Assembly (NCBI GenBank): GCA_036381415.1
Contig: DASVCV010000002.1
Location: forward strand, 84,091 to 148,090
Source of the DNA: Patescibacteria group bacterium
GTDB lineage: Bacteria; Patescibacteriota; Microgenomatia; UBA8517
Direction of reading: 5' to 3'
DNA length: 64,000 nt
In this document: positions 1-64,000 of the stretch, in pieces
How positions within the stretch are numbered: the first letter of the stretch is position 1
Layout of the letters: every line of letters begins with the position of its first letter
Program-made: the position numbers and the translations under genes
The notes under the pieces: model-generated
Told to the model about the DNA's origin: nothing
The model's database searches: none
Seen by the model: the letters and a program-made list of their open reading frames with translations, nothing else

Positions 1-19
1 ACTATTTATAGGAGCTAGG

Positions 20-529
20 TTGGGATATTGGCCAGATTCAGGTCCTGGAACTGTTACAGTAGTAGCAGATGACTGCATAGCATCAGATAGAAGTGGAATG
101 GTTACAGTACAGATTGCTGAGGAGCAGGCTTTGGGAGAATTAGCTAATAAAAAACTAGGGCAGATGACTGAGGATGAAAGAGTTATGGTAATTGGACGAC
201 AAAAATATAGATATCCTGTAATGATGGTTGCTGCAGCCTCCCAGCAGGGAATAATGAACCTGGAGAGTAAGAATGCAAAGGTGATAACAGGTGGGGCAGT
301 CTATTCTTTGAATGACTCCTTATATTTAATGAGAACTTCTGAGGAGGAAGGATTTACAGATGAGGACTTTTTTGTTGGAGATATGGGTTCGTGGCTAGGC
401 AGGCTCCCTGAAGCATATGATGACAAAGCTCCTTGGAACAAAGTAAGAAGGGAATTGGTTAATTATTGGGTGTCTTCAAACAAGCTTCCAAAGAGTCTTG
501 CTAAAACCAATTATTGTGAGTGGAAGTAA
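20..529 (+). CDS. hypothetical protein (TTG start; frame is open to window edge so may be 3' part of a longer gene)
   Basis: 169-aa ORF with GGAG 5 nt upstream of TTG at 20; no recognisable motifs; sits where rplL is usually found upstream of rpoB. Confidence 0.35.
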   Translation: MGYWPDSGPGTVTVVADDCIASDRSGMVTVQIAEEQALGELANKKLGQMTEDERVMVIGRQKYRYPVMMVAAASQQGIMNLESKNAKVITGGAVYSLNDSLYLMRTSEEEGFTDEDFFVGDMGSWLGRLPEAYDDKAPWNKVRRELVNYWVSSNKLPKSLAKTNYCEWK

Positions 530-545
530 TTTTATAGTTCGGGTG

Positions 546-573
546 TTGACAAGTTAAATTCTACAGGTATAAT
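546..573 (+). promoter_or_regulatory. sigma70-like promoter TTGACA-16nt-TATAAT upstream of rpoBC
   Basis: TTGACA at 546-551, TATAAT at 568-573, read directly. Confidence 0.5.
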
Positions 574-582
574 TCCTTTAAG

Positions 583-627
583 CCTACCTAGTGTAGGTTG
601 GACCCGTGTCTGTCGCACGGGCGTTTT
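583..627 (+). promoter_or_regulatory. rpoB leader stem-loops (CCTAC/GTAGG 583-597; CCCGTG/CACGGG 603-621 followed by TTTT)
   Basis: inverted repeats read directly; lies between promoter and ATG at 649. Confidence 0.35.
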
Positions 628-648
628 GCATAAAAACCCAAACTCTCA

Positions 649-3600
649 ATGGCCCAGAAAAGAAGATATTTCGGAAAACAGGAAAAGGATCTGCCAAAGC
701 TTGATTTGTCTTTCGTCCAGAAAGAATCATGGAAATGGTTTATTTCTGAAGGAATTGCAAATGAACTTACTGAAATCTCTCCGATAAATGACTTTGCAGG
801 AAAGAACTGGGAATTATCACTTTCAAACCCCGTAATAGGAGCTCCAATAATTACACCCCAAGAAGCACAAGAAAAAGGATTAAGTTTTGCGTCTCCTTTT
901 AAGGTTGATGCTAAGCTTGTAAACAAAAAGACTGGAAAAGAAATAACTCAGGAAGTGTTTTTTGGAAATATCCCACAAATGACAACTGCTGGGACATTTA
1001 TTATTAACGGTATTGAAAGAGCAGTTATTTCTCAGTTAGTCCGTTCTCCAGGAGCTTATTTTTCAGGTGACCTTGACCAGGCATCAGGACGCATGCTTTA
1101 CTATGCAGAAATAAGGCCACTTCATCATGGATCTTGGTTGGAGTTTGAAGTAAGTAAAACTGATGTAATTTCAGCAAGAATAGATAGAAGAAGAAAAGTT
1201 CCTGTGACAACCTTGCTTAGGGCTATGGGAATTGCAACTGATAATGAATTAAAAGCACTTTTTGCAGAAGTTGATACAGATAAAAATCATCAGTATATTT
1301 CAAAAACTATTGAGAAGGATTCTTCAAAAACCAGAGAAGATGCTCTGCTTGAAATCTACAGAAAATTAAGACCTGGTGAGCCAGCAGTACTTGAAAATGC
1401 AGAAAATCTTTTCTACAGTCTCTTTTTTGATCCAAGAAGATATGATTTAGGACGTGTAGGACGCTACAAGATAAATAAAAGACTTTCACTTGATGTTCCT
1501 AATGAGAGACAGAACTGGGTTTTGACAAAACAAGATGTGGTTGCAGCAATTACCTATTTAATTGGGCTTCAAAATGGACAAGGAAGAGTTGATGATATTG
1601 ATCATCTTGCAAACAGACGCTTAAGACGTGTTGGAGAGTTGGTTGCAACACATGCATTTAGAGTAGGACTACTTAGGCTTGAACGCTCAATTAAAGAAAA
1701 GATGAGCTTAATTTCTCCTGATGACAGGCCAAATCCAGCTAACTTAATTAACGCAAGACCTTTAATTGCAGCACTTAATGAGTTTTTCAGATCAAATCAG
1801 CTTTCAACTATTATTGACGATACTAATCCAGCTTCAGAAATTGATAACTTAAGAAGAGTATCAGTACTAGGGCCTGGTGGAATAAACAGAGAGCGTGCTT
1901 CATTTTCAATCAGGGACGTTAATTCATCTCAGTATGGAAGAATTGATCCTGTTAGATCTCCTGAGGGAATGAACATTGGACTTGTTACCTACCTTACTTT
2001 ATATGCAAAAGTAAATGAATATGGATTTTTGGAAACACCATATAGAAAAGTTGAGAAGGTTAAAGTAGGAGGAAAAACAAGAGCAAAAGTTACTGATAAT
2101 GTTGTTTATTTGAGTGCAGATGAAGAAGAGCAGTTCCATATTACCCATGCTGGAGTAAATATTGATAAAGATGGATTTATAGCAGATGAGCGTGTTCCAT
2201 TTAGACTTCATGGAACTTTTTCAGAAGGATTTGCAAGACTAGCTGACTATATTGATTACACACCAAGACAGGTATTTGGAACCTCAGCTTCTCTTATTCC
2301 ATTTTTGGCACATGATGAAGGAAATCGTGCTTTGATGGGATCTAACATGCAATGTCAGGCAGTTCCTCTTATTGCTCCTTCCTCACCAGTTGTTGGAACA
2401 GGAATGGAAGGGGTTGTAGCTAGTGCAATGGGAAGAGTGGTAACAGCTCCAGTTGATGGAGTAGTTGAATATGCAGATGCATCTGAAATAATTTTTAAGG
2501 CTAATAAGAAGATTGAGTTAGATGAAATCCCAGGAGGAGGACAGCTAATTGATAATGGAAAGAAAATTTCATATAAATTAACTAAATTTAGACGCACTGC
2601 ACAATCAACTTGTTATAACCAAAAAGTAAGAGTTGTAACTGGCCAAAAAGTTAAAAAAGGAGAGTTACTTGTAGAGGGACCAGCTTCAGAATTGGGTGAA
2701 CTTGCTTTGGGACAAAACTTGGTTGTTGCCTACTCATCTTTTGGAGGATATGGATTTGAGGATGCAATTTTAATTTCAGACAGAGTTGTTAAGGATGATT
2801 TACTTACTTCAATCCAAATTAAAGAATATGAAGCAGATGTAGTTGAGACTAAACTAGGACCTGAAGTACTAACTCGTGATATTCCAAATGTTGCAGAAAG
2901 TGAACTTGCTAATTTGGCATCTGATGGAATAGTAGTAGTTGGAGCAGAAGTAGGGCCAAATGATATGCTTGTTGGAAAGATTGCTCCTAAGGGAGAGACT
3001 GAGTTAACTAGTGAGGAAAGACTTCTTAGAGCTATTTTTGGAGAAAAAGCACGTGAAGTAAGAGACACTTCTCTTCGTGTTCCACATGGAGAAGGTGGAA
3101 TTGTAATTGATGTAACCATACTTTCTAAAGAAAAGGGAGATGAGTTAGGCCCTGGAGTAATTAAAAGCGTAATTGTAAAAGTTGCACAGATTAGAAAAGT
3201 AATGGTTGGAGACAAGGTTGCAGGGCGTCATGGAAATAAAGGAGTTATTGCAAAAATCATGCCTACAAATGACATGCCTTACTTAAATGATGGAACTCCT
3301 GTTGATATAGTAATTTCTCCTCTTTCAGTTCTTGCCCGTATGAACCTAGGACAGTTACTTGAGTGTCATTTGGGTTGGGCAATGCAGAAGAATGGTGAAA
3401 AAGCTGCACTTCCAGTTTTTGACAATGTTAATGAGGGAGTAGTTACAGATGAATTGAGAAAAGCAGGACTTCCAGTAAGTGGAAAAACAAAGCTATATGA
3501 TGGAAGAACCGGAGTTGCTTTTGAGGAAGATACAGTTGTTGGAATTGGCTACATAATGAAGCTAAAGCACATGATTGAGGATAAGATCCATGCAAGAAGT

Positions 3601-6600
3601 ACTGGACCATACTCACTTGTTACACAACAGCCACTTGGAGGAAAAGCTCAAATGGGAGGACAAAGACTTGGGGAAATGGAAGTTTGGGCACTTGAAGCAC
3701 ATAGAGCAGCTCATACTTTGCAGGAAATGCTTACTATTAAATCTGATGACATTATCGGACGCGCACAAGCATTTGGAGCAATTGTTAAGGGAGATGAAAT
3801 TCCTGAAGCAAAGGTTCCTGAATCATTTAAAGTACTTATTCGTGAACTTAATTCTTTGGGACTTGCTATTAATGTAGAAGGCGGAGTTGCAAAACAGGTT
3901 GAGGGAGAAGAAGTAGCAGCTGAATCAAGTGAGAAAAAGCAGTATGCAAATGATCCACTTGTAAGGCTTAAAGATCTTGAAGACTTTAAGTCACTTCAGA
4001 TTAGATTGGCATCTGATAGCGAGATTAGATCTTGGTCAAGAGGAGAAGTAACTAAGCCTGAAACTATTAATTACAGAACTCTTAAACCTGAGAAAGATGG
4101 ACTTTTTGATGAGAGAATTTTTGGACCTACAAAAGACTGGGAGTGCTACTGCGGAAAGTACAAGAGAATTAGATATAAGGGAGTTGTTTGTGATAAATGC
4201 GGAGTTGAGGTAACTGAATCAAGAGTAAGAAGAGAGAGAATGGGACATATTTCTTTGGCCGCTCCTGTAGTTCATGTCTGGTTTTTCAAAGGAGCACCTT
4301 CCAAGATTTCACTTCTTTTGGATCTTCCTCCAAGAGCTGTTGAGCAAGTAGTTTACTTTGCAAGATATATGGTTATTGCTGTTAATGAGAAAGAAAGAGA
4401 TAAATCACTTAAGACTTTAGTGAGTATTCAGGATGAAAAGATCAAAGAAATTAAAGAAACATATGCTGAAAGAGTAGATTTAATCAGAAAAGATGGAGTT
4501 GAGAAGAAAGAAAAAGTTACAAAGAGATTAAAGGACAAAGAACAGCAAGCACTTGCCTTATCTGAAGTAGATCTTGATACAAGAAAGAAAGAAACAGCAT
4601 TGGGTGAGGAAGAAAGAAATACTTTAGAAAAGACACAAGAATTGTTTGATAAACTCACAGATCTTGTAAAAAGTATGAAGCCATTTGGATTTTTGTCAGA
4701 GGAAGAATATGACAAACTTGCTTCATATGGAGTTGCAGACTTTGTTGATGTAAAAATGGGAGCTGATGCAATTTTGGCAGCAGTGAGTGCACTTAACTTG
4801 GACAAGATTTCAGCAGAACTAAGAGCACAAGCAGATGAACTTAAAGGCAAAGGAGCAAAATATCTAAAGTTAACTAAGAGACTTAAGATTATTGATGGAT
4901 TAAAGGAAGCAAAAATTAATCCAACTTCTGTTGTGCTTAAAGCACTACCTGTACTTCCACCAGATCTAAGACCTATGGTCCAACTTGCAGGAGGAAGATT
5001 TGCAACCAGCGACTTAAATGATCTTTACAGAAGAGTAATTAACAGAAACAACAGATTAAAACACTTAATTGGACTTGGAGCACCTGAAATAATCTTAAGG
5101 AATGAAAAGAGAATGCTTCAAGAAGCAATTGACTCACTAATCGATGCATCTCAAAGAAAAGCAACAAGAAGAGGAAGGGGAAGACAAGCATTAAGAAGTC
5201 TTTCTGACATGCTTAAAGGAAAACAAGGAAGATTTAGACAGAACTTACTTGGAAAGAGAGTTGATTATTCAGGAAGATCAGTAATTGTAGTGGGTCCTGA
5301 ACTTAAACTTACACAGTGCGGACTTCCAAAGGAAATGGCACTAGAGATGTTTAAGCCATTTGTACTTCGCGAAATGATTATTCGCGGAATTGCACCTAAT
5401 GTAAAGAGTGCAAAGAATATGCTTGAGAGAAGGCCTCCTGAAGTGTTTGATATTTTGGAGGAAATTACTGTAAATCATCCTGTTCTTCTAAACCGCGCAC
5501 CAACCTTGCACAAACTAGGAATTCAGGCATTTTTCCCAGTACTTATTGAAGGAAATGCAATCAGGATTCATCCAGCAGTATGCTCTGGATACAATGCTGA
5601 CTTTGATGGAGACCAAATGGCAGTACATATTCCACTTTCAAAGAAAGCAATGGAAGAAGCAGTTACCCTAATGCTTTCTGACAAGAATTTGCTTAAGCCA
5701 TCTGATGGATCTCCAGTTTCAACTCCTGCTTCAAAGGAAATGGCACTTGGAGTTTATTATCTAACCAGTGAAGATGGCAGAATTGAACCTTTTGATGCAG
5801 TGTTTTCTGATAAAGGTGAGGCTATTTTGGCATACCAGACAGGAAAAATAAGATTAAGACAAAAAATTAATGTAAGAATTGAAACTAGTGTTCTTGAGAC
5901 AACTGTAGGAAGAATAATCTTTAATGAAGTACTTCCTGAAAGCTTTGGATTTATAAATGCAGGAATTAATTCAAGTGCAATTAAGGATCTTATAACACAG
6001 GCTTACTCTACTTTAGAAAGAGACCGTGTAGTTGAGCTTATTGATGCAATCAAGAATCTAGGATTCTTGGGAGGAACAGTATCAGGACTTTCATTTGGAG
6101 TAAGTGATGCAACCATACTTCCTGAGAAAGATAAGATTATTAAGCAAGCTGATAAGCATGTTGCTGAAATTGAAAAGAATTTTGCACAGGGACTTATAAC
6201 AAACGAAGAGAAAAGACGCATGGTACAGTCTGTCTGGATTGAGACAACTGAAGAAATTGCTGAAAAGACTTGGGAATTTATTGATCCAAACTCTTCAATC
6301 AAGCTTGTAATTGATGCAAAAGTTGGCCGTACCTCAAGAGAACAAATTAAACAGCTTGCTGGAATGAGAGGATTGGTTGTTGATCCATTAGGAAAGATAG
6401 TTGAACTTCCAATTAAATCTAACTTTAGGGAAGGTCTTTCAGTATTTGAATATGTGACTTCTGGAAGAGGATCTAGAAAAGGACTTACTGACACTGCATT
6501 AAAGACAGCAGATGCTGGATACTTAACAAGAAGGCTAGTAGATGTTGCCCATGATGTAATAATTCGGGAGGAAGACTGTGGAAGCCAAGAAGGATTAGTT

Positions 6601-7686
6601 ATTAAGAGAAGTGTTAGGACTCCCGCTTTTGCAAAGAGAATTTCTGGAAGATTTGCACATGAGGATGTGGTTGATAAGAAAGGAAAGATTATTGTAGCTA
6701 AGGGGGCAGTCATTGATGAAAAGACAGCTAAAGCAATTGAGGCAAATCTAGATGTAAATCAAGTTGTAATTAGATCTCCACTTTCTTGTATAACTCGCTA
6801 TGGAGTATGCCAGAAGTGCTATGGGTGGGATCTTTCAAACAAGAAATTAGTAGATATTGGAGTACCAGTAGGAGTAATTGCAGCCCAGTCTATTGGAGAA
6901 CCTGGAACTCAGCTAACACTTCGTACCAAGCATTCTGGAGGAGTAGTTGGAGTTGATGTGACTCAAGGACTACCTAGAGTTGAGGAATTATTTGAGTCTA
7001 GAATGCCAAAGACTTTGTCTCCTCTTTCTGAGATTAGCGGTAAAGTAAGTGTAACTGAACCTGATGATGAAGGATGGCTAGTTAAAGTAACAAATACTAC
7101 TGTTAAGCCAAAGGAAGAAAGAGAATATATAATTCCTAAAACTTCTAAGATTGCAGTTTCTGATGGACAACTAATTGATGCAGGAACTCAGCTTGCAAGC
7201 GGATTCTTGGATGTAAAAGAGATCCTTCTTGTAAGGGGATTGAGAAATGCACAGGAATACCTGGTAAATGAACTCCAGGCTGTTTATGAATCTCAAGGAA
7301 TTCCTATCAATGACAGACATTTTGAAGTAATAATCAGGAAGATGTGTGATGAGGTTAGAATTGTCACACCGGGAGATACCAGACTTCTTCCAGAGGAGTT
7401 GGCTGAAAAGAGCAGGTTTGAAGAAGAAAACGAGAAGGTTTTGGCAGCAGGAGGAGAACCAGCAACAGCAAGACAGGTAGTACTTGGTATTACAAGACGC
7501 GCTCTTTACACTGAATCCTGGCTATCAGCAGCCTCATTTGAGCAGACAACTGACATTTTGGCAGAAGCCTCATTAATGGGTAAACGCGACCAGTTAATTG
7601 GACTTAAAGAAAATGTCATTATAGGAAGACTTATACCGGTTGATGCCGAGCGAGCAGCTCTATTTAGACACAGACCTCTTAACTAG
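649..7686 (+). CDS. rpoBC: fused DNA-directed RNA polymerase beta-beta' (rpoB-rpoC in one 2345-aa ORF)
   Basis: continuous ORF; N-terminal 1080 aa carry beta motifs (e.g. NMQRQAVPL-like MGSNMQCQAVPL, GEMEVWALEA); from ~aa 1100 onward beta' motifs (IRSWSRGEVTKPETINYRT, zinc finger CYCGKY..CDKCGVEV, NADFDGDQMAVH); no stop or frameshift at junction ~3880-3960. Confidence 0.9.
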   Translation: MAQKRRYFGKQEKDLPKLDLSFVQKESWKWFISEGIANELTEISPINDFAGKNWELSLSNPVIGAPIITPQEAQEKGLSFASPFKVDAKLVNKKTGKEITQEVFFGNIPQMTTAGTFIINGIERAVISQLVRSPGAYFSGDLDQASGRMLYYAEIRPLHHGSWLEFEVSKTDVISARIDRRRKVPVTTLLRAMGIATDNELKALFAEVDTDKNHQYISKTIEKDSSKTREDALLEIYRKLRPGEPAVLENAENLFYSLFFDPRRYDLGRVGRYKINKRLSLDVPNERQNWVLTKQDVVAAITYLIGLQNGQGRVDDIDHLANRRLRRVGELVATHAFRVGLLRLERSIKEKMSLISPDDRPNPANLINARPLIAALNEFFRSNQLSTIIDDTNPASEIDNLRRVSVLGPGGINRERASFSIRDVNSSQYGRIDPVRSPEGMNIGLVTYLTLYAKVNEYGFLETPYRKVEKVKVGGKTRAKVTDNVVYLSADEEEQFHITHAGVNIDKDGFIADERVPFRLHGTFSEGFARLADYIDYTPRQVFGTSASLIPFLAHDEGNRALMGSNMQCQAVPLIAPSSPVVGTGMEGVVASAMGRVVTAPVDGVVEYADASEIIFKANKKIELDEIPGGGQLIDNGKKISYKLTKFRRTAQSTCYNQKVRVVTGQKVKKGELLVEGPASELGELALGQNLVVAYSSFGGYGFEDAILISDRVVKDDLLTSIQIKEYEADVVETKLGPEVLTRDIPNVAESELANLASDGIVVVGAEVGPNDMLVGKIAPKGETELTSEERLLRAIFGEKAREVRDTSLRVPHGEGGIVIDVTILSKEKGDELGPGVIKSVIVKVAQIRKVMVGDKVAGRHGNKGVIAKIMPTNDMPYLNDGTPVDIVISPLSVLARMNLGQLLECHLGWAMQKNGEKAALPVFDNVNEGVVTDELRKAGLPVSGKTKLYDGRTGVAFEEDTVVGIGYIMKLKHMIEDKIHARSTGPYSLVTQQPLGGKAQMGGQRLGEMEVWALEAHRAAHTLQEMLTIKSDDIIGRAQAFGAIVKGDEIPEAKVPESFKVLIRELNSLGLAINVEGGVAKQVEGEEVAAESSEKKQYANDPLVRLKDLEDFKSLQIRLASDSEIRSWSRGEVTKPETINYRTLKPEKDGLFDERIFGPTKDWECYCGKYKRIRYKGVVCDKCGVEVTESRVRRERMGHISLAAPVVHVWFFKGAPSKISLLLDLPPRAVEQVVYFARYMVIAVNEKERDKSLKTLVSIQDEKIKEIKETYAERVDLIRKDGVEKKEKVTKRLKDKEQQALALSEVDLDTRKKETALGEEERNTLEKTQELFDKLTDLVKSMKPFGFLSEEEYDKLASYGVADFVDVKMGADAILAAVSALNLDKISAELRAQADELKGKGAKYLKLTKRLKIIDGLKEAKINPTSVVLKALPVLPPDLRPMVQLAGGRFATSDLNDLYRRVINRNNRLKHLIGLGAPEIILRNEKRMLQEAIDSLIDASQRKATRRGRGRQALRSLSDMLKGKQGRFRQNLLGKRVDYSGRSVIVVGPELKLTQCGLPKEMALEMFKPFVLREMIIRGIAPNVKSAKNMLERRPPEVFDILEEITVNHPVLLNRAPTLHKLGIQAFFPVLIEGNAIRIHPAVCSGYNADFDGDQMAVHIPLSKKAMEEAVTLMLSDKNLLKPSDGSPVSTPASKEMALGVYYLTSEDGRIEPFDAVFSDKGEAILAYQTGKIRLRQKINVRIETSVLETTVGRIIFNEVLPESFGFINAGINSSAIKDLITQAYSTLERDRVVELIDAIKNLGFLGGTVSGLSFGVSDATILPEKDKIIKQADKHVAEIEKNFAQGLITNEEKRRMVQSVWIETTEEIAEKTWEFIDPNSSIKLVIDAKVGRTSREQIKQLAGMRGLVVDPLGKIVELPIKSNFREGLSVFEYVTSGRGSRKGLTDTALKTADAGYLTRRLVDVAHDVIIREEDCGSQEGLVIKRSVRTPAFAKRISGRFAHEDVVDKKGKIIVAKGAVIDEKTAKAIEANLDVNQVVIRSPLSCITRYGVCQKCYGWDLSNKKLVDIGVPVGVIAAQSIGEPGTQLTLRTKHSGGVVGVDVTQGLPRVEELFESRMPKTLSPLSEISGKVSVTEPDDEGWLVKVTNTTVKPKEEREYIIPKTSKIAVSDGQLIDAGTQLASGFLDVKEILLVRGLRNAQEYLVNELQAVYESQGIPINDRHFEVIIRKMCDEVRIVTPGDTRLLPEELAEKSRFEEENEKVLAAGGEPATARQVVLGITRRALYTESWLSAASFEQTTDILAEASLMGKRDQLIGLKENVIIGRLIPVDAERAALFRHRPLN

Positions 7687-7725
7687 ATTTAGTTTTAGAG
7701 GAACACTCGTAGTATAATAGCCAAT

Positions 7726-8166
7726 ATGCCAACAGTATCTCAATTAGTCAGACATGGAAGAAGAAGTAACCCAAAGAAAAGAAAGGCTACTTCTCTTAAG
7801 TGGTGGTTTAATGCAAAAGACCGCAAATTTGGGGAGTTTCACTCTCCTTTTAAGCGTGGAGTAGTTTTATCTGTAAGAACAATGACTCCAAAAAAACCTA
7901 ACTCAGCTTTGAGAAAAGTGGCTAGGGTTAGACTTTCAAACAAACAGGAAGTTACAGCATATATTCCAGGTGAGGGACATGAACTAGCAGAGCATGCAAT
8001 TGTCATGGTAAGAGGCGGACGTGTAAAAGATCTTCCAGGAGTTAAATATCATTTGGTTAGAGGAAAATATGACACAACTGGAGTTGTAGGAAGAAAGACC
8101 TCAAGAAGTAGATATGGAGCAAAAGAAGGAGGAGCTGCAAAGACTGAAGCTGCAGCAGCAAGCTAA
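7726..8166 (+). CDS. rpsL: 30S ribosomal protein S12 with ~20-aa Ala/Glu-rich C-terminal tail
   Basis: PTVSQLVR...[10 protein letters not shown]...VRGG motifs. Confidence 0.95.
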
Positions 8167-8645
8167 TGGCAAGAAGAGGAGCACCAAGAGCAAGAAAAGT
8201 AGAACTAGATCCAATCTATAAAGATAGAATGGTTACTAAGCTTATTGGACGTGCAATGAAGGATGGAAAGAAATCAGTTATTCAAAAAGAAGTCTACAAA
8301 GGTTTTGAAATAATTAAAGAAAAAACAAAAGAAGATCCAATGGTTGTTTTTGCACAAGCTCTTGAGAACATAAAACCAACAATGGAAGTAAGAGCAAGAA
8401 GAATTGGTGGAGCAGCTTATCAGGTTCCAATGCAGGTAAGAGGAGTAAGAAGAGAATCCCTTGCAATCAGATGGTTAGTTGAAAATTCAAGGAAAAGATC
8501 AAATAGTGAGTTTAGAACATATGCTGAGAAATTAGCAGCAGAGATAATGGATGCTGCTAAAGGTGAAGGAGCAGCTGTAAAGAAAAAGGCAGATATGGAA
8601 AGATCAGCAGAAGCCAATAAAGCTTTTAGTCACTTCAAGTGGTAA
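8166..8645 (+). CDS. rpsG: 30S ribosomal protein S7
   Basis: TAATG overlap with rpsL; S7-like sequence incl. RIGGAAYQVP. Confidence 0.95.
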   Translation: MARRGAPRARKVELDPIYKDRMVTKLIGRAMKDGKKSVIQKEVYKGFEIIKEKTKEDPMVVFAQALENIKPTMEVRARRIGGAAYQVPMQVRGVRRESLAIRWLVENSRKRSNSEFRTYAEKLAAEIMDAAKGEGAAVKKKADMERSAEANKAFSHFKW

Positions 8646-8737
8646 ACACGGCTTTTTATTGACTTTTAGATATTATTTTTACTCAAAAAAATTCTTCTAA
8701 GTGGAAAATTATTTTTACTTCATATAAACTAGAGAAA

Positions 8738-9715
8738 ATGGCAAATAAATCTGTTGATTTTGGAAAGATTATTAATAGATCTTGGGAAGTTACTTTAAAA
8801 AATAAGTGGCTTTGGGTAATTGGAATTGTGTTGGCAGTTTTTGGTGGAGGAGCAGGTGGGACAAATTTATATTCTAATTTTTCAAATGCACAAAAGGGAA
8901 CAAATAGTGCTACTTCTTCCAGTCAGTTTACAGATGTTATAGGAAACTTATTAAAGTCTGTTCCTGTTGCAACATGGGTGCTTTTGGTACTTGGGTTTAT
9001 ACTTATTATTCTTTTTTCAGTTGCAGTTGCTTGGATTATTGTAAGCTGGGCGAAAGGAGCTCTTATAAAAGGATTTGATGATGCTGAGAAAGATAAAAAA
9101 GTTGATCTTAAAATCCTTGGGAGCCACGGAATTGCAAGCTTAAAGAAACTATTTATTTACAACCTTATTTCTATTGGGATGTTTTTAGCAATAATGGTTG
9201 GTTCCCTAATTGTACTTTTTGTTTTAGGAGTTATCTTTGCATTTATTCCAGTAGTGGGAGTGATATTGATGATTCCACTTTGGATAATAGGATTTTTGGG
9301 AATATTTATTTTAGTAGTTTTATTTGCAATGATTTCAATATATGCAGAAAGATTAATAGTTTTAAAGAATTATTCTCCTTGGGTGGCTTGGAAAAAGGGA
9401 TTAAGTTTAAGTAGGGGTAATTTTTTGCACAGTCTTATAATGGGGATTATAAACACGGCAATTGGATGTTCTGTGGGGTGTTTATCAATGCTAGTGTTAT
9501 TAATTATTTTGGGATTACCTGCATTGTTATTTGCTATTCCTATGTTTAGTGGAGGAAGTTTTCATCTTCCAAATATTTTTCAAATAATTGGAATTGTCGT
9601 TCTTGTTATTTTTTATTTTGTTGCTAATTCTGTAATTAGAGCCTTTTTGATTGTTTTTAATTATGGAAATTGGAATCAACTTTTCTGGAAAGTAATGAAG
9701 GAGGAACTAAAATGA
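8738..9715 (+). CDS. polytopic integral membrane protein, unknown family
   Basis: 325 aa, multiple hydrophobic spans; inserted between rpsG and fusA. Confidence 0.55.
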   Translation: MANKSVDFGKIINRSWEVTLKNKWLWVIGIVLAVFGGGAGGTNLYSNFSNAQKGTNSATSSSQFTDVIGNLLKSVPVATWVLLVLGFILIILFSVAVAWIIVSWAKGALIKGFDDAEKDKKVDLKILGSHGIASLKKLFIYNLISIGMFLAIMVGSLIVLFVLGVIFAFIPVVGVILMIPLWIIGFLGIFILVVLFAMISIYAERLIVLKNYSPWVAWKKGLSLSRGNFLHSLIMGIINTAIGCSVGCLSMLVLLIILGLPALLFAIPMFSGGSFHLPNIFQIIGIVVLVIFYFVANSVIRAFLIVFNYGNWNQLFWKVMKEELK

Positions 9716-10338
9716 AAAATATTGCATCTTTCTGGTTTAGAATTTTAGGGTTTTTAATAGACTGGCTAATTCACATGCTTTTGTTATTGGCTTTAATTTT
9801 GTGGGTTTCTACATCTTCTACTATGGAAGAAGCTACTAACAGGTTTTTAACCTTTCTTATAATTGATTTCTTTTATAGTATTGGTTTTGCATTTTTTAAT
9901 CCTTATTTGATATCACGTTTTGGTGGAACTATTGGAAAACTTTTGACTGGAACAAGAATTGTTAATCCAGAGGGCAAGAAGGTTAATTTTTATAGAGCAT
10001 TTTTTAGAAATCATATTGGATATATGATTTCTGCAAGTCTTTTCTGGATAGGATTTATTTGGATACTAATTGATAAAGAAAGAAGAAGCTGGCATGATCA
10101 AATTGCAAATACTTATGTAGTTAAGGTGAATAAAACTATGTTTATAGTTGGAATTGCAGCCTTAGCTATTTTATTAGGGACATATGGTTATTTGGTAAAT
10201 TCAACTGTTAAGAATTTTAGTGCTAACTCAGGAATCTATATGAACTTTTTAAAGAGCATAGAGACTAAACCACAACAAACAAAGACTCCAACTACAGAGC
10301 AACTTAAACTAAAGAGTTCTCCTGTTAAGGTCCAGTAG
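9712..10338 (+). CDS. RDD-family membrane protein
   Basis: GGAGG RBS before ATG at 9712 (ORF-track start 9670 is probably too far upstream); RRSWHDQIANTYVV resembles RDD motif. Confidence 0.55.
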   Translation: MKNIASFWFRILGFLIDWLIHMLLLLALILWVSTSSTMEEATNRFLTFLIIDFFYSIGFAFFNPYLISRFGGTIGKLLTGTRIVNPEGKKVNFYRAFFRNHIGYMISASLFWIGFIWILIDKERRSWHDQIANTYVVKVNKTMFIVGIAALAILLGTYGYLVNSTVKNFSANSGIYMNFLKSIETKPQQTKTPTTEQLKLKSSPVKVQ

Positions 10339-10395
10339 GTTTGCTTTGCATATAGGTGAGTTGAAATTGATGTTCTTGCTACCTATACTAAAAGC

Positions 10396-10671
10396 ATGAG
10401 TTGTGAACTTACTTCAAATAATAAATGGAAACCGCAAGATATATATGAGCGTAAAGGTGCTGCGAATGTACAGAGGCTGAATGGCGAGACCTCCTACGTT
10501 ATTGATGAAATACAAAAAGAGTCTTCTCAGGCGTGGATAGAAGTGAAATTTGGCCGTGAATTACTGGGAGTTTTCCCTCCATCTGACCCGTGTCCCTCTC
10601 CTACAACAATTACGCTTAATATTGATTTTGAAGGAAAACTTGTTTTTATGAATCTTGGTCGTAGAGAGTAA
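10396..10671 (+). CDS. hypothetical small protein (doubtful; region could instead be non-coding)
   Basis: 91-aa ORF, no SD, somewhat higher GC than neighbours; followed by hairpin at 10708. Confidence 0.25.
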   Translation: MSCELTSNNKWKPQDIYERKGAANVQRLNGETSYVIDEIQKESSQAWIEVKFGRELLGVFPPSDPCPSPTTITLNIDFEGKLVFMNLGRRE

Positions 10672-10672
10672 C

Positions 10673-10700
10673 TTGCTTCAGCTTAAAGATGTGGTAAAAT
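10673..10700 (+). promoter_or_regulatory. candidate promoter TTGCTT-16nt-TAAAAT upstream of fusA
   Basis: read directly; weak -35. Confidence 0.3.
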
Positions 10701-10707
10701 TCAATTG

Positions 10708-10734
10708 TCCCGCAGTGAGGCGGGATACTTTTTG
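10708..10734 (+). terminator. hairpin TCCCGC-agtgag-GCGGGA + TACTTTTTG (terminator of upstream unit and/or 5'-terminal stem-loop of fusA mRNA)
   Basis: 6-bp GC stem and T-tract read directly, 23 nt before fusA ATG. Confidence 0.45.
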
Positions 10735-10756
10735 TCTAAAGAGGTAGAATATTAAT

Positions 10757-12922
10757 ATGGCTCAACAGGTAAAGAAAAAAGCAGCAATGGTAATGACGGT
10801 CACTAAAGACCGTGAAGTGCCATTGGAAAGAATCCGAAATATTGGGATTATTGCACATATTGATGCAGGAAAGACTACTACAACTGAGCGTATTCTTTTT
10901 GAAACTGGAAAGACATATAAAAGGGGTTCAGTTGATGAGGGAACTACAGTTACTGACTGGATGGAGCAGGAAAGAGAAAGAGGAATTACAATTGTTTCTG
11001 CTGCAATTACAACCTTCTGGGACTTAAAGGAAAAATCTTCAGTAGATGATGGACACTACAGAATTAATATTATTGATACTCCTGGACACATTGATTTTAC
11101 TGCTGAGGTGGAGCGTTCACTTCGAGTTTTAGATGGAGCTGTAATGGTGTTTGATGGAAGAACTGGAGTGGAGTCTCAGTCTGAAACAGTATGGAGACAG
11201 GCTGATAAATATAAAGTTCCAAGAATCTGCATTTTAAATAAACTTAATTTGATTGGTGCTGATTATGAAGGGTCAATCAAATCAATTAGGGAAAGACTGG
11301 GAGCAAATGCAGCTCCTATTCAAATGCCAATTGGACTTGAACATGAACTTCATGGAGTTGTTGATCTAATAAAAATGAAGGCATTTACTTATAAGAGTGT
11401 TGATGACAATAAATTAACTGAAGAAGAGATTCCATCTGACATGCTTGACCATGCTAAGGAATTGAGAGGTCAGCTTATTGAAGCAATTGCAGATTTTGAT
11501 GATGAACTTCTAAATAAATACTTGGAAGGGGTGGAACCAACTGAAGTTGAAATAAAGAAGGCAATTAGAGCTGGAGTAATTAAAGGAAAGTTTTTCCCAA
11601 TATTGGGAGGAGATAATAGAAGCGCAACAGTGCAGCTTCTTTTAAATTCAGTTGTTGAGTATCTTCCATCCCCTATTGATTTGCCTAATGTTGGTGGGGT
11701 AAATCCAAAAACAGGTGAAAAGGTAGAAAGAGAGAGAAAACCAGAAGCACCATTTTGTGCACTAGCTTTTAAGGTAATGACAGATCCTCATGTAGGACGT
11801 TTGGTTTATTTTAGAATTTATTCTGGAAAACTTACTAAAGGGCAGGGAATCTACAATGCTACAAAACAAAAGTATGAAAGAATTGGAAAGATAGTGCTAC
11901 TTCATGCAGATCAAAGAGAATTAATTGATACAGCATTTGCTGGAGAAATTGTTGCTTGTGTGGGAGTAAAAGATACTACAACTGGAGATACTTTGTGTGA
12001 TCCAGAGCACCCAATAGTTCTTGAGTCAATATCATTCCCAGAACCTGTTATTTCACTTGCAATTGAACCTGCAACAAAGAGTGATCAGGAGAAAATGGGA
12101 ATTGCACTTTCTAAATTATCTGATGAAGATCCAACATTCCGTGTAAAGAGTAATCCAGAAACTGGGCAAACAATTATTTCAGGAATGGGAGAACTCCAAC
12201 TTGAAGTTCTAGTTGACCGTATGAAGAGAGAGTTTAATGTTGTAGCAACAACTGGAGCTCCTCAGGTTGCTTACAAAGAAACTATTAAGAAGAATGCAGA
12301 AGGAGAAGGAAAGTATATTAGACAAACTGGAGGTAGAGGACAGTATGGACACTGTTGGCTTAGGATTGAGCCAAGAGGAAGAGGGGAAGGATTTGAGTTT
12401 AAGAGTGCTATAAAAGGAGGAGCAATTCCTCAGGAGTTTATAGCTCCAATTGAAAAGGGAGTTAAGGAGAAACTGGAAGGTGGAATATTAGCTGGATTTC
12501 CATTGGTTGATGTATCAGTAACAGTTTTTGATGGATCTTACCATGATGTAGATTCTAGTGAAATTGCATTTAAGATTGCAGGCTCCATGGCAGTGGAAGC
12601 AGCGGCCCGTAAAGCTGATATGGTCTTACTTGAGCCAATTGTACAAGTTGAAGTTTCAACACCTTCTGAATTTATGGGAGATATTATTGGAAGCCTTTCC
12701 AGTAAGCGTGCACAAATACTTGGAACAGAAGAAAAAGGTGGACTTACCTTTATTAAAGCAACTGCACCTCTTGCTGAATTATCAGGATATGCAACTGCAT
12801 TAAGATCAATTTCTCAGGGAAGAGCAAATGCGTACATTGAACCATCCCATTATGAGGAAGTACCAAAGAATATTACTGAGCAAATAGTTGCAAAGAGTGG
12901 AAAAGCCCAGGCAGCTGTCTAA
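10757..12922 (+). CDS. fusA: elongation factor G
   Basis: AHIDAGKTT, DTPGH, NKxD-like GTPase motifs, 721 aa. Confidence 0.96.
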   Translation: MAQQVKKKAAMVMTVTKDREVPLERIRNIGIIAHIDAGKTTTTERILFETGKTYKRGSVDEGTTVTDWMEQERERGITIVSAAITTFWDLKEKSSVDDGHYRINIIDTPGHIDFTAEVERSLRVLDGAVMVFDGRTGVESQSETVWRQADKYKVPRICILNKLNLIGADYEGSIKSIRERLGANAAPIQMPIGLEHELHGVVDLIKMKAFTYKSVDDNKLTEEEIPSDMLDHAKELRGQLIEAIADFDDELLNKYLEGVEPTEVEIKKAIRAGVIKGKFFPILGGDNRSATVQLLLNSVVEYLPSPIDLPNVGGVNPKTGEKVERERKPEAPFCALAFKVMTDPHVGRLVYFRIYSGKLTKGQGIYNATKQKYERIGKIVLLHADQRELIDTAFAGEIVACVGVKDTTTGDTLCDPEHPIVLESISFPEPVISLAIEPATKSDQEKMGIALSKLSDEDPTFRVKSNPETGQTIISGMGELQLEVLVDRMKREFNVVATTGAPQVAYKETIKKNAEGEGKYIRQTGGRGQYGHCWLRIEPRGRGEGFEFKSAIKGGAIPQEFIAPIEKGVKEKLEGGILAGFPLVDVSVTVFDGSYHDVDSSEIAFKIAGSMAVEAAARKADMVLLEPIVQVEVSTPSEFMGDIIGSLSSKRAQILGTEEKGGLTFIKATAPLAELSGYATALRSISQGRANAYIEPSHYEEVPKNITEQIVAKSGKAQAAV

Positions 12923-12925
12923 CTC

Positions 12926-12954
12926 TTGACAGGCAAAAGATGAGCCTATATACT
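12926..12954 (+). promoter_or_regulatory. sigma70-like promoter TTGACA-17nt-TATACT upstream of tuf
   Basis: read directly. Confidence 0.45.
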
Positions 12955-12966
12955 ACCTATAACTGC

Positions 12967-12990
12967 AGGGCGTAAGCCCTCTTTTATTTG
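12967..12990 (+). terminator. short hairpin AGGGC-gtaa-GCCCT + CTTTTATTTG (fusA terminator or tuf leader stem-loop)
   Basis: read directly; only 5-bp stem. Confidence 0.3.
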
Positions 12991-13023
12991 TCAAAAGGAC
13001 AAGATTAGTTTAAAATAAATAAC

Positions 13024-14223
13024 ATGGCAGGAGATACAAAACAAAAATACGAAAGAAATAAACCACATGTCAATATTGGTACTATTGGCCACGTTGATCA
13101 TGGAAAGACAACTTTAACTTCAGCAATTACTACTGTTTTGTCAAAACAACCAGGAAATAAAACAAAAGCATATAAGTTTGACGAAATTGATAATGCTCCA
13201 GAAGAAAAAGAAAGAGGAGTTACAATTAATATTACTCACGTTGAATACGAAACTGCAAAAAGACACTATGCACACATTGATGCTCCAGGACATGCTGATT
13301 ATATTAAGAACATGATTACAGGAGCAGCTCAAATGGATGGAGCGATACTTGTGGTTTCAGCAGCTGATGGAAAAATGCCACAAACTACAGAGCACGTTAT
13401 TTTAGCTCGCCAGGTAAATGTTCCAGCACTTGTGGTTTTCCTTAACAAATGCGACACAGTAGATGATGCTGAAATACTTGATTTGGTTGAACAAGAGATT
13501 CGCGACTTACTTAAGAAATATGAATTCCCAGGAGATGAAGTACCTATTATTAGAGGATCAGCACTTAAGGCTCTTGAGGGAGATGCTGAAGCTGAAAAGC
13601 AAATAATGGCATTGATGGATGCTGTTGACAGCTATATTCCTGATCCAAAGCGTGAGACAGATAAGCCATTCTTGATGCCAGTTGAAGATGTCTTCTCAAT
13701 TAAAGGACGCGGAACAGTAGTTACAGGTAGAGTTGAAAGAGGACAACTTAAGGTTAATGAGGAAATTGAAATTGTCGGACTTACTGCTACCAAGAAAACA
13801 GTTGTTACTGGACTTGAAATGTTTAGAAAAACTCTTGATGAGACAATGGCAGGAGACAATGTTGGAGTACTTTTAAGAGGAGTTGAAAAAGATGATGTAG
13901 AACGCGGACAAGTACTTGTTAAGCCAGGATCAGTTACACCTCACACTGCTTTTGATGCTGAAGTTTATATCCTCTCAAAAGAGGAAGGTGGACGCCACAC
14001 TCCATTTTTCACTGGATACAAACCACAATTTTTCATTAGAACAGCTGATATAACTGGAGAAGTAACTCTTCCAGAAGGAATTGAAATGGTAATGCCTGGA
14101 GATAGTGCAAAGATGAAGATTAAATTAATAGTTCCAGTTGCTCTTGAAGAAGGACAAAGATTTGCAATTCGTGAAGGTGGTAAAACAGTTGGAGCTGGAG
14201 TAATCACCAAGATAACCGCCTAA
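13024..14223 (+). CDS. tuf: elongation factor Tu
   Basis: [18 protein letters not shown] motifs, 399 aa. Confidence 0.97.
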
Positions 14224-14252
14224 TTTCAGGCAATCGCACTTTAACCGACAAA

Positions 14253-14561
14253 ATGCCAGCAGGAAGACTAAGAGTTAAACTCAAAAGCTATGACCATAGG
14301 GTTATAGATGAGGCTGCAACAAAAATACTTGAAACAGCCATAGCTACTGGTGCTAAAATTGTCGGACCAATCCCCTTACCTACTAAAAGAACAATTCTTG
14401 CTGTAAAGAAATCTCCTTTTACTGATAAAGATGCACAAGAACATTTTGAAATTTTGGTGCACAAAAGATTAATTGATATTTTGGATCCATCAGATAGAAC
14501 AATTGATTCACTTTCAAATTTGGATCTCCCAGCAGGAGTCTCCATAGAAATTAAGATGTAG
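14253..14561 (+). CDS. rpsJ: 30S ribosomal protein S10
   Basis: 102 aa, RLRVKLKSYDHRVID... Confidence 0.95.
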   Translation: MPAGRLRVKLKSYDHRVIDEAATKILETAIATGAKIVGPIPLPTKRTILAVKKSPFTDKDAQEHFEILVHKRLIDILDPSDRTIDSLSNLDLPAGVSIEIKM

Positions 14562-15693
14562 TTTTATTTAGTCTTAATAGATAAATATTAACTAGAAACA
14601 AGATAACAGCTCCATAAAAGGTATTTGATAACACTAAAGATATTGGAAAGTTTTCAAACATATTAGGATTTTTAAAATTCCAACTTACAAATAGATAGGC
14701 AATTCCTATTAGCATTAAAGTCAGGAATTTTTTTTGTTTTAATGAGTAAGAGGCAAGAATAATAAATGGAAACAAAAGCCATATAAAGTGGTGCTGCCAG
14801 GATAGAGAGTCAATAAGGGGCAAAGAGATTACAAAAAGTGAGAATGTTAGATCTATATTTTTCTTTTTAAGAGTAAAGACAGATATAGTTAAGGTGATAA
14901 TAAAAGATATTGCTAAACTTACAAATTTACGTAAGGAGGAGTCGGTTAAGAGCCTAGATATGAAACCTGTAATGCCTTGGTTGTAGTAAATTTCTCTTCC
15001 TGATACTTCTAGAAGGGGTGGGATTACTACTTTTAGATAGTATTCATAAAGGTCAAATCTTGAGACAAGTGCAACAAGAAAGGTGGAGGCAGCTATCGGA
15101 ATTAGAGAGTATAGAATTACTTTCCACTCCTGTTTTAGGATAAAAAACAGAATGAAAAATCCAAAAACTGTTTTTAAGCTGATTGTTAATCCTAAGATGA
15201 GTCCTGCCACCTTGTAATTTTTTCTTTTGTAAAAATAGAAAGAGGAAAGAAGCATAAAAAGGGATATGGAGTTGTTTTGCCCCATTCCAAGGGTAAATTT
15301 TGTAGGAAAGGATATGAGTACTAAAGAAGTTATCAAAAGAAAGGCCCATATTGAAAATTTTTTTATGCTAATTTTTAATGAGAGATAAATTGATCCCAAT
15401 ATTGTTATTAGGATTAGTAAGATGAAAATTGTTTGGGCAAGTTGGTAATTAAAAATTGTTAGAGGCAGATAGAATAGAAGAGTGTTTGGGGGGTAGCCTA
15501 CTCCTGTAAAAATGTCGGGGTGCATATATGGATTATTAGAAGTAGGAAGATAGCTTGCAGCATGCCACAAAACATTAAAATCTGGAGTGGTTGTAGATAT
15601 TATTTTGTAAAGAGAAATGCTAGTTAGTATAACTACAAAAAATGAAAATGCTAAAACACAAATTTTGAAAGGACTTAAATTTTTTTTAATCAT
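14551..15693 (-). CDS. GT-C-fold membrane glycosyltransferase-like protein (DUF2029/GT87-like)
   Basis: 380 aa, ~10 TM spans, N-terminal PDFNVLWHAASYL..NNPY resembles DF..Y..a....NPY signature; inserted between rpsJ and rplC on opposite strand. Confidence 0.45.
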   Translation of the reverse strand: MIKKNLSPFKICVLAFSFFVVILTSISLYKIISTTTPDFNVLWHAASYLPTSNNPYMHPDIFTGVGYPPNTLLFYLPLTIFNYQLAQTIFILLILITILGSIYLSLKISIKKFSIWAFLLITSLVLISFPTKFTLGMGQNNSISLFMLLSSFYFYKRKNYKVAGLILGLTISLKTVFGFFILFFILKQEWKVILYSLIPIAASTFLVALVSRFDLYEYYLKVVIPPLLEVSGREIYYNQGITGFISRLLTDSSLRKFVSLAISFIITLTISVFTLKKKNIDLTFSLFVISLPLIDSLSWQHHFIWLLFPFIILASYSLKQKKFLTLMLIGIAYLFVSWNFKNPNMFENFPISLVLSNTFYGAVILFLVNIYLLRLNKTTS

Positions 15694-15753
15694 GATTTTT
15701 ATAGATTATAACAGCTTGGAAATGTGGTAAGTTAAGATGTAGAATTGCTAAGT

Positions 15754-16305
15754 ATGTTTGCATCTAGAGCAGGAGAGAAACTCCAGTTTGCATTAACTTC
15801 CTTTAAAATTTCAGTGAAGGATTTAGTCATAGCTGATTTTGGTTCTTCAACTGGAGGGTTTGTTGATTGTCTTCTTCAAAATGGGGCTAAGAAAGTTTAT
15901 GCAATTGAGACTGGATATGGAGTATTAGATTACAAATTGAGGAAAGATGAGAGAGTGGTTGTAATGGAAAGAACTAATGCAATGCACGTTAATTTGCCTC
16001 AAAAAGTTGATCTAATTACCATTGATACTTCTTGGACAAAGCAAAGAAATATTCTTCCTAATGCTTTTAAAAACCTAAAAGAAGGAGGGACAATAATTTC
16101 TCTTATAAAACCTCATTATGAGGCTGAGGCTGAATATTTAAGAAAAGGGAGATTGATGGATGAAAAAATAGATGAGGTTATAGAAAAATCAAAAAAGGAT
16201 ATAGAGTCTGTTGGTGGAAGAGTGGAAAAAATGGTTGAGTCTCCGATTGTTGGGGAAAAAGGTAAAAACAGGGAGTTTTTAGCTTTGATTTTCAGGAACA
16301 AGTAA
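15754..16305 (+). CDS. tlyA: TlyA-like FtsJ-family rRNA 2'-O-methyltransferase lacking the S4 domain (TTG alternative start at 15745)
   Basis: SRAGEKLQFAL...DFGSSTGGFVDCLLQNGAKKVYAIETGYG...VVVMERTNAM closely matches TlyA core. Confidence 0.65.
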   Translation: MFASRAGEKLQFALTSFKISVKDLVIADFGSSTGGFVDCLLQNGAKKVYAIETGYGVLDYKLRKDERVVVMERTNAMHVNLPQKVDLITIDTSWTKQRNILPNAFKNLKEGGTIISLIKPHYEAEAEYLRKGRLMDEKIDEVIEKSKKDIESVGGRVEKMVESPIVGEKGKNREFLALIFRNK

Positions 16306-16507
16306 GGTGTTGGGAGAGAAAATTTGGGTTACGACTACTTCTTGAGTATCCAGCTCGTTACTTGTATCAAAAGGCAATTGAGCCATGCTTTCTAAGGTAG
16401 CTAGCATTCCCTTTATTAAAAACTCTTTTGTAGAGACAGTTTCTTTAGACATAAAGAGGATTTTAAAGGATTTTGGGGTGGTTTTGCAAGCCTAAATTTG
16501 AGCTTGC

Positions 16508-16536
16508 TTGCAAGGCTAGATTGGCTCTGGTATAAT
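16508..16536 (+). promoter_or_regulatory. sigma70-like promoter TTGCAA-17nt-TATAAT upstream of rplC (S10-spc cluster)
   Basis: read directly. Confidence 0.5.
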
Positions 16537-16599
16537 TGGCCCATCGTGGAGGTGATTTTAAACTAATAACCTCGGAGTGAGCTCAAGCGCCTGATTAGG

Positions 16600-16623
16600 G
16601 GTGCCTGATGGCACCTTTTTTAT
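16600..16623 (+). terminator. intrinsic-terminator-like hairpin GGTGCC-tgat-GGCACC + TTTTTTATT inside the rplC leader (candidate attenuator)
   Basis: perfect 6-bp stem, 6 T; located between promoter and rplC ATG. Confidence 0.5.
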
Positions 16624-16678
16624 TGGCTTAAAAAACCTTACGAATTATAAGTGATAAGCATGGCTTGTCATTAAACAT

Positions 16679-17332
16679 ATGATAAATACGATACTTGGTT
16701 CTAAAGTAAAAATGAGCCAAACATTTAAAGAAGGCTCTCGTATCCCTGTCACACAGATTGTGGCAGGACCTTGTGTTGTCACACAAATTAAAAGCGACGA
16801 CAAAGATGGATATTGGGCAGTACAACTTGGATTTGGAGAGAAGAAACTCAAAAACACCACTAAGCCAATGCAGGGCCACTTCAAAGAAGTTATTAAAGGA
16901 AAAACAGCTCCAAGGTATACTCGCGAAGTAAGACTAAATGAAAAACCAGAATTTAAGGTCGGAGATCAAGTAAAAGTCTCCGACATTTTTGTTGCCGGAG
17001 ATATTGTAAGTGTTACAGGAATTTCTAAAGGAAAAGGTTTTGCTGGGGTAGTTAAAAGATGGCGCTTTGCAGGAGGACCTAAAACTCATGGACAGTCTGA
17101 CAGACAAAGAGCTCCAGGAACTATTGGACAGGGAACAACTCCAGGAAGAGTTTATAAAGGAAAGCACATGGGTGGACGCATGGGACATGAGACGGTAACT
17201 GTTAAAAACTTAAAAGTAGTTGAAGTTGATGCAGAGAAAAATGAGGTGGGAGTTTCAGGTCCTATTCCAGGAAGACCAGGAAGTTTAGTAATAATTAAAC
17301 GCTTAAATGAAAGAAAGGAACAAAATGCTTAA
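16679..17332 (+). CDS. rplC: 50S ribosomal protein L3
   Basis: MINTILGSKVKMSQTF matches L3 N-terminus; QSDRQRAPGTIG motif. Confidence 0.95.
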   Translation: MINTILGSKVKMSQTFKEGSRIPVTQIVAGPCVVTQIKSDDKDGYWAVQLGFGEKKLKNTTKPMQGHFKEVIKGKTAPRYTREVRLNEKPEFKVGDQVKVSDIFVAGDIVSVTGISKGKGFAGVVKRWRFAGGPKTHGQSDRQRAPGTIGQGTTPGRVYKGKHMGGRMGHETVTVKNLKVVEVDAEKNEVGVSGPIPGRPGSLVIIKRLNERKEQNA

Positions 17333-17957
17333 GGTTGATTCGTTTTCAGCTAAAGGAACAAAGCTTGCACCATTTAGCTTACCTAAAGAGATAGAAAGTA
17401 AGCCTAATATGCCGCTTTTGGCGCAGGCAGTACATGTATATAGGGCAAGAGCACATACTGGACTTAGAGATACTAAAACAAGAAGTGAGATAAATAGAAC
17501 AACCAAAAAGTGGTACAAGCAAAAGGGAACAGGTGGAGCAAGACATGGAGCAAGGTCAGCACCTATTTTTGTAGGTGGAGGAATAGCTCATGGCCCACAG
17601 CCATTAAAACGTGAACTTGTTTTGCCACAAGCTTTAAGGCAAAAAGCATTAAAAGTTGCTTTAACTATGAAGGCAAGAGAAGGAAAGGTAGCGGTGGTAG
17701 CAGGATTAACTAATATTAAAAAGACAAAGGAAGCCCAGGGACTTATAGATAAAATTGTTAAAGAGGGAAACAGACGAGTTACTTTTGTTGTAGAGGATGG
17801 AAAAAAGGGAGTTAGTAGAGCATTTAAGAATATTAAAAATTCAAATACAGTGCCTTTTAGAAATTTGAATGCATATGAAGTGTTTTTGGGAGGAACAATA
17901 ATTATAGATAAAGATGTGTTTGGAAAAGAAGTAGCTAAAAAGGAGATTAAAAAATAA
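17325..17957 (+). CDS. rplD: 50S ribosomal protein L4 (ORF-track start 17307 also possible)
   Basis: L4-like sequence; ATG 17325 preceded by AAGGAA. Confidence 0.9.
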   Translation: MLKVDSFSAKGTKLAPFSLPKEIESKPNMPLLAQAVHVYRARAHTGLRDTKTRSEINRTTKKWYKQKGTGGARHGARSAPIFVGGGIAHGPQPLKRELVLPQALRQKALKVALTMKAREGKVAVVAGLTNIKKTKEAQGLIDKIVKEGNRRVTFVVEDGKKGVSRAFKNIKNSNTVPFRNLNAYEVFLGGTIIIDKDVFGKEVAKKEIKK

Positions 17958-18256
17958 TGAAATTTATACCAGTAATTACAGAAAAAAGCATGAAGGATGC
18001 AGCTGACGGTAAATTTACTTTCTGGGTACCTATGGGACTTACAAAGCCAGAGATTAAAAGAGCAATTAGTTCTTTTTTTGGAGTAACTGTGAGGGAAGTA
18101 AGGACTGTTAGTTTTAAGGCAGGGACTAAAAAGAACATAAGAGGAAGAATACAAAAGGTAGTAGGGGGTAAAAAAGCAGTAGTTAGGTTAACAGGAGATG
18201 AAAAGATTGATTTATTTACTGAAGAAAAAGGAAAGAAGAAAGGAAAAGGGAAATAA
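17957..18256 (+). CDS. rplW: 50S ribosomal protein L23
   Basis: 99 aa, conserved operon position. Confidence 0.93.
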   Translation: MKFIPVITEKSMKDAADGKFTFWVPMGLTKPEIKRAISSFFGVTVREVRTVSFKAGTKKNIRGRIQKVVGGKKAVVRLTGDEKIDLFTEEKGKKKGKGK

Positions 18257-19005
18257 TGCGAAAACTAAAAATGATATTATCTAAAAAATCTGGAAGGTCA
18301 AATGGTGTTGTAACTATTAGACACCAAGGTGGACGCAACAAGAGATTTTTAAGAGAAATTGATTTCAAGAGAGATAAAAAGGATGTTGTTGGAACAGTTT
18401 TGGGAGTTGAAGTTGATCCAAACAGAAATGCTCAAATCGCACTTATCTCTTACAAAGATGGGGATAGAAGATATATACTAGCTCCTGTTGGGCTAAAAGA
18501 GGGACAAAAAGTAGTATCTGGAGATAATGCACCAATTGAAGTAGGAAACTCACTTCCCTTGTCTAAACTTCCTATTGGAATGGCAGTTCACAATATTGAA
18601 GTAAAGCCAGGACATGGTGGACAGATTGTAAGAGGAGCAGGATCAGTTGCTTTAGTACAAGGTAAAGAGGAAAAATATGTTTTGGTTAAAATGCCATCTG
18701 GAGAAATCAGGCGTTTTAGCCCAGATTCATATGCAACTATTGGACAAGTAGGAAATGTTGATTTTAGAAACAGGAAAGTAAAAACAGCAGGAGCCAGAAG
18801 AAGAATGGGAATAAGGCCAACGGTAAGAGGAGTTGCAATGCATCCAAATGCACATCCTCATGGAGGTGGAGAAGGAAGAAGTTCAGTTGGAATGAAATAT
18901 CCTAAAACACCTTGGGGTAAGCCAGCAGTTGGAAAGACCAGATCAAGAAAGAAGTATTCTAATCATTTAATAGTAACAGGCAGAAAGAAAGGAAAGCATG
19001 TCTAG
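18256..19005 (+). CDS. rplB: 50S ribosomal protein L2 (N-terminally short)
   Basis: [27 protein letters not shown] motifs. Confidence 0.95.
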
Positions 19006-19279
19006 ATCAAATAAAAAAGGACCATATGTAGATGAACGCCTTGTAAAAAAGGTAAATGGCGGCATGGGAGTAAAAGGCAATGCTATTAAAACCTGGAGTA
19101 GGGCATGCCAGATTCCCCCTGAGTTTGTGGGAAAGTATTTTGCAGTTCACAATGGCCGAACTTTTATTGAAGTATTTGTAACAGAAGATATGGTAGGACA
19201 TAGACTTGGGGAGTTTGCCCCAACCAGAACATTTAGAGGACACGGTCAAATTGTAAAGAGAACAATGGATAAGACCTAA
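18998..19279 (+). CDS. rpsS: 30S ribosomal protein S19
   Basis: 93 aa, [16 protein letters not shown]. Confidence 0.95.
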
Positions 19280-19319
19280 CGGTCTTGGCCAAGAATTGGT
19301 AAAACCTAAGAAAAAAAAT

Positions 19320-19724
19320 ATGGATTATAGAGCAACACAAAAATTTGTAGTAATGAGCCCTAAGAAAATTAGGTATGTTAGCTATGCAATAAAAGCTATG
19401 AGGCCCATGGATGCTGTTGAGAGGTTGCCTTTTGTTTCAAGAAGAGCTGCAGAGCCTTTGGCAAAAGTAATCAAGGCTGCTATTGCAAATGCCAAAATGC
19501 AGGGAGCAAAAGAAAGTGAACTTATTTTTAAAGAGATACAGATAGGAGAAGGACCAAGACTTAAAAGGGGCAGACCAAGATCTCGTGGAATGTTTCATCC
19601 TTACAAGAAAAGAATGAGTCATATTAGAGTAGTTTTAACAACCAAAGATGAGAAAGTTGAGAAAAAAGAAGTAAAGAAAGAAACAAAAAAAGTTAAGGCA
19701 GTAGTAAAGAAAGGAAAAAAGTAA
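19320..19724 (+). CDS. rplV: 50S ribosomal protein L22 with Lys-rich C-terminal tail (alternative TTG start at 19296)
   Basis: MDYRATQKFVVMSPKKIRYV matches L22 N-terminus. Confidence 0.9.
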   Translation: MDYRATQKFVVMSPKKIRYVSYAIKAMRPMDAVERLPFVSRRAAEPLAKVIKAAIANAKMQGAKESELIFKEIQIGEGPRLKRGRPRSRGMFHPYKKRMSHIRVVLTTKDEKVEKKEVKKETKKVKAVVKKGKK

Positions 19725-20375
19725 ATGGGACAGAAAATTAATCCAATAGGTTTTAGAGTAGGAAAGTTTATGCCTTGGAAGTCTAGGTGGTTTGTTGACA
19801 ATGGAACTTACAAGGATTTACTTTTGGAAGATATAAAAATCAGAAAGACTTTAATGGAGAAATTAAAGCTTGCTGGAGTGGTAACTGTTGAAATTGAAAG
19901 ATTGCCCAAGAGCATGGTAATAACACTTACTGTTTCAAGACCTGGAGTTGTAATCGGGCGCGGCGGAACAGGAATTGAGGAAGTTAAAAAACTTGTAATG
20001 GAGATAATTCGTGGAGTAAGAGGAAAGAAACTTGGAAATATAAAGATTGATTTACATGTACAAGAAGTCAAAAATCCAGAAATTTCAGCACACTTAGTTG
20101 CAAGTAGAATTGCAGGAGACTTGGAAAGACGCATGCCTCACAGAAGAACTGTTATGAAGACAATGGAAAGAGTTATGACATCTGGAGCAGATGGAATAAA
20201 GATTGTGCTTGCAGGACGTATTGGAGGAGCTGATATTGCAAGAAGTGAGGTTTATCACAAAGGTTCAATCCCTACTCAGACATTAAGGGCAAACATAGAT
20301 TATGCACAGGTGCCTGCAAATGGAATTAGAGGATATGTTGGGGTAAAGGTTTGGATTTATAAGGAGAAGGAGTAA
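19725..20375 (+). CDS. rpsC: 30S ribosomal protein S3
   Basis: MGQKINPIGFRVG start, KH domain. Confidence 0.96.
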   Translation: MGQKINPIGFRVGKFMPWKSRWFVDNGTYKDLLLEDIKIRKTLMEKLKLAGVVTVEIERLPKSMVITLTVSRPGVVIGRGGTGIEEVKKLVMEIIRGVRGKKLGNIKIDLHVQEVKNPEISAHLVASRIAGDLERRMPHRRTVMKTMERVMTSGADGIKIVLAGRIGGADIARSEVYHKGSIPTQTLRANIDYAQVPANGIRGYVGVKVWIYKEKE

Positions 20376-20378
20376 ACT

Positions 20379-20795
20379 ATGCTACAGCCAAAAAGAAGAA
20401 AATACAGAAAAGATTTTAGAGGAAGAAGAAAGGGACTTGCAACCCGCGGAACAAGTTTGGCATTTGGTGAATTTGGACTTAAGGCACTAGGAAGAGGTTG
20501 GTTAACAGCAAATCAGTTGGAGGCAGCCAGACGCACGGTTACAAATGATTTAAAGAGAAAAGGAAGAGTTTGGATTAGAGTATTTCCTGATAAACCAGTG
20601 AGTGCAAGAGGTGCGGGACAGCGTATGGGTGGAGGAAAAGGAGATGTTTCTCACTATGTTTCAGTAGTAACACCGGGACGGGTTATTCTAGAAATAGCAG
20701 GAGTTTCAAGAGAATTGGCACAAGATGCTTTGATAAAAGCAGGAAACAAACTGCCTTTTAGAAGCAAGATGGTTGTGAAGGAGGAAATGCTGTGA
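20379..20795 (+). CDS. rplP: 50S ribosomal protein L16
   Basis: MLQPKRRKYRK start. Confidence 0.96.
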   Translation: MLQPKRRKYRKDFRGRRKGLATRGTSLAFGEFGLKALGRGWLTANQLEAARRTVTNDLKRKGRVWIRVFPDKPVSARGAGQRMGGGKGDVSHYVSVVTPGRVILEIAGVSRELAQDALIKAGNKLPFRSKMVVKEEML

Positions 20796-21037
20796 AGAAA
20801 AAGGATTTAAAAGATTTGAAGGAAAAAAGCAATTCTGAGTTAGTTAAAATGCTAAATCAGAAAAGAAGAGAAGTGGGAGAAGTATATGGAAAAGTTAAAG
20901 TGGGAAGAGAGAATAATTTGAAAAAAGCCAGGAATCTAAGGTTAGAAATTGTACAAATAATGGGAGTACTTTCTAATAAAGAAAGTTTGGCTAGTAAAGA
21001 TGACAAAAAGGAAGAGAAGGTAAAGAAAGGAAAGTAA
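20792..21037 (+). CDS. rpmC: 50S ribosomal protein L29 (GTG start) with Lys/Glu-rich C-terminal extension
   Basis: operon position, coiled-coil L29-like N-terminus. Confidence 0.85.
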   Translation: MKKKDLKDLKEKSNSELVKMLNQKRREVGEVYGKVKVGRENNLKKARNLRLEIVQIMGVLSNKESLASKDDKKEEKVKKGK

Positions 21038-21043
21038 AAACAT

Positions 21044-21295
21044 ATGAAAATATTTACAGGAGTAGTTGAAAATACAAAGAATGCAAAAACAGCCAGTGTA
21101 ATGGTGGAGAGAGTTTTTGTGCATCCTCTTTACAAGAAAAGACTTAAAAGAACTAAGAAATATATGGTTCATGATGAGTTTGGAGCAGAGGTTGGAGATA
21201 TAGTTCACTTTGTTGCAACAAAACCAGTCAGCAAAATGAAGAAATGGGTAATTGTTAAGGTAGAGGAAAAGAAAGCAGAAGGGAAGGAAAAATGA
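21044..21295 (+). CDS. rpsQ: 30S ribosomal protein S17
   Basis: 83 aa, GVVENTKNAKTASVMVER. Confidence 0.93.
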   Translation: MKIFTGVVENTKNAKTASVMVERVFVHPLYKKRLKRTKKYMVHDEFGAEVGDIVHFVATKPVSKMKKWVIVKVEEKKAEGKEK

Positions 21296-21657
21296 TACAG
21301 CTAAGAAGCATGTTGAAACCAGCAGATAATTCAGGAGCAAAGATCCTTATGGTTATGGGACTTTCAACAAAAATTGGAAAGAAAGCAACTATTGGGCAGG
21401 TTGTTAAATGTGTTGTAAGAGGAGCTGATTCTGCAGGAATTGTTACAGATCGTGAGAAGGTAAATGTTGTAATTGTAAGGACAAGAAAAGAAGTGAGAAG
21501 AAAAGATGGAACATATGTCAGATTTGATGATAATGCTGGAGTTGTCATAGATAAACAGGGATTGCCTCGTGGAACCAGAGTTTTAGGACCAGTTGCAAGA
21601 GAAGTAAAAGAAGCAGGTTATACAAAAATAGCATCTTTAGCTAGAGAGGTAGTTTAA
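21292..21657 (+). CDS. rplN: 50S ribosomal protein L14
   Basis: MIQLRSMLKPADNSGAK. Confidence 0.96.
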   Translation: MIQLRSMLKPADNSGAKILMVMGLSTKIGKKATIGQVVKCVVRGADSAGIVTDREKVNVVIVRTRKEVRRKDGTYVRFDDNAGVVIDKQGLPRGTRVLGPVAREVKEAGYTKIASLAREVV

Positions 21658-21659
21658 AT

Positions 21660-22007
21660 ATGTATAAATTAAAAATTGGAGACAGTGTAAAAATAGTTTT
21701 AGGAAAAGATAAAGGCAAAGAGGGAAAAATAGAGAAAATTTTTCCTAAGGAAGAGAAAGTTTTAGTGCCAGGAGTAAATCTTTTCAAAAAACATGTGAAG
21801 CCAGCAATGACAATTGATGGCAAGGGCGGAGTTTTTGATATACCCCGTCCACTTGCAGTATCTAAAATTGCAGTAATTTGTCCTAACTGCAAAAAGCAGA
21901 CAAGAGTTGGATTTAAAGAAGTGGAAGGCAAAAAGCAGAGAATTTGCAAGAAATGTGGAAAGCAAATGGATCTAAAGGCGAAGGCAGCAAAGAAAGGAAA
22001 GAAGTAA
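21660..22007 (+). CDS. rplX: 50S ribosomal protein L24 with C-terminal C4 zinc-ribbon extension (CPNC...CKKC)
   Basis: KOW-like N-terminus GDSVKIVLGKDKGKEG; CxxC x17 CxxC at C-terminus. Confidence 0.9.
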   Translation: MYKLKIGDSVKIVLGKDKGKEGKIEKIFPKEEKVLVPGVNLFKKHVKPAMTIDGKGGVFDIPRPLAVSKIAVICPNCKKQTRVGFKEVEGKKQRICKKCGKQMDLKAKAAKKGKK

Positions 22008-22549
22008 TGGGTTTACAAGAAAAATACGAAAAAGAAGTAAAAGTTAATTTGGCAAAGGAATTAAACATTAAAAATGTAATGGCAATCCCTAAAATTACCA
22101 AAGTGGTTATTAATATGGGAACTGGAGATACATATAAAAACAAAGATGTTTTTGCAAAAGTTGCAGAGGGGGTTGGTGCAATTACTGGACAAAAGCCTAA
22201 AGTTACAAAAGCAAAAACCTCAATTGCAGGATTTAACTTAAGAGAAGGACAGCCAGTAGGACTTACTGTTACTTTAAGAGGTAAAAAAATGTATGCATTT
22301 TTGGAGAAAGTAATTTCAATAGTTTTACCTAGACTTCGTGATTTTAGAGGAATAGGAACTAAGGGATTTGATAAATTTGGAAACTATACTTTGGGATTTG
22401 CAGAGAACACTGTTTTTCCTGAGATTGATATTACAAAGATTGACAAGCCAAGGGGTCTTGAGGTTACAATTGTCACCTCAGCAAAAAATGAGAAAGAAGC
22501 AAGAAAGTTATTAGATATGATTGGAATGCCTTTTGAAAAGAAGGAATAA
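22007..22549 (+). CDS. rplE: 50S ribosomal protein L5 (start ATG at 22007 overlapping rplX stop; ORF-track start 21944 is too far upstream)
   Basis: [11 protein letters not shown]...[16 protein letters not shown] typical L5. Confidence 0.92.
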
Positions 22550-22560
22550 AGGAGAAAAAT

Positions 22561-22746
22561 ATGGCAACAACAGCAAAAGAAGTAAGAGAGGACAAAAAAC
22601 TAAGATATAAAGGTCGTCATAGAAGCCGTTGCAGGCTTTGCGGCAGGCCGAGAGGTTATATGAGAAAATTTGGTTTGTGCAGATTGTGTTTTAGAGAGTA
22701 TGCACACAAAGGAGAAATTCCTGGTGTTAGAAAGGCAAGCTGGTAA
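22561..22746 (+). CDS. rpsZ: 30S ribosomal protein S14 type Z (zinc-binding, 61 aa)
   Basis: [10 protein letters not shown]...CRLC. Confidence 0.95.
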
Positions 22747-23126
22747 TGGTAGGTTATCCTGTTGGTGATTTTTTAATTAGATTTAAAAATGCTGCAAGAG
22801 CAAATTTGAGAGAGGTTACAACTCCTGAAACAAAACTTGTAAAGGAACTAGCAGGAGTTTTAAAGGCTGAAGGATATGCTGAAAAAGTGGAGACAAAGGA
22901 TGGAGAAGTTAAGGTAATACTTAAGTTCCACAAAAAAGAACCACTTTTAATTAATTTAAAACTTGTTTCTAAACCAGGGCTAAGAATTTATATGAAATTA
23001 GATGATTTGAAGAAAAGAAAACCAGGGGCATCAATTTTGATACTTTCTACACCACTTGGGCTACTTTCTTCTAAGAAAGCAGTAAAAAGAGGTGTTGGTG
23101 GAGAAGTAATTGCGGAGGTTTGGTAA
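22746..23126 (+). CDS. rpsH: 30S ribosomal protein S8
   Basis: operon position, S8-like. Confidence 0.93.
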   Translation: MVGYPVGDFLIRFKNAARANLREVTTPETKLVKELAGVLKAEGYAEKVETKDGEVKVILKFHKKEPLLINLKLVSKPGLRIYMKLDDLKKRKPGASILILSTPLGLLSSKKAVKRGVGGEVIAEVW

Positions 23127-23675
23127 ATGGGAAGATTTGGAAGACTACCAGTTTCAGTGCCAGAAGGAGTAAAGATTGAAGATCAATCTAATACTCTAAC
23201 TATTAGTGGGCCAAAAGGAACCTTGACAAGAGTTTTACCTAAAGGAGTAAGTATTAAGATGGGTGAGAAAGAAGTTGTGATTGAATCTAAGGGAGATACT
23301 AAATTTAGTGAGGCCATAAAAGGAACAATTAGGTCACATGTAACTAATATGATTAAAGGAGTAAGTGAAGGTTGGACAAAAACACTTGAGCTAGTTGGAA
23401 CTGGATATAGAGCTGAAGTAAAAGATAATAATTTACACTTAACAGTAGGATTTTCTCATCCAGTAATTATTAATGCACCTGAGGGAATTAAATTTAGTGT
23501 AGAGAAGCTTAAGGTTAAAGTAGAAGGAATGGATAAAGATAAAGTTGGACAGGTTGCAGCATTAGTTAGAGCCAGCCGTCCACCAGATCCATACAAAGGA
23601 AAAGGTGTCAGATATGAAGGAGAGCAGTTGAAGTTGAAACCTGGTAAGCAGGCAGCAAAGACAGGAGCAGCATGA
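23127..23675 (+). CDS. rplF: 50S ribosomal protein L6
   Basis: 182 aa, two-domain L6-like. Confidence 0.93.
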   Translation: MGRFGRLPVSVPEGVKIEDQSNTLTISGPKGTLTRVLPKGVSIKMGEKEVVIESKGDTKFSEAIKGTIRSHVTNMIKGVSEGWTKTLELVGTGYRAEVKDNNLHLTVGFSHPVIINAPEGIKFSVEKLKVKVEGMDKDKVGQVAALVRASRPPDPYKGKGVRYEGEQLKLKPGKQAAKTGAA

Positions 23676-23989
23676 GCAGAACAACATTAAAAAAACATAT
23701 TGCTAGAAAAAGAAGAATTAGATCAAGAGTTTCTGGAACTGTTGAGAGACCAAGAGTTTCTGTGTTTAGATCTAATAAATTTATATATGCACAGATAATT
23801 AATGATGAAAAGGGAGTGACTTTGGCACATGCTAAAGGAAAGGATGCAGCTAAGGTTGGACAGGAATTGGGAGAAAAGGCATTAAAGGCAAAAGTTAAGA
23901 AATTGGTTTTTGATAGAGGAGGATATAAATATCATGGGAATGTTAAAAAGGTTGCTGATGGGTTAAGAGAGAAAGGATTAGATCTTTAA
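23672..23989 (+). CDS. rplR: 50S ribosomal protein L18
   Basis: 105 aa, RPRVSVFRSNKFIYAQII. Confidence 0.93.
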   Translation: MSRTTLKKHIARKRRIRSRVSGTVERPRVSVFRSNKFIYAQIINDEKGVTLAHAKGKDAAKVGQELGEKALKAKVKKLVFDRGGYKYHGNVKKVADGLREKGLDL

Positions 23990-24007
23990 AAAAAATCTAG
24001 AATTAAT

Positions 24008-24499
24008 ATGAAAAATAACAACCCCAATAATTACAGAGGCTTTGAACAAAAAGAGTTTAGTGAGACAGTTGTTGCAATAAATAGAATTTCAAAGAAAACA
24101 AAGGGAGGAAATCAAATGAGATTTTCAGCTCTTGTAGTTGTGGGAGATAAAAAGGGAAAAGTTGGAGTAGGATTGTCTAAGGCAAAGGATGTAAGAAGTG
24201 CAATACAAAAAGCAGTGGCATTTGCAAAAAGACGCATGATTGAGGTACCTCTTAGAGGAACAACAATTCCTTTTGAGGTAAGAGAGAAATTTAGTGCTGC
24301 AAAGATATTATTAAAACCAGCTCCTCCTGGAACTGGAATTATTGCGGGTGGACCAATCAGAGTTGTAATGGATGCAGCTGGAGTAAAAGATGTGTCTGGA
24401 AAGATTTTGGGAACAAAGAACAAAATTTCAAACGTATATGCTACAGTAGAAGCATTAAAGACAATTTCAGAGATGAAGGCTAAAAAGGAAGGAAAGTAA
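24008..24499 (+). CDS. rpsE: 30S ribosomal protein S5
   Basis: 163 aa, VVVGDKKGKVGVG, GTGIIAGGPIR. Confidence 0.95.
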   Translation: MKNNNPNNYRGFEQKEFSETVVAINRISKKTKGGNQMRFSALVVVGDKKGKVGVGLSKAKDVRSAIQKAVAFAKRRMIEVPLRGTTIPFEVREKFSAAKILLKPAPPGTGIIAGGPIRVVMDAAGVKDVSGKILGTKNKISNVYATVEALKTISEMKAKKEGK

Positions 24500-24500
24500 A

Positions 24501-24944
24501 ATGGCAGTTAGATCATTACCAAAAGTAACAAGAAGAAGAGCAAAGAGAGTGGGCCGTGGTGGAGGAAGTGGAAAAGGATCACACGCAAGCGGACGTGGGC
24601 AAAAGGGACAAAAAGCAAGAAAAGATCTACACATTCTTTTTGAAGGATTTAAAGTCAAGAAGTCTATTTTAAGAAGACTTCCCTTCCAGAGAGGAAAAGA
24701 TAAATTTAAAGGGAAGGCAAAACCAATTGCGATTAATTTGGAAGTTCTTAATTTACTTTCGGATGGAGCAAAAGTTGATGTTTCCTCATTAGTTAAAAAT
24801 GGAATTGTTAGAGAGGATGATGCTTTAAAGTATGGAGTAAAGATTTTAGGAAATGGAAAACTTGGTAAAAAACTTACAATTAGTCTTCCTATTTCGAAGT
24901 CTGCTGCCAAAAAGGTTGAGAAACTGGGAGGAAAAATAGTTTAA
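24501..24944 (+). CDS. rplO: 50S ribosomal protein L15 (no rpmD/L30 gene between S5 and L15)
   Basis: RRAKRVGRGGGSGKGSHASGRG. Confidence 0.94.
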   Translation: MAVRSLPKVTRRRAKRVGRGGGSGKGSHASGRGQKGQKARKDLHILFEGFKVKKSILRRLPFQRGKDKFKGKAKPIAINLEVLNLLSDGAKVDVSSLVKNGIVREDDALKYGVKILGNGKLGKKLTISLPISKSAAKKVEKLGGKIV

Positions 24945-24947
24945 GAC

Positions 24948-26240
24948 ATGAAGGTACTTTCTGATATTGCCCGGTTTTTTGTCAGAAGCGTAAAAAGTGA
25001 ACCTGTTAGAAAAAAGATTTTAATAACAGCTTTAATCTTGGTTGTTTTTAGGCTGGCCGCACACATTCCAGTTGCAGGGGTAGACAGAAAAGCATTGGGA
25101 GCTATTTTTGCTGGAAGTCCACTTCTTTCACTCCTTGATGTTTTTTCAGGAGGAACTTTAGCTAATTTTTCAATAATGGCTTTAGGGCTAAACCCTTACA
25201 TTAATGCTTCTATTATTTTGCAATTACTTACTTTTGTGGTTCCATCTTTGGAGGCACTTCAGGAAGAAGGAGAATTGGGACAAGAAAAGATCAATCAATA
25301 TACAAGGTTTTTAACAGTTCCGCTTGCTGCTCTTCAGGGAATGGGAATGTATTTTTTGCTTAGAGGACGCGGACTTATTACTACCCTTACTCCTTTAGAA
25401 TTAGTTGCATTTCTTTTAACCATGGCAGCAGGAACTATGTTTGCTGTATGGCTTGGAGAATTAATTACTGAATATGGAGTTACTAATGGAGTTTCATTTT
25501 TGATTTTTGCAGGAATAGTTTCAAGACTTCCTGTTGCAATTTCTTCTTCAATTAATCAGTTTTTGAGCCCTGAAATGATTGGGAAAACTGCAATATTTGT
25601 AGTTGTGGCACTAGCTATTATTGGACTAGTTGTATTTATTAATGATGCTATGCGGCAAATACCAATTCACTATGCAAGAAGAAATAGAGAGGGGAAAATG
25701 ATATCTGCATCATATATTCCTTTAAGGCTTAACCAAGCAGGAGTGATACCTATTATTTTTGCTGTTTCTTTAGTTCTTCTTCCATCCTTAATTGGACAGT
25801 TTGCTGGATCAATTAATAATCCAGAAGTTGCTAAAGTTGCCTTACAAATTGTTGCACTTTTTAATCCTCAATCATTGGTCTATAACTTGGTCTACTTTTT
25901 CTTAGTAGTTGGGTTTACTTATTTTTATACAACAGTTGTTTTTAATCCAGAAAAAATTTCAGACAGACTTCAAAAACATGGAGGATTTGTCCCAGGAGTA
26001 AGACCAGGAACACAGACAACTAAATATATTTCATTTGTACTTTCTAGAATTACTTTGTTTGGAGCTCTCTTTTTGGGATTTGTTGCTATACTTCCCTCTT
26101 TGATACAAACATTTGTAGGAATTCCTAATTTAGTTATTGGAGGAACAGGAGTGCTTATTGTGGTTTCTGTTATTTTGGAGGCAGTTAGGGATTTGGAAGC
26201 CCAGCTTGTAATGAGGAGGTATGAAGGCTTCTTGCAATAA
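24948..26240 (+). CDS. secY: preprotein translocase subunit SecY
   Basis: 430 aa, 10 TM, conserved position. Confidence 0.95.
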
Positions 26241-26261
26241 AAAAGAAGCTTTAATCTAAAT

Positions 26262-26897
26262 ATGAATATTTTAATGTTGGGTCCTCAAGGGTCAGGTAAG
26301 GGAACTCAGGCAAGACTTCTGGCTGATAAATTTGGATTTTTCTATTTTGAAAGCGGGGCCTTTTTAAGGGACTTGGCCAAAACAAATGAGGTTGTACGAA
26401 ATATAATTGATTTTGGTAAATTGGTTCCAGACCGTGAGATGTCTTCATATATACAAGCATTTTTTGATGCAAAAGGAAGTTATGACAATATTATTTTTGA
26501 TGGATTTCCAAGAACTAGCGAGCAATATGAGTTTTTTAGAAAATGGCTAACTGACAAAGGAGTAAAACTTGATTTGGCATTTGTTCTTAAAATAAGACCT
26601 GAAGAAACCGTAAGACGCTTGTCTGCAAGAAGGCAGGATCCTGCAACGGGGAAAATTTATAATCTTATAACAGATTTACCACCTGATGGAGTTAATGTTA
26701 AAAGTCTTATACAAAGAGAGGATGATAAACCTGAGGCAATAGAAAGAAGGCTTCAGATTTATGATGAACTTACTGTACCTTTAATTGCTAAGTTAAAAGA
26801 AGACAGCAAAGTGGTTGAGGTTAATGGAGAAAGGCCAATTGATGAAATAAAGGAAGAATTGGCAAAGATTGTGGAGGAAATGAAAAATGACAGATAA
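26262..26897 (+). CDS. adk: adenylate kinase (short form)
   Basis: GPQGSGKGTQA P-loop. Confidence 0.93.
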   Translation: MNILMLGPQGSGKGTQARLLADKFGFFYFESGAFLRDLAKTNEVVRNIIDFGKLVPDREMSSYIQAFFDAKGSYDNIIFDGFPRTSEQYEFFRKWLTDKGVKLDLAFVLKIRPEETVRRLSARRQDPATGKIYNLITDLPPDGVNVKSLIQREDDKPEAIERRLQIYDELTVPLIAKLKEDSKVVEVNGERPIDEIKEELAKIVEEMKNDR

Positions 26898-27648
26898 AAT
26901 CCATTTAAAAACAGAGCAGGAAATGATCATGATGAAAGAAGGAGGAGCTATTTTGGCAAAGGTTAAAAAGGCTGCTGCCAAAAAAGTGGTTGCAGGGGCA
27001 AGTGCATATGATGTGGAAGAGTTTGTGACAGACATGATTGAGGCACAAGGAGCGGAGTCTTCTTTTAAAAAGGTTCCTGGATATAGCTGGTCAACTTGTA
27101 TTAATGTTAACGACGGAGTGGTACACGGCATTCCTAGAAAAGATGTGGTTTTTAAGGAAGGGGATGTGGTTAGTGTTGACCTAGGGGTTTACTACAAGGG
27201 GTTCCATACTGACACAGCTCTAACCGTGGTTGTAGGTAAAATGGATAGCCAAAAGCAGTTTTTCCTGGAAGCAGGGAAAAGGGCTGATAATGCAGGCATA
27301 AAAGTGGTAAAGGAAGGACGTACTGTGGGAGACATCTCAGAAGCTATTGAGGAATCACTTAAAAAGGCCGGTCTTAAGCCCATAAAATCGCTTACAGGGC
27401 ATGGAGTAGGCAGGGAGCTACATGAAGCCCCTTCCATACCTAATTTTGTGTCTGGGAGCCCTGATGAAAGGGTGGTTCTAAAGAAGGGAATGGTCTTGGC
27501 AGTTGAGGTAATGTATACCGCAGGACAGGGTGAAATCACCATGGATAAGGATGGGTGGACATTACGCACGAGGGATGGTAAAATAGCTGGACTTTTCGAA
27601 GAGACCGTAGCTATTACTGGCCACGGTCCTATTGTGTTGACGGCTTGA
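26887..27648 (+). CDS. map: type I methionine aminopeptidase
   Basis: 253 aa, [10 protein letters not shown]. Confidence 0.93.
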
Positions 27649-27658
27649 TAGACAAAGA

Positions 27659-27874
27659 ATGAAGGATAGCAAAAACCAGATTATTGAGGGACAAGTTACA
27701 GAAGCCTTACCGAATACTATGTTTAAGGTAACGCTAAGCGATGGAAGAGTGGTTTTGGCAACCTTAACGGGAAGAATGAGAAGGAATTTTATAAGAATAT
27801 TGCCTGGGGATAAAGTAAGAGTGGAAATGACACCATATGATAGGGATCGAGGAAGAATAGTTTATAAAATATAA
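27659..27874 (+). CDS. infA: translation initiation factor IF-1
   Basis: 71 aa S1-like. Confidence 0.93.
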
Positions 27875-27879
27875 ATACT

Positions 27880-27993
27880 ATGAAAGTTAGATCATCTATA
27901 AAACCAATGTGTAGGGATTGCAAAATAGTCAAAAGACGAGGCGTTTTATTTGTGGTTTGCAAGAACCCAAAACACAAACAGAGGCAAGGGTAA
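27880..27993 (+). CDS. rpmJ: 50S ribosomal protein L36 (37 aa; below ORF-track length cutoff)
   Basis: translated by eye: [38 protein letters not shown]-x2-C-x12-C-x4-H zinc motif; canonical position between infA and rpsM. Confidence 0.9.
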
Positions 27994-28002
27994 ATAATTA
28001 AA

Positions 28003-28416
28003 ATGGCACGTATTTCAGGAGTAGAATTACAAGACAATTGGAGGGTAGATTTTGCCTTAACCCGCATAAAAGGGATAGGCTGGTCTTTAGCTGAAAAAGT
28101 TTTGGCAGAATTACAAATGAATCCTTCTAAAAGGGTTTCAGATTTAACTGGAGAGGATTTAAGTACCTTGGCAAGCAAGGTAGAGGAATATCCAATAGAG
28201 GGAGATTTGGCAAGAAAGGTAAGAGGAGACATACAAAGATTAAGAGATATTTCTTCATATCGTGGTATGAGACACTCTAGAGGACTTCCAGCTAGAGGAC
28301 AAAGAACCAGAACAAATGCACGTACAAAACGAGGAAAGAGAAAGACAGTAGGAGCATTTAAGAAAGAGATGTTGACTAAGATGACAGCAAACAAGAAAGA
28401 GGAGGAGAAGAAATAA
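28003..28416 (+). CDS. rpsM: 30S ribosomal protein S13
   Basis: MARISGVELQDNWRVDFALT. Confidence 0.95.
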   Translation: MARISGVELQDNWRVDFALTRIKGIGWSLAEKVLAELQMNPSKRVSDLTGEDLSTLASKVEEYPIEGDLARKVRGDIQRLRDISSYRGMRHSRGLPARGQRTRTNARTKRGKRKTVGAFKKEMLTKMTANKKEEEKK

Positions 28417-28439
28417 GCGAAAGCTTAAGGTAAATCAAA

Positions 28440-28805
28440 ATGGCAAAGAAATCTGAAGTTACAAACGGAAAAGTATATGTTTTAGCTAGCTTTAACAATA
28501 CTTTAGTGACAGTTACTGATGAGGAAGGAAGAACTATTTCTTGGGGAAGTTCTGGAAAAGTTGGTTTTAAAGGAACAAGGAAAGCAACACCATTTGCTGC
28601 AACAAGTGCTGTTGAGGAAGTCATAAAAGTGGCAAAAGAAAAATCAGACTTAAAAGAAGTGGAAGTTTTTATTAAGGGACCTGGACCAGGAAGAGATGCA
28701 GCATTAAGAGCAATTAAAGCAGCAGGACTAAAGATTTCCATGATTGCAGATGTGACACCAATGCCACATGATGGACCCCGCCCAAAGAAGAAAAGAAGAG
28801 TTTAA
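28440..28805 (+). CDS. rpsK: 30S ribosomal protein S11
   Basis: 121 aa S11-like. Confidence 0.95.
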   Translation: MAKKSEVTNGKVYVLASFNNTLVTVTDEEGRTISWGSSGKVGFKGTRKATPFAATSAVEEVIKVAKEKSDLKEVEVFIKGPGPGRDAALRAIKAAGLKISMIADVTPMPHDGPRPKKKRRV

Positions 28806-28818
28806 TTAGAAAAAAATT

Positions 28819-29421
28819 ATGGCAAGATATACAGGACCTAAAGACAGATTAAGTAGACGTGAAGGATTTGACCTTTTCTCAAAAGGGGCAAAGCTTACAC
28901 GTCTTAATGTTGCACCTGGAGTTCATGGACCAAAAGGTCAAACCAGGCAGCCTTCTCAATATGGAAGACAATTGAGGGAAAAACAGAAAGTAAAAAGGAT
29001 GTATGGATTAATGGAAGCACAGTTTAGGAAGTATGTTGACAAGGCATTAAAGACAAAAGGAAATACTGTTAACAAGTTGTTCTCACTTCTTGAGACCAGA
29101 CTAGACAATGTAGTTTTTAGGCTTGGATTTGCAGCAACTAGACCACAAGCAAGGCAACTAGTTTCTCATAGACATGTATTTGTAAATGGAAAGAAAGTGA
29201 ATATTCCTTCATATGAGGTAAGAGTGTCAGATACTGTAACACTTGATACAAAGGCTACTTCTATTGCATCAGTTAAGAAACTACTTGAAAGTAAGGAAAA
29301 GAAAACCCCAGCTTGGCTAGTTAGAAAAGGACCTGCTGGAAAAGTTGCTAGAATACCGTCAAGAGAAGATGTAGTTGAACCAATTTCAGATCAGGATATA
29401 ATTGAGTTTTACTCAAGGTAA
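28819..29421 (+). CDS. rpsD: 30S ribosomal protein S4
   Basis: MARYTGPKDRLSRREG. Confidence 0.95.
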   Translation: MARYTGPKDRLSRREGFDLFSKGAKLTRLNVAPGVHGPKGQTRQPSQYGRQLREKQKVKRMYGLMEAQFRKYVDKALKTKGNTVNKLFSLLETRLDNVVFRLGFAATRPQARQLVSHRHVFVNGKKVNIPSYEVRVSDTVTLDTKATSIASVKKLLESKEKKTPAWLVRKGPAGKVARIPSREDVVEPISDQDIIEFYSR

Positions 29422-29440
29422 ATTAAAGGAGGTGATATAG

Positions 29441-30352
29441 ATGGATCCAATGTTCGAAGTACAACAAGAAAAATCAAAGGGAAATTACGCATCTTTTGTA
29501 ATTTCTCCGCTTGAGGCTGGTTATGGAGATACACTTGGAGTGGCATTAAGAAGAGTACTTCTTTCTTCCCTTCCAGGAGCAGCTATAACTAAAGTTAGGA
29601 TTTCAGGAGTCAAACACCAATTTTCAACCCTTAAAGGGATGAAAGAGGATGTTTTAGATTTTCTTCTTAACTTAAAGAAAGTTAGAATAGCCTACACTGG
29701 TGATAAATCAGTAAAGCTTAATCTATCAGTTGCCCGTGCAGGAGAAGTTAAAGCAGGAGATATTAAAACTCCAGCTAATGTCAAAATTGCCAATCCAGAA
29801 CTAGTTCTGGCAAATTTGGCCAAAGGAGCAAAACTTGAAGCAGAGATGGAAGTAGAGGTAGGAGTTGGTTATTCACCATTTGAGGAAAGAGAAAAAGAAG
29901 GTGTTGGGATAATCCCATTAGACGCTACTTTTTCACCAGTTCTTCGTGTGAATTACAAGAGAGAAGAAACTCGTGTTGGTAGACTTACCAATTACGACAA
30001 ATTAACTGTTGAAGTTTGGACAGACGGAACTATCACACCTAACCAGGCACTTGAAAAAGGAGCACAAATCCTTCTTTCATATTTCAACCAAATAGTTAAT
30101 CCTAAAAAGGTTGTAAAAGCTAGTGCACCTGCTGTTAAGGATGATTTAGGTTCTGCTGGAAAACTTTCAGTTGAAGAAATAGGACTTCCTACTCGTGTTG
30201 CCAATGCTTTAATCAAAGCAGGTTTTGACACAGTCGAAAAGCTTACTACAGCTAAGAGAGAAGATTTAATCAAGGTTAGAAACCTTGGAGAAAAGTCTCT
30301 TAAAGTTATTAAGGTAGCTTTGGCTGAGAAAGGAGTTAATTTCAATGCTTAA
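29441..30352 (+). CDS. rpoA: DNA-directed RNA polymerase subunit alpha
   Basis: 303 aa, NTD + alphaCTD (VEEIGLPTRVANALIKAGFDTVEKL). Confidence 0.94.
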   Translation: MDPMFEVQQEKSKGNYASFVISPLEAGYGDTLGVALRRVLLSSLPGAAITKVRISGVKHQFSTLKGMKEDVLDFLLNLKKVRIAYTGDKSVKLNLSVARAGEVKAGDIKTPANVKIANPELVLANLAKGAKLEAEMEVEVGVGYSPFEEREKEGVGIIPLDATFSPVLRVNYKREETRVGRLTNYDKLTVEVWTDGTITPNQALEKGAQILLSYFNQIVNPKKVVKASAPAVKDDLGSAGKLSVEEIGLPTRVANALIKAGFDTVEKLTTAKREDLIKVRNLGEKSLKVIKVALAEKGVNFNA

Positions 30353-30761
30353 AAAAGTTTACGGAAAGAAATTAAGCCGAGCACAAGGTGCAAGGCGAGC
30401 ACTTTTCAGATCTTTAATTAGAGCTATAGTTATTGATGGCAAAATCATCACAACTTATGCAAAAGCTAAATCAGTGCAAGCTGATATAGATAAGATTATG
30501 AAAAAGGTAAAGAGGAATGACTTGGCTAGCCGCAAGCAAGTACTTGCAACTTTAGCAAATGACAAAGTTACTGTTAACAAGTTATTTACTGAGTTAAAAA
30601 GTGTTGCTGAAGGCAGAAAGTCAGGTTTTACCAGAATTAGCGCACTTCCACCTAGGAAGGGTGATAGTGCAGCTATGGTAAGACTAGAATGGTCAACACC
30701 TGCCCAAAAGAAAACAGAGAAAAAAGTAAAAGTAGAGAAAGAGGTTACAAAGAAAAAGTAA
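30345..30761 (+). CDS. rplQ: 50S ribosomal protein L17
   Basis: 138 aa. Confidence 0.92.
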   Translation: MLKKVYGKKLSRAQGARRALFRSLIRAIVIDGKIITTYAKAKSVQADIDKIMKKVKRNDLASRKQVLATLANDKVTVNKLFTELKSVAEGRKSGFTRISALPPRKGDSAAMVRLEWSTPAQKKTEKKVKVEKEVTKKK

Positions 30762-30762
30762 T

Positions 30763-31188
30763 ATGAAAACTATACAACCAAGAAAAATTACAAGGCAGTG
30801 GCATCTAGTAGATGCCAAAGATCAGGTATTGGGAAGAATATCAACCCAAATTGCCCATATTCTTATGGGAAAGCATAAAGTCAATTATGCACCACAGGCT
30901 GATATGGGAGATAATGTTGTAGTTATTAATTGTGAGAAAGTAAGAGTAACTGGAAACAAAGCAAGTCAAAAGAAATACTACAGCCATTCTGGATATCCTG
31001 GAGGATTTAAGGAAGTATCATATGAAAGAATGCTTAAAGAACATCCAGAAAGAATAGTTGGATTGGCAGTAAAAAGAATGCTACCTGAAAACAGGTTAAG
31101 AGATAAAAGAATGACAAGATTATTTGTTTTAGTAGGAGAAAGAAATCCTTATCAAGACAAGTTTAAACAAAAAGAGGCAACTAAATAA
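30763..31188 (+). CDS. rplM: 50S ribosomal protein L13
   Basis: 141 aa. Confidence 0.93.
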   Translation: MKTIQPRKITRQWHLVDAKDQVLGRISTQIAHILMGKHKVNYAPQADMGDNVVVINCEKVRVTGNKASQKKYYSHSGYPGGFKEVSYERMLKEHPERIVGLAVKRMLPENRLRDKRMTRLFVLVGERNPYQDKFKQKEATK

Positions 31189-31190
31189 AT

Positions 31191-31601
31191 ATGGCAACTA
31201 ATCAAAAGAAAAACTATTCATATGCAGTAGGAAGACGAAGAGAGTCTTCTGCAAGAGTCAGAGTGTTTAGAGGATCAGGGGATAATATGGTAAATGGTAT
31301 GGTTATTGGAAAGTACTTTGAGGGAGATGTGGCAAGACATTATTGGAATAAACCATTTGAAATTTTGGAAGTTGAGGGTAAGTATTATGCTACTGCAAAA
31401 GTAGTAGGTGGAGGAAAGAATGGTCAGCTTGATGCATTTGTACTTGGATTATCAAGAGCACTTTCTAAAATAAAACCAGACAAATATAGAACTCCACTTA
31501 AAAAAGCAGGATTACTATCAAGTGATCCAAGAATTAGAGAAAGACGCAAGGTTGGAACTGGTGGAAGAGCCAGACGCAAGAAACAATCTCCAAAGAGGTA
31601 A
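31191..31601 (+). CDS. rpsI: 30S ribosomal protein S9
   Basis: ends ...RRKKQSPKR. Confidence 0.94.
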   Translation: MATNQKKNYSYAVGRRRESSARVRVFRGSGDNMVNGMVIGKYFEGDVARHYWNKPFEILEVEGKYYATAKVVGGGKNGQLDAFVLGLSRALSKIKPDKYRTPLKKAGLLSSDPRIRERRKVGTGGRARRKKQSPKR

Positions 31602-31610
31602 AATACTACA

Positions 31611-32141
31611 ATGTTTGAACGGATTCGCGGCTATCTTAATAGAGGGAAAGATAAACATGCAGGCTTAAAAGAATTTGAATGGAATGTAGAAGAGGCAAGA
31701 TCTTTCCTAAGCGAGTTTGTGTATTTTTACTTTAAACAAAATCAGGCAGATTTGGAATATTACCGGTTGATAGGTAATGAAGTAACTCAAATACACAACA
31801 GAGAAGTTGATTTGTCTAAAGATGAGGAATTGGTGGAGTGGTTTATTAGAAAATTAGGTCCAAATGTCTATTTTGGCAATTACAGACTTTCTTTTAGGGC
31901 AGCTCTAGAAGATTTTAGCGATCATGAGCAAATTAATATCCCAATTCCATTTCCAAGGTGTGCCCCATTTGGCAGAATAGGGGCAAAAGGATTGACTGAA
32001 GTTGATTATGCAAGAGTTGAGGAAGATGTAAGAGGAGTATTGGGGGAAGAATTGAGAAATGTAATTGGATTTGATGAAAATTTGACTAATGAGTTTTCTC
32101 AAATGATGAGTTTTGGAAAGAAGCAGTTTCCAAAGAAATAA
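31611..32141 (+). CDS. hypothetical protein co-located with r-protein operon (9 nt after rpsI)
   Basis: 176-aa ORF, acidic, no recognisable motif. Confidence 0.5.
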   Translation: MFERIRGYLNRGKDKHAGLKEFEWNVEEARSFLSEFVYFYFKQNQADLEYYRLIGNEVTQIHNREVDLSKDEELVEWFIRKLGPNVYFGNYRLSFRAALEDFSDHEQINIPIPFPRCAPFGRIGAKGLTEVDYARVEEDVRGVLGEELRNVIGFDENLTNEFSQMMSFGKKQFPKK

Positions 32142-32200
32142 ATATTTGCTTAGCTTCAGCTTCAATATAAGACTTGTATCTGTTAAAATATAAACACTTT

Positions 32201-32273
32201 CAGAGCGTAGCGTAGATGGTAGCGCGCCACTATGGGGTAGTGGAGGTCGTGAGTTCGAATCTCACCGCTCTGA
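32201..32273 (+). tRNA. tRNA-Pro (anticodon GGG), CCA not encoded
   Basis: cloverleaf folded by eye: acceptor CAGAGCG/CGCTCTG, D-stem GCGT/GCGC, anticodon stem CCACT/AGTGG with loop aTGGGGt, T-arm GTGAG-TTCGAAT-CTCAC. Confidence 0.8.
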
Positions 32274-32309
32274 CTATAGGCATTTATAATATTTTCTTCG
32301 GGTAATATA

Positions 32310-32336
32310 TTGACTTCGTTGTTTTTTCGGTATAGT
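32310..32336 (+). promoter_or_regulatory. promoter TTGACT-15nt-TATAGT; predicted TSS a few nt before ATG 32349 (near-leaderless)
   Basis: read directly. Confidence 0.4.
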
Positions 32337-32348
32337 CTTAAATTAGAT

Positions 32349-33206
32349 ATGTACCCTGTCCATTGTTTTTACTGTAATAAGATATTTTATCGTTCTTTGG
32401 GAAGAATTAATGAGAGTGGAAAGGAAGGATGGAAATCTTATTGTTCAGAAGAATGCCAATATAAATCTAAAACAACTTCAATTATTCTGAAATGCCAGAG
32501 GGTGGGTTGTAATAAAAAAATTAGAAGGGCGCCAGCTGAATTGTCGAGAAATAATGGCGCTTATTGTTCACGCACCTGTGCTGCAATTGTTAATAATGTG
32601 AAGTATCCGAATAGACATAAATTGGCGATTGTAAAGAAGTGTTCTTATTGTGGTAAAGATTTTACTAGGAGGAAAAAATATTGTTCTGTTAATTGCCAAC
32701 ACAAGGGTGCTGTAATTGGTAAGGAATTTATACTAAACCAAATAAAAGAGTTTGTTAAAAGAGAAGGTCGAATTCCTATGAAGAGGGAGTTTTATCACTA
32801 TCATGCTGTAAGAGGAAGATTTGGTACATGGAATAATGCAATTAAAGCTGCAGGGTTTGAACCAAACCCTGTAATGTTTGCTAAAAAGTACGTAGCTAAA
32901 GATGGACATAGGTGTGATTCTTTAGCTGAAAAGATTATTGATGATTGGCTTTACAAAAGACATATTAATCACAAGAGAAGTTTTCCATATCCTGGAAATA
33001 GAAAATTTACTGCAGATTTTGTGATTAAGGATTACTGGGTAGAATTTTTTGGATTGCATGGAGAGCTTAAAAGGTATGATTTGCTAATGAAGAGAAAATT
33101 GAGATTGGTTAGAAAGAATAAAATTAAATTAATAGAGATTTATCCAAAAGATTTATTTCCAAAAGGGCACTTGGAAGAAAGGTTGGGTTTTTTACTTAAG
33201 GGTTGA
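32349..33206 (+). CDS. multi-zinc-finger protein (3x CxxC...YCSxxC, FCS/MYM-like) with C-terminal DUF559/Vsr-like restriction-endonuclease fold
   Basis: CFYCNKIF..YCSEEC; CQRVGCNKKI..YCSRTC; CSYCGKDF..YCSVNC; C-terminus ADFVIKDYWVEFFGLHG...LIEIYPKDL resembles DUF559 core; ORF-track TTG start 32310 coincides with the -35 box so ATG 32349 preferred. Confidence 0.55.
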   Translation: MYPVHCFYCNKIFYRSLGRINESGKEGWKSYCSEECQYKSKTTSIILKCQRVGCNKKIRRAPAELSRNNGAYCSRTCAAIVNNVKYPNRHKLAIVKKCSYCGKDFTRRKKYCSVNCQHKGAVIGKEFILNQIKEFVKREGRIPMKREFYHYHAVRGRFGTWNNAIKAAGFEPNPVMFAKKYVAKDGHRCDSLAEKIIDDWLYKRHINHKRSFPYPGNRKFTADFVIKDYWVEFFGLHGELKRYDLLMKRKLRLVRKNKIKLIEIYPKDLFPKGHLEERLGFLLKG

Positions 33207-33647
33207 GAGCCATGTGTGTACTAAATAGATTGTTGTGATTGAAGTTACTACTGTTACACACTGCCAATAGATTTGAAGTACAAACCAAATTGAATCATTA
33301 TGAAATACTTGTCTAAAGGGAAGTGTTTCTATGGGGTTTCTATTTTTACTTGAGAATTGCTGGTTGAACCAGTAGATTGTTTCTCCAACACTTCTTACTA
33401 ACCAGAAAATTGAAAGTGTAAGTAGAAAAAGAATCCAACTATTAAGGTATAGAAGAAAGGCAGAGACTATTGTCCAGAATAGTCCAAATACTACTCCATC
33501 TGCCCAAACAAACCCTCCAATAGGGTAAATAAGAAAGGCTAATCCAAATGAGTTATTTTTGTCTTTTGTGTTGTGGAGTGACTTTAAAAAACAAAATGCA
33601 GAGAAAAGACCGTAAATAATAACTGTTAGTTTTTGTACTTCATCCAT
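33192..33647 (-). CDS. hypothetical integral membrane protein
   Basis: 151 aa, 4 hydrophobic spans. Confidence 0.5.
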   Translation of the reverse strand: MDEVQKLTVIIYGLFSAFCFLKSLHNTKDKNNSFGLAFLIYPIGGFVWADGVVFGLFWTIVSAFLLYLNSWILFLLTLSIFWLVRSVGETIYWFNQQFSSKNRNPIETLPFRQVFHNDSIWFVLQIYWQCVTVVTSITTIYLVHTWLSTLK

Positions 33648-33720
33648 ATTTGATAATTCTAATCTATTTTTGTTTTTTGTTCACCTTGTTTTTTACTAAA
33701 GGGTGTGCTAAAAGTATTTG

Positions 33721-34806
33721 ATGGCCAAAAGTAAAAAGACTATAGACACACCAAGACAACAAGAAGGGGCATCCCAAAAACTTCAAGCAATTAAATTAGC
33801 AATGGACCAGATTGAGAAACAGTATGGACGCGGTTCTATTATGAGACTTGGAGGAAAAGGAACTGCAGACCGGTTTAAGATAGATGTAATTCCTACTGGT
33901 TCTATTGCACTTGACTTGGCATTAGGAGTTGGGGGGTTACCACGCGGCCGTATTGTAGAAATTTATGGACCAGAAGCGTCTGGAAAAACTACTCTTGCTC
34001 TTCATGTAATTGCTGAAGCACAAAAGAAAGGTGGACAGGCAGCATTTGTTGATGCAGAACATGCTTTGGATCCAGGCAGAGCTGAAGCAATTGGAGTTAA
34101 TGTTGATGATTTACTTATGAGTCAACCTGACACTGGTGAGCAGGCTTTAGAGATTACTGAAACTTTGGTCCGTTCAGGAGCACTTGATGTAATTGTAGTG
34201 GACTCTGTTGCTGCACTTGTTCCACGGGCTGAAATAGAAGGAGAAATGGGAGATGCTGTAATGGGAATGCAGGCGCGTTTAATGTCTCAAGCTTTAAGAA
34301 AGCTGACTGGTGCAATTTCTAAATCAAAGACAGTTCTTATTTTTACAAATCAGTTAAGACAAAAAATTGGAGTGATGTTTGGTAACCCTGAGACTACCCC
34401 TGGGGGATTAGCTTTAAAGTTTTATTCATCAGTAAGAATTGATATAAGACGAATTGAGGTACTTAAGGATGGAGACCAGGTGATTGGTAGCAGGGTAAGG
34501 ACAAGAATAGTTAAGAATAAAGTGGCACCCCCACTTCGTATTGCTGAATTTGACATTATGAACGATGTAGGGATTTCAAAGGAAGGAAGTTTAATGGATG
34601 CAGCAGTTGAACTTGGAATTGTTGAGAAGAAGGGGTCATTTTTCAACTATGAAGGTAAAGTGATTGCACAGGGAAGAGAAGGAGTAAAGACTTATTTGAA
34701 AGATAATCCAGATGTGTCAGCTGAAATAGAAAAGAAAGTTAGGGCTGCGGTAACTTCAGGTAAAGAACTTCCTAAAGAGATTGGTGAAGAGAAAGAAGAG
34801 GAATAA
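33721..34806 (+). CDS. recA: recombinase RecA
   Basis: GPEASGKTT Walker A, 361 aa. Confidence 0.96.
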
Positions 34807-34833
34807 CTTTTACAATTGGCAGTAAAATAGAGT

Positions 34834-35463
34834 GTGCCAAAGATTACTTCAATTAAACAGCAGAAAGACAAAAATAGAGTGAATGTTTATTTGGATGGAA
34901 AGTTTGGATTTGGGTTGGATTTAGAGAACTTTGTAAAGCTTGGGTTAAAGGTAGAACAGGAGCTAACAAATGAACAAATTGATGAAATTGTAAGGAAATC
35001 AGAACACCAGAAGGTGTTAGATAAACTTCTTAATTTTGCAACATTTAGATTACGATCTATTCATGAAGTAAGGGTGTGGCTTAGACGTAAAAAAATTCCA
35101 GAAGATATGCATGAAGATTTGTTTAACACATTAAAGAGATTGGAGTTAATAAATGATGAAAAGTTTGCAAAGTGGTGGATTGATCAGAGGATGAGTTTTA
35201 GGCCTAAAGGAAAAAAGGCTTTAAAGTTTGAGCTTTTAAAGAAGGGAATAGATAGAAAGATTATAGATGCAGCATTTGGAGAGGTGGTTATTGATGAAAA
35301 AAGCATTGCTTTAGAATTACTTAAGAAAAGGAAGAGTAAATGGGAGAAGTTGGAAGAAATGGAGGCAAAACAAAAGATGTATTCATATCTAGGAGCACGG
35401 GGATTTGATTGGGAGTTAATTAAGAATGCAGTGGATGAGTATTTAAAGCTTAAGGGGTATTAG
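34834..35463 (+). CDS. recX: RecA regulator RecX (GTG start)
   Basis: position after recA, RecX-like helical repeats. Confidence 0.75.
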   Translation: MPKITSIKQQKDKNRVNVYLDGKFGFGLDLENFVKLGLKVEQELTNEQIDEIVRKSEHQKVLDKLLNFATFRLRSIHEVRVWLRRKKIPEDMHEDLFNTLKRLELINDEKFAKWWIDQRMSFRPKGKKALKFELLKKGIDRKIIDAAFGEVVIDEKSIALELLKKRKSKWEKLEEMEAKQKMYSYLGARGFDWELIKNAVDEYLKLKGY

Positions 35464-35634
35464 GATCATTGAGGGGTGGCATATACCCTTTTCATTGATT
35501 CTTACCCTAATTAATAGTAAAATACCCGTTAGGAGATCAAAAAGATATGTCAAGAGATCTACATTTTGTAACTTTTTTGGCAGGTAGGGCTATCTGAGTT
35601 CTATTCTTTTTTGGTCTTCATTTAGTAAGTATTT

Positions 35635-36798
35635 ATGGCAAAACAAGATGAATATGTAAAGAAACTTGAAAAAGTGGCAAACATGACTAAAGAAGAAGCT
35701 AAAAAAGCTCTTCTTGATGAGGTTGGTAAGGAACTATCAGGAGAAATTGCCAAAAAGATTAGGCAGGCTGAGGAAAGAATAAAACTTGAGGCAAATGAAA
35801 AAGCAAGAGAAATTTTGGTTGATGCTATGAAACATGGAGCAACAACCTACACTGCAGAATACACTATTTCTACAGTTGCAGTTCCTTCGGAAGAAGTTAA
35901 AGGAAGAATTATAGGTAGAGAGGGAAGAAACATTAGGAAGTTTGAACAAGAAACTGGGGTCGAGATTGAAATGGATGAGGGAGGATTGATTAGGTTATCG
36001 TCATTTGATTCTATAAGACGTGAGATTGCAAGACGTGCACTTGAGATATTAATTAAGGATACTAGAATTCAGCCAACCAGAATTGAAGAAGTTGTAAGGC
36101 AGGTAAAGGCCAGTATGGATGACGTACTTTTGGAAGAAGGAAAAAGAATATCTTCTGAGTGTGGAGTATTTAACTTACCAGTTGATTTAGTAAAACTTAT
36201 AGGAAGATATAAATTTAGAACTTCATATGGACAAAACTTAGGAATACACACTATTGAAGAAACAAAGATGGGTGTAGCAATTGCACAAGAATTAGGAGCA
36301 GATGTAGATACTGTACGCCTTGGATGTCTTCTTCATGATATTGGAAAGGTAGTAACTGATGAAGAAGGGACTCATGTTCAGGCAGGAGTAGCTACTTTAA
36401 AAAGATTTGGGATGCCAAAGGCAGTTGTTGCAGCTGTAGCTGAGCATCATGAAGACAAGCCATTTTCTTCTATTGAATCTGTGGTTGTTTGGACAGCTGA
36501 TGCAATTTCAGGATCAAGGCCTGGAGCTAGATATGAGCCTCATGAAGAGTATGTAAAAAGAATGACTAAGATTGAAGAGATTTCTTCAAAATTCCCAGGA
36601 GTTGAACAAGCTATAGCATTTCAGGCAGGACGCGACGTTAGGGTTGTAGTAAATCCAAGTGAAGTGGATGATGACAAACTAACCATAATTGCACATGATA
36701 TTGCAAAAGCTTTGGAGAAGGAAGCACAGTATGCCGGACAAATAAAAGTAACTGTGATTCGCGAAACAAGGGCAACAGATGTTACTGAAGCTCACTAA
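35635..36798 (+). CDS. rny: ribonuclease Y-like (KH + HD domains, no N-terminal TM anchor)
   Basis: KGRIIGREGRNIR KH motif; LLHDIGK HD motif. Confidence 0.8.
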   Translation: MAKQDEYVKKLEKVANMTKEEAKKALLDEVGKELSGEIAKKIRQAEERIKLEANEKAREILVDAMKHGATTYTAEYTISTVAVPSEEVKGRIIGREGRNIRKFEQETGVEIEMDEGGLIRLSSFDSIRREIARRALEILIKDTRIQPTRIEEVVRQVKASMDDVLLEEGKRISSECGVFNLPVDLVKLIGRYKFRTSYGQNLGIHTIEETKMGVAIAQELGADVDTVRLGCLLHDIGKVVTDEEGTHVQAGVATLKRFGMPKAVVAAVAEHHEDKPFSSIESVVVWTADAISGSRPGARYEPHEEYVKRMTKIEEISSKFPGVEQAIAFQAGRDVRVVVNPSEVDDDKLTIIAHDIAKALEKEAQYAGQIKVTVIRETRATDVTEAH

Positions 36799-36853
36799 CG
36801 CTTGACATTTGTGCGTGTTTCTTCTAAGCTTCCTATTAATCTAGCCCAAGAAT

Positions 36854-37129
36854 ATGACCAAAAAAGATCTTGTAGACCAAGTAGCAAGAAAAGCCCATTT
36901 AACTAAGAAAGCTGCAAATGAAGCAGTGGATGTTTTCTTAAATGAAATGGGGAGAGTTTTGGCAAAGGGAGAGAAAGTAGTTTTGTCTGGTTTTGGAACA
37001 TTTAGAGTAATTTCCATGAAAGGAAAGACTGTTAAAATTCCTCAGACAGAAAAGTATGTAACTATTAAGGCTCATAGGTCTCCACGTTTTACTCCGGGAA
37101 AGAAACTTAAAAGACAAGTTTCAAGATAA
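36854..37129 (+). CDS. hup: HU-family DNA-binding protein
   Basis: 91 aa, GFGTFRV... Confidence 0.9.
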   Translation: MTKKDLVDQVARKAHLTKKAANEAVDVFLNEMGRVLAKGEKVVLSGFGTFRVISMKGKTVKIPQTEKYVTIKAHRSPRFTPGKKLKRQVSR

Positions 37130-37834
37130 TTTGAGTTTGTTTTCTATTTCTTCTAACTGACCTTTACGAAGTGTAAGGTTTGGATTTGATTCGATTATTT
37201 GTCTTGCTTTTTCTAAATGCTCTTTCGCCTTTTTAGGGTTGTTTTTGCGGAGTGCTTTGGCTGTCCTCATGTGGGCTCCTGATAGCCAAACATCTTTGGT
37301 ATATTTTCCTTCATCTGAACTTTCAAGTTCTTTTATTGCTTCTTCAAGTTTTGTTATCGCGCTTTTATTTCCACACATGTATTCAATAAAGGCTAAATGT
37401 GCTTTTATATCGGCTTTTAGAGCGGGACGGTTATGCCTTTCAGGCAAGTCCTTGAGAGATTTTTTGAATGCTTTTCTGAACGGAGTGAGTGCTTTTTTGT
37501 AGTTCTCTTCCTCTTCATATGCTTTGCCTAAATTAAAATATGCAAGTGGCAAAGCTTGGTTTATTTTGTGTTCTTCAGCAATTTCTACGGCAGCTTGAGC
37601 TGCAAGAGTAGCAAGAGTTAAGTAGGCATCTTCTTTTGTCCTTTCGTATAAGTGCTTTAGAGCAATGAAGCGGGACCCTTGGGCTTCGCTTGCTCCTAAA
37701 TAGTCTTTGTCTTCAAGGTATGCAATAGTTGCTTCATTGAGAAGATTTAAGGATTTTAGAAAGTTTTGTTCACCTTCTCTTGCTTTTTCTGCAAGAGCAT
37801 GGATTTCCCTACCTCTTTTTGATTCTGAAATCAT
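37121..37834 (-). CDS. TPR-like helical repeat protein
   Basis: 237 aa, repeated A/Y/L-rich helices (LAYFNLGKAYEEEENYKKAL). Confidence 0.5.
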   Translation of the reverse strand: MISESKRGREIHALAEKAREGEQNFLKSLNLLNEATIAYLEDKDYLGASEAQGSRFIALKHLYERTKEDAYLTLATLAAQAAVEIAEEHKINQALPLAYFNLGKAYEEEENYKKALTPFRKAFKKSLKDLPERHNRPALKADIKAHLAFIEYMCGNKSAITKLEEAIKELESSDEGKYTKDVWLSGAHMRTAKALRKNNPKKAKEHLEKARQIIESNPNLTLRKGQLEEIENKLKLS

Positions 37835-38732
37835 GAGTATAATATATCATATAAATGTGAGGAATAATTCTAAGATTCTCGTTATTTGTGGTCCTACTGC
37901 TACTGGTAAAACTGCTCTTGCAGTTTATTTGAGTAAACTTTTTGATGGGCAAATAATATCGGCAGATTCAAGACAAGTTTACAAATATATGGATATTGGA
38001 ACAGGGAAGGAAAAACCGGAAGGGGTAAATATCTTAGGATATGATTTAGTTAGGCCTGATCAGGAATTTAGTGTTAAAAAGTATACTGATTTTGCATATA
38101 AAGCTATAAAAGATACTTATAAAAAGGGAAAGATACCTATTTTGGTTGGAGGAACCGGGCTTTATATATCAGCGGTTGTAGATAATTTAGAAAAAATTGG
38201 AATACCAAGGAATTTAAAATTAAGAAAGGAATTAGAAGATAAAAGCAGAGAGGAACTTTTTAATCTACTTATGAAAAAGTCTCCTAGTTTTGCCATAGGT
38301 TTGAATGAATCAGATAGGAAAAACCCAAGAAGGTTAATTAGAGCTCTAGAGATAGTTTCTTATAACAAAGTAGGAAGTTTGGGTGAGGATGCCATCCAAT
38401 TTGATAGTGTGTTGTGGATCGGACTTAAAGCTAGTAAGGAAGAACTAACCAAGAGGATTGAGGAGAGAGTGGATGAAAGAGTAAAGATGGGATTTGGAAA
38501 AGAAATGGAATTTTTGAAAAGAAAGGGATATTTGGGAGCTATTCCAAGTAAGACTTTGGGATACAAAGATTGGCCTGATGTTAAAAAGTGGAAAATTGAA
38601 GAAATTAACTATGCCAAAAGGCAAATGGTGTGGTTTAAGAAGGAAAAAAGAATAAAATGGTTTGATATAGGTAAGACTGGATGGGAGGAAAAGGTGGTGG
38701 AATTGGTCAAAAAGTGGTATTCTACAAGTTAA
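37833..38732 (+). CDS. miaA: tRNA dimethylallyltransferase (start uncertain; GTG at 37857 possible)
   Basis: ILVICGPTATGKT P-loop, ISADSRQVYK..DIGTGK. Confidence 0.85.
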   Translation: MSIIYHINVRNNSKILVICGPTATGKTALAVYLSKLFDGQIISADSRQVYKYMDIGTGKEKPEGVNILGYDLVRPDQEFSVKKYTDFAYKAIKDTYKKGKIPILVGGTGLYISAVVDNLEKIGIPRNLKLRKELEDKSREELFNLLMKKSPSFAIGLNESDRKNPRRLIRALEIVSYNKVGSLGEDAIQFDSVLWIGLKASKEELTKRIEERVDERVKMGFGKEMEFLKRKGYLGAIPSKTLGYKDWPDVKKWKIEEINYAKRQMVWFKKEKRIKWFDIGKTGWEEKVVELVKKWYSTS

Positions 38733-38734
38733 GC

Positions 38735-39712
38735 ATGCCTCGAAAAATTGAAATTTCTCACAGAACGATTGTATTTACCTTTTTAGTAATTGGAGCAATT
38801 TGGGTTTTATACCTAATTAGGGATATTGTTCTTTCCTTGTTTGTTGCACTTCTAATTATGTTTATTCTTAATCCTTTGGTAAGAAGACTTTCAAAATATA
38901 GAATTCCAAGAGGAGCTTCGGTCTTAGTTGTTTATCTTACCTTTTTTATTGTAGTGGGAGTGAGTTTGGCAAGCATTATTCCACCTCTTGTAGAACAAAC
39001 TGCTAATTTTGCAAGCGGACTTCCTCAGTATATAGAAAACCTTAGAATAACCAGTCCTATTGCTGACCAAATATCAAGGCAAGTTTTGGCACAACTAGGG
39101 AATGTTCCAGGACAGGTTGTTGGGTTTGCATTGGGGGTAGTTTCTAATTTCTTAACAATTCTTACTATCCTTATTTTTGCTTTCTATTTCCTTTTGGCCA
39201 GAAACAAGCTTGATAATGAACAGATAAATGTGTTTTTAGGAGAAAAATGGAGCAAGGAATTTGCTGGCCTTATGGATGACTTGGAGGTAAGGCTTGGCAG
39301 ATGGGGAAGAGGACAAATAACTTTGATGTTAACAGTTGCTTTGTTTAACTATATTGGACTTACACTACTTGGGATACCTTTTGCACTTCCTTTAGCAATT
39401 CTTGCTGGATTATTGGAATTTGTTCCATATGTAGGACCGATTTTAGCTGCAATTCCAGCAGTTATAATTGGTTTTGGAATTTCCCCTGTAATGGGGCTTG
39501 CCACTTCTGCTTTGGCCTTCTTAATTCAGCAAATGGAGAACTATGTGTTTGTTCCAAAGATTATGGAAAAATCTGCAGGTGTTTCACCTGTAATTACTCT
39601 TATTGCCTTATCAGTTGGCTTTAGACTAGCTGGGATTACAGGAGTACTTATATCTGTACCAGTTGTAATTACTTTAGAAGTACTTGCAAAGAGACATTTT
39701 CTTACTAAATAA
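38735..39712 (+). CDS. AI-2E family (PerM/UPF0118) transporter
   Basis: 8 TM, characteristic N-terminal region; ORF-track start 38681 overlaps miaA and is less likely. Confidence 0.7.
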   Translation: MPRKIEISHRTIVFTFLVIGAIWVLYLIRDIVLSLFVALLIMFILNPLVRRLSKYRIPRGASVLVVYLTFFIVVGVSLASIIPPLVEQTANFASGLPQYIENLRITSPIADQISRQVLAQLGNVPGQVVGFALGVVSNFLTILTILIFAFYFLLARNKLDNEQINVFLGEKWSKEFAGLMDDLEVRLGRWGRGQITLMLTVALFNYIGLTLLGIPFALPLAILAGLLEFVPYVGPILAAIPAVIIGFGISPVMGLATSALAFLIQQMENYVFVPKIMEKSAGVSPVITLIALSVGFRLAGITGVLISVPVVITLEVLAKRHFLTK

Positions 39713-39758
39713 GCTTAGAAATTAGCCTTCAAAATACCCCTTTTATGATATAATAGCC

Positions 39759-40082
39759 TTGCTCTGGAGGAAGGGTAATCGCGCTTTCCAGGCTCAAACG
39801 AGCCTAGAGAGTGAGGAAAGTCCAGGCAGCATAAGGCACGGTGCCTAGCTTAATATGCTAGGACGGGAGCCTTACAGAAATGTAAGGTGACCGCTAGTTA
39901 GAGCAACAGAGACTACGACTCATTCTGAACCGAATAGGTTTGGAAAAGAGAGTGAAAAGAGCAATCCTCCCGGCTGCAACCTCCGAATGGGACGTTTGAG
40001 GTGCCTTACCGAGTCCCGAGGTTTGAGGGCATAGATGGATGGTTACCTAAAACAGAACCTGGCTTACTATCCTTCAGAGCAC
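39759..40082 (+). ncRNA. rnpB: RNase P RNA (bacterial type)
   Basis: GAGGAAAGTCCAGGC (P4 5' strand) and ACAGAACCTGGCTTA (P4 3' strand) with compensatory G->A / C->T change relative to E. coli GUCCGGGC/ACCCGGC; P1 pairing GCTCTGGAGG (39761) with CCTTCAGAGC (40071); TATAAT at 39749-39754. Confidence 0.85.
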
Positions 40083-40111
40083 AAAAAGATGAGTTCTGGT
40101 ACAATAGCTTC

Positions 40112-40555
40112 ATGCGTTTGGTGGTTCAGAGGGTTAAAAAAGCTGAAGTTACAGTAGTTTCTTCAGGTAAAGTGGCAGGGTCAATTGAAAAAGGATTATT
40201 TGTTTTAGTGGGTGTTAAAAAGGGAGATACCAAAAAAGAGGCTGAGATACTTGCAAATAAAATAGTTAAATTAAGAGTAATGGCAGATGAAGCAGGAAAG
40301 ATGAATTTGTCTGTAGTAGATACTAAGTCAAAGATTTTGGCTGTTTCTCAGTTTACTTTATATGCAGATACAAAAGGAGGGAATAGGCCTTCTTTCATAC
40401 AAGCAGAAGATCCAGAAAAGGCTGTAGAAATCTACAATCATTTTGTAGCAAAAATTAAAGAGCTAGGAGTGGAAACTGAGATAGGTAGTTTTGGGAGTGA
40501 AATGAAAATTGATACAGAATTAGATGGTCCCGTTACAATAATTTTTGAGACTTAA
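40112..40555 (+). CDS. dtd: D-aminoacyl-tRNA deacylase
   Basis: MRLVVQRV start, SQFTLYAD motif; ORF-track N-terminal extension (40001-40111) is the 3' part of rnpB. Confidence 0.88.
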   Translation: MRLVVQRVKKAEVTVVSSGKVAGSIEKGLFVLVGVKKGDTKKEAEILANKIVKLRVMADEAGKMNLSVVDTKSKILAVSQFTLYADTKGGNRPSFIQAEDPEKAVEIYNHFVAKIKELGVETEIGSFGSEMKIDTELDGPVTIIFET

Positions 40556-41153
40556 GGAATTCTTCTAGTCTTTTCTTTGTTCTAAACTGTCTGCCTATTG
40601 ATACGAATAGTCTGTTCATTTCTGACCAATATTTTTTTGGCACAATCTTTTCTAATTCTTTTTCAGTTTGCTGGGGAGTTTTTGTTTTTACCCATCCAAG
40701 AAGATTTGTAATTCTATGGACATGAGTGTCTACAGCAATTGCTGGAATATCAAATGCCCTATTTAAGACAAGATTGGCAGTTTTGGTTCCAACACCTGGA
40801 AGTTTTATTAGATCCTTTTTGTTGTTTGGAATTTTTCCCTTAAAATCAGATATAACAATTTGAGCAAGCTTTTTAAGGTGTTTTGCTTTTGTTTTATGAA
40901 AGCCTACTTTTTTTATTAAGTTCTCAATCTCTTTTTCTGTAAGTTTATTTAAAGAAGAAACATCAGGAGCTTTTTTAAAAAGGTTTTGGGAAACTATAAG
41001 AGTAACTTCGTCACGGGTTCTAGCTGAAAGAACAGTTGATACCAAAGTTTTGTAGGGATCTTTACCAAATATTTCTAAAGGAACGAGCTGGTAGTTTTTC
41101 TTGAATACAGTAAATACTTTATTGAAGTTATACACTTTTCTTTTGGTATACAA
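40533..41153 (-). CDS. HhH-GPD superfamily DNA glycosylase (endonuclease III-like, no Fe-S C-terminus)
   Basis: LPGVGTKTANLVL helix-hairpin-helix, catalytic D. Confidence 0.7.
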   Translation of the reverse strand: MYTKRKVYNFNKVFTVFKKNYQLVPLEIFGKDPYKTLVSTVLSARTRDEVTLIVSQNLFKKAPDVSSLNKLTEKEIENLIKKVGFHKTKAKHLKKLAQIVISDFKGKIPNNKKDLIKLPGVGTKTANLVLNRAFDIPAIAVDTHVHRITNLLGWVKTKTPQQTEKELEKIVPKKYWSEMNRLFVSIGRQFRTKKRLEEFLKSQKLL

Positions 41154-41221
41154 AAGGAAACCCTGTGAAACAAGTATTAACTTGTTAGTAGGATTTCCCT
41201 TTGGTTAAGTCGAGATTGTGG

Positions 41222-41353
41222 TTAGCCCCCAATCTTGAACATTGTTGTGCCACACACTTCACACTTTCCTTTCTTAGCTTTCTTTCCATTTTTCATGGTA
41301 ACATCCTGAATATCTTTTCCTTCTCTTTTAGCGCGGCATTTTACACAATACAT
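41222..41353 (-). CDS. small zinc-ribbon protein (43 aa; CxxC...CxxC), unlisted in ORF track
   Basis: translated by eye: MYCVKCRAKREGKDIQDVTMKNGKKAKKGKCEVCGTTMFKIGG; strong SD GGAGGTG 7 nt upstream. Confidence 0.6.
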   Translation of the reverse strand: MYCVKCRAKREGKDIQDVTMKNGKKAKKGKCEVCGTTMFKIGG

Positions 41354-41418
41354 CAAAATAATCACCTCCCTTCAATTTGAACCAAGTAAAAACTTGTCAG
41401 ACTCAGTATACCATCTTT

Positions 41419-41476
41419 GCGAGGCTAGACACGCACAGAGCGAGGCTAAAGACTTTTTTAGTGAGGCTAAAGCAAG
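41419..41476. repeat. three direct copies of G(C/T)GAGGCTA(A)AG spaced ~21 nt, upstream of the small Zn-ribbon gene
   Basis: gcgaggctagac / gcgaggctaaagac / gtgaggctaaagcaag read directly. Confidence 0.6.
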
Positions 41477-41702
41477 TTGGCTTCACAATTTTTGTGCCAG
41501 ATCTTAGGCATTTTTTCACGCACGGGATTTTGAAAGTACAGGCTCAGGTGTTTTTTTAATTGCCTCTTGACAAGGCCTTCATCTCATTGACGATTGGAGT
41601 GAAAAGAAATAATCTTAAAATACAACCTTGACAGCAGTTATAATGCTCAAATACAATGTTTGAGTTAAATTGTTACTCAAGTTTTGAAAGCAAAAGCTGA
41701 CT

Positions 41703-42158
41703 TTGAATCAAGTACTACCATTACTAATAGGAATAAGTATTATCTGGCTTTTGGCCTTAAGCTTTTTGTATTGGAAAATTCTTTCTCATTACAATAAACT
41801 AACAAAGGGTACAAAGAAGGAAGATTTGAGTTTGATTTTGGATAAAATTTTGGAAAGACAGAATCTTAACAGAAATGAAATTGTTAAGATTGAAGGGGAA
41901 GTAAAAAAGTTAATCCAAGAAGGAGCAACTCATATCCAGAAAGCTGGAGTAGTAAGATTTAACCCATTTAGTGATACAGGGGGAGACAGCAGTTTTTCTC
42001 TAGCATTACTAGACGGCAATTTAAATGGTATAGTTATAACAGGGTTACATACTAGAGAAAGAACAAGAGTGTATTTGAAAGCAGTAAGTAAAGGAAAGAG
42101 TAGGTATGAGCTATCAAATGAGGAAGAGAAGGCAGTAGCAGATGCCATTAAGCACTAG
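41703..42158 (+). CDS. DUF4446-like membrane-anchored protein (TTG start)
   Basis: N-terminal TM, RFNPFSDTGGDSSFSLALLD segment recalled as DUF4446-like. Confidence 0.5.
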   Translation: MNQVLPLLIGISIIWLLALSFLYWKILSHYNKLTKGTKKEDLSLILDKILERQNLNRNEIVKIEGEVKKLIQEGATHIQKAGVVRFNPFSDTGGDSSFSLALLDGNLNGIVITGLHTRERTRVYLKAVSKGKSRYELSNEEEKAVADAIKH

Positions 42159-42168
42159 AAGATAAAGG

Positions 42169-43413
42169 ATGAAAAATATGAATAATTTTTTACAAAGCAA
42201 AAGGTTTATGACTGTTGTGACCTTTTTGGGACTTTTTCTTATTGCTACTGGAATTTCCTGGGCTGCATTTACATTTTTAGGTAAGGGATCAAACTTAGCT
42301 TCTCAGGGAGGCATAAGCGGAGCTAGATCAAAACTTAATCTTAATCTTCCAAAGACTGAAGTATGTCCTATTAATGGAGCTAAGTTTACAGTTGCTGAGA
42401 GAAATATTTGGGAAACAAGAAGGCCTATTACCATGATGGTTGAGAATCATGTTGATTCACGTCCTCCTAATGGAATTTCAAAAGCTGACTTTTTCTATGA
42501 AACAGTTGCTGAGGGAGGAATTACAAGGTTTTTGGCAATCTTTTACTGTGGAGCAGCTGCTGAAGATGTAAAAGTAGCACCAGTAAGAAGTGCAAGAGTT
42601 TACTTTATTAATTGGGCTTCTGAATATGGAGACAATCCAATTTTTGCTCATGTAGGAGGAGCTAATAATTTCTGTGCAGATTGTCCTGGACAAGTTAAAT
42701 CATATGGAACTACTGCTAAAGAGGTAAGAGCAATTGAAATGCTTGAGACAATTGGATGGAGAGTGCCAGGAGGAAATGATTTTGATACATCATATGATTC
42801 TGGATACCCGGTTTTTTATAGAGATGCTGAAAGAAATAAAGATATTGCAGGGCATTTGCTTGCCACAGAGCATACTATGGTTGCATCAACTGATGAGATG
42901 TACAAAGAAGCTCAAAAAAGAGGATTTGATGCCAAGGATTCAGATGGAGTGGCTTGGGATAAAAACTTTAAACAATATAAATTTGCAGAGGACGCTAAAC
43001 AATCAAGTCCTGCTGCAACAGATATTTCTTTTGAATTCTGGTCAAGCCAGTCTGATTACAATGTGGAGTGGAAATATGATTCGGCTAATAATCAGTATTT
43101 AAGATTTGATGGAGGAAAAGCTCATACTGATATTGGATATGAAAATGTCCAACTAACTGCAAAAAATGTGCTTGTAATGAAAGTAAAAGAGACAGGACCG
43201 GTTGATGAGGAAGGACACATGATGGAGCAAAACATTGGAACGGGCGAGATGACACTATTTCAAAATGGAGGAGTAATAAAGGGAACTTGGAGTAAGGCAG
43301 ATAGAACAAGCAGAACTATATTTAAAGATGAAAATGGAAAAGAAATTACATTTGTTCGTGGAGTAACTTGGGTGGAAGCAATTCCATCTGAAAATACAGT
43401 TACATATAAATAA
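42169..43413 (+). CDS. DUF3048-like secreted/anchored protein
   Basis: signal/TM then CPINGAKF...RRPITMMVENH; family assignment from memory. Confidence 0.45.
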   Translation: MKNMNNFLQSKRFMTVVTFLGLFLIATGISWAAFTFLGKGSNLASQGGISGARSKLNLNLPKTEVCPINGAKFTVAERNIWETRRPITMMVENHVDSRPPNGISKADFFYETVAEGGITRFLAIFYCGAAAEDVKVAPVRSARVYFINWASEYGDNPIFAHVGGANNFCADCPGQVKSYGTTAKEVRAIEMLETIGWRVPGGNDFDTSYDSGYPVFYRDAERNKDIAGHLLATEHTMVASTDEMYKEAQKRGFDAKDSDGVAWDKNFKQYKFAEDAKQSSPAATDISFEFWSSQSDYNVEWKYDSANNQYLRFDGGKAHTDIGYENVQLTAKNVLVMKVKETGPVDEEGHMMEQNIGTGEMTLFQNGGVIKGTWSKADRTSRTIFKDENGKEITFVRGVTWVEAIPSENTVTYK

Positions 43414-43475
43414 AAATTATACGGAGTATAATTTAAAAAAAAGAAATTGATTAACCTGCCCCAAAAGGTTAAAAC

Positions 43476-44060
43476 ATGTCAAGACTTGAAGATATAATTA
43501 CCTCAAAAGTTAGAGTAAAAATTGTAGAGCTTTTCTGCTCTAATCCCCGTGAGATGTATCATGTGCGTGGAATAGTTAGAGAAACTAATGAAGAAATAAA
43601 TGCAGTAAGACGTGAGCTTCTAAGACTAGATGAAGCAGGAATGATTAAAAAAGAAAATAGAGGCAACAGGGTTTACTATTGGTTAAGAGATGATTATCAA
43701 ATGTATGGGGATTTGGTTTCAATGGTAGCAAAAACCACGGGGCTTGGGGCAGCTCTTATTAATAACAAGGCAAAAATAGGAAAGCCTGCTTTTATTATGT
43801 TTTCAGGAAAGTTTGCAAGACATAAAATGCGAAAGAAGGATGATGAAGTAGATATTTTAATAGTAGGAGATATAACTTTGCCTGAACTTGCAAGTTTAGT
43901 AAGAGCTGAAGAATCAAAGAGAAAAATTGAAATTAATTACACTGTAATGACAAGAGAGGAACTTAACTTTAGAAAACAGCGACGCGATCCATTTTTGATA
44001 AGTATTCTTTCCCAGAGCAGAGTTATGATAATTGGGGATGAAGATGATTTAGTTTCTTAA
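43476..44060 (+). CDS. winged-HTH domain fused to minimal nucleotidyltransferase-like domain
   Basis: N-terminal wHTH-like segment; C-terminal FSGKFARHK...DDEVDILIVGD resembles GS-x(n)-D-x-D NTase signature. Confidence 0.45.
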   Translation: MSRLEDIITSKVRVKIVELFCSNPREMYHVRGIVRETNEEINAVRRELLRLDEAGMIKKENRGNRVYYWLRDDYQMYGDLVSMVAKTTGLGAALINNKAKIGKPAFIMFSGKFARHKMRKKDDEVDILIVGDITLPELASLVRAEESKRKIEINYTVMTREELNFRKQRRDPFLISILSQSRVMIIGDEDDLVS

Positions 44061-44062
44061 TA

Positions 44063-44479
44063 ATGGGGTTTCTTGAGAATTATAGAGCAAACAGAGAACT
44101 ATATAGGCATAAAGATGATTTTGGAGGAAAAGGGGCAAGGTGGATTACTTTTGACTCAAATGTTAATTCCCTTTTGAGGAATGTGATTGTGAAAACCTAT
44201 AGATTAAGTGATAGTTATTTACAAGATCCCTGTGCTTTGGTGTTTCCCCCTGTTAAAGGAGCTGAGTGCCACCCAGGGGCTGTTGTAGTTAATAACCTTA
44301 TAACTTGCTATGAAGGAGAGTTTCCTAAAGGAATGGAAATAGGGTTTTTAACATTGAGAGGTGTTACAGGAGGAATTTTTGTTTTTGGCAGAGACAAAGA
44401 TACTCCACACCAAGCTTACATTGCTGCTAAGAAGGCTTTTTCAATAAGAGTAAAAAATAGGCTAAAGGAAGAAAACTAG
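44063..44479 (+). CDS. hypothetical protein, 3 nt downstream of the wHTH-NTase gene
   Basis: 138-aa ORF; R-x4-H (RELYRH) near N-terminus. Confidence 0.45.
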   Translation: MGFLENYRANRELYRHKDDFGGKGARWITFDSNVNSLLRNVIVKTYRLSDSYLQDPCALVFPPVKGAECHPGAVVVNNLITCYEGEFPKGMEIGFLTLRGVTGGIFVFGRDKDTPHQAYIAAKKAFSIRVKNRLKEEN

Positions 44480-44480
44480 G

Positions 44481-45824
44481 TTAAATTTCTTTTATTCTTT
44501 TAAGCAAAATACTTTTCTCATTTTCAATTGTTTTTTCTTCTACTTCCTTAAATAATTTTTCTAGAATTTCTCCTACTTTTGGACCTGGTTTTAGACTAAG
44601 TTCTTTCATTACATCCCGTCCATTTATTTTTAGGTCTCTAATTGAGAATGGCTCTTTCTGAACTTCAATTAACCTTTTTTTGAATTCTTCAAACCTCCAG
44701 GAAGTTTCACTTGCTCCTCCGCCTAATCTGTCTCCTGTTCTTAAATCAAGCATGTCGGGCAAATATTGAGGAGTGACATTTCTAATGAAACGCCTTATGG
44801 CAGTATCTGTTTGATGTTCATCAACAGTAAATTGGTGCCACCTAACTAATGTTAGAAGTTTTTCTGTTTCTTTTTTAGAAAATCTTAACCTTAAGGCGAT
44901 TCTTTTTGCAATTTGAGTGCCTACTACTTCATGATTGTAAAAAGTTATTAATCCCTTATTGTCTTTTTTAAAGGTTTGGGGTTTGCCAATATCATGAATG
45001 AATGTTGCAAAACGGGTAACAGGGTCAGTAGATGGCGTAAATTTGAGAGACATTAGAGCATGGGTTCCAACATCATAGATGTGATGACGGCCAGGGGATT
45101 TTTGCTCTACTCCAAACATTTTGGATGCTTCTGGCAAGATTTCATCTAGAAGGGTTGATTCTTTTAACATTTCTACCCCTTTTTCAGGATGAGAAGCTGC
45201 AAAGATTTTTATTAGTTCATCTTTTACTCTTTCTTTGGCAATTTTGTTAATTAAAGGAGCGTTGGCTTTGATTGCATCAAAGGTTTTCTTTTCAATAGTA
45301 AAATTTAGCTGGGTTGCAATTCTAATTGCTCGAAGGAGACGGAGTGCATCTTCTGAGAATCTGTCTACTGGATTTCCTACTGCTTTTATAGATTTTTGCT
45401 TTAGATCTTTTGCACCTCCAAAAGTATCTATTACTTTAAAACCATCTTTTTGAGGCTTTAATGCCATTGCATTAATGGTAAAGTCACGGCGTTCAAGATC
45501 TTCTTCTAGAGTTTTACCCCACTCCACTTTGTCAGGCCGGCGAGCATCAGAGTAGCCGCTTTCAGTTCTAAAGGTTGTAATTTCGTGGGGATCTAAACCA
45601 GATTTACTTGGAATTCCTACAGTTCCAAATTTATTGTCATAGTAGGCATCCTTAAATACTTTTACAATTTGTTCTGGGGTGGCGTTTGTAGTGTAGTCCC
45701 AGTCGTCTACGCTTTTACCCAAAAGAATATCCCGGACAGCACCACCTACGATATAGATTTCATATCCGGCACCTTCCATCTTTTTTAGTATTTCACAAAC
45801 TTCCTCGGGTATATTAAACTGCAT
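44481..45824 (-). CDS. cca: CCA-adding tRNA nucleotidyltransferase with HD domain
   Basis: GGAVRDILLG...DWD head motif; HDIGK. Confidence 0.85.
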   Translation of the reverse strand: MQFNIPEEVCEILKKMEGAGYEIYIVGGAVRDILLGKSVDDWDYTTNATPEQIVKVFKDAYYDNKFGTVGIPSKSGLDPHEITTFRTESGYSDARRPDKVEWGKTLEEDLERRDFTINAMALKPQKDGFKVIDTFGGAKDLKQKSIKAVGNPVDRFSEDALRLLRAIRIATQLNFTIEKKTFDAIKANAPLINKIAKERVKDELIKIFAASHPEKGVEMLKESTLLDEILPEASKMFGVEQKSPGRHHIYDVGTHALMSLKFTPSTDPVTRFATFIHDIGKPQTFKKDNKGLITFYNHEVVGTQIAKRIALRLRFSKKETEKLLTLVRWHQFTVDEHQTDTAIRRFIRNVTPQYLPDMLDLRTGDRLGGGASETSWRFEEFKKRLIEVQKEPFSIRDLKINGRDVMKELSLKPGPKVGEILEKLFKEVEEKTIENEKSILLKRIKEI

Positions 45825-45842
45825 TACAATTAATTATACGAT

Positions 45843-47498
45843 ATGGATGGGGGTATTGTTTTTGCCAGATGGGAAGTCTTAGGAAAAAGTGAGGATTTAA
45901 TTGATTCTCTACTAGAAAGTAGAGGTTTAAAAAGTAAAAAAGAGAAAGAACTTTTTTTAAATCCAAAATCTCCATATGATCTTTCGTTGAAAGAATTAAA
46001 GATAAGTGAGGCACAGGTTAAAAAGGCAGCTGGGAGGCTAAAACAGGCAAAGAAGAAAAATGAGAAAGTAATTGTATATGGAGATTATGATGCGGATGGA
46101 ATTTGTTCTACTGCAATATTGTGGGAGACTCTCTACTTGCTTGGTATTGATGCAATGCCTTTTATTCCAGACAGGTTTAGCGATGGATATGGGTTGTCCA
46201 GTGAAAGCGTTAAAAGATTAAAGAAAAAAAACCCTGATCTTCGCCTTATTATTACTGTTGATAATGGAATTGTTGCAAATAAGGCAGTGGAAACTGCAAA
46301 TAAACTAGGAATTGATGTAATTATTACAGATCACCATTTGCCTGGGAAAGCTAAACCAAAAGCCTACGCAGTAGTGCATACCACCTTGATTGCAGGGTCT
46401 GCAGTCTCTTGGGTGTTTTCGCGTGAGATTTTACAAAGCTTTAAAGAAAAAAAAGAAAAATTAGGGCTAGAGCTAGTTGGCATTGGGACAATTGCAGATC
46501 AACTTCCCTTGGTTGGAGCAAACCGATCTTTTGCAAAATTTGGGTTAATAGATTTAAACAAAACTAAAAGACCTGGCTTTGTTTGTTTATTAAAAGATGC
46601 TGGGGTAAAAGAGGGAGAAGTAGGAACATATGAAATTAACTACATAATTGCACCAAGAATTAATGCAATGGGAAGGCTTTCAAATGGACTAGATTCACTT
46701 CGCTTGGTTTGCACAAAGGATGTTAAGAAAGCACTAGATCTAGCTAAAAATGTAAATGACACAAATATAGAAAGACAGAAATTGGTAGATACTGTTGTAA
46801 CACATGCCAGGCAATCATATGCAGATATAGGAGGCAAAAAAATTATTGTCCTATCACATGAGTCATACCATGAAGGAGTGATTGGACTGGCTGCAAGCCG
46901 CTTGGTTGAGGAATTCTATAGACCATCTATTGTAATTTCAACTAAAGGAAAAATTGCAAAAGCTTCTGCAAGAAGCATTTCTGGATTTAATATAATTGAA
47001 ACCTTAAGAAAACTAGAAGATTTGTGGGTTGAAGGAGGAGGACATCCAATGGCAGCTGGATTTAGTATTGAGACAGCAAAGATATCAGAGTTTACTAAAA
47101 GATTAGAAGAGTTGGTTGAACCACTTTTAACTGAAGAGCTATTAACCAAAAAATTAAGAATAGATTTAGAAACAGATTTTGAAAAATTAAATTGGGATTT
47201 GGTTAAGACACTTACTTTATTTGTACCAATGGGATTAGGAAACCCTACACCTACTTTTTTAACCAGAGGAGTTGAGATTAAAGAAGTAAAGCCGGTAGGG
47301 CAGACAAAGAAGCATCTTAAATTAAAATTATCTAAAGGAGGAAAGTTTTTTGATGCAATTGCTTTTGGGTTTGGGGAATATTATTCAGAGCTACTGGGAA
47401 AAGAAAAAGTAGATGTAGTATATGCTTTGGAAGAAAATGTTTGGAATGGAAGTAGAAGTCTGCAGCTTAGAGTAAAAGATCTGAAGGTAGGTTCATAA
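45843..47498 (+). CDS. recJ: single-stranded-DNA-specific exonuclease RecJ
   Basis: YGDYDADG, ITDHH (DHH), DHHA1 region. Confidence 0.88.
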   Translation: MDGGIVFARWEVLGKSEDLIDSLLESRGLKSKKEKELFLNPKSPYDLSLKELKISEAQVKKAAGRLKQAKKKNEKVIVYGDYDADGICSTAILWETLYLLGIDAMPFIPDRFSDGYGLSSESVKRLKKKNPDLRLIITVDNGIVANKAVETANKLGIDVIITDHHLPGKAKPKAYAVVHTTLIAGSAVSWVFSREILQSFKEKKEKLGLELVGIGTIADQLPLVGANRSFAKFGLIDLNKTKRPGFVCLLKDAGVKEGEVGTYEINYIIAPRINAMGRLSNGLDSLRLVCTKDVKKALDLAKNVNDTNIERQKLVDTVVTHARQSYADIGGKKIIVLSHESYHEGVIGLAASRLVEEFYRPSIVISTKGKIAKASARSISGFNIIETLRKLEDLWVEGGGHPMAAGFSIETAKISEFTKRLEELVEPLLTEELLTKKLRIDLETDFEKLNWDLVKTLTLFVPMGLGNPTPTFLTRGVEIKEVKPVGQTKKHLKLKLSKGGKFFDAIAFGFGEYYSELLGKEKVDVVYALEENVWNGSRSLQLRVKDLKVGS

Positions 47499-47697
47499 AA
47501 AGATTATCAACTTCTTCTTCAGTTAATTTGTATTTGTTTTTATCTTCTGCATTTAGGGTAGCGGGACTAATATTTATTTGTGCCCCTTTGGAAGTAAAGT
47601 TAAATTGAGCATCATAGTCTCCACCATTCTTGGCGTAAACGTCGAGTAAGGTGCTTAGGGCGCGAACAGCTTTTAGTTGTAATCTTTCTTGGGACAC
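47467..47697 (-). CDS. hypothetical small protein (doubtful)
   Basis: 76-aa ORF in recJ-aspS gap, overlaps recJ 3' end by 32 nt. Confidence 0.2.
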   Translation of the reverse strand: MSQERLQLKAVRALSTLLDVYAKNGGDYDAQFNFTSKGAQINISPATLNAEDKNKYKLTEEEVDNLFMNLPSDLLL

Positions 47698-47766
47698 AGC
47701 TGTATTATAGCTGAGTTGGGGTGTAGCTTGTCAATATTGCCTCCAGCAACTAAAATACAAGTATCT

Positions 47767-49113
47767 ATGGAAAGAACTCTTATTTGTGAGACTCCCAAAA
47801 AGGCAGGAGAGAAAGTAAAACTGGCTGGATGGGTAAATATTAAAAGAGACCACGGCAAAATTACTTTTATTGATTTAAAAGATAGAAGTGGGATTGTGCA
47901 GCTAGTTGGAGATGGCAAGAACTTAGGATCTTTAAGGGCCCAGGATGCAATTGAAGTAGAAGGCAAGGTAAAAGAAAGACCTGAAAAACTAATTAATCCA
48001 AAAATTAAAACTGGTAAGGTGGAAGTTGAAGTGGAGAAAGTTAAAGTTTTAAGTAATGCCCATGAGCTTCCTTTTGACATGGGAAAGGAGGAACTTACTT
48101 TAGAGTTACCTACACTTTTAGACCATAGGCCTTTAACACTTCGTCATCCTAAACAAACTGCAATATTTAAGGTACAGGCCCAGGTTGCAGAGTCTTTTAG
48201 AAAAGCTGCAATTGCACTTAACTGCACTGAAATATTTGTTCCTACAATTGCAGTGTCTTCAACAGAAGGAGGATCTGAAGTATTTAGGGTAGATTATTAT
48301 GAACACAAAGCATATTTAACTCAGTCTCCACAACTATATAAACAGATAATGGTTGGAGCATTGGAGAGAGTTTATACATTTTCTCATGCTTATAGAGCAG
48401 AACCATCAGTTACAACCAGACATATTTCAGAAACAGTACAGATGGACTGTGAAATTGGATTTATAGAAAGTTTTGATGAACTTCTTGATGCAGTGGAATT
48501 TGCAGGTAAAGAGATGATTAGTGATGCAGCAAAAGAATGTGAGAGCGAACTAAAAATATTAGGGGTTGAAGCACCTTTAATTCCCCACAAAGTTCCTAGG
48601 CTTAAATTAAGAGAAGCACAAAAAATAGTGGAACAAAGAACTGGGAAAGATTTATCTCATGAAATGGATTTAAATAGTGAAGATGAAAAAGAGCTGGGAG
48701 CATGGGCAAGAGAAACCCACAAGTCAGATTTAGTGATAGTTACTCATTATCCGACTAAAAAGAGAGCATTTTATACAATGCCTGATCCTTCTAATCCAGA
48801 ATATAGTTTGTCGTATGACATGATATTTAAAGGATTGGAGATTCTTTCAGGAAGTCAGAGAATTAATGATTATGACCAGTTAGTGGGTGCAATTAAAGAT
48901 AGAGGGATGAATCCAGAAGATTTTGAAATATATTTGCAGGCATTTAAATATGGAATGCCACCTGAAGGAGGATTTTCTTTTGGATTGGAGAGAGTTACAA
49001 TGAAACTTCTTAATTTGGAGAATGTGAGAGAAGCATCTTTATTCCCAAGAGATATGGAAAGAGTAGACATTAGGCTTTCTACTTTAAATTCTACAAAACC
49101 TAATAAAAAATGA
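47767..49113 (+). CDS. aspS: aspartyl-tRNA synthetase, archaeal/short type (TTG at 47689 is an alternative start)
   Basis: QSPQLYKQ, FRAE..S.TTRH class II motifs, ~448 aa. Confidence 0.8.
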   Translation: MERTLICETPKKAGEKVKLAGWVNIKRDHGKITFIDLKDRSGIVQLVGDGKNLGSLRAQDAIEVEGKVKERPEKLINPKIKTGKVEVEVEKVKVLSNAHELPFDMGKEELTLELPTLLDHRPLTLRHPKQTAIFKVQAQVAESFRKAAIALNCTEIFVPTIAVSSTEGGSEVFRVDYYEHKAYLTQSPQLYKQIMVGALERVYTFSHAYRAEPSVTTRHISETVQMDCEIGFIESFDELLDAVEFAGKEMISDAAKECESELKILGVEAPLIPHKVPRLKLREAQKIVEQRTGKDLSHEMDLNSEDEKELGAWARETHKSDLVIVTHYPTKKRAFYTMPDPSNPEYSLSYDMIFKGLEILSGSQRINDYDQLVGAIKDRGMNPEDFEIYLQAFKYGMPPEGGFSFGLERVTMKLLNLENVREASLFPRDMERVDIRLSTLNSTKPNKK

Positions 49114-50057
49114 ATCTTTTTAAACCCAAGGGTGACAAGCTACTGTATCTGTCTTTGGCATCCTTAGTTTTTGTAGTGTCTTTTGCACTTTCTATTGGAC
49201 CTGAAGGACAAAAACAAATTTTTAGACCTCTTCTTCCTACAATTGCAAAAAGCAATCTGCCGGTTTTAACTGGGAGCACTTCTTTTCCAATTCTTTCAGC
49301 CCAGGGAGCAATTGCAGTAGATGAGGGCAGCGGAGTGTCTTTATATGAAAAAGATGCAGATCTTCCTCTTTTTCCAGCTTCCACTACTAAAATTGCAACA
49401 GCACTTGTAGCAATGGATCACTACAGAGCTGATGAAGTGATTGAGATAGGAAGAATAAGTGCTGAAGGACAGCAAATGGGATTATTGATGGGAGAGAAAT
49501 TAACTGGGAGAGATCTTTTTGATGGGTTATTAATATATTCAGCCAACGATGCTGCTGAAGCACTTGCTAGCGCATACCCTGGAGGAAGAGAAGCATTTGT
49601 TGCTGCAATGAATAAAAAAGCAGCTGAACTTAATTTACAGCACACACACTTTATGAACCCCAGTGGACTTGATCAAGATGGGCATGTTTCAACTGCAAGA
49701 GATATGATCAGGCTAGCTCAAGTTGCGATGAAGAACCCAACTTTTGCTGAGATTGTAGGAACAAAGGAGAAAGTTATTAAAAGCCAAGATGGAAAAATGG
49801 TTTATGATTTAAAAAATATTAACCAACTTTTGGGAAAAGTAGATGGAGTTGATGGAGTGAAGACAGGTTGGACTGAAAATGCTAGAGAAAATTTAGTAAC
49901 TCATGTAAAAAGAAATGGACGAGATGTAATGATTGCAATTTTAGGGAGTCAGGATAGATTTGGGGAAACAACAGAGGTGGTTAATTGGGTATTTTCTAGC
50001 TATACCTGGAAAGAAGTAACTCCTTCTCTTACTTTTGCAAATAGTAAGAATCAGTAA
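49110..50057 (+). CDS. dacA: D-alanyl-D-alanine carboxypeptidase (S11 family)
   Basis: ASTTK (SxxK), SAND (SxN), KTGWT (KTG). Confidence 0.85.
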   Translation: MNLFKPKGDKLLYLSLASLVFVVSFALSIGPEGQKQIFRPLLPTIAKSNLPVLTGSTSFPILSAQGAIAVDEGSGVSLYEKDADLPLFPASTTKIATALVAMDHYRADEVIEIGRISAEGQQMGLLMGEKLTGRDLFDGLLIYSANDAAEALASAYPGGREAFVAAMNKKAAELNLQHTHFMNPSGLDQDGHVSTARDMIRLAQVAMKNPTFAEIVGTKEKVIKSQDGKMVYDLKNINQLLGKVDGVDGVKTGWTENARENLVTHVKRNGRDVMIAILGSQDRFGETTEVVNWVFSSYTWKEVTPSLTFANSKNQ

Positions 50058-51081
50058 TTGCAGGGACATAGGCTATAAAGCCGTTGTCTCCTTCAAAAAC
50101 ATAAATAGGTTGGAAGAAATCCATTTGAGTGTCTGGGTCAAAGTGAGCTAGGTAAACTTTTCTAATTGTAACGTTTCCAGTGCTATTAAGACCCAGATCT
50201 GCAATATATCCTTTGCCAGATGATAGTTCTTCATATGCTACTTGGGGAGTTTTGATTGGGTAGGTGGAACTAAGTGTTGCATCAATCGGGAAATAGTGGA
50301 ATTCTCCACCTATAACTATTTTTTCTCTTGTTTGGCTTCCAGCAACAAGAAACCAGATGTTTCCTTGAGCTGGATGTGGAGTAAGGCTTGGCATTTTGTC
50401 ATATTCTTCTCTAAAGAAGTTAACTTTAATTAGAGAACTTTCCGAAAGAGAAATTGCAGGAACTAATTGTTTGTTTTCAATTTTTAAGAAATCGTGAGTG
50501 GAAGTACCGGCCTCGATGTCATCTGGAAGGAGCCCTGCTCCTTTAAGATATGATTTAACATTGTCTGCTGCTACTTCAGGGCTTGGCGGTCTTTGAGAAA
50601 TAGGAGTGGGGTCTTTAGAAAGATCATAGCTTACTGAAAAAACTCCTGTAACAATATTCATTTCAAGAGTGGCTGGAACAATGGGGTGGGTAAATTTATA
50701 GAGTGTTTGGGATTCAGAGACAGGTTCATTTGTAAAACCTAAGGCTGCTGCTTTTCTTTTGGTAGCATCTAAAGAGGAAAGATTACTTGCTTCTTTAGGC
50801 ATTCTATAAACTGTTGCTTGGATAGGCATCTTAGGAAGTTCTCCGGTTGGGGTTTGGAGAGTATAAGTTAGGGTTGGAAGGTTTTTATTATCTGGAAAAG
50901 TTATCTTTGGAAGTGGTCCAAAGGCAATTGTTGCAGGTGGAGGAGGAGCTGGAAAGACTTTATTAAAAATTCCAATCCCAATTCCCAGTATAATTCTTCC
51001 AATTATGAGAAAAATTATGAAAAAAATTGAGTAACGGATAATTTTTCTTGTTGTGACTGCAATTTGGGTTAAAGATGCCAT
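50029..51081 (-). CDS. hypothetical membrane-anchored protein
   Basis: 350 aa, single N-terminal TM, Pro-rich linker. Confidence 0.5.
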   Translation of the reverse strand: MASLTQIAVTTRKIIRYSIFFIIFLIIGRIILGIGIGIFNKVFPAPPPPATIAFGPLPKITFPDNKNLPTLTYTLQTPTGELPKMPIQATVYRMPKEASNLSSLDATKRKAAALGFTNEPVSESQTLYKFTHPIVPATLEMNIVTGVFSVSYDLSKDPTPISQRPPSPEVAADNVKSYLKGAGLLPDDIEAGTSTHDFLKIENKQLVPAISLSESSLIKVNFFREEYDKMPSLTPHPAQGNIWFLVAGSQTREKIVIGGEFHYFPIDATLSSTYPIKTPQVAYEELSSGKGYIADLGLNSTGNVTIRKVYLAHFDPDTQMDFFQPIYVFEGDNGFIAYVPAITDSYYLQK

Positions 51082-51127
51082 ATGTTACTTTGAGTATAGG
51101 TTATGCGGGTGCTACAATTCAATTGCT

Positions 51128-52453
51128 ATGGTACGCACAAGATTTGCTCCTTCCCCAACCGGCAATATCCACATCGGAGGATTAAGAACTGCTTTATATG
51201 CATATGCACTTGCAAAGCACAACAAAGGTGAGTTTATTTTAAGAATAGAAGACACTGATAAAAAAAGGGAAGTAGAAGGGGCAACAGAAAAGATTAAAGA
51301 GCTCCTTAATCTTTTTGGACTTATCTGGGATGAATACTTTATTCAGTCAGAAAGAGTAAAAAGCGGGATATATAAAAAAGCTGCAGAAAAACTTGTAAAG
51401 GAAGGACATGCATATTATTGCCAACATGAGGGGAGAAATGCGAAGAAGGAAGGTTTTAGTAAAGAGTTAAGGGATTCATGCAGAGACAAAAATCTGACAA
51501 GCGGAGCAATTAAACTTAGGGTGCCTGATAATGAAAAGGTTTCCTTTAAAGATTTTGTTGTTGGAAAAGAAATAAGCTGGAATACAAGCGATGTAGCTGA
51601 TGCGACACTTTTAAAATCAGATGGATTTCCTACATACCACTTGGCAGTGGTTGTAGATGATAATGATATGAAAGTAAGCCATGTGTTAAGAGGGCATGAT
51701 TGGATGCCTTCCACTCCAATACATTTATTGGTACATAAATACTTAGGATTTAAATTGCCTGAAATTGGACACTTAACAGATATTTTAGATCCAGAAGGAG
51801 GAAAGCTTTCTAAAAGAAAAGGCAGTACTTCAGTTGAAGGGCTACTTAAGGAAGGGTACTTACCTAGCGCACTTCTTAACTATGTGTGTTTACTTGGCTG
51901 GGCACCAAAGAATAATCAGGAAATATTTAGTTTGGAAGAATTTGTTGCTATGTTTGATCCAAAAGGATTTCAGAAATCAAATCCTGTTTTTGACAGAGCA
52001 AAACTTGATTGGATGAATGGAGAATACATTAGAAAGGCGGACCTTGAAGGATTTATTAGAATGCTTAAATCAGAATCAAGCGGATTTAGTGAGGAACTAT
52101 TAAAAAAGATTGCTCCCTTAATTAAAGACAGGATTAAGAAGCTGAGTGAGTTTGGAAACTATACTAGATTTTTTATTGAGGAGCCAACAGTGGAAAAGAA
52201 ACTATTGGGACCAAATTCTAAAAAACATTTGGAGGCAGCTAAGAAGGCATTAGATAAAATTAAGAAGTGGGACTTAGAAGAAATAAATGAAGTATTAATG
52301 GAGGCAGTTAAAGATAATGGTTTTAAAATTGGAGATTTTTTCATGGATTTAAGAATTGCAGTAACAGGGACGCGCTTTACACCGCCTATTAATGATTCTA
52401 TTGTAATATTAGGAAAGGATACCACTTTAAAGAGACTATCAAAGGTAACTTAA
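51128..52453 (+). CDS. gltX: glutamyl-tRNA synthetase
   Basis: RFAPSPTGNIHIGG (HIGH), KLSKRKG (KMSKS). Confidence 0.92.
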   Translation: MVRTRFAPSPTGNIHIGGLRTALYAYALAKHNKGEFILRIEDTDKKREVEGATEKIKELLNLFGLIWDEYFIQSERVKSGIYKKAAEKLVKEGHAYYCQHEGRNAKKEGFSKELRDSCRDKNLTSGAIKLRVPDNEKVSFKDFVVGKEISWNTSDVADATLLKSDGFPTYHLAVVVDDNDMKVSHVLRGHDWMPSTPIHLLVHKYLGFKLPEIGHLTDILDPEGGKLSKRKGSTSVEGLLKEGYLPSALLNYVCLLGWAPKNNQEIFSLEEFVAMFDPKGFQKSNPVFDRAKLDWMNGEYIRKADLEGFIRMLKSESSGFSEELLKKIAPLIKDRIKKLSEFGNYTRFFIEEPTVEKKLLGPNSKKHLEAAKKALDKIKKWDLEEINEVLMEAVKDNGFKIGDFFMDLRIAVTGTRFTPPINDSIVILGKDTTLKRLSKVT

Positions 52454-52456
52454 CAT

Positions 52457-53440
52457 ATGGGAAAACTGCCCACACAAACATATCAAGATATTGATTTAAG
52501 AACTCCTGCTGAACTTTCAGAACATTTAAGGAACAAACTTAAGCTCAAAAACTTGCAGGCAAAAGAAGCTTTCAAAAAGAAGCATCCCCATGCAGATAAA
52601 TTCTTGCAGGAAAAAGGAGTAGAGCTTGCAAATATTAGAACTCATTCTGCAAAACTACTTGGAACTGGAGCTTTGGCTGCAGGACTACTTTTAAATAATC
52701 CAAGCCAGCCTTTAACATTTCCAAGTCCTAACCAGATAGTAGCAAATATAATAGGTCAAGGACAGCTTTCATCTTTAATAACTCCACAAGAGCAGGTGTT
52801 AGGTGCATTAAAGCAGATTTTGCCTGAGAAACCGCAGCCACTGGATAGAACAACTGAAAAGGCGCTTGAAAATTTGTTTAAGAATGAAATTGGGATACCG
52901 GCAAAGGCTACTTTAGAAGGAGAGCACTTAAATACTACCTATGGCTTAATTGGGGCTGAGCAGCATTTGTACAGATACCCAGGAGATACTTTGGCACAGC
53001 ATGGAAGTGGAGCAGTACTTGATGAAGGGATTGCTCCAGGACTTGGAGCTTGGGGATACTTTGCATATTCAAAGGATAAACTAACTCCTGATTTGGAAGA
53101 GGATGAGAAATGGTATGCAGTAGTTCAGACACTCTATCTTCCCAATTGGAACCAAAGAGCAAGGTATTTGATAGGTTGGTATAAGTATAGAAAAGTATTA
53201 ATTGTAAATACTGTTAATGGAAAGGCAGTGGTAGCGGATGTAGCTGATGCTGGCCCTGCTGCTTGGACAGGAAAACAGTTTGGAGGTTCTCCTGAAGTAA
53301 TGAATTATTTGGGAGGTCCAAGATATAAAAAAGGACCTGTTATTGTATTTTTTGTGGATGATCCTGAGAATAAAATACCCTTGGGGCCAGTTGACTATAG
53401 TACTATTAAACTGCCACAAGTTGTGGGACAGGCTATATAA
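52457..53440 (+). CDS. hypothetical protein with C-terminal RlpA-like double-psi beta-barrel-like segment
   Basis: KVLIVNTVNGKAVVADVADAGPAAWTG resembles RlpA/3D-domain core. Confidence 0.4.
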   Translation: MGKLPTQTYQDIDLRTPAELSEHLRNKLKLKNLQAKEAFKKKHPHADKFLQEKGVELANIRTHSAKLLGTGALAAGLLLNNPSQPLTFPSPNQIVANIIGQGQLSSLITPQEQVLGALKQILPEKPQPLDRTTEKALENLFKNEIGIPAKATLEGEHLNTTYGLIGAEQHLYRYPGDTLAQHGSGAVLDEGIAPGLGAWGYFAYSKDKLTPDLEEDEKWYAVVQTLYLPNWNQRARYLIGWYKYRKVLIVNTVNGKAVVADVADAGPAAWTGKQFGGSPEVMNYLGGPRYKKGPVIVFFVDDPENKIPLGPVDYSTIKLPQVVGQAI

Positions 53441-53460
53441 TGAAAGCATAAATAAAAATC

Positions 53461-53787
53461 ATGAGTGCAATTTTTTACGATCACTTAATAATATTAGACG
53501 AGCTGGATTCTGAAATTAAATCAGTTTCAGGCAGTAGAGAAGAAAAGGAAGAACTATGGAAGATAGTAGATGAAACTATCCATCACAGAGTGATGGATGT
53601 TATTTTATCCAGGCTTCCAAGGGAAAGTCATGAAGAGTTTTTGGAGAAGTTTACACAAAGCCCTCATGACAGAGCACTTATTAAGTATTTAAGAGAAAAG
53701 ATTAAGGATGATGTAGAAGAGATAATTCATGAGGAGATACAAAAACTTAAAAAAGAACTTCTAGCAGATATCCACAAGAAAAAGTAA
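53461..53787 (+). CDS. hypothetical protein
   Basis: 108-aa acidic/helical ORF. Confidence 0.45.
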   Translation: MSAIFYDHLIILDELDSEIKSVSGSREEKEELWKIVDETIHHRVMDVILSRLPRESHEEFLEKFTQSPHDRALIKYLREKIKDDVEEIIHEEIQKLKKELLADIHKKK

Positions 53788-53850
53788 AGAAAAAGAACAC
53801 AAAAAGAAAAAACGAGCAGTTTTTCGTTTTTAGAGGAACTTTTTCCGTTA

Positions 53851-53893
53851 TTCCATCTAGTTAAAACAATAAATTAGAATCAACTAGATGGAA
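53851..53893. repeat. 12-bp perfect inverted repeat TTCCATCTAGTT / AACTAGATGGAA with 19-nt spacer between convergent genes
   Basis: read directly. Confidence 0.7.
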
Positions 53894-53899
53894 TGTAGG

Positions 53900-54139
53900 T
53901 TATTTTTTGCTGAAAGCCATCCAAAGTACGTATAGACCGGAAAGTCCGACTAAGACATATACTATTTGGACTAACACTGGCCAGACACCCAAAAGAGATT
54001 CAACCAAATTAAGGTTTGCAACTCCAATAAGTCCCCAGTTTATAGCTCCAACAACAACAAGAAGCCAAGCTAACCAATCTACTGTAGTCATTTTCATCTT
54101 ACTTCCACCTGATGTTTTTCTTTTTGCCAATTTAATCAC
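53900..54139 (-). CDS. DUF378-like small membrane protein (start probably internal M, ~54097)
   Basis: INWGLIGVANLNLV...VYVLVGLSGLYVL. Confidence 0.55.
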   Translation of the reverse strand: MIKLAKRKTSGGSKMKMTTVDWLAWLLVVVGAINWGLIGVANLNLVESLLGVWPVLVQIVYVLVGLSGLYVLWMAFSKK

Positions 54140-54214
54140 CCCCTTTAGCCTTTTCTTAGAAATTCCTGAAGAATAGGCAGTACTATTCAGTATTGAGAAT
54201 TGGTAGAGAGGTTG

Positions 54215-54799
54215 TCAAGAGGAGTGTAGCTGGCCATTTTCTTTTACAGCCCCAATGAAGTCAGCAAGTCTTCTTGATTTTCCATCTTTATCCATGCCTG
54301 AGCCAAAGAGCCATTTCTTGCCATCTAATGTAAAAATGGAGTAATCAATTTTTACAGAAACTTCTTGGTTTCCTTCCTTTGTTGCAAGAACAAGGAGTTT
54401 TAGAGATTCTGGATCCATTAGATTAAGTAGGCAACGGACATATTCAAGGGTGTATCCTCCATCTTGAACATCATCTACTCCAAGCACATGTTTCCCTTTT
54501 ATTGCATTTGGTTCTATTGCCAAAAGAAGCTGGGGCTTTCTGGAAGATTTTTTGGAGTTTCCATAGCTACCTACAGCAATGAATCTTAAATCAACATCTA
54601 AGCCATTTTGTTCTAACTTTTCTCCCAGATGGACTGCTGTTACAACGCCTCCATTTAAAACTCCAACTAGAACTATTCCTTTGACACCTGATTTTAGATA
54701 GTCGGCAGAGATTATTTTGGCTGCTTTCTCAAAACCTCTATTTCTTTCTTCTGAAGTTACTAATACCTCTTCGTTTTCAAGGACCCTTTCGTGTGCCAT
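54215..54799 (-). CDS. hpt: hypoxanthine/guanine phosphoribosyltransferase
   Basis: VLGVDDVQDGGYTL PRPP-binding motif, 194 aa. Confidence 0.8.
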   Translation of the reverse strand: MAHERVLENEEVLVTSEERNRGFEKAAKIISADYLKSGVKGIVLVGVLNGGVVTAVHLGEKLEQNGLDVDLRFIAVGSYGNSKKSSRKPQLLLAIEPNAIKGKHVLGVDDVQDGGYTLEYVRCLLNLMDPESLKLLVLATKEGNQEVSVKIDYSIFTLDGKKWLFGSGMDKDGKSRRLADFIGAVKENGQLHSS

Positions 54800-54842
54800 G
54801 AGGCATTTTAAACAGATGAGTTATAGGTTGTAAAGAGGAAAA

Positions 54843-55088
54843 TTACCTAGACTTTTTAACTTTTTTATCTTTATAGAGAAGAATATATATTAAAGGCAAT
54901 ATTCCAAGAGTATTGAGAATAAGAAGAGCTATAAACCAACCTTTTTGTTCTCTTTTTGAGGCAAACCAGAGAGCATATCCTTTAAGGACTATTTCAACAA
55001 CTGCAATAATCATTATGAAAGGCCAGAGGGTAAAGAATAGGCCTAAATTTGGAAAACCTGTACTCCAGTAATTATTTCCCCACATCAT
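54843..55088 (-). CDS. small two-TM membrane protein
   Basis: 81 aa. Confidence 0.45.
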   Translation of the reverse strand: MMWGNNYWSTGFPNLGLFFTLWPFIMIIAVVEIVLKGYALWFASKREQKGWFIALLILNTLGILPLIYILLYKDKKVKKSR

Positions 55089-55176
55089 AATTTAATAGTA
55101 GAACTTTTAAAAATTTTGTCAACATTTTTATGGCTAAAATGGCAAGCAAAGCTTGCGACTTTGTCTAGACTAGAGC

Positions 55177-55206
55177 TTGGCCATTTGCTTCGGCAAATGG
55201 TAAAAT
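55177..55206 (+). promoter_or_regulatory. promoter TTGGCC-18nt-TAAAAT for tRNA-Gln; spacer is a perfect 8-bp-arm palindrome CCATTTGC-ttcg-GCAAATGG
   Basis: read directly; -10 ends 10 nt before tRNA 5' end. Confidence 0.5.
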
Positions 55207-55216
55207 AGTGCAATAT

Positions 55217-55290
55217 TGCGGGATCGTATAATGGCAGTACCTATGACTCTGGATCATAGTATCTTGGTTCGAATCCAAGTCCCGCAGCCA
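55217..55290 (+). tRNA. tRNA-Gln (anticodon CTG), CCA encoded
   Basis: acceptor TGCGGGA/TCCCGCA, anticodon stem TATGA/TCATA, loop cTCTGGa, T-arm CTTGG-TTCGAAT-CCAAG, 3' GCCA. Confidence 0.85.
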
Positions 55291-55291
55291 A

Positions 55292-56377
55292 GTGGTGAAG
55301 CTTAACAATAAGATGGTTTTTTCTAAATCAAAGGGAGATGACGTTTGTAGTGACCAATTTCGTTGGCTTGCTGAAAACTCCATGGATATAATTCATGTTT
55401 TTGATACTAGGGGCAACGTTATTTACATTAACCCTGCAGTTAAAGATAGTCTTGGTTATGAACAAAAGGAAATGGTTGGAAAGAATGCTTTTAGATTTGT
55501 TCATCCAGGAGACTTGCTAAAGGTTACTGAATCTTTTGCTAAAGCAAAGGTAAAAGGTGCGGTTGGAGGAAAAATGTTGGAAATTCGTATAAGGCACAAG
55601 CAAGGCTTTTGGAAAACATTTGAAGTTGTAAGTAGGATTGTTTTTACAGATTCGGGAAAAATGAATTTAATTGTTAATTCAAGAGATATTACTGAGAGAA
55701 AGATGGTGGAACAGATGAAGGAGGAATTTTTGTCTTTTGTTGCTCATGAGCTTAAGACGCCTGTGACTGTAATGAAATTGGCTTCGCAAAATGTTTTTTT
55801 AAAACTGAAGAAGCAAAATGCATCTGATGGTCTCCTAAAAAGAATTAGAGATATTGATAATGAGACGGATCGTTTGACCGGACTTATTAACGACATATTA
55901 GATGTTACCAGGTTGGAGTCAGGTAAAATACGGTTTAATGTTACATTTTTTGATTTGACTGAACTTTTGACAGAGACGGTTGAAGGTTTGAGATCACTTG
56001 CTCGGCAAAAAATTAAATTGTCTAAAAAGAGGAAAGTTATGGTTAGGGGAGATAGAGGTAGGATTAAACAGGTACTTATTAATTTGTTGTCCAATTCTAT
56101 TAAATATTCTAAACAAAATGGCGAAATAATTATTAACAGTTCAAAAGGAAAAAGATTTGTTACAGTTTCGATTAAGGATGAAGGAAGTGGAATTCCGAAA
56201 GAAAAGTTGTCTAATTTATTTAAAAGGTTTTATCAGATCGAAAAGGGTTCTGCTAGGGGATTAGGATTAGGTTTATATATTTCAAAGGAGATTATTGATA
56301 GGCATGATTGTAAAATATGGGTTGAATCTAGGAAGGGAAAAGGAAGCATCTTTTACTTTACCTTGCCTTTGGTTTGA
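55292..56377 (+). CDS. cytoplasmic PAS-domain sensor histidine kinase (start uncertain; begins 2 nt after tRNA-Gln)
   Basis: PAS-like N-terminus, FVAHELKTPVT H-box, HATPase_c G-boxes (GLGLGLYISKEI). Confidence 0.8.
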   Translation: MVKLNNKMVFSKSKGDDVCSDQFRWLAENSMDIIHVFDTRGNVIYINPAVKDSLGYEQKEMVGKNAFRFVHPGDLLKVTESFAKAKVKGAVGGKMLEIRIRHKQGFWKTFEVVSRIVFTDSGKMNLIVNSRDITERKMVEQMKEEFLSFVAHELKTPVTVMKLASQNVFLKLKKQNASDGLLKRIRDIDNETDRLTGLINDILDVTRLESGKIRFNVTFFDLTELLTETVEGLRSLARQKIKLSKKRKVMVRGDRGRIKQVLINLLSNSIKYSKQNGEIIINSSKGKRFVTVSIKDEGSGIPKEKLSNLFKRFYQIEKGSARGLGLGLYISKEIIDRHDCKIWVESRKGKGSIFYFTLPLV

Positions 56378-56426
56378 TGCTTTGTAATATTGGAGTTATT
56401 ATTTATAAAGTTGGGGGGTGAGATGG

Positions 56427-56609
56427 ATGTATAAGAAAGTAGTTTACAATAATACTTCAGGTGCTATTTATGGGCTTGGTTTTGTAGGGGCACTCATATT
56501 TGAAATTCAACACTCTATTACTATTGGAGACATGATAATGGGAATTTTAAAATCAATTGTTTGGCCAGCACTTGTAACTTTTAGAGTATTTGAATATTTT
56601 AGGATTTAA
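56427..56609 (+). CDS. small membrane protein
   Basis: 60 aa, GGGGTGA SD upstream. Confidence 0.4.
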   Translation: MYKKVVYNNTSGAIYGLGFVGALIFEIQHSITIGDMIMGILKSIVWPALVTFRVFEYFRI

Positions 56610-56752
56610 TTTTTAGATATCAAGTTAGTTGCTTCTATCTATATTTGATATCTGTATAACAAAAGTAATTTCTGAGATAATGTTTGTGTTGGTTGTACTT
56701 TTATAATGTTCTCAGTCCTTTTTAAGAGACTGAGTTGATACTAAAACTGCCT

Positions 56753-57664
56753 ATGATTAAATTTTTGTTTATTTTGAGCCTTATTGCTTGTTTAGTTTTA
56801 GTTGGTGTTTATACAATAGTTTCAAGTAAAGAGAAATTAAAACCTACTGTTCAGGTAAGTTTGCCGATTCCTACATCTATTACGCAGCAGGCTGTGGTAA
56901 CTACTCCCTTATCTTCTACTCTTAAAATAAAAGATAAAGTGAAAGCTGAGTTGGGTGGTATTGGTGGAACTTACGGAGTTGCAGTTAAAGATTTAAAAAG
57001 AAATGCAACTTATCATGAAAATGAGCATATTCCATTTGAGGCAGCAAGTTTATATAAGCTTTGGGTAATGGCTGTAGCTTATCAACAAATCCAAAGTGGG
57101 AAATTAAGTGAAGGTGAGATCCTAACTGGAGATGCTTCTGGTTTTAGTTATGAGTTTGGAGATTTTGCTACACCTGGTGAATCAGGAGGATCTTATACAG
57201 TTAAAGATGCACTAAAACAAATGATTACAGTTTCTGATAATTATTCTGCTTATCTGCTTTCAAACAAAATAGGTTTATCAAGTATTACTGACTTTTTAGA
57301 TAAGAATGGGTTTCGTGAGTCTTATATAGAGGTTGATAACCCGACAACTACTGCTTACGATGTAAGTCTTTTTTTTGAAAAGCTATATAAAGGTCAGCTG
57401 GCGAATAAAACTAATACAGATAAGATGCTAAGCTTGCTTCGTGATCAACAGTTAAATGGTGGAATACCTAAGTATTTGCCAGAAGGAATTTTGGTCGCTC
57501 ACAAAACGGGAGATATAAATTCGTTTACCCATGATGCTGGAATTGTATATGGAACTAAGAGGGATTATATTATTGTGGTTTTGACTAACTCGGGTGAGAA
57601 GAAAAATGTTCAAGAGGAAATTGCTAACTTTTCAAAAGCAATTTACAACTATTTTTTAAATTGA
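56753..57664 (+). CDS. class A beta-lactamase-like serine hydrolase
   Basis: ASLYK (SxxK), SDN, KTG motifs in canonical order. Confidence 0.75.
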   Translation: MIKFLFILSLIACLVLVGVYTIVSSKEKLKPTVQVSLPIPTSITQQAVVTTPLSSTLKIKDKVKAELGGIGGTYGVAVKDLKRNATYHENEHIPFEAASLYKLWVMAVAYQQIQSGKLSEGEILTGDASGFSYEFGDFATPGESGGSYTVKDALKQMITVSDNYSAYLLSNKIGLSSITDFLDKNGFRESYIEVDNPTTTAYDVSLFFEKLYKGQLANKTNTDKMLSLLRDQQLNGGIPKYLPEGILVAHKTGDINSFTHDAGIVYGTKRDYIIVVLTNSGEKKNVQEEIANFSKAIYNYFLN

Positions 57665-57668
57665 GTTA

Positions 57669-58289
57669 TTAATTAAATCTGTTGGAAAGGATTAAGAAAG
57701 ATTGGCTTGGTATTTCAAACCAGAAGGAAGGTCCTTGGGTCCCATCAAGTTTGTCTGTGTTTATTATAATTAGAGTTGGACTTGCCCAGCCAGTTGCCTC
57801 TGTTATTTTGTAATCAGGATATTTAGCTGCAAAGAGATCTGAGAAATTAATCACAGAGTTTTCTTTGGTAAGGGGAGTGCCTTGGGAATTTAGTACTATA
57901 TAGCTTATTCCACTTTTTGTAGTTTCTTTTAGGAAGACATATTTATCATCAGGAGAAAAGGTATTAAAGGGAAGAGAGATGGAACTACCTTCTTCCAAAG
58001 TTTTTGTAAATATTTGTTTTTGAGTTGGATCGTTTGAGGTTGAAATTAATACTGTGTAGGTGGTTGCACTTTTTCCTTTTTCTTCCTTTAAGGTTAATGT
58101 GTGAGATCCGTCTGGAGCTTCCATGGCAGTAGTTTGTGGGGCTGCCTGAGTGGTAACGGGGAAAGTAGGATTACTTGCAACTGATGCAGGAATAACAGGT
58201 TCTTTTTGAGTTATTTTTACAAGCAACATACCTCCTGTTATTAAGGCTACAACAAAGAATAAAAGTAATAGTTTAAGGTGCTTTACCAT
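57669..58289 (-). CDS. hypothetical secreted protein
   Basis: 206 aa, N-terminal TM/signal. Confidence 0.5.
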   Translation of the reverse strand: MVKHLKLLLLFFVVALITGGMLLVKITQKEPVIPASVASNPTFPVTTQAAPQTTAMEAPDGSHTLTLKEEKGKSATTYTVLISTSNDPTQKQIFTKTLEEGSSISLPFNTFSPDDKYVFLKETTKSGISYIVLNSQGTPLTKENSVINFSDLFAAKYPDYKITEATGWASPTLIIINTDKLDGTQGPSFWFEIPSQSFLILSNRFN

Positions 58290-58962
58290 ATATAGTTATT
58301 TTTGTACCTGGATGAGTGCTATCTACGTTGGTTGTGTAACCTGTTGTTGGCGGATCTGCCCAGTCATATATTACTTTTGCATCTACTTCTCTCATATTTA
58401 CACAACCATGACTCATTGAGTGTCCAAAATTATTGTGCCAATATGCCCCATGAAGGCTAAAGCCTGCACCTGCACTTGCATTAGGGCCTGAGAAAAACAT
58501 GGTATATGGAACATTGGGTAGGTCGTAGAAATCTGCTCCCTGGCCTCCTGTCATTCTTGTTGCTCTTAGCTTTACCCAGATTGTGTATTCTCCTGGAGGA
58601 GTGGGTGCCCACTTCCCTGAGGAGATTGGGGCTTTAAGAACTAGGGTGTCTCCCTGATAAGCGGTCAGGGTTTGGTGGGTAAGATCAACATAAATATGCT
58701 TTTCTCCTTGGAGAGTTTTATCTCCTAAGACTTTTGAGGGTTCTTCTTTTTGAGTTAGGTCAATTTTAGGAGGAACTACTTTTTGTCCATTAAAAATACC
58801 TATTTCATTGTTTTCTACTTTAAGTTTTGTACTTTCAGTACAGCTAATGGAGTTGGCACAGAAAGGCTGTTTTGGAAAGAGAATGTTATATGCAAAGCCT
58901 GCAACTAAGGCAATTATAAAAACAAAAGATATTAAATGAAGCTTGGCAGGCTTTAGTGTCAT
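58273..58962 (-). CDS. L,D-transpeptidase (YkuD domain)
   Basis: HGAYWH...SMSHGCVNM catalytic His/Cys motif. Confidence 0.8.
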   Translation of the reverse strand: MTLKPAKLHLISFVFIIALVAGFAYNILFPKQPFCANSISCTESTKLKVENNEIGIFNGQKVVPPKIDLTQKEEPSKVLGDKTLQGEKHIYVDLTHQTLTAYQGDTLVLKAPISSGKWAPTPPGEYTIWVKLRATRMTGGQGADFYDLPNVPYTMFFSGPNASAGAGFSLHGAYWHNNFGHSMSHGCVNMREVDAKVIYDWADPPTTGYTTNVDSTHPGTKITIYGKAP

Positions 58963-59081
58963 CTATTTAAGATTAAGTGAAGTGGAAGGAAAAGTAAAGA
59001 CAGGCTTCTTAAGCTATAGCAAGTTAAGAATAGAAATTACATTTTTAACATTGATATATAGTAAGCTATATAATAATTATT

Positions 59082-60290
59082 ATGGTGCAAAAGCTGGTAA
59101 TTATTTTAGCTGGACTTGTAGCTGGTGCAGTTGGTGTTTACTTTCTTTTAACACAGACAACTTTACTTAATTTTAATCCAAATAGTTTAACAGCAACTCC
59201 CACACCTAAGGTTGGGGTTAAAGCAACTAATAAGCCTACTCCAAAGCCAAATCAAAAGCAGGTAATTGGGTTTTTACCTTTCTGGCTTCTTGATAAAGCA
59301 GAAATTGATTATTCAAGATATATTACAACTCTTAATTATTTTTCTTTGACTATAGATAAAGACGGAACAATACAGAAATATACTAATGCAATTGAAGGTG
59401 AACCTGGATACTTTGCTTTAAAAACAGGAAAAGCAGATCCTTTTCTAAACAAGGCAAAAGAGAAAAATATCTCTCTTTCTTTGGCTGTTTTTAGCGGAGA
59501 TGAAGCAGTTATTGAAGAAATTTTAAAAGATCCTGTGAAGAGTGCAGACAATCTTGTAAATGATGTAGTTCCTATTATGGAGGAGTATGGGTTTAGCGAT
59601 CTTAATTTGGATGTAGAAAGTGTAAAGGATGCAACGCCTCAAACGAGGGCGAATTACACTCAATTTGTTAAGGAAGTTAAGAAAGGGTTGGCTTCCCATA
59701 ATGCAGGAACTTTAACAGTTGATGCAAGTGCAATTGCTTTTGTAAAGGACACTAACTTGGTTGATCCAAAGGCAATTGCAGAGAGCATTGATTATATGGT
59801 TTTAATGGCATATGACTTTCACAATCCTGGATCATATGTGACAGGAGCTGTTGCTCCACTTAGCGGAGCAGGAACGGTTAGTGAGTTTGATACTGAAACT
59901 GCGGTTCAAAGTGCAATTAAAATTATGCCTTCTTCAAAAGTAATACTTGGTATGCCTTTATATGGATATTCTTGGGAGACAATTAACAACACGCCCAGAT
60001 CAGCAATAGTTCCCGGATCAGCTATTATTATTAGTACTCAAAAGGTAGAAGAGTTTTTAAAAACCTGTACAAACTGTGAGAGCGGCTTTGATAATCTTGA
60101 CCAGGAAGAATATGTAATTTATAGAGACACTGATACTGGAACATATCATCAGATCTTTTACCCAACTAGTGCATCAACTGGTGTTAAAGTAAGCTATGCA
60201 GCAAGCAACAGATTGGGTGGGGTTGCTGTCTGGGCTTTAGGATATGAGGATAGTTCTATCTTAGGACCGCTTGCAGGGTATCATTATTGA
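59082..60290 (+). CDS. glycoside hydrolase family 18-like protein
   Basis: GFLPFWLL..., FSDLNLDVE (DxxDxDxE-like with N at second Asp), 402 aa. Confidence 0.65.
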   Translation: MVQKLVIILAGLVAGAVGVYFLLTQTTLLNFNPNSLTATPTPKVGVKATNKPTPKPNQKQVIGFLPFWLLDKAEIDYSRYITTLNYFSLTIDKDGTIQKYTNAIEGEPGYFALKTGKADPFLNKAKEKNISLSLAVFSGDEAVIEEILKDPVKSADNLVNDVVPIMEEYGFSDLNLDVESVKDATPQTRANYTQFVKEVKKGLASHNAGTLTVDASAIAFVKDTNLVDPKAIAESIDYMVLMAYDFHNPGSYVTGAVAPLSGAGTVSEFDTETAVQSAIKIMPSSKVILGMPLYGYSWETINNTPRSAIVPGSAIIISTQKVEEFLKTCTNCESGFDNLDQEEYVIYRDTDTGTYHQIFYPTSASTGVKVSYAASNRLGGVAVWALGYEDSSILGPLAGYHY

Positions 60291-60912
60291 AGACAAATCT
60301 TTGTCCTTCTTTGACTTCAACAACCTGGCTTACATTTTCAGAATCATTATATGCAACAGTTGCTAAACCTTTAGTGACATCAAGTGTAGTAAAAGGAGTG
60401 GTATCTGAAACTGTAAGAGTCATATTTCCCTGATTTAACTGTATAAGTAAGTTTTGAGATCTTACTGAAACTGGTATGGAGTTAAGAGAGGCATAATTAA
60501 TTACTCCTTTTCCTTGTGAGAAAACTATATTAACAGGGAGAGTTTGAACAACTGCAAGGTCAGTGTTAGGAGAGATTGTAAGATTAGCTGCTGTTGGAAA
60601 AGTTAAAGATACTTTTCCTGTCTCTTTTGTAGAAATTGATTCTCCCTGCTGAATTGTTTGAGGAGAAGTTATTTTGGCCGATTCTGTTGCAATTCTACTT
60701 TGCCACTCAACGTCTCCTGATATGGTAACGATTGTGCCTCTAATTGATTGAGAAGGAGCGTTTTCAATGGAGAATTCACTTTGTTTTATAAATGGTGCTC
60801 TGGGTTGGGGAGTTGGAGTAGGAGAGTTGGTTTTGGGAGAGAGTTTTAGAACTGCAAAAATTGAGGCACCTCCAAGAACAGCAAAGACAAGAAAGAGAAT
60901 TATATTTTTCAT
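60256..60912 (-). CDS. hypothetical secreted protein
   Basis: 218 aa, N-terminal TM/signal, Thr/Ser-rich. Confidence 0.5.
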   Translation of the reverse strand: MKNIILFLVFAVLGGASIFAVLKLSPKTNSPTPTPQPRAPFIKQSEFSIENAPSQSIRGTIVTISGDVEWQSRIATESAKITSPQTIQQGESISTKETGKVSLTFPTAANLTISPNTDLAVVQTLPVNIVFSQGKGVINYASLNSIPVSVRSQNLLIQLNQGNMTLTVSDTTPFTTLDVTKGLATVAYNDSENVSQVVEVKEGQRFVFNNDTLQAVLR

Positions 60913-61054
60913 TATATTAGTATAGTTTATTTTAGAAGATTTTTTATATTTTTGTTATTGGTGGTGACCTGGGCTGTGTTTTTACCACAATGATAATCTA
61001 TCATTTAAGTTTGAGAAGTAGCTTAGAATTATCAGTCTTTGCTATATTAAGTTA

Positions 61055-61933
61055 ATGAGGAAGATTTATTTAATAGTATTTGGAGTTTTAATTGTTTTAT
61101 TAGTTGGATCTAATTTAGTAAATATTTCCCGCTGCGACTATCCTGTTCACTATAAATTAGGGACTATTGATGAGAGATTTAATATTTCTTCAGATCAATT
61201 TAAAACTTACATTCGTGATGCTTCTAATATTTGGAATAAATTAGAAGGAAAAGATTTGTATGTTTATGATCCTAATGGAAGTTTAACCATAAGCTTGATT
61301 TTTGACAGCAGGCAGCAGCTTGAGAACCAAATTTCAACTTTAGAAAATCAGGCTAACAAACAAGGGACATCTTTAGATGCACAAGTTGCGGAGTATGAAA
61401 GATTAGTTAGTGAGTTTAATAAAAAAGTGGCTGATTTAAATGCTCAAATTGCAGATTGGAATAGTAAAGGTGGAGCTCCACCTGAAGTTTACCAGCAGCT
61501 AAAGAATGAACAGAAGGAATTAGAAAAAGAAGCGGCTAGTTTAAATGAAACTGCAAAATCACTTAATCTTAAGACCCAATCATACAATTCACAGGTAGTA
61601 AATATTAATACCACTATTGATACTTTTAATTCTACCCTTGCAGTTAATCCTGAGCAGGGAGTTTATAACGGAAATGCAAACACAATTGATATTTACTTTA
61701 GCAGAGATAAAAATGAGCTAATACATACTTTGGCACATGAATTAGGGCATGCTTTAGGATTGAACCATGTAACGGACCCCAAGGGTATTATGTATAAAGA
61801 AGCAACAAGTACAATTGTTAGTACAAAAGATGATGAGAATGAACTTATAAATGCTTGTAAGAAAAGAAGTATCTTTCAAACTTATCTTTCTGGAACACTT
61901 TTTAAGCTATCTTTTTTAAATATTATTAAATAA
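61055..61933 (+). CDS. metzincin-type zinc metalloprotease with N-terminal coiled coil
   Basis: HELGHALGLNH (HExxHxxGxxH). Confidence 0.75.
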   Translation: MRKIYLIVFGVLIVLLVGSNLVNISRCDYPVHYKLGTIDERFNISSDQFKTYIRDASNIWNKLEGKDLYVYDPNGSLTISLIFDSRQQLENQISTLENQANKQGTSLDAQVAEYERLVSEFNKKVADLNAQIADWNSKGGAPPEVYQQLKNEQKELEKEAASLNETAKSLNLKTQSYNSQVVNINTTIDTFNSTLAVNPEQGVYNGNANTIDIYFSRDKNELIHTLAHELGHALGLNHVTDPKGIMYKEATSTIVSTKDDENELINACKKRSIFQTYLSGTLFKLSFLNIIK

Positions 61934-62154
61934 TGAAAAAACATTTTTATGAAAGAGTGGGAAGATCTTTAGCTAAAGCGATGACATTTAGGGGAGTAAT
62001 TTTGATTTCTGACAGCATTATTATATACATTCTAACTAAAAGGTTAGATATTACTTTAGGTGTGATGTTGTTTTCCAACCTTGCCAGCACGATACTTTAT
62101 TTTTTGCACGAAAGATTTTGGAACAATATTCACTGGGGGAAAAAGACAAGGTAA
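61933..62154 (+). CDS. DUF2061-like small membrane protein
   Basis: 73 aa; ...LHERFWNNIHWG C-terminal motif. Confidence 0.6.
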   Translation: MKKHFYERVGRSLAKAMTFRGVILISDSIIIYILTKRLDITLGVMLFSNLASTILYFLHERFWNNIHWGKKTR

Positions 62155-62162
62155 TTTTTTAA

Positions 62163-62306
62163 TTATCCTTTTTTAGATAGGTGTTTGAAGAATTCAACTT
62201 GCCTTAGCCTTTTTTGTGCATCCTGCCTTTTTTTGTAAGGTCCTCCAAGATTTCTTTTTGTTTTTTCAGAGAGGACATAATATCCATCTTTTTTCTTTAC
62301 AATCAT
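62163..62306 (-). CDS. possible small basic protein (47 aa), unlisted
   Basis: translated by eye: MIVKKKDGYYVLSEKTKRNLGGPYKKRQDAQKRLRQVEFFKHLSKKG; no SD. Confidence 0.3.
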   Translation of the reverse strand: MIVKKKDGYYVLSEKTKRNLGGPYKKRQDAQKRLRQVEFFKHLSKKG

Positions 62307-62318
62307 ATATGTTTTATT

Positions 62319-63593
62319 TTAGTGCTTTAATAGGCTGTAAAACATGAGAAGGGCACTAATGGATATAAATACCAAGGTGATATATGCGATACCTTTTATT
62401 TTTTTAGAAGTTCTATTTATTCCTACAACTCTTGGGTCATCTGCAAGTCTAATAATTATTGCAATAAGGGGAATTGAGATAACTCCATTTATAATTGCTG
62501 TGTAAAAAAGAGCTTTTATTGGATTAATTCCAATTATATTCATTAAAGCTCCAACTCCTGTTGCAACAGCTAAGATTATGTAGAAAAATTTGGCTTCTCT
62601 AAATTTTTTGCTTAATCCTTCTTTAAATCCAAATGTTTCTGAGAAGGCATATGCAACTCCTCCTGCAAGAATTGGTACTGATTGGAGTCCAATTCCAATT
62701 ATTCCAACTGTAAAAAGAATAAATGCAAAGTCTCCTGCTAATGGCTTTAGGGCGAGAGCTGCCTGACGTGGAGTTTCAATATCTGTAATTCCACTTACAT
62801 GAAGAGTGGCTGCTGCAGTAATTACAATGAATGTGGAAATTAAATTTGAAAAAATCATTCCTGCTACAGTGTCTTTCTGCATTTGTTTTACTTCAAATTT
62901 AGCAACGTGCGGTTTTTGAGCAAAGTCAGTTATTTTTCCTTCTTTAATTTCTTCTTCAATTTCCTCTGCTGGTTCCCAGAAGAAAAGATATGGAGAGATT
63001 GTTGTTCCTATAAATCCTACTAAAGTCATTACATAGGCTAAATTAAAGTCAATGTGAGGGATTACTGTATTTGAAAGAACTTGTCCCCAGTCTTGTTTCA
63101 CTAAGAAAGCTGTGACCATATAGACAAGAAGGGTTGCACCCATCCACTTAAGATAGTTGTAATATTTTTTGTATGGAATAAATACTTCCATCAAAATTGT
63201 TCCAACTGCAATTATTATGAGCCAGATTACAAAAGGAAGGCCGAGTATCATTTTTACACTTTCCGCCATCATTCCAAGGTCTGCTCCAATATTTATAATA
63301 TTTGCTATAGCAAGAAGTGAGACTGTGACATAGAGGAGTTTCTTGGAATAATACTTATTAATAGTTCCAGCAAGCCCTCTTCCTGAAACAAGTCCAATTC
63401 TTGCACTCATTTCCTGAACAGCAATCATCATGGGGATTAAAAAGAGTGAGAGCCAGTTTAATCTATATCCATATTTGGCTCCTGCAATGGAGTAGGTAGC
63501 AACTCCTGATGGATCATCATCTGCTGCTCCTGTAATAAAGCCAGGGCCAAGTTTTGAAACTTTGTCTTTTATAAGCTTAAATGGCTTTGGCAT
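62319..63593 (-). CDS. mntH: Nramp-family divalent metal (Mn2+/Fe2+) transporter
   Basis: GPGFITGAADDDPSG N-terminal signature, 11-12 TM. Confidence 0.85.
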   Translation of the reverse strand: MPKPFKLIKDKVSKLGPGFITGAADDDPSGVATYSIAGAKYGYRLNWLSLFLIPMMIAVQEMSARIGLVSGRGLAGTINKYYSKKLLYVTVSLLAIANIINIGADLGMMAESVKMILGLPFVIWLIIIAVGTILMEVFIPYKKYYNYLKWMGATLLVYMVTAFLVKQDWGQVLSNTVIPHIDFNLAYVMTLVGFIGTTISPYLFFWEPAEEIEEEIKEGKITDFAQKPHVAKFEVKQMQKDTVAGMIFSNLISTFIVITAAATLHVSGITDIETPRQAALALKPLAGDFAFILFTVGIIGIGLQSVPILAGGVAYAFSETFGFKEGLSKKFREAKFFYIILAVATGVGALMNIIGINPIKALFYTAIINGVISIPLIAIIIRLADDPRVVGINRTSKKIKGIAYITLVFISISALLMFYSLLKH

Positions 63594-63762
63594 TTGTAAT
63601 TAAAGTTAAGCATAATTTAGCTCAAATGTGAAGAGCTTTGCTAATTATTACTTGATTATTACAAAATAAATACAAGGATTTGAAAGTACCCTCTTGACAA
63701 TAACTACAAGATAAAATGTATGATGATATTTGTAAACAAAAAAGAAAGGAGGTGAATAATTA

Positions 63763-64000
63763 ATGTTAAAACTTAAAACAGTAGTTATGTCTACAGTTAT
63801 AGCTGCTTTGGGAATCTTTACCGGAGTTCCTATAACTCAGGCAATGCATGCTGATTATCAACATGCATATCGTCCTTACACAGTAAGGAAAGATTACAAT
63901 CAGCCTTTAACTGCATGGCCTAATTCACAGGCTAATTGGACTCATGCTAGGATAAACAATGCAACACTTATGCCAACCAATCCTTTGGTTTGTGCAGAGG
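63763..64000 (+). CDS. secreted hypothetical protein, 5' part (runs off window)
   Basis: AAGGAGGTG SD, signal-peptide-like N-terminus. Confidence 0.5.
   Translation, partial: MLKLKTVVMSTVIAALGIFTGVPITQAMHADYQHAYRPYTVRKDYNQPLTAWPNSQANWTHARINNATLMPTNPLVCAE

Follow-up and report, generated by a model that had tools for sequence, protein, structure and literature searches.

A stretch of 64,000 nucleotides (hereafter the window) was analysed, and its ORF listing gave a single ORF with an ATG start at 649..7686 on the forward strand, encoding 2345 aa. Reading of the whole translation revealed no internal stop, and both an rpoB and an rpoC module were complete within this one frame. A fusion of the two genes had been proposed by an earlier reading made from the letters of the DNA (the sequence-only reading), whose quoted junction peptides were found where it had located them. 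The locus comprises the following features:

546..573, forward strand: promoter-like TTGACA-16 nt-TATAAT, agreeing with the consensus at 12/12 positions, 76 nt upstream of the ATG (a consensus match only)
603..621, forward strand: leader element, possibly attenuator-like, made up of a G+C-rich hairpin and then CGTTTTGCAT (a pattern match only)
649..7686, forward strand: fused rpoB-rpoC ORF, 2345 aa, about 260 kDa, stop codon counted in
649..3885, forward strand: complete beta module, aa 1-1079, with PRK00405 and Rpb2 domains 1-7
3886..3942, forward strand: tether VAKQVEGEEVAAESSEKKQ, aa 1080-1098, acidic, pI about 4.7, boundaries uncertain by a few residues
3943..3945, forward strand: Tyr1099 (TAT), where alignment places the ancestral start codon of rpoC
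3943..7683, forward strand: complete beta' module, aa 1099-2345, with TIGR02386 and Rpb1 domains
7726..8645, forward strand: rpsL (7726-8166) and rpsG (8166-8645), directly downstream of the fusion in the usual gene order

We regarded both modules as complete, since full-length models passed their cutoffs and the zinc cysteines and the NADFDGD motif were present. Using the NCBIfam models, rpoB (PRK00405) matched aa 4-1077 over profile positions 2-1095 of 1096 with 1377 bits (cutoff 896), and rpoC (TIGR02386) matched aa 1116-2331 over positions 2-1138 of 1147 with 1517 bits (cutoff 963.5). The rpoB model TIGR02013 likewise scored above its curated cutoff (1354 against 801 bits), and Pfam placed Rpb2 domains 1-7 at aa 67-1076 and Rpb1 domains 1, 2, 3, and 5 at aa 1111-2280 of the fusion. 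The translation of the beta' module carries the zinc motif CYCGKY...CDKCG and the catalytic NADFDGD (GYNADFDGDQMAVH), and the zinc-binding cysteines were invariant in the alignment examined. The complete protein is 100% identical to NCBI HEX6976975.1, which is annotated as 'DNA-directed RNA polymerase subunit beta'' of a Patescibacteria group MAG.

The junction had been described as a Glu-rich linker of about 40 aa; it is indeed Glu-rich and in frame, but its length is about 20 aa (aa 1080-1098). The segment following the tether, DPLVRLKDLEDFKSLQIRLAS, is an ordinary beta' N-terminus that also occurs in relatives with a separate rpoC. Residue 3 of the beta' chains in the PDB aligned at aa 1109 of the fusion, and the N-termini of separate rpoC genes (MVGDSLIDLKNLDTFKSL... 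in locus L082 and MEPLSDLRTLADFKSL... in L084) aligned with YANDPLVRLKDLEDFKSL of the window, thus placing the start of the beta' module at about aa 1099 and leaving a non-homologous, Glu/Lys-rich tether of about 20 aa. This tether stands in place of the acidic beta C-terminal tail of separate-gene relatives; K1097 (3937-3939) aligned with the former rpoB stop position, and Tyr1099 with the rpoC start of L082 (MVGDSL...) as well as with the Met of the fused proteins P0003, P0005, P0010, and P0041. The translation predicts two tryptic peptides in this region, QVEGEEVAAESSEK within the tether and QYANDPLVR across the old rpoC start. The junction was modelled with AlphaFold2 as a fragment of 301 aa from 43 sequences; the mean pLDDT was 49, with the lowest values in the tether, and the model is too poor for geometry, but the tether is probably disordered.

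With a GC content of 36%, the chance that a random codon is a stop is p = 0.08, a stretch of 21 codons would be open by chance with p about 0.18, and the other two frames were closed across the tether. Since the open stretch alone has a p of about 0.18, a single genome proves little and the weight rests on comparative data. With the whole protein as query, 63 clusters (P0001-P0063) were retrieved at 70-96% identity; each contains both domain sets, and they originate from NCBI, JGI, ENA, and Logan assemblies, with some contigs of 0.6-0.9 Mb and up to 940 kb; whether relatives share the fusion, a point that the sequence-only reading had left for checking, was hereby answered in the affirmative. 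The frame was open across the tether in 64 of 64 fused proteins (the window plus P0001-P0063), in which the tether measured 1-53 aa (median 19) with 22% Glu and 13% Lys, and no conserved tether sequence was seen among them. One fused relative, L088, shares 89% identity with the window and is encoded on a contig of 750 kb in GCA_040960095.1. Between the window and L088, we counted 396 synonymous and 106 non-synonymous codon differences in beta; in the tether, the respective counts were 4 and 10, along with an indel of one codon that kept the frame. By beta distance, the nearest neighbours of the window (P0001-P0004) were all fused, which places it in the fused subgroup, and another relative, P0124 (KKQ95928.1 / UniRef100_A0A0G1DHR5), bears the name 'Multifunctional fusion protein, Candidatus Woesebacteria'.

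Such an ORF might also arise by error, through a miscalled base in place of the rpoB stop or a false indel that joined the two frames: the source of the window is a metagenome-assembled genome, a change of one base is enough for fusion in relatives, and the junction of a lone fused protein, P0066, lies in an A-run (AAG AAA AAA ATG AAA) where indel errors are common. However, independent projects have yielded the fused state in 63 clusters, it is also seen on the 750-kb contig mentioned above, fused and separate states are phylogenetically coherent, the junction of the window is not a long homopolymer, and the old start has become Tyr in the window and Phe in P0001 and P0002, a change that a single error cannot produce. 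Since the fusion is conserved across many independent assemblies, we excluded an assembly or sequencing artefact as an explanation that is almost certainly wrong. Hence, rpoB-rpoC in the window is a real, inherited in-frame fusion that forms one reading frame without a stop and is kept in relatives.

The whole-protein query evidently favours targets near its own length, and separate beta proteins surfaced with beta-only queries. These returned at least 120 clusters of separate beta, 1091-1162 aa long and 73-77% identical to the beta of the window, and several of those among the matches listed were named Candidatus Woesebacteria or Microgenomates. A fusion fixed in the whole group was consequently rejected, and the fused organisms are a subset of Woesebacteria. 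The spacing of rpoB and rpoC in the separate-gene relatives ranged from -4 to +4 nt, i.e., the genes abut or overlap, as seen at five junctions:

L082: TAA-AAA-ATG, both genes in the same frame
L083: TAG-AAT-ATG, both genes in the same frame
L084: 1-nt spacer, rpoC in the +1 frame
L081: 4-nt spacer, rpoC in the +1 frame
L087: 4-nt ATGA overlap

The separate beta proteins end in acidic C-terminal tails, mostly of 41-46 aa, with the recurring motif ELAxAAGAEVVAT..EL..PEGPMEVEE, a remnant of which (GAEGGEA) persists in P0027, P0045, and P0047, whose tethers are long. Moreover, 'KK' adjoins the junction in 28 of the 64 fused proteins, and many of these proteins read ...KK-M-V-x-D-P-L, which fits TAA-AAA-ATG-GTx with the stop turned into a sense codon. 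As the genes abut, one stop-codon substitution or one small indel would yield a fused gene whose tether is the former beta tail. We infer from this comparison an ancestor in which rpoB, equipped with an acidic C-terminal tail, ended -4 to +4 nt from the rpoC start and often in the same frame; the rpoB stop would then have been lost, or a small indel acquired where the frames differed, joining the two ORFs, and the tether would descend from the beta tail together with the former stop and spacer codons.

Once the genes were fused, the rpoC start codon and its Shine-Dalgarno (SD) sequence would have been superfluous, and they decayed in the lineage of the window. The Met at the old rpoC start is kept in 6 of the 64 fused proteins and lost in 58, the position being occupied by Tyr in the window and by Phe in its two closest relatives among the matches listed (P0001 and P0002). 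Within about 40 codons on either side of the junction (3820-4060), no in-frame ATG or GTG was found, and the only in-frame NTG codons were TTG at 3856 (aa 1070) and TTG at 4006 (aa 1120, inside the conserved IRLAS), with no SD found before either of them. Nor was any promoter-like site found on the forward strand from 2492 to 5827, the site at 546..573 being the sole 12/12 match in 400..8200. An internal start or ribosome-binding site at the junction, which the sequence-only reading had named as a sign of two products, thus did not emerge. About half of the genes in the window are without a recognisable SD and SD use is irregular, and the absence of an SD is therefore weak evidence against internal initiation. 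Since the rpoC start has decayed and no in-frame ATG or GTG, SD, or promoter-like site was found nearby, beta' most likely arises solely within the fusion, which would then be the sole remaining route to beta', a ratchet. The irregular use of SD, the retention of Met at the old start in six relatives, and a tether that is fast-evolving and probably disordered, with the lowest pLDDT of the fragment model, could instead point to two subunits still being made, either by internal initiation at a non-canonical codon or by proteolysis of the exposed acidic tether. We consider this very unlikely, given that the two TTG codons are the only candidates in 3820-4060, that promoter-like sites are missing nearby, and that the large majority of fused proteins have lost the Met; in addition, the Helicobacter pylori fusion was reportedly found to be a single tethered polypeptide.

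The phylogenetic pattern of the fusion was assessed in two neighbour-joining (NJ) trees. In the tree of concatenated beta and beta' (2103 columns) with named reference loci, the window was inside the fused clade with 100% bootstrap, and the fused clade was within a Patescibacteria group in 99 of 100 bootstraps; the same group includes the separate-gene loci L003, L013, L005 (Parcubacteria), L034 (Saccharibacteria), and L072 (Nomurabacteria), which have stops between the genes. In the beta-only tree of 317 sequences, the main fused set was split into groups of 59 and 5 by a separate-gene clade of 9 members, and P0064, P0065, and P0066 were lone fused tips inside separate-gene Microgenomates clades. 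The 64 fused and 9 separate sequences were recovered as a group in 19 of 60 bootstraps, and the 64 fused sequences by themselves in none of the 60; owing to this weak support the beta-only tree does not settle the number of fusion gains and losses. The nearest neighbour shared the same state in 183 of 184 Woesebacteria-level sequences, compared to 54% (maximum 73%) under permutation, and the fused and separate states are strongly heritable and phylogenetically clustered. As a character, the fusion is homoplastic, because many equidistant Woesebacteria have separate genes and because of the lone fused tips in separate-gene Microgenomates clades. The suggested use of the fusion as a lineage marker can hence be retained in part: it defines a subset of Woesebacteria and can help to delimit this subgroup, but with homoplasy, as equidistant Woesebacteria are separate and lone fused tips occur elsewhere. 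Singleton fused proteins may include errors, the A-run at the junction of P0066 being a case in point.

The sequence-only reading held that fused genes are known from only a few lineages, a view that did not survive the wider search. Further full-length fused proteins of 2153-2812 aa were present in a representative library at 50% identity. In the NJ tree, P0067, P0069, and P0070 lay among Patescibacteria, nested with separate-gene genomes, P0146 adjoined Saccharibacteria, P0072-76 and P0148 adjoined Verrucomicrobia, and several other fused proteins were on long branches. These positions point to independent fusions in at least two other lineages of Patescibacteria and in other phyla, and rpoB-rpoC fusion is commoner than the literature suggests. 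Additionally, a scan of genome contigs, dominated by universal motifs such as EMEVWALE and ECYCGKYK, gave 80 loci from all phyla, 73 with a stop between the genes, 1 fused, and 6 unscorable; none of the 80 is a close relative of the window and they serve as controls only. The contig scan confirmed L055 of Helicobacter muridarum as fused.

Fusions of rpoB and rpoC have been described in Helicobacter and Wolinella (Gupta, 2006, PMC1557499; PMC9696931), and a beta/beta' fusion in Wolbachia (Lane and Darst, 2010, as cited in PMC7483510). The Helicobacter/Wolinella fusion resembles that of the window in being one ORF with beta, a short linker, and then beta', inherited by a clade whose sister taxa have separate genes. 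In contrast, it is about 2890 aa in Helicobacter compared to 2345 aa in the window, and its origin is independent, the window grouping with Patescibacteria and far from Helicobacter. The Wolbachia fusion has the same architecture and likewise belongs to a reduced-genome bacterium, but of a different lineage. The window scored 2049 bits with the Helicobacter-type model NF007172 (PRK09603; cutoff 5372) and 1945 bits with the Wolbachia-type model NF011417 (PRK14844; cutoff 4632), and none of six other fused proteins tested reached the cutoffs of these models. As the window stays below both cutoffs and branches far from Helicobacter, it is an independent case of the same kind and belongs to neither of these families. 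Campylobacters have overlapping rpoB and rpoC according to the title of Zakharova et al. (1999), and as far as that title goes they are similar to the Woesebacteria L081-L084 and L087, both being relatives of a fused lineage with abutting or overlapping genes; in the Woesebacteria, however, a tail of about 40-45 acidic residues is also present on beta and would supply the tether.

No natural fused enzyme was found in the PDB, where no chain among the best 60 matches exceeded 1524 residues. Engineered beta-beta' fusions are functional in E. coli (bioRxiv 10.1101/2021.11.05.467461), and Mtb RNAP is routinely produced from the fused rpoBC construct pMP61 (bioRxiv 10.64898/2026.04.06.716786). Similar to the window, the beta C-terminus is tethered to the beta' N-terminus in these constructs, and the polymerase is active, whereas they are artificial and their linkers were designed rather than evolved.

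The product of the fused gene would be one beta::beta' chain of about 260 kDa, in which an acidic flexible tether bridges the beta C-terminus and the beta' N-terminus. These two termini lie close together in bacterial RNA polymerase, and the enzyme is thus expected to work as an ordinary RNA polymerase, assembled as alpha2(beta::beta')omega. Both this assembly and a single polypeptide in vivo are predictions from the gene. The fusion would exchange a tight translational coupling for a covalent 1:1 link and is probably nearly neutral. Taken as a whole, an explanation comprising fusion through stop loss or an indel, a tethered single chain, decay of the internal start, and near-neutrality has in our opinion a high probability.

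Alternatively, we speculated that the fusion is adaptive, its spread being due to a fixed 1:1 stoichiometry and co-translational assembly of the two largest subunits where the cell is tiny and polymerases and chaperones are scarce. The fused state is kept over deep divergence despite heavy synonymous turnover, and gains recur in reduced-genome Patescibacteria, both of which would agree with selection. On the other hand, most equidistant Woesebacteria keep separate genes that are already tightly coupled, and the tether has no conserved sequence. Splitting of the Helicobacter pylori fusion is, moreover, said to be tolerated. Fused genes are also tolerated in E. coli (bioRxiv 10.1101/2021.11.05.467461), and an adaptive fusion seems to us unlikely, although credible. 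A different extension of the data is that fusion is recurrent and reversible across Patescibacteria, eased by abutting genes and a lineage-specific acidic beta tail, and that tail or tether may function at the polymerase surface, e.g., by mimicking nucleic acid in the manner of the acidic tail on the Firmicute delta subunit. We find this distinctly unlikely; if true, the transcription properties of Woesebacteria would depend on whether they are fused or unfused, and the window, having lost its rpoC start, would be held in the fused state by an irreversible ratchet.

The understanding of transcription is unchanged by the fusion. Textbooks list few bacteria with a tethered beta-beta', and a large uncultured lineage can now be included among them. 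Together with the other fused proteins, the window suggests that fusions arise repeatedly wherever rpoB and rpoC abut, and it is a clean example from nature of a fusion after which the internal start codon decayed. The fusion is of a known type and its protein is already in NCBI; in open-access full text, we found no paper describing an rpoBC fusion in CPR, Patescibacteria, or Woesebacteria. Annotation pipelines label such proteins only as 'beta'' or 'beta', and marker-gene workflows that expect separate rpoB and rpoC meet one gene matching both models. Fused proteins of this kind entered public databases no later than the GW2011 genomes.

The separate beta subunits of the Woesebacteria relatives (P0407-P0526, among the matches listed) carry an acidic C-terminal tail of about 41-46 aa, and the motif ELAxAAGAEVVAT..EL..PEGPMEVEE recurs among these tails. 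The counterpart of this tail in the window is the stretch 3886-3942, which tethers beta to beta' in the fused gene, and a tail of the Woesebacteria type was not found in the beta subunits of other phyla. When beta-only proteins were used as queries, no fused proteins were listed, not even the source protein of the query, and the fused-protein query listed no separate beta proteins. The choice of candidates in the homologue search seems to be tied to length, and a protein missing from a homologue list is for this reason not evidence of its absence.

A lone fused rpoBC, P0066 (L085/L086 junction), was identified within a clade with separate genes. Its junction falls in a run of A (AAG AAA AAA ATG AAA), while its relative L087, a Microgenomates MAG (GCA_030604845.1), has GAA AAA TGA overlapping ATG AAA at the corresponding junction. 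Either a genuine slippage of one base or a homopolymer error could account for the P0066 fusion; the fused junction is present in two JGI samples. In L087 (5584-9266), beta' was called as two ORFs of 124 aa and 1103 aa with a 4-nt overlap, the first of which is also overlapped by rpoB by 4 nt, and this arrangement reflects either a frameshift error or a genuine split of beta'. Among the control loci from all phyla (L001-L080), the distance between the open frames was "1" in 35 of the 74 scored: in many unrelated bacteria rpoB and rpoC share a frame, with one stop codon as the sole break between them, and a one-base change would fuse these genes too.

Within beta', the fused protein contains the following insertion:
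4380-4930 (aa ~1245-1425), Lys/Glu-rich insertion within Rpb1 domain 1
The Pfam match to Rpb1 domain 1 spans 423 aa in the window protein compared to 312 positions in the profile, and the alignment consensus showed that the insertion is kept across the fused relatives. It resembles a coiled coil.

Two features precede the fused gene:
20-529, ORF of 169 aa with a TTG start
546-621, promoter-like site with a perfect sigma-70 consensus (TTGACA-16-TATAAT), and after it, in the leader of the gene, a G+C-rich hairpin with a T-run (pattern match)
The hairpin and T-run are a candidate leader attenuator. In relatives L081-L085 and L087, YceG lies upstream of rpoB, whereas the 20-529 ORF differs from YceG and had no Pfam match; the ORFs upstream of the fused gene in the 89% identical relative L088 were likewise without a recorded Pfam match.

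One control locus, L060 (CAZIVC010000002.1), is titled "uncultured Gammaproteobacteria bacterium", yet its rpoB/rpoC cluster with those of the Parcubacteria locus L005 inside Patescibacteria, in an enclosing clade with 100% bootstrap, and this MAG is probably mislabelled or contaminated.

Elsewhere in the window, the following genes and RNAs were recorded:
8738-10338, two non-ribosomal genes between rpsG and fusA, within the usual str operon: one a 325-aa ORF with no Pfam match, the other an RDD-family membrane protein
14551-15693 (-), GT87-family glycosyltransferase, immediately after rpsJ but in opposite orientation
32201-32273, tRNA
39763-40082 (+), bacterial RNase P RNA class A (110.8 bits vs a gathering score of 100)
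55217-55287, tRNA
The glycosyltransferase is followed by an FtsJ-like methyltransferase, an arrangement that breaks the order in which rpsJ usually leads into the next ribosomal-protein genes. The RNase P RNA overlaps the start of a mechanically called ORF at 40001-40555.

Follow-up and report, generated by a model that had tools for sequence, protein, structure and literature searches.

To our knowledge, free-standing homing endonucleases are known almost solely from phages and organelles, where they are transient. T4 SegB, a free-standing homing endonuclease encoded in a tRNA gene cluster, has a 27-bp site that takes in the T-psi-C stem-loop motif (PMC2330249). The EDxHD family, which includes I-Bth0305I and phage Hef, also has free-standing members, and I-Bth0305I carries N-terminal NUMOD/HTH motifs (PMC3239194). 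We analysed a window (the whole stretch of DNA under study, 64 000 nucleotides) from a Patescibacteria group bacterium, in which a tRNA-Pro(GGG) gene is directly followed by a gene for a predicted modular nuclease. Compared with the class of free-standing homing endonucleases, the family to which this gene belongs agrees in architecture and position and in its presence/absence pattern, and differs in horizontal spread. The features of the locus are:

32201..32274, + strand: tRNA-Pro(GGG) gene, an ARAGORN call whose MFE fold is a cloverleaf
32311..32337, + strand: candidate promoter TTGACT-15 nt-TATAGT, read from the sequence
32349..33206, + strand: predicted nuclease CDS, 285 aa plus stop, from the ORF list
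32349..32714, + strand: residues 1-122, three predicted Cys4 treble-clef modules, from Cys conservation and zf-FCS matches in relatives
32715..32864, + strand: residues 123-172, HEAR (PF18780), including FGTWNNAIKAAGF, from Pfam
32874..33203, + strand: residues 176-285, predicted Vsr-like/EDxHD-like domain of restriction-endonuclease fold
33192-33647, - strand: antisense hydrophobic ORF, 151 aa, from the ORF list

The 285-aa reading frame and the antisense membrane-protein gene given in the first-pass annotation are both present in the ORF list, and its tRNA is real as well, except that ARAGORN ends it at 32274 rather than 32273. This tRNA has a canonical D-loop and T-loop, and CCA is not encoded. 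A longer nuclease ORF from a TTG start at 32310 is possible, while the public annotation has a shorter, 269-aa form that would drop the first CxxC; since at least 90% of relatives keep this CxxC, the ATG at 32349 is a better start than that of the 269-aa form. A conserved operon with the flanking ORFs was rejected, since these are not kept across 80 loci: the upstream 176-aa ORF has a homolog in none of them and the antisense membrane ORF in only one (L009), and neither matches anything in Pfam, NCBIfam or PADLOC.

The N-terminal part had been described as three tandem CxxC-x(15-20)-YCSxxC modules of FCS/MYM type. Three modules are indeed there (C6-x2-C9-x22-C32-x3-C36, C49-x4-C54-x18-C73-x3-C77 and C98-x2-C101-x10-C112-x3-C116), repeating three times a YCS signature and a pattern of the C-x2-C...C-x3-C type, with Cys residues that are invariant or at least 90% conserved among 28 relatives; the proposed spacing does not hold, the spacers being 22, 18 and 10 residues long and module 2 beginning with CxxxxC. 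The FCS/MYM identity stands at the family level, where Pfam zf-FCS (PF06467) matches eight of the 28 members singly (best E = 9.8e-7) and weaker matches are to L24e in two members and to TRASH_ZMYM4 in one, but the window protein itself falls below threshold, with no zf-FCS match at E ≤ 1 in Pfam and only zf-MYND at E = 0.25. By their Cys pattern the modules are predicted members of the TRASH/FCS/MYM treble-clef class, and the array of three probably binds nucleic acid. Conservation along the protein is lowest in this region (31-41% identity), and in 11 genomes an HTH-like N-terminus replaces it, with HEAR, the nuclease domain and the tRNA neighbour retained. Module swapping of such kind is typical of homing endonucleases.

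The middle segment with FGTWNNAIKAAGF, called conserved in the first-pass annotation and left unnamed there, is the Pfam homing-endonuclease-associated repeat (HEAR, or HNH_repeat, PF18780), a module found in association with homing endonucleases. It is matched at residues 125-171 with E = 5.3e-13 and 49.5 bits against a gathering cut-off of 26. The match recurs in all 28 relatives, and R141, P143 and W161 are invariant in 74 copies.

The C-terminus (ADFVIKDYWVEFFGLHG...LIEIYPKDL, a motif that occurs as quoted, as does FGTWNNAIKAAGF) had been matched to a Vsr/DUF559 core, an assignment that holds for the fold and not for HMM or profile similarity. At the sequence level, attempts to assign the domain to Vsr, DUF559 or a solved structure failed: a family-profile search of the PDB gave no sequence match, Vsr (PF03852) had no Pfam or NCBIfam match at E ≤ 1 and a probability of 0.6% in hhalign against E. 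coli Vsr, and DUF559 (PF04480) had no HMM match. Fold comparison alone worked. AlphaFold2 modelled the 285-aa protein with a mean pLDDT of 85, and the domain has a Vsr fold, the closest Vsr-like catalytic fold being 3r3p (I-Bth0305I) and the best structural matches being DNA enzymes (I-Bth0305I, Vsr and TnsA). The candidate active site consists of E194 (helix 1), D223 (strand 2), E232 (strand 3) and D244 and K250 (helix 2), kept in 73-74 of the 74 intact copies apart from D244, which is kept in 68. Other invariant residues of the domain are D185, D190, S191, D198, H208 (strand 1) and Y214. D223 and D244 are plausible equivalents of Vsr D51 and D97, and residue 237, the expected site of Vsr H69 or the EDxHD His, is variable. 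Set against the E-D-x-H-D motif (as defined in PMC3239194), E194 and D223 are invariant, D244 nearly so, and the invariant His, H208, lies elsewhere. No Cys/His Zn ligands occur in the domain, and the ORFs listed up to about 5 kb away include no dcm partner. Judged by these residues, the candidate acidic/lysine active site of the Vsr-like domain is intact.

The 285-aa protein is thus, from its sequence and model, a predicted modular nuclease with three Zn modules, HEAR and a Vsr-like PD-(D/E)xK domain. The earlier domain calls (Cys modules, Vsr-like core) were largely right and a selfish-nuclease ancestry is supported, while the island or defence-element biology mostly is not. The FCS/MYM-type spacing had also been called rare in bacteria; the gene is not rare in this lineage, with 668 homologs in a large Patescibacteria family, the best 120 of the 668 being almost all 267-307 aa long, and a layout of zinc fingers with a Vsr-like nuclease is common in phages.

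The tRNA-Pro(GGG) gene is directly upstream of the homologous gene in all 73 assessable loci (56 on the same strand, 17 divergent), which span Microgenomates, WWE3 and Parcubacteria. RecA adjoins the pair in many Microgenomates; the tRNA linkage is independent of RecA or ribosomal-protein context, and holds in Parcubacteria without such context. In some loci a terminator separates the tRNA from the nuclease gene, which places the link in the DNA itself and not solely in the transcript. With RecA controlled, tRNA divergence tracks nuclease divergence (partial Mantel r = 0.20, 5/2000 permutations), a small effect; with the nuclease controlled, it does not track RecA (r = 0.03). The pairing appears undescribed: literature on HEAR, CPR tRNAs and Patescibacteria homing endonucleases yielded no description of a tRNA-Pro/nuclease pair or of the remodelled tRNA.

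This remodelling affects the D-loop/T-loop elbow of about one-third of the linked tRNAs, which have T-loops GGCGGAA, GGCAGUA or AGCGUUA where UUCGAAU is expected and a D-loop without G18G19. The T-psi-C/GG elbow design is near-universal in tRNAs. Standard tRNA finders miss the remodelled forms (12 of 73 here, of which the Rfam tRNA model with default filters recovered one), so that annotations of these genomes may be short of tRNA-Pro(GGG). An apparent lack of the tRNA at 13 loci was rejected as ARAGORN false negatives arising from non-canonical T-loops. By inspection, T-loop type does not correlate with protein architecture or tRNA orientation. A scan of metagenomes for empty sites used a tRNA pattern that was not CPR-specific; 91 of its 120 matches were high-GC contigs of other bacteria (83 canonical tRNAs and eight non-tRNA) and serve as a negative control only.

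The TTGACT-15-TATAGT promoter credited to the gene is present as a sequence, with a -10 that ends 12 nt before the ATG and no Shine-Dalgarno (SD) sequence, but taken alone it is indistinguishable from chance; this AT-rich stretch has about as many promoter-like matches as chance predicts (nine found against 8.4 expected), and the candidate's 15-nt spacer is outside the range of the promoter scanner. Relatives have either a -10-like hexamer whose end is 5-8 nt from the start codon or a gap of 1-22 nt between tRNA and ORF, and no more than three of 81 have an SD sequence; this spacing and the scarcity of SD point to leaderless expression across the family. At least 16 loci have the start codon within 1-22 nt of the tRNA end, and co-transcription there is therefore obligatory.

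Nuclease divergence correlates with that of RecA (Mantel r = 0.57) and no pair is anomalously similar; the nuclease evolves much faster, at a mean identity of 46% against 68% for RecA. Identical proteins, from 23-24 contigs of different samples, always occur in one context, and a test for horizontal spread (incongruence, identical copies in different contexts) gave no sign of recent mobility. Only two of 80 copies are degenerate and 97% are intact. Classical homing cycles predict more decay and a patchier distribution. Inheritance is mainly vertical and the pair is also stable within populations, which makes it a resident of long standing that may be partly domesticated. The mobility proposed for the gene fares poorly here: each of the 73 assessable loci has the gene in the same position, and its divergence follows that of RecA.

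Absence is found in a few close relatives. The gene is present in L073 and absent from L148 and L185, whose RecA is 92-93% identical to that of L073; homology stops exactly at the tRNA 3′ end, and L148 and L185 have the same remodelled tRNA without the nuclease. L117, L172 and L192 have no nuclease between the tRNA and S9. We found no filled/empty site pair with matching downstream flanks, the L073 contig ending 150 bp past the gene, and rejected L120 as a clean empty site because a serine-recombinase element fills its tRNA 3′ flank, with the gene for a 512-aa serine recombinase abutting the 3′ end of tRNA-Pro(GGG). Separately, we observe that the tRNA-Pro 3′ flank is a rearrangement hot spot.

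The viral relatives are HEAR plus nuclease proteins encoded in tRNA clusters among HNH endonuclease genes, and they match PHROGs annotated as homing or HNH endonucleases. One viral contig (L081) has the same layout, with 42 nt between the gene and an upstream tRNA whose anticodon is UGG (Pro); the variable arm of this tRNA is atypically long, and its Pro identity is taken from the anticodon only. Sequenced phages and plasmids contain no full-length relatives. Among viral structures in BFVD, 77 match at E ≤ 1e-3, many of them zinc-finger plus DUF559/Vsr-like proteins of similar length.

We favour the reading, to which we give a little under an even chance, that the gene encodes a SegB-like, free-standing homing-type endonuclease that is resident at the tRNA-Pro gene and inherited with it, and is expressed from a leaderless mRNA. 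Architecture, fold, conserved residues, tRNA linkage, mode of inheritance, the presence/absence pattern and the start-codon spacing are observed here; we infer that the protein is an active nuclease, that it acts on DNA rather than RNA, that its target is the tRNA gene and that it homes. HEAR, the conserved candidate active site, the front-end swaps, the viral relatives, the tRNA linkage, inheritance as a unit, the presence/absence pattern and the SegB precedent support this reading; it is weakened by the lack of any sign of recent mobility, the RecA correlation, the small partial Mantel effect, the atypical viral tRNA, the small number of degenerate copies, the missing full-length phage and plasmid relatives, the unconserved His, the lack of similarity to Vsr, DUF559 or PDB entries, and the want of a clean filled/empty pair. 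A rival reading is a housekeeping nuclease domesticated from a former homing type, acting for example in DNA repair or the start of recombination with the neighbouring RecA/RecX, whose tRNA linkage would persist only because its leaderless mRNA depends on the promoter and 3′ processing of the tRNA. Mainly vertical inheritance with one context per identical protein, the high share of intact copies with an invariant candidate active site, obligatory co-transcription in the loci with the shortest spacing, and adjacency of RecA in many Microgenomates all speak for it. The linkage, however, survives tRNA inversion (the 17 divergent loci) and persists in loci with a terminator and an own promoter, so expression coupling cannot be its general reason; it also holds in Parcubacteria without RecA nearby, the gene is dispensable in L148, L185 and the L117/L172/L192 lineage, and it evolves faster than RecA. 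We consider domestication of this kind unlikely on balance, while giving it serious weight.

An RNA-directed function, in which the protein would bind or process tRNA-Pro(GGG) or its precursor with the Vsr-like fold used as in RAP/FASTK, would explain why a single tRNA is paired and why remodelled elbows are tolerated; the pairing with a tRNA of Pro anticodon both in CPR genomes and in the viral contig, the unusual elbows, and the weak L24e matches, which tie the Zn modules to a class of RNA-binding folds, point the same way. It is nevertheless improbable, given that the best structural matches are DNA enzymes, the full candidate set of metal-binding acidic residues is conserved, some clades have an HTH-like N-terminus, HEAR is a homing-endonuclease-associated module, L148 and L185 manage without the protein while having the same remodelled tRNA, and an RNA enzyme acting in trans needs no adjacency to its substrate gene in both orientations. 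PADLOC PDC-S69 matches residues 177-269 with E = 3.5e-12, at the same position in its 289-residue profile, and would make the protein an anti-phage defence nuclease with an incidental tRNA neighbourhood. The match covers the nuclease domain only, PDC-S69 is an unvalidated candidate on which we found no literature, the gene sits among housekeeping genes (ribosomal proteins, RecA, RNase Y) and not in a defence island, no partner gene exists among the unconserved flanking ORFs, and linkage to one tRNA gene at every assessable locus would go unexplained; a defence role is accordingly one we think very improbable. Least credible, and close to dismissal, is the model of the first-pass annotation, in which tRNA adjacency means that the gene came as cargo when a genomic island or selfish element inserted itself at tRNA-Pro. 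The L120 serine recombinase does show that tRNA-Pro(GGG) can serve as an integration site, and its 3′ flank rearranges often. An integrated island was rejected all the same: as that annotation had itself observed, there is no integrase, here among the ORFs, and no repeat of the tRNA 3′ end, here anywhere in the 64-kb window; GC is flat (0.33-0.35 at the locus against 0.35-0.39 in the flanks), the "island" would amount to a single 0.86-kb gene, and relatives at the phylum level have the same gene at that place, with a divergence that follows RecA. The evidence supports selfish-nuclease ancestry in the form of a homing-endonuclease-type gene bound to a tRNA gene, not the cargo of an integrated element.

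Under the preferred homing reading, a swappable DNA-binding front end (Zn modules or HTH) would be joined through the HEAR helical module to the Vsr-like PD-(D/E)xK domain, and expression of the enzyme would be low. Its mRNA would be leaderless, arising either at a promoter directly before the start codon, the source proposed for the window, or through 3′ processing of the tRNA precursor. In genomes without the nuclease gene the enzyme would recognize DNA at the tRNA-Pro gene or immediately past it, and repair of the break would copy the tRNA plus nuclease unit into the recipient genome. The resident copy would be protected by the insertion at the tRNA 3′ end, which disrupts the site, and possibly also by a changed tRNA sequence. 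A bolder version holds that homing endonucleases specific for the tRNA-Pro(GGG) gene have been entrenched since before the Microgenomates/Parcubacteria split and have co-evolved with their target, that the repeated elbow remodelling is immunity to cleavage by a SegB-like reader of the T-arm, by which a core translation RNA was reshaped, and that the mRNA is made leaderless by tRNA 3′ processing in many lineages; as a whole we regard this as quite unlikely.

If the homing reading is right, a homing-type nuclease is the stable, near-universal chromosomal partner of one tRNA across a very large radiation of minimal genomes, and a natural case of long-term coexistence with, or domestication of, a selfish nuclease. 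The family would then supply compact zinc-module nucleases of natural origin whose target is defined and highly conserved, and might explain both the tRNA-Pro 3′ rearrangement hot spot and the aberrant tRNA-Pro(GGG) elbows. Should the protein instead be a domesticated repair enzyme or an RNA enzyme, it would still be an uncharacterized, highly conserved gene in gene-poor organisms.

Several known systems resemble the protein or its parts. MYM/FCS (PF06467) and TRASH modules share the C-x2-C...C-x3-C treble-clef pattern with a (Y/F)CS signature, whereas the present modules are bacterial, fused to a nuclease, spaced by 10-22 residues and sub-threshold in the window protein. With Vsr and DUF559 the SxxE helix, the strand-2 Asp and the next hydrophobic strand align by eye; the present domain appears to lack the Vsr zinc site and the H64/H69 pair, and the protein differs from both in its large DNA-binding extensions. 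The phage zinc-finger/DUF559-type endonucleases in BFVD match over the whole length (240-320 residues), with tandem fingers and a restriction-endonuclease-like C-terminus, but they have mostly C2H2 or other fingers, are without HEAR and uncharacterized, and are not known for pairing with tRNA-Pro. I-Bth0305I and the EDxHD family likewise combine an N-terminal DNA-binding region with a C-terminal Vsr-like nuclease and conserve the helix-1 Glu and strand-2 Asp. The present family has no detectable sequence similarity to them, does not keep the motif His at its expected position, has invariant E232 (strand 3), K250 (helix 2) and H208 (strand 1), and replaces NUMOD/HTH with three Zn modules and HEAR; its gene is passed on vertically in bacterial chromosomes, not carried by an intron or intein, and it neighbours a tRNA gene rather than recA as an interrupted host gene. 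SegB offers a parallel in position, a free-standing nuclease gene among tRNA genes, as in the viral relatives of the present family. It is a GIY-YIG enzyme of unrelated fold from a phage gene that spreads in co-infections, whereas the predicted nuclease gene described here resides stably in the chromosome, coupled to one specific tRNA.

In the window, the nuclease gene is the first ORF after tRNA-Pro(GGG). The features are as follows.

31611-32141: 176-aa ORF between S9 and the tRNA gene
32201-32274, forward strand: tRNA-Pro(GGG), called by ARAGORN
32311-32337: hexamers TTGACT-15-TATAGT, candidate promoter
32349 (ATG) to 33206 (stop), forward strand: nuclease ORF, 285 aa, next after tRNA-Pro(GGG)
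33192-33647: hydrophobic ORF of 151 aa, antisense to the nuclease gene

The host is a Patescibacteria (CPR) bacterium, and the nuclease gene is flanked by housekeeping genes, with S13, S11, S4, RpoA, L17, L13 and S9 upstream and RecA, RecX, RNase Y and HU downstream. All protein motifs quoted in the first-pass annotation were found in the window, as was the antisense membrane-protein gene that it placed after the nuclease gene, at 33192-33647. An identical protein is publicly annotated as 269 aa; position 32349 is the better start because the shorter form loses the first CxxC, whose conservation is at least 90%. In relatives the nuclease gene is followed by recA or by another small ORF (an 81-aa ORF or a C39 peptidase), so the slot holding the antisense ORF is variable. 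This ORF is bracketed by a 17-nt direct repeat at 33187-33203 and 33688-33704 (GTTTTTTACTTAAGGGT / GTTTTTTACTAAAGGGT, 16 of 17 positions identical), copy 1 overlapping the nuclease gene's final codons, copy 2 lying just before recA; the repeat could be due to chance. For the 176-aa ORF, Pfam, NCBIfam and PADLOC gave no match, and none of the 80 related loci has a homolog; between S9 and the tRNA, relatives carry other genes instead (ABC transporter, NUDIX, PMT glycosyltransferase).

By ARAGORN and tblastn, tRNA-Pro(GGG) lies directly upstream of the nuclease gene in 60 of these 80 loci. The loci apparently without it were false negatives: twelve ARAGORN-negative loci with at least 400 bp of upstream sequence, and also L002, have a GGG-anticodon tRNA whose cloverleaf is perfect and whose T-loop is non-canonical. 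This brings the linkage to 73 of 73 assessable loci; in the other seven, upstream sequence is missing or N-masked. The two genes share a strand in 56 loci and are divergent in 17, with a spacer usually below 110 nt. The pair is kept with the RecA block downstream or inverted upstream and with the ribosomal block on either side; in Parcubacteria it is kept with neither block nearby. Several loci have a terminator-like hairpin between tRNA and nuclease gene. Co-transcription cannot explain the linkage in general, given that some loci have an inverted tRNA and others a terminator between the two genes.

The elbow is remodelled in at least 23 of the linked tRNA-Pro(GGG) genes: the T-loop reads GGCGGAA, GGCAGUA or AGCGUUA rather than UUCGAAU, always together with a D-loop lacking G18G19 (AGATAGxxA or AAAAGTA). 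Examples are listed here; about 20 other loci are similar.

L003:5839-5912, remodelled tRNA-Pro(GGG)
L022:5837-5909, remodelled tRNA-Pro(GGG)
L048:5856-5926, minus strand, remodelled tRNA-Pro(GGG)

All four stems are intact, and of three remodelled tRNAs that were folded, two gave a cloverleaf or near-cloverleaf as the MFE structure and the third did so only partly. Twelve were missed by ARAGORN, and Rfam default filters missed 11 of those 12. The same remodelling occurs in L148, L185, L117, L172, L192 and L100, and in an independent metagenome sample of 120 tRNA loci it was confined to low-GC, CPR-like contigs. The tRNA-Pro(GGG) of the window has canonical D- and T-loops. It is speculation that the remodelled elbow is an escape from a nuclease that reads the T-arm.

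Pairwise identities of nuclease and RecA are correlated across 29 loci (Mantel r = 0.57, reached by none of 2000 permutations), the nuclease evolving faster (mean identity 46% versus 68% for RecA), and that comparison contained no anomalously similar nuclease pairs. Wherever identical proteins recur, on 23-24 contigs from different samples, their gene neighbours are unchanged, and no full-length relatives were found among sequenced phages and plasmids. For these reasons we conclude that descent is chiefly vertical and shows no trace of recent transposition. A genomic-island model for this locus is effectively excluded. One outlier pair, L004 and L057, is 84% identical in RecA and just 38% in the nuclease; one of the two genes could have been replaced in one lineage.

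With RecA controlled, tRNA-Pro(GGG) divergence follows that of the nuclease (partial r = 0.20, 5 of 2000 permutations), and with the nuclease controlled it does not track RecA (r = 0.03), giving modest support for inheritance of tRNA and nuclease gene as a unit. This partial correlation and the variation in gene presence point away from a purely vertical picture. Loci without the gene came from the independent sample of 120. L148 and L185, whose RecA is 92-93% identical to that of the gene-bearing L073 (the median among gene-bearing loci is 68%), have the same remodelled tRNA as L073 without the nuclease gene. The three align over RecA, the spacer and the whole tRNA, and diverge exactly at the tRNA 3′ end, where the L073 nuclease ORF begins about 5 nt on; the downstream genes differ in all three. 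In L117, L172 and L192, just 96-510 bp separate the tRNA 3′ end from S9, a position held by the nuclease gene in L064, their nearest gene-bearing relative. Given the variable genes and this breakpoint, the 3′ flank of tRNA-Pro(GGG) is a rearrangement hot spot. L117, L172 and L192 are independent metagenome contigs of related organisms, and each of them stops 10-68 bp upstream of the remodelled tRNA, which suggests an assembly break from a repeat or from strain-level variation there. On another metagenome contig, a 512-aa large serine recombinase gene (L120:10910-12448, plus strand) overlaps the 3′ end of tRNA-Pro(GGG) (12429-12503, minus strand), with RecA on the opposite side of the tRNA; this tRNA gene appears to serve an integrative element as attachment site. 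The nuclease gene was not found within 12 kb beyond the recombinase. L210 has the same RecA/tRNA arrangement, also without the nuclease gene.

The first-pass annotation described three tandem CxxC-x(15-20)-YCSxxC modules of FCS/MYM type. Three modules there are, with spacings of 10-22 and a second module that opens CxxxxC.

Module 1: C6-x2-C9-x22-C32-x3-C36
Module 2: C49-x4-C54-x18-C73-x3-C77
Module 3: C98-x2-C101-x10-C112-x3-C116

In the window protein they had no significant domain match. Scanned singly, 8 of 28 orthologues match zf-FCS (MYM-type; best E = 1e-6), with weak L24e and TRASH matches among the 28, and on this basis the modules are assigned by sequence to the TRASH/FCS treble-clef class, as the FCS/MYM guess had anticipated. 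The middle segment matches Pfam PF18780 (homing endonuclease associated repeat, HEAR; E = 5.3e-13, 49.5 bits, cut-off 26), making the protein a HEAR family member by Pfam's threshold. Three proteins of 964-1313 aa in the representative library (P0121, P0122 and P0123) are made of 17-22 tandem HEAR repeats.

No sequence relative of the C-terminal domain was found in Pfam, NCBIfam or PDB, even with a family profile, and hhalign against Vsr was not significant. In an AlphaFold2 model (mean pLDDT 85) the domain runs alpha-beta-beta-beta-alpha-beta, as in restriction-endonuclease-like nucleases. D185, D190, S191, E194, D198, H208, Y214, D223, Y243 and K250 are invariant in 74 intact copies from different species; E232 is kept in 73 and D244 in 68. 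Going by secondary-structure order, E194 (helix 1), D223 (strand 2) and E232 (strand 3) would occupy the canonical PD-(D/E)xK positions, and K250 and D244 would lie in the following helix, like D97 of Vsr. Identity is higher in the nuclease (59%) and HEAR (52%) than in the zinc modules (31-41%).

The window protein has 668 homologs at E <= 1e-3, and nearly all of the best 120 have lengths of 267-307 aa and share 50-64% identity with it. Sources include Levy-, Woese-, Roizman-, Collier-, Shapiro-, Ames-, Gottesman- and Blackburnbacteria, WWE3 and several Parcubacteria. An exhaustive search with HEAR plus nuclease gave 2627 cluster representatives at E <= 1e-3, of which 89 reached E <= 1e-30. 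Across the 80 reference genomes there is a single copy per locus set, intact except in L062 (nuclease core deleted in frame) and L063 (disrupted). Most copies have three zinc modules, some two and eleven none; all eleven keep HEAR and nuclease. Ten of these, from Gottesmanbacteria and Parcubacteria, have a helix-turn-helix-like N-terminus (HTH_23 at E = 0.004 in one), and the other, L075 (173 aa), has no N-terminal domain. A 551-aa protein annotated as DUF2510 domain-containing (WP_237707993; L092:3380-5035, Hoyosella subflava plasmid pAS9A-2) shares the HEAR end and nuclease domain (residues 158-284, at 40% identity); the nuclease module thus occurs outside Patescibacteria and phages too.

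L081, a viral contig of 179 kb, carries a gene for a 30%-identical protein that has the zinc-ribbon, HEAR and nuclease layout of the window protein. The gene lies inside a tRNA cluster, starting 42 nt after a tRNA whose anticodon is UGG (Pro). At 87 nt, with A37 and a long variable arm, that tRNA (L081:4623-4709) is atypical of Pro tRNAs, and the ORF upstream of it (L081:3011-4039) has an HNH motif and an RNA-ligase-like KxDG motif (EKMDGEN). Viral relatives in L082 and L083 are HEAR plus nuclease proteins, the latter adjoining a tRNA cluster and an HNH endonuclease gene. Phage relatives match PHROGs annotated as homing or HNH endonucleases, and 77 viral structures match at E <= 1e-3, many of them zinc-finger plus DUF559/Vsr-like proteins of similar length.

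The combination of a swappable DNA-binding front end, HEAR and a Vsr-like nuclease closest to I-Bth0305I is the build of a free-standing homing endonuclease. With this build, the phage relatives among HNH genes in tRNA clusters, the viral structure matches and the T4 SegB precedent, we tentatively favour, at a little under an even chance, a homing-type endonuclease that resides at the tRNA-Pro(GGG) gene, is inherited with it and is now largely vertical. The main rival, which we consider clearly less probable, holds that the gene has been fully domesticated for a host function and that its expression is coupled to the tRNA. At least 16 loci have the start codon 1-22 nt past the tRNA, so there the gene is necessarily transcribed with it, and tRNA 3′-end cleavage would leave a leaderless mRNA. 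Many other loci carry a -10-like hexamer that stops 5-8 nt short of the start codon. The first-pass annotation gave the window gene its own promoter and an almost leaderless mRNA; leaderlessness is supported as a family trait (Shine-Dalgarno in only 3 of 81), and TTGACT-15-TATAGT is a plausible candidate promoter in an AT-rich stretch where promoter-like matches are as frequent as chance predicts. An RNA-directed role, like that of RAP/FASTK proteins with a Vsr-like fold, seems improbable, and a role in defence slightly more so, the latter being suggested by a PADLOC PDC-S69 match on the nuclease domain (E = 3.5e-12).

Our literature searches turned up no description of the tRNA-Pro(GGG)-nuclease pair or of the remodelled tRNA. 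Sequence does not place the protein in Vsr or DUF559. Its fold is like that of EDxHD enzymes, with a different set of conserved residues; the His that belongs to the Vsr/EDxHD motif (PMC3239194) is not conserved at its expected place, residue 237. A direct precedent is T4 SegB, a free-standing homing endonuclease within a tRNA cluster, whose 27-bp site includes the T-psi-C stem-loop motif and which drives joint inheritance of itself and neighbouring tRNA genes (PMC2330249). The kind is known; what is new is the domain combination in this proposed homing-type Vsr-like nuclease and its remarkably stable genomic niche.

Follow-up and report, generated by a model that had tools for sequence, protein, structure and literature searches.

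We identified an uncalled gene of the orphan zinc-ribbon family DUF5679 on the minus strand of a 64-kb stretch of DNA (hereafter the window) from a Woesebacteria-like genome, and three short direct repeats, spaced exactly 21 and 21 nt from start to start, at its promoter. The gene is a new copy of an already known family, with all the defining features that we tested being present, and is under strong purifying selection. The locus forms a self-contained transcription unit, consisting of an extended -10 element, a 5' hairpin, a strong Shine-Dalgarno sequence, the DUF5679 coding sequence and an intrinsic terminator, as listed below. For the repeats, we see about an even chance that they are protein-binding sites, which would then constitute a lineage-restricted operator for a multimeric factor.

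41151-41203, minus strand: intrinsic terminator of DUF5679, with a 14-bp outer stem, a nested 7-bp hairpin (41166-41188) and a U-run
41222-41353, minus strand: DUF5679 coding sequence, 43 aa and stop codon, with two CxxC pairs and a three-stranded zinc ribbon (modelled)
41363-41370, minus strand: Shine-Dalgarno sequence GGGAGGTG, 9 nt before the ATG, read directly
41378-41400, minus strand: 5'-UTR hairpin element CTGACAAGTTTTTACTTGGTTCA, identified by folding, with the hairpin at 41383-41396, beginning at the inferred transcription start site
41405-41413, minus strand: extended -10 element TGGTATACT, with TATACT at 41405-41410 and TG at 41412-41413

The open reading frame, as read from the sequence, begins with an ATG at 41353 and ends with a TAA at 41222-41224 on the minus strand, and its product is MYCVKCRAKREGKDIQDVTMKNGKKAKKGKCEVCGTTMFKIGG. 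An earlier note had described a 43-aa frame here with a strong Shine-Dalgarno sequence, two CxxC pairs and this same protein sequence, and had suggested a likeness to DUF5679 that was confirmed by HMM search: the protein matches Pfam PF18930 over profile positions 1-40 of 40, with 58.1 bits (gathering cut-off 27, E=9.4e-16). We found 97 close homologues, which are 64-95% identical to the window protein, mostly labelled Woesebacteria, and start M(M)YCVKCR. In a profile search the family extends to 3880 clusters at 50% identity, with stand-alone proteins of ~43-47 aa and the consensus MYCVKCRAKREGK....VTMKNGKxAxKAxCEVCGTTMFKIGG. Among 65 homologues, the cysteine pairs C3/C6 and C31/C34 show little or no variation. 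An AlphaFold2 model (pLDDT 88.7) contains three beta strands in a compact zinc ribbon, with zinc binding predicted to occur via the two CxxC knuckles. We noted no structural difference between the window protein and DUF5679 (PF18930), the window copy being simply uncalled in its genome.

Across ten orthologous DUF5679 loci, nucleotide differences lie nearly all at third codon positions. Between the window and L001, the changes at codon positions 1, 2 and 3 number 0, 1 and 16, and all eight changes between the window and the sister genome L027 are at third positions. Thus, the frame is a real and strongly constrained protein-coding gene. The family is very widespread, almost invariant within Woesebacteria, and retained even in these small genomes. 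We found no functional study of DUF5679 in the literature, its mentions being domain lists in polintovirus and virophage papers, and domain fusions gave no functional clue, consisting of tandem copies and one sub-threshold Toprim fragment.

The promoter was identified by an extended -10 element. The TATACT placed by the earlier note at 41405-41410, about 50 nt upstream of the gene, ends 51 nt before the ATG. TATACT with a TG-type extension was present at all DUF5679 loci examined, as TG-N in most and as TGATATACT in L011, at distances of 33-157 nt upstream of the ATG, and the spacer outside the -10 element is unalignable between most lineages. The window contains five TGNTATAMT sites, of which four lie between genes in the correct orientation; the motif precedes the RNase P RNA and two operons, with one site ending 9 nt before the RNase P RNA. 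On the basis of this conservation in orthologues and of the window instances at gene and RNA starts, we accept TGGTATACT as an extended -10 element, and we infer a transcription start site at about 41396-41398. There is no recognisable -35 element at the DUF5679 promoter, which resembles extended -10 promoters of the sigma-70 type (TGnTATAAT) in having TG one base upstream of the hexamer and no usable -35.

The remaining parts of the unit are conserved to different extents. The Shine-Dalgarno motif GGAGGTG is kept upstream of DUF5679 orthologues, and the gene order DUF4446 (divergent), DUF5679 and nth is conserved. The stem of the 5'-UTR hairpin is preserved in L027, with a different loop, and the element is absent from the more distant relative L010. 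A G+C-rich hairpin with a T-run is also found 3' of the stop codon in L001, L002, L003, L005, L008, L009 and L027, and pairing in the nested terminator hairpin is maintained in L027 via compensatory changes. We additionally observed a copy similar to the 5'-UTR hairpin element within the terminator loop.

The repeats lie at and upstream of this promoter. Their positions below are counted from the inferred transcription start site, and their cores are given as read on the gene strand.

41419-41429: repeat C, promoter-proximal, GCGAGGCTAGA on the plus strand; core 41419-41427, TAGCCTCGC, at about -29 to -21
41440-41451: repeat B, GCGAGGCTAAAG on the plus strand; core 41440-41448, TAGCCTCGC, at about -50 to -42
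41461-41472: repeat A, GTGAGGCTAAAG on the plus strand; core 41461-41469, TAGCCTCAC, at about -71 to -63
41479-41486: partial inverted copy, GTGAAGCC on the gene strand, forming an imperfect palindrome with repeat A, not conserved in L027 and probably incidental

The repeats thus consist of a 9-bp core, TAGCCTCRC on the gene strand, with 12-nt linkers, and the earlier note's spacing of about 21 nt proved exact for both intervals. This 21-bp register places the three sites on one face of the DNA. The array is the only equally spaced triple (at least 10 nt, at most one mismatch, spacing 12-40) in the 64-kb window, and such a triple arose in 1.5% (3/200) of first-order Markov shuffles at a length of 10 and in 0/200 at a length of 11. 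Taken singly, as a 10-mer or as a 9-mer allowing one mismatch, the repeat word shows no excess in the window, indicating that the unusual part is the phased clustering and not the word itself. The earlier note had also asked whether such clusters recur elsewhere or whether the repeats occur at random frequency: within the window the word shows no excess, and there is no other triple and no second paired site.

Neighbouring copies in the window are identical at 17 of 18 core positions and at 8 of 24 linker positions (Fisher p=8e-5), and those in L027 at 18 of 18 and 8 of 24 (p=5e-6), a contrast that we hold to stand even though the core boundaries and register were picked after seeing the data. 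That the cores are alike and the linkers unlike argues against a decayed tandem duplication and in favour of binding sites, and is the best evidence that the array has a function.

We investigated the distribution of the array in relatives, using the identity of the neighbouring DUF4446 protein as a guide. In the conspecific contig L028 (DUF4446 99% identical) the spacer is identical to that of the window. In L027 (87% identical) the repeats CTTAGCCTCAC, ACTAGCCTCAC and TCTAGCCTCAC occur in the same 21-nt register, with the core TAGCCTCAC at each of positions A, B and C. The spacers of the window and L027 are 81% identical and third codon positions are 19% diverged, that is, at the same, neutral rate; two of 27 core positions have changed, both at the R position, against 57 of 287 elsewhere, a difference that points the way constraint would predict but is not significant (p=0.13-0.21). 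In L010 (67% identical), TAGGCT occurs twice, 21 nt apart and at the same distance from the -10 element, with the proximal core TAGGCTCAG; a third, degenerate element lies 19 nt upstream of these. Counted on the alignment, conservation in L010 is no higher in the cores than in the linkers (16/27 versus 12/24), and its two proximal units resemble a nearly whole-unit duplication of about 19-21 nt. We considered the concerted C-to-G changes in L010, together with the G-to-A changes in L027, as possible co-evolution, and rejected this since about 0.1-0.6 parallel changes are expected under neutrality and the observation is not significant.

The array is absent from the DUF5679 promoters of L001, L002, L003, L005, L008, L009 and L011. 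Among the genomes compared, it is confined to one small clade, comprising the window genome, its conspecific, the sister species and, in degenerate form, one further relative. A neighbour-joining tree of DUF4446 groups the window, L028, L027 and L010 as one clade, sister to a clade whose members carry an ORF in the spacer, as described below; L002 and L005, which are without this ORF, are placed outside. A metagenome scan with DUF4446 yielded L010-L012 only, and the closer relatives came from the protein database.

If the repeats are binding sites, they would cover the missing -35 region and two helical double-turns upstream, and would most likely be bound by a head-to-tail multimer of a sequence-specific DNA-binding protein, probably other than DUF5679. 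The bound factor would control RNA polymerase access at the DUF5679 promoter, with a direction of regulation that we infer; as the promoter is without a -35, either an activator or an occluding repressor at -29/-21 would be mechanistically sensible. The earlier note's proposal of a multimeric-factor operator is thus favoured by the core-linker contrast and by the register kept in L027. We counted against it that core conservation between the window and L027 does not significantly exceed the neutral background, that no second paired site occurs in the window or in Patescibacteria among the representative genomes scanned (see below), and that orthologous promoters in other Woesebacteria work without the array. 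A true operator would add to the handful of concrete cis-regulatory elements that have been put forward for bacteria of the CPR (candidate-phyla radiation), and would provide a handle for finding its regulator by DNA-affinity capture.

By analogy, the array may at best work like an operator of LytTR or BldC type, and we do not claim membership of either class. To our knowledge, the core TAGCCTCRC bears no resemblance to the LytTR consensus of AgrA/ComE type. AgrA, PhoP-type regulators and BldC are all known to multimerise on direct repeats. The likeness to LytTR boxes is one of geometry: in the ComE box, a 12-mer linker joins two imperfect direct repeats of 9 bp (PMC4005675), and the boxes of ComE and AgrA share with the array the 9-bp repeat and 12-bp linker, the direct orientation, and a promoter with a poor or absent -35 (PMC4005675, PMC4227749). 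However, LytTR boxes contain two copies and the window array three. LytTR sites also lie upstream of the -35 region, with the proximal repeat centred near -40 to -60 (near -60 for AgrA; PMC4227749), whereas the proximal core in the window falls at about -29 to -21, within the -35/-10 spacer. BldC forms head-to-tail multimers on variable numbers of direct repeats (PMC5859096), and BldC and regulators of the OmpR/PhoB type resemble the array in that a promoter carries several sites of like orientation on a single face of the DNA, on which cooperative multimer binding would be expected. BldC protomers sit on adjoining 9-bp sites, about one turn apart, whereas the window sites recur every two turns.

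The strongest alternative, which we consider possible although somewhat unlikely, is that the repeats are a neutral relic without function, left by local duplication within a rapidly changing spacer whose counterpart in other genomes is the 3' end of a gene for a small membrane protein. In the clade that is sister to the array-bearing genomes (L001, L003/L004/L007, L008, L009 and L011), the spacer carries, on the same strand, an ORF of 91-100 aa whose N-terminus is invariant (M.KRRTRKQK) and whose C-terminal part is a membrane helix (..SLLIASLILCLELVLYF..). This family is real and intact in the sister clade: the L001 and L003 proteins are 31% identical (E=1e-11), P0100, P0101 and L011 are further members, and the ORF always sits between DUF4446 and DUF5679. 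The VLY codons of its helix are the DUF5679 -10 element, and AGCCTCGCTCTGTGC of the window aligns with AGCCTCATACTGTGC of L001, which codes for SLILC. Judged by this alignment, the repeat region is homologous to DNA that is coding in the sister clade, so that AGCCTC could recur in part through inheritance. The sister-clade gene itself contains repeated Ser-Leu codons (AGC CTN), and L008 has AGCCTT, AGCCTC and AGCCTA in the helix-coding part. In addition, the nearly whole-unit tandem duplication at the same place in L010 marks the site as duplication-prone, the cores show no significant excess conservation against L027 or L010, and there are no other paired sites. That the DUF5679 promoter overlaps a membrane-protein gene at its 3' end in the sister clade makes this a case of coding/regulatory turnover.

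Against a neutral origin stands the core-linker contrast, in both the window and L027, as any whole-unit duplication of sufficient age for the linkers to be randomised should have done the same to the cores. The repeats in the ancestral coding sequence share 5-6 nt at 15- and 12-nt spacings, and not 9-12 nt at 21 nt. An HMM of the upstream ORF family gave about 0 bits on the window frames, and the L010 spacer has stops in all frames. We had also considered the repeats as a pseudogene remnant of this ORF, and rejected it on the same HMM result; the DUF4446 tree is compatible both with loss of the ORF here and with its gain in the sister clade.

Returning to the repeats as an operator, we searched for a corresponding regulon and regulator. 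When 185,579 representative genomes were scanned for the paired pattern, there was no match in Patescibacteria and there were 14 matches in unrelated phyla, all of which are whole-unit tandem repeats of 21 nt, unlike the window array; the scan missed the window's own locus, and the collection therefore does not include the source genome. Within the window, TAGCCT appears enriched at other extended -10 promoters. We rejected the instance at 39754 as a regulatory site because it is the 5' end of the RNase P RNA and conserved as RNA, and the instance at 39723 because it is not conserved in L027, leaving the 16510 site as the sole lead. This site, TCTAGCCTTGCAA at 16508-16520, which stood out among the 9-mers with one mismatch, agrees with copy C at 12 of 13 positions, the single difference being a T/C transition, and covers the -35 of a ribosomal-protein operon promoter in the opposite orientation, with a variant, TAGGCTTGC, 24 nt away. 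No LytTR domain was found in the five neighbouring proteins scanned as regulator candidates, and a syntenic 194-aa protein (43476-44060) gave a weak winged-helix signal, below the Pfam cut-off.

A more elaborate reading joins these observations: an operator of LytTR-like geometry would have arisen on DNA that codes for a membrane helix in the sister clade, and would tie DUF5679 to promoters of the translation machinery. We regard this combination as doubtful. If it is true, either a coding sequence has been exapted into a regulatory one, or a gene was born de novo across the promoter-upstream region, and the regulon would also include the ribosomal-protein operon, through the 16508-16520 site over its -35.

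That DUF5679 is itself the DNA-binding factor, recognising the three repeats and regulating its own synthesis, had been raised in the earlier note, and we now consider it very unlikely. DUF5679 is a small and very basic zinc ribbon with the repeats at its own promoter, and among its best, though weak, fold matches is the zinc ribbon with which the repressor NrdR binds DNA. These matches are, however, non-significant (E 0.37-1.2, TM 0.42-0.51). Foldseek against the PDB gave a generic resemblance to the zinc ribbons of NrdR, Rpp21 and LysW, all with E of at least 0.37; a PDB sequence search yielded no significant match (the best being 2x5r at E=0.034 and S27e at E=0.17), and a Pfam search gave no match to NrdR. 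The top matches, NrdR and Rpp21 (Rpr2), share with DUF5679 the three-stranded Cys4 zinc-ribbon topology (E 0.37-3.6, TM ~0.4-0.5), although NrdR has an ATP-cone and Rpp21 N-terminal helices, neither of which is present in DUF5679. In relatives, the protein is ~81-95% identical in L001, L002, L003, L005, L008 and L009, whose promoters are without the motif, and autoregulation is disfavoured by this near-identity in lineages that are without the repeats. The L010 protein differs at three residues, yet its cores are different (TAGGCT), and a family of 3880 clusters implies a general function, not one tied to a clade-specific motif.

It is still less probable that the repeats are coding, within a small heptad-repeat ORF, either in the minus frame 41403-41519 (FSLT/FSLA/SSLA) or in the plus frame 41394-41507 (CEAR/SEAK/SEAK). 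The period of 21 nt equals seven codons, each frame stays open over 37-38 codons in both the window and L027, and the unrelated genomes carry whole-unit 21-nt tandem repeats of the same core word in a layout compatible with coding heptads. However, neither start has a Shine-Dalgarno sequence, the ratios of non-synonymous to synonymous changes against L027 (8:2 in the minus and 10:2 in the plus frame) are those expected under neutrality, L010 has stops in all frames, and the linkers are not repeated, unlike those of true coding tandem repeats.

We likewise give very little credence to a plus-strand (antisense, divergent) sRNA that would contain the repeats and end at the hairpins 41461-41486 and 41494-41511: both are terminator-like with T-runs, and the second (TGCC...GGCA, with A/T-run flanks) is conserved in L027, L010 and L005, but no plus-strand promoter was found, the first is not conserved in L027, and the fold energy is no better than that of shuffles (z=-1.18; minus strand z=+0.62). 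An Rfam search of 41000-41800 gave no match, and on this and the folds of both strands we dropped the sRNA idea together with that of an anti-Shine-Dalgarno role.

Finally, the locus illustrates that gene callers often miss DUF5679 or misplace its start. In agreement with the earlier description of the gene as unannotated, the exact 43-aa protein had no record in a protein look-up, nor had the exact DUF4446 protein of the window, and no gene is called at the DUF5679 position in L028 or L027. In other relatives DUF5679 is called, with over-long starts that give proteins of 66-73 aa. The GTG at 41365, which is offered as a start by the mechanical ORF list, falls within the Shine-Dalgarno sequence and is not the true start. 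An accurate model of the gene, including its promoter, 5' hairpin, Shine-Dalgarno sequence and terminator, aids annotation, and marks DUF5679 as an independent and probably strongly expressed unit. NCBI annotates the family as 'DUF5679 domain-containing protein', and several of its members are labelled 'RNase P subunit RPR2' by JGI pipelines. We had considered DUF5679 as an Rpr2/Rpp21 RNase P protein and rejected this, as there was no match to Rpr2 even at E<=1 and the Rpp21 fold matched at E 0.7-3.6. We additionally observed that, in P0005, a read-through N-terminus suggests a promoter close to that of the window.

We identified a small, lineage-specific protein family of 91-100 aa, which is encoded between the DUF4446 and DUF5679 genes in every case. 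Its members have M.KRRTRKQK at the N-terminus and a membrane helix (SLLIASLILCLELVLYF) at the C-terminus, with V-K-G/W-Q inside a variable middle, and the family has no match in Pfam. The genes were found in the sister-clade loci, as follows.

Small-ORF family members: L001:3707-4000, L003:1850-2152, L007:785-1087, L008:2501-2803, L009:398-673 and L011 (minus strand, in the stored orientation)

The extended -10 of DUF5679 is contained within the final codons (VLY) of this gene. The gene itself is missing from the window clade and from the loci of further relatives (L002 and L005), and the DNA at approximately 41403-41580 of the window is homologous to the family's coding region.

Two elements were located in the spacer between DUF4446 and DUF5679.

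41559-41572, plus strand, ATTGCCTCTTGACA
41494-41517, plus strand, TGCC..GGCA hairpin with A/T runs on both sides, GTGCCAGATCTTAGGCATTTTTT

The motif TGTCAAGnGGCA, which reads TTGACA on the DUF4446 strand, is kept in all orthologous spacers, with or without the small ORF, and encodes V-K-x-Q in the loci that possess it. The motif at 41559-41572 could serve the divergent DUF4446 operon as a -35 or as a binding site; no good -10 was found 17 nt after its TTGACA, and a better promoter for this operon (TTGACA-18-TACAAT) lies at 41628-41657. The hairpin is conserved in the sister species (L027, with the stem kept and the loop altered), in the more distant L010 and in L005. Positioned between two divergent promoters, it looks like a plus-strand terminator with no known transcript to end.

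The DUF5679 coding sequence is itself flanked by two copies of a palindromic 23-nt element, identical at 19/23 positions and with no further copies in the window.

41378-41400, minus strand, palindromic element, forming the 5'-terminal hairpin of the inferred DUF5679 mRNA
41166-41188, minus strand, palindromic element, nested within the terminator loop

Both hairpins are retained in L027 with differing sequences, and the 3' copy shows compensatory changes; thus, what is kept in this pair seems to be structure, and not a common binding sequence.

DUF5679 was uncalled in the nth-DUF4446 spacer of L027 and of the conspecific contig L028, while the models of the homologues P0002, P0003 and P0005 (66-73 aa) start too early, with 23-30 spurious N-terminal residues translated from the SD and promoter. 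Miscalling is a systematic annotation problem across this family. Among the DUF5679 proteins from the representative search (P0107, of 262 aa, and P0102-P0108), some contained two tandem copies of the domain. In one, both copies are followed by a sub-threshold Toprim fragment, perhaps through fusion with, or read-through into, a gene for a topoisomerase or primase.

Two further features were identified in the neighbourhood.

39746-40082, class A RNase P RNA (110.8 bits)
43476-44060, plus strand, 194-aa protein

The RNase P RNA has its own extended -10 (TGATATAAT), 9 nt upstream, and its 3' end is overlapped by a mechanical ORF (40001-40555), indicating that the true start of the D-Tyr-tRNA deacylase is farther downstream (MRLVVQRVKK). 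The RNA and DUF5679 are separated by 1-2.5 kb in the window, L028, L027 (where the RNA is inverted), L002 and L005, and no RNase P RNA was detected in the flanks of L001 or L008. Some DUF5679 proteins bear the JGI label 'RNase P subunit RPR2', but the Rpr2 model gave no match. The 194-aa protein, the only regulator-like gene product in the DUF5679 neighbourhood, is conserved in synteny and at the same length in L001, L002, L027 and L028, with winged-helix signals only below threshold (PaaX-like, scoring 18.7 bits where the cut-off is 24.8).

Elsewhere in the window, a strong promoter (TTGCAA-17-TATAAT with a TG extension, 16508-16536, within 16486-16620 of the plus strand) precedes the L3-L4-L23-L2 ribosomal-protein operon. 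Its -35 region contains TAGCCTTGC and TAGGCTTGC, on the opposite strand and 24 nt apart, and TCTAGCCTTGCAA in this region is similar to the promoter-proximal repeat C of the DUF5679 promoter. The promoter is followed by a leader of approximately 135 nt, in which there are an SD-like GGAGGTG and, at approximately 16598-16616, a terminator-like hairpin, possibly an attenuator.

Finally, the word TAGCCTCGC builds whole-unit tandem repeats of 21 nt or 11 nt in unrelated genomes, including Bacteroides, Kriegella and an alphaproteobacterium (L024:4915-5015, L018:160-220, L021:480-535 and L014:1440-1495). These have no relation to the window locus, and a unit of 21 nt would fit heptad repeats in a coding sequence.
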